A stretch of 12,231 bases of DNA from Octopus sinensis. Lineage: Eukaryota. Positions 1-12,231 of the stretch are shown in pieces. The stretch is taken from positions 1 to 12,231 of the forward strand of contig NW_021826546.1 of the NCBI RefSeq assembly GCF_006345805.1, in the 5' to 3' direction. The notes beneath the pieces are model-generated. The model had not been told where the DNA came from, searched no databases, and saw only the letters and a program-made list of their open reading frames with translations. The position numbers were made by a program, and so were the translations under genes. Position 1 is the stretch's first letter; the number at the start of each line of letters is the position of its first letter.

Positions 1-214
1 GTTAATGAAAATTGAATTTAGGTTGTGCATAAAAGTTGTAAATCATTACTAACCTGGTCAATGTAGCGAGTTGTGTCTTCATACTGTTTTTCCTTTCCCG
101 GGAAGTAGATTTGAGTCCTCGATTTTGTTATTTAAGGTCCTTCTGTAGTTTTTTCACTTTTTATACTATTTTCTATATATCCAACCACGTGCTTTCACAC
201 ATCACTTTCTCACC

Positions 215-340
215 TATATCTATATATATATATATATTATATAATATATATATATTATATCTATAATATATATATATATGTATTATTACATGCCCCTATA
301 AATGCACACATGCATATAAGCATATAACATATATATATAG
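215..340. repeat. (TA)n-rich microsatellite
   Basis: Directly visible interrupted TA dinucleotide run. Confidence 0.9.
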
Positions 341-344
341 GGAG

Positions 345-1443
345 ACAAAACCAGTGTTTTCGGAGATTTAATCAATGAGATTTAAGCAACGAAATCCTGA
401 AGATACTATTAACACTAATGAATTCACAGAATCGATTTCTTCCAAAAATTTGAATAATGTCTAAAAGAATTAATATCATTGTTCTTGTATCTAACACGCT
501 TCATGCTCGTTGTAGTCAATTGGGAGGAAAAGTATATAGGTGTAATTCTTCAAATACTAGTTTTTCTTCTCCGACTGGGTGCCCTCTCTGGAAAAATACT
601 GCATACCGTAAATCCTCGAGTATAATCCGCAATTTTTCCCCAAAATTTAAAGGTCAAAATCCCTAGTACGTACTATATACGAGGTAAAAATGAAAAATAT
701 TTTCTAAGCAATCTCCGAGTCTCTATTTGCCGTCCGGCAATGTTTATTCAGACGAATTTTGTGATGTCAATCACCCATTACCTGCAGTAAGCAACATTTA
801 TTAAACGTTATTACTGTTATTACTGTTATTTCTGTATTTTCTGCAAACAAAATGCACAAAAAAATGCTACACATTTGCATTATGTTATATATACAATAAT
901 AATAAAGGACGTTACTGTACACATTTTTACAAACCAAAGACATTATATAGACCTCCTTGACTCAAGTTAGAGAAGGGGTGCGTATTATACACAGGGTTTA
1001 GGTTTTTCAGAGGTACAGCCCCCTAAAAATCCCCTGCGTATTATACTCAAGGGTGGACTATACTCAAGGATTTACGGTATGTACGGAAAAGGCTCTTAAT
1101 AGAAGGAGATGTTACAAAGCTTTCACTACAGACATTTTTTAAAAAATACGATTTAATGTGCACAGAGATTCCTTTCCGAGACCAAGCCTTGTGCATTTAT
1201 TTCGTAAGCGGAGCACGCCTGGAATTTAATTCTAAAGGCCTTGGTTTCAAACTTGAATGGAAATGTCTTAATTCGGTGCAACCTTGGCAGGGACGTAGGC
1301 ACAGTTGTCGTATGTGTATTCGAAGGACTCTGGAAATTCTGGTGGTAGACAAACATTTGTTAAATAGAAAGAACGAAGTGTTAATCACCTGCAATCACAA
1401 ATTGCTAAAAACCTTCAAATATTACAAGATACATATAAAATAT
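345..1443 (+). pseudogene. Decayed Penelope-like element 3' ORF (linker plus GIY-YIG endonuclease region), split by a MITE
   Basis: ORF 1156 reads FKLEWKCLNSVQPWQGRRHSCRMCIRRTLEILVVDKHLLNRKNEVLITCNHK, matching the PLE GIY-YIG C-terminal pattern W-I-..PY..CxLC..EKLxI..LLNKRxE..CxH. A frameshifted AEHAWNL lies just before it (cf. SKHIWEL). ORF 457 gives RCN...GCPL before the MITE (cf. CNC..CPLxGKC). Confidence 0.7.
606..1077. mobile_element. Non-autonomous Tc2/pogo-like DNA transposon (MITE), 472 bp
   Basis: 23-bp TIRs: CCGTAAATCCTCGAGTATAATCC (606-628) versus the reverse complement of 1055-1077, 21/23 identical. TA target duplication at 604-605 and 1078-1079. CCGTA termini are typical of Tc2-type elements. 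Confidence 0.9.
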
Positions 1444-1744
1444 TGTTTGTTCCTTCTCGAGCCATGTGTGGCTCATCAGGGCCGGTCTCCCGGTTTCCTT
1501 GGCGTATAGGTTCCCCACCTGGATGTGACGCCAGTCCGTTGCAGGTGAGCTGCAAGATGCAGGAGGAAAGAGTGAGAGAAAATTGTGGCGAAAGAGTCAG
1601 CAGAAGTTCGCCATTACCTTCTGCCAGAGCCGCGCGGGGCTTAGGTGTTCCGCTCATAAACACACACATCACCCGGTCTCAGATTCGAACCCGCGATACC
1701 TCCACCGCGAGTCCGCTGCTCTAACCACTAGGCCATGTGCCTCC
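1444..1744 (-). mobile_element. Full-length tRNA-derived SINE with target-site duplication
   Basis: On the minus strand: A box TGGCCTAGTGGTT, B box GGTTCGAATC and an AACAAACAA tail. Flanked by the direct repeat ATATAAAATAT (1433-1443 and 1745-1755). Confidence 0.9.
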
Positions 1745-2078
1745 ATATAAAATATGATGACTTGTAATCACATCCCCCCCCTTTTTTTTATCGCGGTTGG
1801 GCATAAAATTTATGGATGTAACTCCGTCTCAATTTATTAACTAGAATTTTCCCGGAATTACATCTAGTAACTCCTTAATCCTCTGTTTCCTTCCATTAAC
1901 TATTTTTCTGGGTAATGATTTATTGTTGTGTATTTGTCCGCATTTTGATTTCCATGAAGAAATCGGACGAAGAGGTTGGGCCATTCTTTTATACGCTTTA
2001 CTGTATTTGTTTAATTCATCATATATTTAATATCATGTAATTGGATTGACATACGATGTGGCCGTCGATGTTAAAGTT

Positions 2079-2113
<35 letters not shown>

Positions 2114-2134
2114 TATACATATATATATAGGGAG

Positions 2135-2328
2135 AGTTTACGAAAAAAGAAAAGACGAAGACAGGTGGTGTACAAAGCAATCAGATGTATTAGTATAACG
2201 CTCAGGAACAGAAAAAAGTCTTTACGATTTCGAGCCTACGCTCTTCTACAGAAAGGGACACAGAAAAAGCAAGGACATAAACAAGGAGAGAAAAATGTGT
2301 GTAGTGGCTAACGATCTATCATGGCGAC
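2135..2328 (-). mobile_element. Short dispersed repeat, probable PLE terminal repeat (pLTR) with a relic hammerhead-like motif
   Basis: 2135-2261 aligns in inverted orientation with 8298-8413. The minus strand contains CTTT-CTGTAGA-A-GAG cgtagg CTC-GAAA-tcg-TA-AAG. Confidence 0.55.
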
Positions 2329-2772
2329 TGATATATATATATATGATACCTGCATGCGTGTGTCTTATATATTCGTGAATAGTATATGTATATTTATGAG
2401 CGCATATATGTGTGTATACATGAATATATGTGGGTGTCTATGTATGTACATAAACCTGTGTGCGTGTGTATGTTTGTGTGTTTTGTGTTGGTGGGGATAT
2501 TATGTGTGTGTACGTGAGTGTGTGTGTTTGTGAGTGTGTGTGTGGGGGTATGTGTGGGTGTATAAGTGTGTGTGTTGTATTTATCAGGGGTTCATACACA
2601 GACCCATATACACACACCAGACTAAACTCTGGGATCAATGAAAAACGGCTCATGCATTCAAACACAAGCACATATATACACACACACATAGAGACGTGCA
2701 CACACACACACACACACATACTCACACCATTCTGACCTCTTAGACCATATACGTATATATATATATATATAT
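2329..2772. repeat. Compound low-complexity (TA)/(TG)/(CA) tract
   Basis: A TG-rich half is followed by a CA-rich half. The ORFs here are V/C/Y/H/T-rich artefacts. Confidence 0.85.
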
Positions 2773-3239
2773 ACTACCAAACAAACATTATTTTTATTGA
2801 ACTCAAAATACTTATTGTGTTCCCTTCCTTGAATACGTTCATGTAAACTGTTTTTAACATTTTCTTATCATTATCAAAGATTGTATAATTGTATTTTAAT
2901 ACTTTTGTGATAACAATTTGTAACACAACAAAGCTTATACAAAGGTTTACATTTTACTTTTGATAATCTTTATCTAAAAAAGTGAAACCGGTCAAGTCTA
3001 TAAAGATCTCTAAAAGACATTTGCATTTTCAAACTTTCTTTCATATATATATATATATATATACGTTTAAATATTTGTTGTGCAAGATTTTTTATGTGAA
3101 GTCGTGTGTTGAAACAGATATTGTTGTATTTAGGAATGGTCATTTTGCCAGTTTAGCCAATAAAAACACACGCACTATATATTTGGTATTACTTTGCTTT
3201 AGTGTTATTTATTTTTTACATTAATCTTAATCTTATTTC

Positions 3240-3283
3240 GGCCAGAGTTCTTTCGTCACACTCCTGTGACCGCATCAGCGGTC
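3240..3283 (-). ncRNA. Variant hammerhead-like motif in the left foldback arm
   Basis: GACCG-CUGAUGC-G-GUCACA ggag UGUGAC-GAAA-GAAC-UC-UGGCC. A9 is replaced by C. Confidence 0.4.
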
Positions 3284-3694
3284 TTTGTATTCTTCTTACT
3301 TATTTGTGTCTCACCTTACTAACCGTCAGCCATTTTGTATTTCTATTGTATGTCTTCATTTGCGCATGCTTATATCTCTATGTGCGTTTATGTTTATTTA
3401 GTGTGTGTGTGGGGGGGATGCCTGTAATATTTGTATCTTCTGTTTATATATGTTCATGTAATTTGTAATTTTATATGTTCATGTAATTTGTATTTTGTAT
3501 TTTGTATTTTGTTTTTTGTTTTTGCTGTTTTTGTTTATTCTTATTTTGTTCATGTGTTTACATCCACCCATTATTATCATTACATATGTTGTATGTATGT
3601 ATGTATGTATGTATAACAACAATACTAGTAATAATAAATAATAAATCGAAAAAAAAAATATATATACGTATATATATATATATATATATATACA

Positions 3695-3727
<33 letters not shown>

Positions 3728-3778
3728 CATATACATACACATATACATACACATATATGTATATGTATATGTATATGC

Positions 3779-3811
<33 letters not shown>

Positions 3812-4170
3812 TTTTCGATTCAATTTATTATTATTATTACTAGTATTGTTGTTATACATACATACATACATAATACATACATACAAGCATATGTAATGAT
3901 AATAATGGGTGGATGTAACCTACGAACAAAATAAGAATAAACAAACACAAAAAACAAATACAAAATACAAATTACATGAACATATAAAATTACAAATTAC
4001 TGAACATATATAAACAGAAGATACAAATATTACAGGCATCCCCCCCATGCACACACTAAATAAACATAAACGCACATAGAGATATAAGCATGCGCAAATG
4101 AAGACATACAATAGAAATACAAAATGCTGACGGTTGTAAGGAGAGACACAAATAGTAAGAAGAATACAAA

Positions 4171-4214
4171 GACCGCTGATGCGGTCACATGAGTGTGACG
4201 AAAGAACTCTGGCC
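4171..4214 (+). ncRNA. Variant hammerhead-like motif in the right foldback arm
   Basis: GACCG-CUGAUGC-G-GUCACA ugag UGUGAC-GAAA-GAAC-UC-UGGCC. Type I topology, 6-bp stem II, imperfect stem I, A9 replaced by C. Confidence 0.4.
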
Positions 4215-4343
4215 GAAATAAGATTAAGATTAATGTAAAAAATAATAACACTGAAGCAAAGTAACCCCATATATATTAGTGCGTGTGTTTTTATTGGCTA
4301 AACTAGCAAAGTGACCATTCTTAATACAACAATATATATATAT

Positions 4344-4399
<56 letters not shown>

Positions 4400-4414
4400 A
4401 TATATTTATAATCA

Positions 4415-4855
4415 GGAGTGGCTGTGTGTAATTAGCTTGCTTACAAACCACATGGTTCCAGGTTCAGTCCCACTGCATGGCACCTTGGGTAAGTGTCTTC
4501 ACTATAGCTTCGGGCCGACCAAAGCCTTGTGAGTAGATTTGGTAGACGGAAACTAAAAAAAGCCTGTCGTATATACATATATATATATAATATATATAAT
4601 ATATGTTGTGGTGTGTGGTGTGTGTGTGTGTGTGTGTGTATAGGCTTGTGTGTCTGTGTTTGTCCCGCCCATCGCTGGTGTGTTTACGTCCCCGTAACTT
4701 AGCGGTTCGGCAAGAGAGACGATAGAATAAAAAAAGGCTTACAAAGAATAAGTCCTGTGGGGTCGATTTGCTCGACTAAAGGCGGTGCTCCAGCATGGCC
4801 GCGTCAGTCAACAGTAAAATGACTGAAAATATAAAAAATAAAAGAATAAAAGAAT
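4415..4855 (+). mobile_element. tRNA-derived SINE (octopus-type, CORE-like) with an internal microsatellite
   Basis: A-box-like TGGCTGTGTG, B-box-like GGTTCAGTCCC (4461-4471), CORE-like CCTTGGGTAAGT, an internal (TA)/(TG) tract and an AAAAGAAT tail. Homologous to 6448-6895. Confidence 0.9.
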
Positions 4856-4946
4856 ATGTATATATGTCTAATATATGATATATAATATATATATTATATA
4901 TATATTATTATATAAATATATATGAATATAATATATTATATATATA

Positions 4947-5488
4947 TACTAGCAGTATATTATATAAGTTCTTTATTTCAAACCAAACTCAGTAACATCG
5001 ACTCAAATTTGGGCGAAATCCGTTGAAATTGGTTTATATATATGGGCAACACACACACACACATAGGCACACGTACGTACGTACACATATTGCATACATG
5101 ATTTTTGTACGCATACATGTTCGTGTGTGTGTGTGAGCGCGCGCACGCCTGTCTGTGTGTGTTGCCCATATATCAACAAAACACTTTTTCCCTCGATGGA
5201 AAAAAAAACAACAAAAGTCTTAACAAAAACCTACTCGTCGCTAGAAGGGGACTTAACTCCTGTTTGCAAACAATGGTGATTTCTCCGACTTGAAAATTGT
5301 TAAAAGTTTTTGTTGAATTTTATTTTTACTGCTATTCGCTGGTGCATCTGGGAAAAATAAGTTGACGAAAATACAGCTAGGATCATGACGAATGTCGTCC
5401 TAAAATTGGAGCGACATGCGTGCTAATTGTGGACGTGCATAAATTGCATTCACGTACCACACACACACTGCCTTTTACTTATACAGAT
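4947..5488 (+). mobile_element. Possible Helentron/DINE-1/Lep1-like non-autonomous element
   Basis: Starts TACTAGCAGTAT, contains CAAATTTGGGCGAAATCCGTTGA and (CA)n, and ends CTGCCTTTTACTTATACAGAT. This layout recalls such elements; the call is by recognition only. Confidence 0.4.
5038..5173. repeat. 136-bp hairpin or mini-MITE with perfect 20-bp inverted ends
   Basis: ATATATGGGCAACACACACA (5038-5057) is the exact reverse complement of 5154-5173. Confidence 0.8.
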
Positions 5489-5603
5489 ATACATCTATCT
5501 ATCTCTATATATACATAATATAATATATTATATATATTATATATATATATATATAAATATATAATATATATATATATATATAATATATATATATATATAT
5601 AAT

Positions 5604-5649
<46 letters not shown>

Positions 5650-5680
5650 CTCTATCGGGTATATAAGATATATATATGCA
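5489..5680. repeat. (TA)n microsatellite, interrupted
   Basis: Directly visible. Confidence 0.9.
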
Positions 5681-5681
5681 C

Positions 5682-6350
5682 ATTACTCTATCGGATGTTG
5701 TTACAATTGCTGGCCACAATGCAATTCCAAAGCTTTCTTGGTTGCGTCATTCTTGATACCTCCATTTTGACCCAAATCATTTATCTGAGTTGTCTTCCCA
5801 TTGTTGTGGAGACATTCCAAAACAGCTTTTTCCCGATCTCTGGATTACCATTCAGTAACTACACGTCTCTATGTACTGTCTGTTAACATTGCGACATGTC
5901 CAACCTAGAAGAACTTGTGTTTTCTCTATTTACGTGTGTCACACGGAATCTCCTTGAGAACTACGTCAAGGCCATACGCTTGTATGTGAAGTGCTCAGCC
6001 ACTTGCACATTAAATTCACGAGCAGGCCGTTCCGTTGATAGGACCAACTAGAACACTCGTCGTCGTAAACGATGGAGAGCCAGTATGTGGGTGTGTAAAA
6101 CAACCCGTTGGCATCCTTTGTATTATTGTCCCAAATTGTTACCAGTCTTTTTTGAGTTTTCTTTATCATCTCTTCTCTCATGTGGGTGATATGCGATCGA
6201 AGAAGCGATGTAACTCGATACCACTTGAGTACAATTGCACTTGCCTACATGATATCCCTCCTCTCTGCATCTCAGATAATAATCGTTGGGTTTTAAAATA
6301 GATTCTTTATATTTTCGTTTTCCTAACGAAATGAGGCAAGGCCTCCACAC
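5682..6350 (-). mobile_element. Highly decayed repeat with degenerate CCHC zinc-knuckle-like remnants (gag/ORF1-like)
   Basis: GC-richer than its flanks. YLRCREEGYHVGKC (6278-6237) is two point changes away from CX2CX4HX4C. The 3' end is shared with 8534-8569. Confidence 0.35.
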
Positions 6351-6447
6351 AGGGTTAAGGGTTACAGCATTATTATTTTATTCTTCTATAGTTGCATTTT
6401 TAGAACAAACGTATGAACTGAATTTAATGAAATATCAATGATACTAA

Positions 6448-6895
6448 TTTATCTTTCAAATCTCTAACTTTCTTCGGTCATTGGGCTGTGGCCATACTGG
6501 AGCCTCCCTGAGGCGGGGTGTTGGGGCAGTTAGTATAAACAAGATGACCCACGCACTTATTTTCTTAAGTCTGTCGTCTATTCAATCGTCCTCTTTTGCC
6601 GAACCGCTTGATTACGGGAATGCAAACACACCTGCACTGGTCGTCAAGCGACGGTGGGTGAGAAACACAAAGCAGGCCTTCTGCGCGCACACCCCCCCCC
6701 CCCACCCACACACACACCTGCATATTTATATACAGGACGGGCTCCTTTCGGTTTCTGCTTACTAAGTCCACACAGAAAGTTTTTAGCCAGCGCGGAGTTA
6801 TAGTAGAAGACGTTTGTCCGCAGTACCATGCAGTGGGACTGAACCCAAGACCACAGTGTTGTAACGCAACCTGCTTACCCACATAGCCATGAGTG
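6448..6895 (-). mobile_element. Older copy of the same or a related tRNA-SINE family as 4415-4855
   Basis: The minus strand reads TGGCTATGTGGGTAAG...GGGTTCAGTCCCACTGCATGG...AGCGGTTCGGCAAAAGAG...GCTCCAGTATGGCC, colinear with the 4415 copy. Confidence 0.85.
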
Positions 6896-7008
6896 TACCA
6901 GTTGTTCACTGACTGTTATTTTTTTTGCTCCGATGTAATATGTATTGTGTATATATTGGAGCTTACATTACAACCAATGAAACTGATATATATATATATA
7001 CATATATG

Positions 7009-7981
7009 TTTATCGGCCTCCTTAATTGGTATTTTTTCCTCGTCTTTTAAATTCTTTAGCGCGTGCCATTCACTCTTGCTGAAGTTTGATTTGTGTTTTA
7101 GTTTGTGTGCACGTTGTTATGAGTAATTCAAAATGAATTTATAGAAATTGTCAAGGGCTTTGTTCTTACATCTTGTTGAGGCATAGTTCCTGTTATTCCT
7201 TGCTATCGACTCGTCACGTTTGTTTTTGTGCGTCTTAATTTTCTATAGATTTCAGAATGTTTTTTTTTTTATTTCGTTGTAATTGTATCGTTGAGGGGGG
7301 TTGGCATGAATTTGAGCCCTTCAGAGAGTATGCAAATTTGTTTTGTTGTTAATTATTTGTTTGATGAATTAATGATTTCGATCATTTTTAGCTTCACACG
7401 AACGTATGATGCCACTGGGTCTCTCTCTTTCTGTGGACAAGGTCGAAGATATGGTTAAAGTAGTCAAGCTGATTGATGTGTAATTTACAGTGAGCATTTG
7501 TAGTATAGGACTGCTCGGTGTGTTTCAGTATTTCATGATCCATTGGTGTATTTCGGGGAAAATTTGTTGGTATTTTTTTTCAGTATGGCGGAGGTTTTTA
7601 ATTGGATTATTCAGTGAGCTTTTGAAATATAAGTTCCACTGGAATGTTTCAGGGAGATTTCGTTGATTGTTTCTCCTTATGAAGAGGTAGCTGTAATGTC
7701 GACCTCAAATTGCTATTTCTTATTCCAACAGACCCTTTTGCTACCACTCCCATCAACCAAAGAAATCAACAACCACCATCACCAACAGTACTACAGCTAC
7801 TGTCCCATCAACCACCACCTGCTTACAACCATTTTTATTAAAGGGCCATCACTGCCAACTAGCAAAAAGCAGAAGGTAATGAAATACAGTATCCTGTGAT
7901 CTTCGCAAGAAACATATGTGAACTTCTAGAATTGATATTGTGACATATGGTGTAATTATAAGCAGGGCGAATTTTAGCCAT
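7009..7981 (-). pseudogene. Decayed Penelope-like element ORF, N-terminal region preceding the RT core
   Basis: The minus strand reads LEVHICFLRRSQDT (~7930-7890), EIINSSNK*LTTKQICILSEGLKFMPTP (~7385-7295), SEIYRKLRR, KNKALDNFY and SNFSKSEWHALKNLKDEEKIPIKEADK (ending at 7009). These match, in the correct order, the PLE motifs HLxFLxRC, VINLS..LT..E..LLSKGLKFxPTP, FxRKLRL and SNLSKEE..ALK.LK.D..I.IKxADKG. Confidence 0.8.
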
Positions 7982-8013
7982 TTCTTCAGAGACTGAAAAA
8001 AAAAAAAAAAAAC

Positions 8014-8073
8014 GATGAACAGCCTTAATCGATTTTCGATCCTTATTGGGTTCTCATCAGAGGCGCCCACATC
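8014..8073 (-). ncRNA. Type I hammerhead ribozyme
   Basis: GAUGUGGGC-GCCU-CUGAUGA-GAACC caauaa GGAUC-GAAA-AUCGAU-UA-AGGC-UGUUCAUC. The catalytic core is complete and the G10.1-C11.1 pair is present. Stem I is GCCU/AGGC plus distal GAUG/CAUC, and helix III is the palindrome AAUCGAUU. Predicted cleavage is after UUA, between 8026 and 8025. Confidence 0.85.
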
Positions 8074-8297
8074 ATTTTGACAATATCCGTAAAAACAATC
8101 TGCCAATCTGTTTATATACTGAACAAATGTAGCAGTTTTTCTATGAAGGAATCCCTAATTTGCATACCGAAAGTGTTTAATTTCCCTCTATAAATATCAG
8201 CGTTATATATATATATCTATATATATATATCCACCTACCCACCGTGATTGACCGCAAGCTCCAAAAGTTGTTTTTTTTATTCTCTGTTTATTTCATC

Positions 8298-8413
8298 GTG
8301 TTCCTTTCTGTAGACTTGAAACGTAAAAGACTTTCTCACCTTCCAGAGCGTTAAACTAATACACCTGTTTGTTGTTTATACACCTATCTTCGTCTTCTCT
8401 TTTTGTGTAAATT
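8298..8413 (+). mobile_element. Second copy of the 2135-2261 repeat, with a 10-nt deletion in the hammerhead-like stem II
   Basis: CTTT-CTGTAGA-ctt-GAAA-CG-TA-AAAG at 8304-8329. The rest is colinear with the reverse complement of 2135-2261. Confidence 0.7.
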
Positions 8414-8479
8414 ACACACACACACACACACACACACTCACACATATATATCTATATATATGTATATATATACATTGAC

Positions 8480-8600
8480 CTGCTCGCTTAGCCAGCGGGG
8501 TGGCGTCATTTGAAGGCTAAAACAATGCGAAGCGCATTGTGACCAGCAATGTGTAACAACATCTGATAGCCTGGTCGGTCACGGTGATCACGGTGATATA
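8480..8600 (+). mobile_element. Terminal fragment of a repeat related to 5682-6350
   Basis: 8534-8569 matches the reverse complement of 5688-5722 at 33/36 positions. Confidence 0.55.
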
Positions 8601-8827
8601 TATACATACAAATACACATACTTATACAAACATATACACACATACACACATACAAACACACACACATATATATGTACATGTATATATACACTTATTCATA
8701 TACACATTTGTATCAATTTTTTATCATCTTTACATATCCTTCAACGTTATTGCTCACTCCTTGTCTGTTAAACCGTTTGCAAAACACTTTGATACGAAGA
8801 AATGAATTCTGGCTGCAGACAAATAAA

Positions 8828-8833
8828 ATTATT

Positions 8834-8920
<87 letters not shown>

Positions 8921-8958
8921 TATTATTATTATTATTATTATTTATTTATATTATTATT
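8828..8958. repeat. (ATT)n/(ATC)n microsatellite
   Basis: Directly visible. It produces the poly-I/Y ORFs. Confidence 0.95.
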
Positions 8959-9331
8959 AATTTGTCACATGACATTTGAAAAGATTCTCAGTGTTAGGGT
9001 GGGTAATGTTTAGGCTTTTTTTTTATGTTCCAGTCCAGTACTGCTAAACCATATGTTTTCGCTGGTATTGCAAACATGTTAATGACGCAACTGATTATTT
9101 ATTGTGGCTCTTAAATGAATATTTATAATTACTTTTTTCTATCAAAATATTTACTTCTCATCCTCAATGACACCAATTCCCGTACACAACTTTACTTGCA
9201 TCTGCACTCAAGGACATATAAAATGCTACATGGTTCTGATTCTGTAATATTTTCAATCCATGGAACTGAAAATTATCGCTCGACTTACGAATATACTTAG
9301 TTTATGTATTTATTTGTTTTTGTTTTGGGCC

Positions 9332-9950
9332 CTGAGCTCATCAGAAGGTGGTCTGCCGCATGCACTGAATGGGGTCGCTGCTAAGTGCAACAAGGCAGGG
9401 AGGAGAATAAGTGTTGCGAATGCTGAGACGTTGGTCTTCTCAAGAAAGTCTTCCCTGTGCACTTTGCATGTTAATGCAACACTGCTGACACATTTGAAGT
9501 TTAAGTATTTCGGTGGCATATCCACGAGTGATGAGAACCAAGTGACTGAATTGGATGCTGGAAATGCTGGTGCAGACACAGTAAAAGTGCCAGCTCCATC
9601 ATTCGATCCTCGGAAGATAAGAGGTTGGTAGAAAAGCCAGACTCGCTACTTTAAATTCGGTCTTTGTCTCTGTCTTCCTCAAAGATTCTGAATGCTAGAT
9701 AATGACCTAAAGAATACAACTGCTAATAGAAGCGACCGAAAAGAGATTCTTTCGTAGGATCTCTGGAGTATCGATACTCGATGGGGTGTATAGCTCGGAG
9801 ATCAGGGAGTCTCTCCCGGTCAGGATGCTACTTCTCCGTATTGAGAGGTCACAGCTCCGGTACCACGGATACATGATTAAAAGATCACAGGAAAGAATAT
9901 CAAGGCAAATTCTTCAAGCTGAGTAACCGGCGAAAGATCCTGGAGATATA
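9332..9950 (+). pseudogene. RTE-clade (Rex3/Expander-like) LINE fragment, RT C-terminal region, degraded
   Basis: LSSSEGGLPHALNGVAAKCNKAGRRISVANAETLVFSRK...KFKYFG, then after frameshifts EATEKRF/RRISGVSILDGVYSSEIRESL..LLLRIERSQLRYHGYMIK. This is typical RTE post-YADD and thumb sequence. Confidence 0.85.
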
Positions 9951-10388
9951 TCTGTGAAGCTAGCGGTTACAAGGATGAAGACTGCAAGAACTGTTTTCTA
10001 GTTATTATTTCATCATGATATCATCAAATTTGTAAACCTCTAAGATTTTGGAGAATCAGACACGTAGAACTGAATCGAAAATATTTTTTATATTGAATCC
10101 AAATACAAGTTCTTCGTAATCAACATAGGCACGTGGCATATTGTTCATGAAGTCATCGATTACCGCCTGATCGTCGTGCTTTGCTCCTCTTCACGTTTGG
10201 CAAGAATGGAATGCTTGCACTTCTGCTTTCTGTGGAAGGGACGTGTTCTGCTGGTCAGACGGTCCATTTGATGTCAACATCTGAGCCTGGAGGACTTAAC
10301 ACGCCGTGGATGATAATGCGCTGAGGCGAAGACATCTCTAGCATTTCCTTGATGGTGAACAAGTGTGGTCGACGTTTGCCAGACGCGC

Positions 10389-10480
<92 letters not shown>
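10389..10480. repeat. Pure (ATT)n array of about 30 units, forming the (TAA)n tail or target of the adjacent LINE
   Basis: Directly visible and abuts the LINE 3' UTR. Confidence 0.95.
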
Positions 10481-10898
10481 TTTATAGCGTGCTTTCACTT
10501 CACTACCGAGCGCAGCTCTGTGTGCCTTGGGTATGTGCTGTGATTTGTTGTGATGCTCTGATGGTTATTGTATGGAAAGTGTTCTACGTAGGATGTGTGC
10601 AGTGCCTAGTAGTGCAATTTTCTGTATGTTATATGTGTTTGTAAGTCCTGGGTTTTGTTATGTATTTGTCTGAATATTTTTTTATCATGCCTAATGCACT
10701 ACTATGATAGGAATTGTTTCTGTTTTCAGGTTCCACATTCTAGTTATCTCTATTTCCAGGTCTTTTATTTTGTGAGTTCTCCATTTCTTTTAGAGACACG
10801 TTGTCATCTGCCGGTATTGATACATCAATTAGAAAGCATTTTTTTTCTTCATGATCCTGACAACTATATCTGGTCTGTTGGCCTTAATTTCTCTATCT

Positions 10899-10900
<2 letters not shown>
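10481..10900 (-). mobile_element. R4/Dong-like non-LTR retrotransposon 3' end (restriction-like endonuclease plus 3' UTR), 5'-truncated
   Basis: With frameshifts the minus strand reads TDREIKANRPDIVV..KCFLIDVSIPADDNVSLKE..KDLEIEITRMWNLKTETIPIIV..ALGMIKK..YNIQKIALLGTAHILRRTLSIQ* (stop at 10565-10567). RPD...IDV is the PD-(D/E)xK motif. Confidence 0.9.
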
Positions 10901-10931
<31 letters not shown>

Positions 10932-10960
10932 TATTATTGTATTATTATTATTATTATTAT
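10901..10960. repeat. (ATT)n array on the 5' side of the R4/Dong fragment
   Basis: Directly visible. Confidence 0.9.
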
Positions 10961-10970
10961 GTTTTCGCTT

Positions 10971-11062
10971 CGATAAAACAAGTACCAGTTCAGTACTGGG
11001 GTCGATGTAATCGACTTACCCTCTCCCTCGAAAATGCTGGCCTTGTGTCAAAAATTGAAATC
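10971..11062 (+). mobile_element. SINE 3' fragment
   Basis: CGATAAAACAAGTACCAG...GGGGTCGATGTAATCGAC resembles the 3' domain GGGGTCGATTTGCTCGAC of the SINE at ~4760. Confidence 0.6.
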
Positions 11063-11092
11063 ATCATCATCATTATTATTATTGCTTTCTCT

Positions 11093-11254
11093 TTATCTTT
11101 GTAACAATTCTACTGGGTACTCCATCCAGATTTCATATATATTCCCTTTGATGCCTTCTGATACTGTTCCCAAGGACCCAACAATAATTGGCACTATCTT
11201 CACCATTTTTCATAGCCGGGTTATTTCGTACTTATTTTTTCGCTTTTCTTCTTG
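11093..11254 (-). pseudogene. Second, divergent R4/Dong-like RLE C-terminal relic
   Basis: KEKRKNKYEITRL*KMVKIVPIIVGSLGTVSEG..PVELLQ parallels EITRMWNLKTETIPIIV.ALG..NIQ of the neighbouring copy. It is followed by (TAA)(TGA) repeats. Confidence 0.65.
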
Positions 11255-11384
11255 ATTATTCGTGGGTCAAAGGGGCACACAATATCAACTATATAGCACA
11301 TTTAGTGCATCTGATTGACCACCACTAGGTCCGATCTATTATATTCTAGCATCTGGTCTGTTTGGATTATTATTATTATTAATG

Positions 11385-12231
11385 TTGGGTTGTTCAGAAA
11401 GGTTGTGCCGATTTTTAAAGGTAAGAAAAAGGTCAATAAATACTTGTCATTACATTTTTAATCAACCAAATATGAACCATTTTGTTGCACAATGCGTCTC
11501 CATCTTTCCTTTAACTTGAAAATACCCTCTTCCCAGAATTGAGGTGATTTCATGGCAAAGAATTCATCAAGGTATGTTTTTACGTCATCCAAGGAATTGA
11601 AATTTTTACCATTAAGACTATTCTGCAGAGACCTGAATAAGTGGAAATCCGAATATCTGGTGAATATGGAGGATGGGGTAACACATCCCGGCCGAGCTGC
11701 AGCAATTTTTGTCTGGTTCCCAAAGAAACGTGCGGTCTTGCATTATCATGTTGGAAAACAACACCCTCCTGTTGGCTAATTCTGGACGTTTCTCTTGAAT
11801 TGCTGCTTTTAACTCGTCCAGTTGTGTGCAGTATTTCTCAGAATTAATTGTCTGCTTACTTGGGAGAAGCTCATAGTACAGAATTCCTTTCCAATCCCAC
11901 CAGACACAAAGCAAGACTTTTTTTGGGGGTGAAGACCCGCTTTTGGGGTAGCTATGGGTGTCTCGTGTCGCTTACTCCAGGATCGCTTTCTCTGAACATT
12001 TCGGTAGATAATCCATTTCTCATCACCAGTTACAATTTGCTTTAAAAAAGGCGCGTTTTCATTCCGTTTATAAAGCGAATCACAGATAGAAATGCGATCC
12101 AAAAGGTTCTTCTCACTCAACTCATGTGGTACCCAAGCGTCGTAGCGATTTGTGTACCCAAGCTTTACCAGGTGCTCATGAACGACGGATTTTGATAGGT
12201 TGAGGCTTTCTGCCAATTCTCGGGTTGTGCA
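11385..12231 (-). mobile_element. Mariner (DD34D) transposon, mellifera-subfamily-like, running off the window end
   Basis: TIR-like TTGGGTTGTTCAGAAAGGTTGTGCCGATTTT at 11385-11415. Transposase motifs WVPHEL, TGDEKW, HDNARPH and PPYSPDI. Confidence 0.95.
11458..12231 (-). pseudogene. Mariner transposase pseudogene with three frameshifts
   Basis: Frameshifts occur at ~11920 (C5A7 run in GLHPKK), at ~11765 (before FQHDN) and at ~11652 (about 7 nt lost from YSPDIAPSD). The reconstructed end is DFHLFRSLQNSLNGKNF...WRRIVQQNGSYLVD*, with the stop at 11458-11460. Confidence 0.92.

What the first reader, a model, noticed from the sequence alone, without database searches (positions are those of the whole stretch)
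8014..8073. Type I hammerhead ribozyme with intact core and palindromic helix III
All conserved core nucleotides are present (CUGAUGA, GAAA, UH). Stem II has 4 of 5 pairs with a CAAUAA loop, and stem I has an internal loop positioned for loop-loop tertiary contact. Helix III is the self-complementary AAUCGAUU, weak as a monomer but suited to dimeric cleavage, as established for metazoan PLE and retrozyme hammerheads. It is far better preserved than the adjacent ORF, which hints at selection, although chance survival of 60 nt is possible.
Basis: partly seen in the sequence, partly recalled or inferred. Interest (0 to 1): 0.85.

Follow-up and report, generated by a model that had tools for sequence, protein, structure and literature searches.

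The report
Hammerhead ribozyme of a decayed Penelope-like retrotransposon
The 60-base motif is a genuine hammerhead ribozyme sequence of the kind that Penelope-like retrotransposons carry, sitting upstream of the broken remnant of one such element in octopus-like DNA; it is a new example of a known thing, not a new kind of thing.

Summary
On the minus strand, 8073->8014 reads helix I / CUGAUGA / helix II (4 of 5 pairs, loop CAAUAA) / GAAA / palindrome AUCGAU / U-A / helix I, with the predicted cut between 8026 and 8025. A relaxed type I descriptor hits once in the window and in 1 of 3000 shuffles.

About 630 nt downstream on the same strand lies the N-terminal ~130 codons of a Penelope-like element (PLE) ORF (7385->6988). 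It has three stops and a frameshift and ends at an (AT)n microsatellite; no RT or GIY-YIG part survives. Its full-length relatives carry RVT_1 plus a C-terminal GIY-YIG. All five that I examined have a hammerhead of the same build (GAAA, 4-8 nt palindrome, UH) 90-300 nt after the stop codon. One also has it 1.25 kb upstream of the ORF. Helices covary across these sequences.

The motif is therefore the pseudo-LTR hammerhead of a dead PLE copy. The host is probably an octopus, since window repeats match Octopus contigs.

Rfam finds nothing, but it also misses most of the relatives. Models built from relatives score the motif only 11-15 bits. Selection on this copy and cleavage activity are untested. 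It is a new member of a known kind, of low to moderate interest.

The parts
8014..8073 (-). Type I hammerhead motif. Helix I distal 5' strand GAUG 8073-8070; internal loop UGGGC 8069-8065; helix I proximal GCCU 8064-8061; core CUGAUGA 8060-8054; helix II GAACC 8053-8049, loop CAAUAA 8048-8043, GGAUC 8042-8038; G12A13A14 8037-8035; palindromic helix III AAUCGAUU 8034-8027; H17 = A 8026; predicted cut 8026/8025; helix I 3' strand AGGC 8025-8022, loop UGUU 8021-8018, CAUC 8017-8014.
   Evidence: Sequence read directly. Descriptor hit in 1 of 3000 shuffles. Second-best hit in the window to model R2, which was built only from relatives' hammerheads: 15.2 bits, E about 0.05.
8074..8203 (-). About 130 nt between the upstream (TA)n and the hammerhead. 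Inferred to be the 5'-truncated 3'-UTR of an upstream partial PLE unit, i.e. the pseudo-LTR.
   Evidence: Inference. In relatives the hammerhead lies 90-300 nt after the ORF stop. No EN-domain homology is found here.
8204..8230 (.). (TA)13.5 microsatellite, the likely upstream boundary of the PLE remnant.
   Evidence: Tandem Repeats Finder. Insertion bias towards microsatellites, with (TA)n preferred by Naiads, is described in PMC8557442. The relative L009 also ends in (TA)n just after its hammerhead.
7996..8012 (-). T17 run (A17 on the + strand), two bases 3' of helix I. Its role is unexplained.
7386..7995 (-). Spacer of about 610 nt between the hammerhead and the ORF start. Presumed to be the tail of the upstream unit plus the 5'-UTR of the next unit. 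No homology to anything fetched.
   Evidence: No blastn or tblastn match to relatives. The hammerhead-to-ORF distance is comparable in L008 at 1250 nt; about 340-500 nt is inferred for L005, L006 and L009.
6988..7385 (-). N-terminal ~130 codons of a PLE ORF, decayed. ATG at 7385-7383. GxKF motif (SEGLKFMPTP) from 7319. DKG-like motif (ADKH) at 7017-7006. Three in-frame stops and one frameshift near 7290-7220. Homology stops at the (AT)n.
   Evidence: phmmer against 1.84 billion representatives gave 107 hits at E<=1e-3, best 1.4e-16. Full-length hits have RVT_1 plus a C-terminal GIY-YIG. tblastn of all 107 hits maps only to 7376->6952. Motif scan. Motif names from PMC8557442.
6986..7007 (.). 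(AT)11 microsatellite at which the PLE ORF homology ends. The RT and GIY-YIG parts and any 3' pseudo-LTR are missing.

Best explanation
[quoted passage not shown] It lies in the upstream pseudo-LTR of a dead, truncated copy, probably in an octopus genome.

In a live element, transcripts that run through tandem units would carry one hammerhead per unit. Helix III is only two pairs closed by the palindromic tetraloop UCGA, so a single motif cannot hold the active fold. Two motifs would pair their AAUCGAUU stretches into one 8-bp helix III and each cut after A8026. This may need help from the element's own protein.

At this locus the partner copy and the RT/EN part are gone, so the motif is most likely an inert relic whose core has survived by chance.

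Shown: the motif, its rarity by chance, the adjacent PLE ORF remnant on the same strand, and hammerheads of the same design in related PLEs.
Inferred: the pseudo-LTR assignment, dimeric cleavage, and inactivity of this copy.
For: Motif and cut site. Descriptor hit in 1 of 3000 shuffles.

PLE ORF remnant:
- It lies at 7385->6988 on the same strand and gave 107 homologues, best E 1.4e-16.
- Homology maps only to that stretch of the window.
- The GxKF and DKG-like motifs are present and are named as PLE features in PMC8557442.

Hammerheads in relatives:
- All five full-length relatives fetched (L005-L009) have a hammerhead 90-300 nt 3' of the stop codon on the ORF strand.
- Each has GAAA, then a 4-8 nt palindrome (CUAG, CUAG, GUAGCUAC, GCGC, GUAC), then U and H.
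- L008 has the motif on both sides of the ORF, 1250 nt upstream of it.

Covariation over 8 distinct sequences, including the window's:
- 90% of cells are paired, against 61% when shuffled.
- 11 of 13 pairs show changes on both sides.
- 0 of 500 shuffles reach the observed score, and slid controls give 31-49% paired.

Independent detection: a model built from relatives alone ranks the site second in the window at 15.2 bits, E about 0.05.

Energetics:
- The monomer hammerhead fold is -3.0 kcal/mol with helix III and -6.2 without it.
- The minimum free energy fold is a different structure at -13.3.
- The 8-bp AAUCGAUU duplex is -6.1.

Literature:
- PLE hammerheads with a small palindromic helix III, and their dimeric action, are described in PMC4209133.
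- Protein-dependent cleavage of a PLE hammerhead is described in PMC11167929.
Against: - Rfam gives no hammerhead hit, even at E<=10 on 300 nt. The control shows that Rfam also misses four of the five relatives' hammerheads.
- The custom models score the motif weakly. R2 gives 15.2 bits. R3 gives 11.5 bits and does not report it at E<=1 over the whole window.
- No second copy of this hammerhead family, and no copy of the 630-nt spacer, could be found. The link between the motif and the ORF therefore rests on position, strand and analogy.
- The closest ORF relatives are only 40-45% identical.
- A remnant that keeps the 5' part and lacks the 3' part is unusual, because PLE copies are normally 5'-truncated.
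- Helix II has an A.A mismatch.
Confidence: 0.85

Rival explanations
1. The hammerhead belongs to a separate, non-autonomous element (a metazoan non-LTR retrozyme monomer or a solo pseudo-LTR of another PLE family). It merely landed next to an unrelated PLE fragment.
For: Helix II of 5 bp with a 6-nt loop and helix III of 2 bp plus a palindromic tetraloop resemble the 'canonical' invertebrate type I motifs of retrozymes (PMC7229834). The mussel contig L001 shows such hammerheads in a dispersed short repeat near a PLE. The 630-nt spacer has no detectable homology to relatives. The window is a mosaic of many repeats.
Against: There is no tandem repeat with a period of 150-450 nt and no second copy in the window. 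The motif is on the same strand as the ORF and at a distance typical of PLE units. The whole 1.2-kb block is bracketed by (TA)n on both sides. The relatives' own hammerheads have the same palindrome design.
Confidence: 0.1
2. The motif is a chance match to the hammerhead consensus in AT-rich repetitive DNA, with no ribozyme ancestry.
For: The bare core pattern is expected 0.27 times per window. Rfam is silent. The monomer fold is unremarkable, with z = -0.88. The custom models score it weakly. The first-stage scan looked at many windows.
Against: The descriptor with helices hits in 1 of 3000 shuffles. The perfect 6-nt palindrome between A15.1 and U16.1 adds a factor of about 1/64. The position upstream of a PLE ORF on the right strand adds a further factor of order 1/20 or less. 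My rough estimate is about 1e-6 to 1e-7 per window.
Confidence: 0.02
3. The motif is kept by selection as a working ribozyme for the host or for the element family, for example acting in trans as a dimer with transcripts of other copies. It would have outlived its ORF for that reason.
For: All core positions are intact, whereas the neighbouring ORF has three stops, a frameshift and a truncation.
Against: Sixty bases are a small target. With 10-15% decay, a 15-nt core survives in 9-21% of copies. Helix II carries a mismatch. There is no partner motif in cis. The other hammerhead in the window has a non-complementary palindrome (CCGG) and lies on the other strand. No orthologue comparison was possible.
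Confidence: 0.03

Closest known systems
Hammerheads of metazoan Penelope-like elements with a small palindromic helix III (Cervera & de la Pena 2014, PMC4209133; Drosophila, rotifer, shrimp and mosquito PLEs)
   Same: Type I topology; intact core; G10.1-C11.1; palindromic 15.2-16.2 plus loop 3; short helix I; position in the repeat that flanks a PLE ORF; predicted need for a dimer.
   Different: [quoted passage not shown] Helix II is 5 bp, not 6-8. The palindrome is 6 nt, longer than the 2-nt insertion in D. virilis. The host is a cephalopod, for which I found no report. Only one flanking copy survives here.
Canonical type I hammerheads of metazoan non-LTR retrozymes and satellite repeats (Schistosoma Sm-alpha, newt/axolotl, coral, mussel; PMC7229834)
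   Same: Helix II of 4-5 bp with a 6-nt loop. Helix I of 4 bp followed by an internal loop. Helix III of 1-2 bp capped by a palindromic tetraloop. Dimeric cleavage is established for the amphibian motifs.
   Different: It is not inside a 170-400 bp tandem repeat. It is adjacent to a protein-coding PLE remnant. The conserved loop 1/loop 2 nucleotides could not be checked against a reference alignment.
Poseidon PLE of Anolis carolinensis (PAc) hammerhead (PMC11167929)
   Same: A hammerhead in the pseudo-LTR of a canonical EN+ PLE.
   Different: In PAc the motif overlaps the ORF start, cleaves only when the PLE protein is added, and is dispensable for insertion in vitro. Here it lies about 630 nt upstream of the ORF, and nothing is known of its activity.
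Rfam Hammerhead_1 (RF00163) and Hammerhead_HH9 (RF02275)
   Same: The same catalytic core and type I connectivity.
   Different: No match, even at E<=10. Of five related PLE hammerheads, only L008's reaches 21.8 bits against HH9, whose gathering score is 52.

Membership tests
Hammerhead ribozyme, type I | Conserved core: C3 U4 G5 A6 N7 G8 A9, G12 A13 A14, A15.1-U16.1, H17 | tested here: met
   CUGAUGA at 8060-8054, GAA at 8037-8035, A8034/U8027, A8026.
Hammerhead ribozyme, type I | Three helices around the core, with helix I open and helices II and III closed | tested here: met
   Helix I is 4 bp + loop + 4 bp. Helix II is 4 of 5 pairs, including G10.1-C11.1. Helix III is 2 bp + UCGA, or 8 bp between two copies. 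As a monomer, helix III is destabilising (-3.0 vs -6.2 kcal/mol).
Hammerhead ribozyme, type I | Mg2+-dependent self-cleavage 3' of H17 | not testable with these tools
   Needs in vitro transcription of monomeric and dimeric constructs.
Hammerhead ribozyme, type I | Score at or above the gathering threshold of an Rfam hammerhead model | tested here: not met
   No hit at gathering or at E<=10 on 301 nt. Control: four of five related PLE hammerheads are also missed, and the fifth reaches 21.8 of 52 bits. The test therefore has little power for this subclass.
PLE-associated hammerhead (pseudo-LTR hammerhead) | Lies in the repeat flanking a PLE ORF, on the ORF strand | tested here: met
   The PLE N-terminal ORF remnant at 7385->6988 is on the same strand, about 630 nt downstream.
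PLE-associated hammerhead (pseudo-LTR hammerhead) | Palindromic positions 15.2-16.2 and loop 3 | tested here: met
   AUCGAU between A15.1 and U16.1. The relatives have CUAG, GUAGCUAC, GCGC and GUAC at the same place. Helix III cells are 100% paired in the alignment.
PLE-associated hammerhead (pseudo-LTR hammerhead) | [quoted passage not shown] | tested here: not met
   A9 is followed directly by G10.1, and helix II is 5 bp. Several relatives (L006, L008, L009) also lack these traits, so they do not define this clade's motif.
PLE-associated hammerhead (pseudo-LTR hammerhead) | A second copy in the other flanking repeat | tested here: not met
   There is only one CUGAUGA...GAAA core in the window. 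The element is cut off at (AT)n 6986-7007.
PLE-associated hammerhead (pseudo-LTR hammerhead) | Match to a covariance model built from hammerheads of related PLEs | tested here: inconclusive
   R2: 15.2 bits, E about 0.05, second-best hit in the window. R3: 11.5 bits, not reported at E<=1 over the window.
Metazoan non-LTR retrozyme | Tandem repeats of about 170-400 bp, each with a type I hammerhead and no ORF | tested here: not met
   No such period in Tandem Repeats Finder, no second copy by self-blastn and none in the repeat finder.
Canonical EN+ Penelope-like element | N-terminal domain with GxKF/Y and DKG motifs | tested here: met
   GLKF from 7319 and ADKH at 7017-7006. 107 homologues. Motifs named in PMC8557442.
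Canonical EN+ Penelope-like element | Reverse transcriptase domain and C-terminal GIY-YIG endonuclease | tested here: not met
   Absent from the window but present in full-length homologues. The window holds a fragment, not a whole element.

The most novel reading that the evidence does not exclude
Octopod genomes may hold large, unreported families of PLE hammerheads. This window alone carries two different ones within 5 kb: a C3-G8 motif with a 6-nt palindrome and a U3-A8 covariant with a CCGG palindrome. Some members, possibly this one, might still cleave as trans-dimers or be kept by selection after their ORFs decay.
Probability: 0.07. Interest if true: 0.5.

Novelty: new member of a known kind. 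Interest (0 to 1): 0.25.

Why it matters
It adds a cephalopod example to the known link between Penelope-like retrotransposons and hammerhead ribozymes. It also shows that curated Rfam models miss this subclass, so such motifs go unannotated in genome scans. The copy itself is most likely inert. It does not open a new question, but the family could be a convenient test of dimer-dependent or protein-assisted hammerhead cleavage.

Tried and rejected
- Rfam at gathering and at E<=10 gave no hammerhead hit.
- Exact-pattern scans for the motif found nothing in metagenome contigs, viral contigs or bacterial/archaeal genomes.
- A protein search with the spurious ORF that spans the motif, meant as a trick to find other copies, found nothing.
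- The word-indexed protein search with the PLE N-terminus found nothing. Only the exhaustive HMMER search worked.
- Exact look-ups of window ORFs to find the source contig found nothing on record.
- The mariner ORF did not identify the organism.
- Self-comparison for a second copy or an inverted copy of the motif region found none.
- Homology of the spacer or of upstream ORFs to relatives: none.
- tRNA-like SINE heads near the T17/A17 run: none.
- A third covariance model with the second hammerhead family added scored the motif lower, not higher.
- The retrozyme reading was rejected for lack of a tandem array.
- A bacterial-style terminator or promoter reading is irrelevant in this eukaryotic DNA.

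Full report
**Observation.** The window is AT-rich DNA (25-43% G+C) crowded with (TA)n, (CA)n and (ATT)n microsatellites and interspersed repeats. It looks like animal DNA rather than prokaryotic.

On the minus strand, 8073->8014 reads GAUG-UGGGC-GCCU / CUGAUGA / GAACC-CAAUAA-GGAUC / GAA / AAUCGAUU / A / AGGC-UGUU-CAUC. All core nucleotides of a hammerhead are present: C3-A9, G12-A14, A15.1-U16.1, and H17 = A8026.
- Helix II has 4 of 5 pairs, including G10.1-C11.1.
- Helix I has 4 pairs next to the core, then an internal loop, then 4 more pairs.
- Helix III is two A-U pairs closed by the palindromic tetraloop UCGA. Equivalently, it is the self-complementary octamer AAUCGAUU.
- The predicted cut lies between 8026 and 8025.

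**More than chance?** The bare core pattern is weak evidence: 0.27 are expected per window. A relaxed type I descriptor that also requires helices I and II and the U-H site hits once in the window and in 1 of 3000 dinucleotide shuffles. The perfect palindrome adds roughly another factor of 1/64 by my estimate. The distal stem GAUG/CAUC is not significant on its own. The single molecule does not prefer the hammerhead fold: the minimum free energy is -13.3 kcal/mol in another structure, with z = -0.88.

**Rfam.** There is no hammerhead hit at gathering thresholds or at E<=10 on 301 nt. As a control I ran the hammerheads of five related elements (see below). Four gave no hammerhead hit, and one reached 21.8 bits against HH9, whose threshold is 52. 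Rfam's silence therefore says little for this subclass.

**Surroundings.** Translating the minus strand downstream of the motif shows two fragments in different frames.
- The first is MIEIINSSNK*LTTKQICILSEGLKFMPTP...
- The second is ...ALDNFYKFILNYS*QRAHKLKHKSNFSKSEWHALKNLKDEEKIPIKEADKH.

They contain the GxKF and DKG-like motifs that Craig et al. name as conserved in PLE proteins (PMC8557442).

The word-indexed protein search found nothing. The exhaustive HMMER search of 1.84 billion representatives gave 107 hits at E<=1e-3, the best at 1.4e-16. These hits align to the N-terminal ~130 residues of proteins up to 817 aa long. Full-length hits carry RVT_1 in the middle and GIY-YIG at the C-terminus, which is the architecture of canonical EN+ PLEs.

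tblastn of all 107 hits on the window maps only to 7376->6952 on the minus strand. No RT or endonuclease motif exists anywhere in the window. The remnant starts at ATG 7385-7383, has three in-frame stops and a frameshift, and ends exactly at an (AT)11 microsatellite at 6986-7007. A (TA)13.5 run at 8204-8230 lies 130 nt upstream of the hammerhead. The block 8203->6990 is thus a 1.2-kb PLE fragment bracketed by TA microsatellites. The literature describes microsatellites as favoured PLE targets, with (TA)n preferred by the Naiad clade.

**Host.** The closest ORF relatives come from Mytilus (L001), Octopus bimaculoides (L002) and Octopus sinensis (L004). Several window repeats match the two Octopus contigs at 78-94% identity. 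The window is therefore very probably octopod DNA.

**Relatives' hammerheads.** I fetched five full-length relatives on short contigs (L005-L009). Every one has a hammerhead 90-300 nt after the stop codon on the ORF strand:

| Locus | Motif |
|---|---|
| L005 | CUGAUGA GCCC..GGGC (A) GAAA CUAG UU |
| L006 | CUGAAGA GGAC..GUCC GAAA CUAG UU GUAC |
| L007 | CUGAUGA (U)CUAU..AUAG(U) GAAA GUAGCUAC UA GAGU |
| L008 | CUGAAGA GCUCU..AGAGC GAAA GCGC UU GUAA |
| L009 | CUGAAGA GCACA..UGUGC GAAA GUAC UU AUAU, then (TA)n |

L008 carries its motif twice, at 80 and 3861, on either side of the ORF (1334-3568). That is the pseudo-LTR arrangement, with the upstream copy 1250 nt before the ORF.

All share the window motif's design: GAAA, a 4-8 nt perfect palindrome, then U and H. 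Helix sequences differ while staying complementary. On the model-guided alignment of 8 distinct sequences:
- 90% of cells pair, against 61% when shuffled.
- 11 of 13 pairs show changes on both sides.
- No shuffle of 500 reaches the observed score.
- Sliding the partners drops pairing to 31-49%.

The alignment was fitted to the structure, which flatters these numbers.

**Independent detection.** A covariance model built from relatives only (R2) ranks 8021-8065 (-) second in the window, at 15.2 bits and E about 0.05. A broader model (R3) gives 11.5 bits and does not report the site at E<=1 over the whole window. Model-based support is therefore marginal. The case rests on the descriptor statistics, the position and the shared design.

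**Mechanism.** Established knowledge (PMC4209133, PMC7229834) is that type I hammerheads with a one- or two-pair helix III and a palindromic loop cleave poorly alone. They cleave well when two copies form one extended helix III.

The energetics here are as follows:
- Closing helix III in the monomer costs about 3 kcal/mol (-3.0 vs -6.2).
- The 8-bp AAUCGAUU duplex is worth -6.1 kcal/mol.
- A competing hairpin, GAUCGA-AAA-UCGAUU (-4.3), would sequester G12 and A13.

In the one PLE studied biochemically, the hammerhead cleaved only in the presence of the element's protein and was not needed for insertion in vitro (PMC11167929). The biological role of PLE hammerheads therefore remains open.

At this locus there is no partner in cis and no coding capacity, so the copy is most likely inert.

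**Selection.** The ORF is visibly more damaged than the motif, but the comparison is unfair: about 400 nt plus a deletion are set against 15 constrained positions. With 10-15% neutral decay, an untouched core is expected in 9-21% of copies. Helix II already carries an A.A mismatch. No other copy of this family could be reached, so the inside-versus-outside divergence test could not be run.

**Rivals.**
- A separate retrozyme-like element next to an unrelated PLE fragment (0.10). Against it are the absence of a tandem array, the shared strand and the typical spacing.
- Pure chance (0.02).
- A selected or exapted ribozyme (0.03), which is untested.

**Verdict.** This is a real hammerhead motif of the PLE class in a dead octopod PLE fragment. 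It is a new member of a known kind. Its hints of selection and of tertiary contacts are unproven, and its interest score was too high.

Noticed in passing
window 2951-3002 (+), within repeat 2764-3050; L002 4539-4590: A second hammerhead-like motif of a different family: ACUU / UUGAUAA / UCUUU..AAAGU / GAAA / CCGG / UC / AAGU. It has the U3-A8 core covariation reported for Cercyon PLEs. The model built from relatives found it at 28 bits, E 1.3e-5. It sits in a ~290-nt repeat flanked by (TA)n on both sides. An 88% identical copy in Octopus bimaculoides keeps the motif. That copy lies 1.4 kb upstream of a near-full-length frameshifted PLE ORF on the same strand (L002 6019-8297).
   Followed up: partly
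window 7996-8012: An uninterrupted T17 run on the hammerhead strand (A17 on the + strand), two bases after helix I. None of the relatives has it. It could be a junction or 'tail' between PLE units, a slipped homopolymer, or the poly(A) of a + strand insertion. No tRNA-like head was found.
   Followed up: partly
window 3118-4335: A large palindrome: the segment is 89% identical to its own reverse complement over 1256 nt, with arm pairs up to 98-99% complementary around a TA/CA microsatellite core.
   Followed up: no
window 11618-12216 (-): Remnant of a Mos1/mariner-type transposase in two frames. The best database identity is about 75%, to ant, bee and metagenome mariners annotated as SETMAR-like.
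   Followed up: partly
window 9248-9923 (+): Two open stretches that look, by eye only, like the C-terminal part of a LINE reverse transcriptase (…AETLVFSRKS…, …FFRRISGVSILDGVYSSEIRESL…LLRIERSQLRYHGYM…). Not tested with any tool.
   Followed up: no
window 4423-4761 (+) and 6548-6883 (-); also 2127-2329 and 8310-8411, 8475-8626: Short interspersed repeats shared with the Octopus sinensis contig L004 in many copies, at 72-89% identity. One copy abuts the truncated end of the PLE ORF remnant.
   Followed up: no
L001 25007 (+), 32726 (-), degenerate copies near 12254-12420 and 19173-19366: The mussel contig carries canonical type I hammerheads (CUGAUGA GUC UUAUGUA GAC GAAAC GCGC GUC) in a dispersed short repeat. 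These look like the Mytilus retrozymes of PMC7229834. Their helix I 5' strand (UGAUAUGAGCGUCA) resembles the window's (UGAUGUGGGCGCCU) at 10 of 14 positions.
   Followed up: no
L005-L009: Rfam 15 fails to report four of the five PLE hammerheads at E<=10, and the fifth reaches only 21.8 bits against HH9. This subclass goes unannotated in routine scans.
   Followed up: yes
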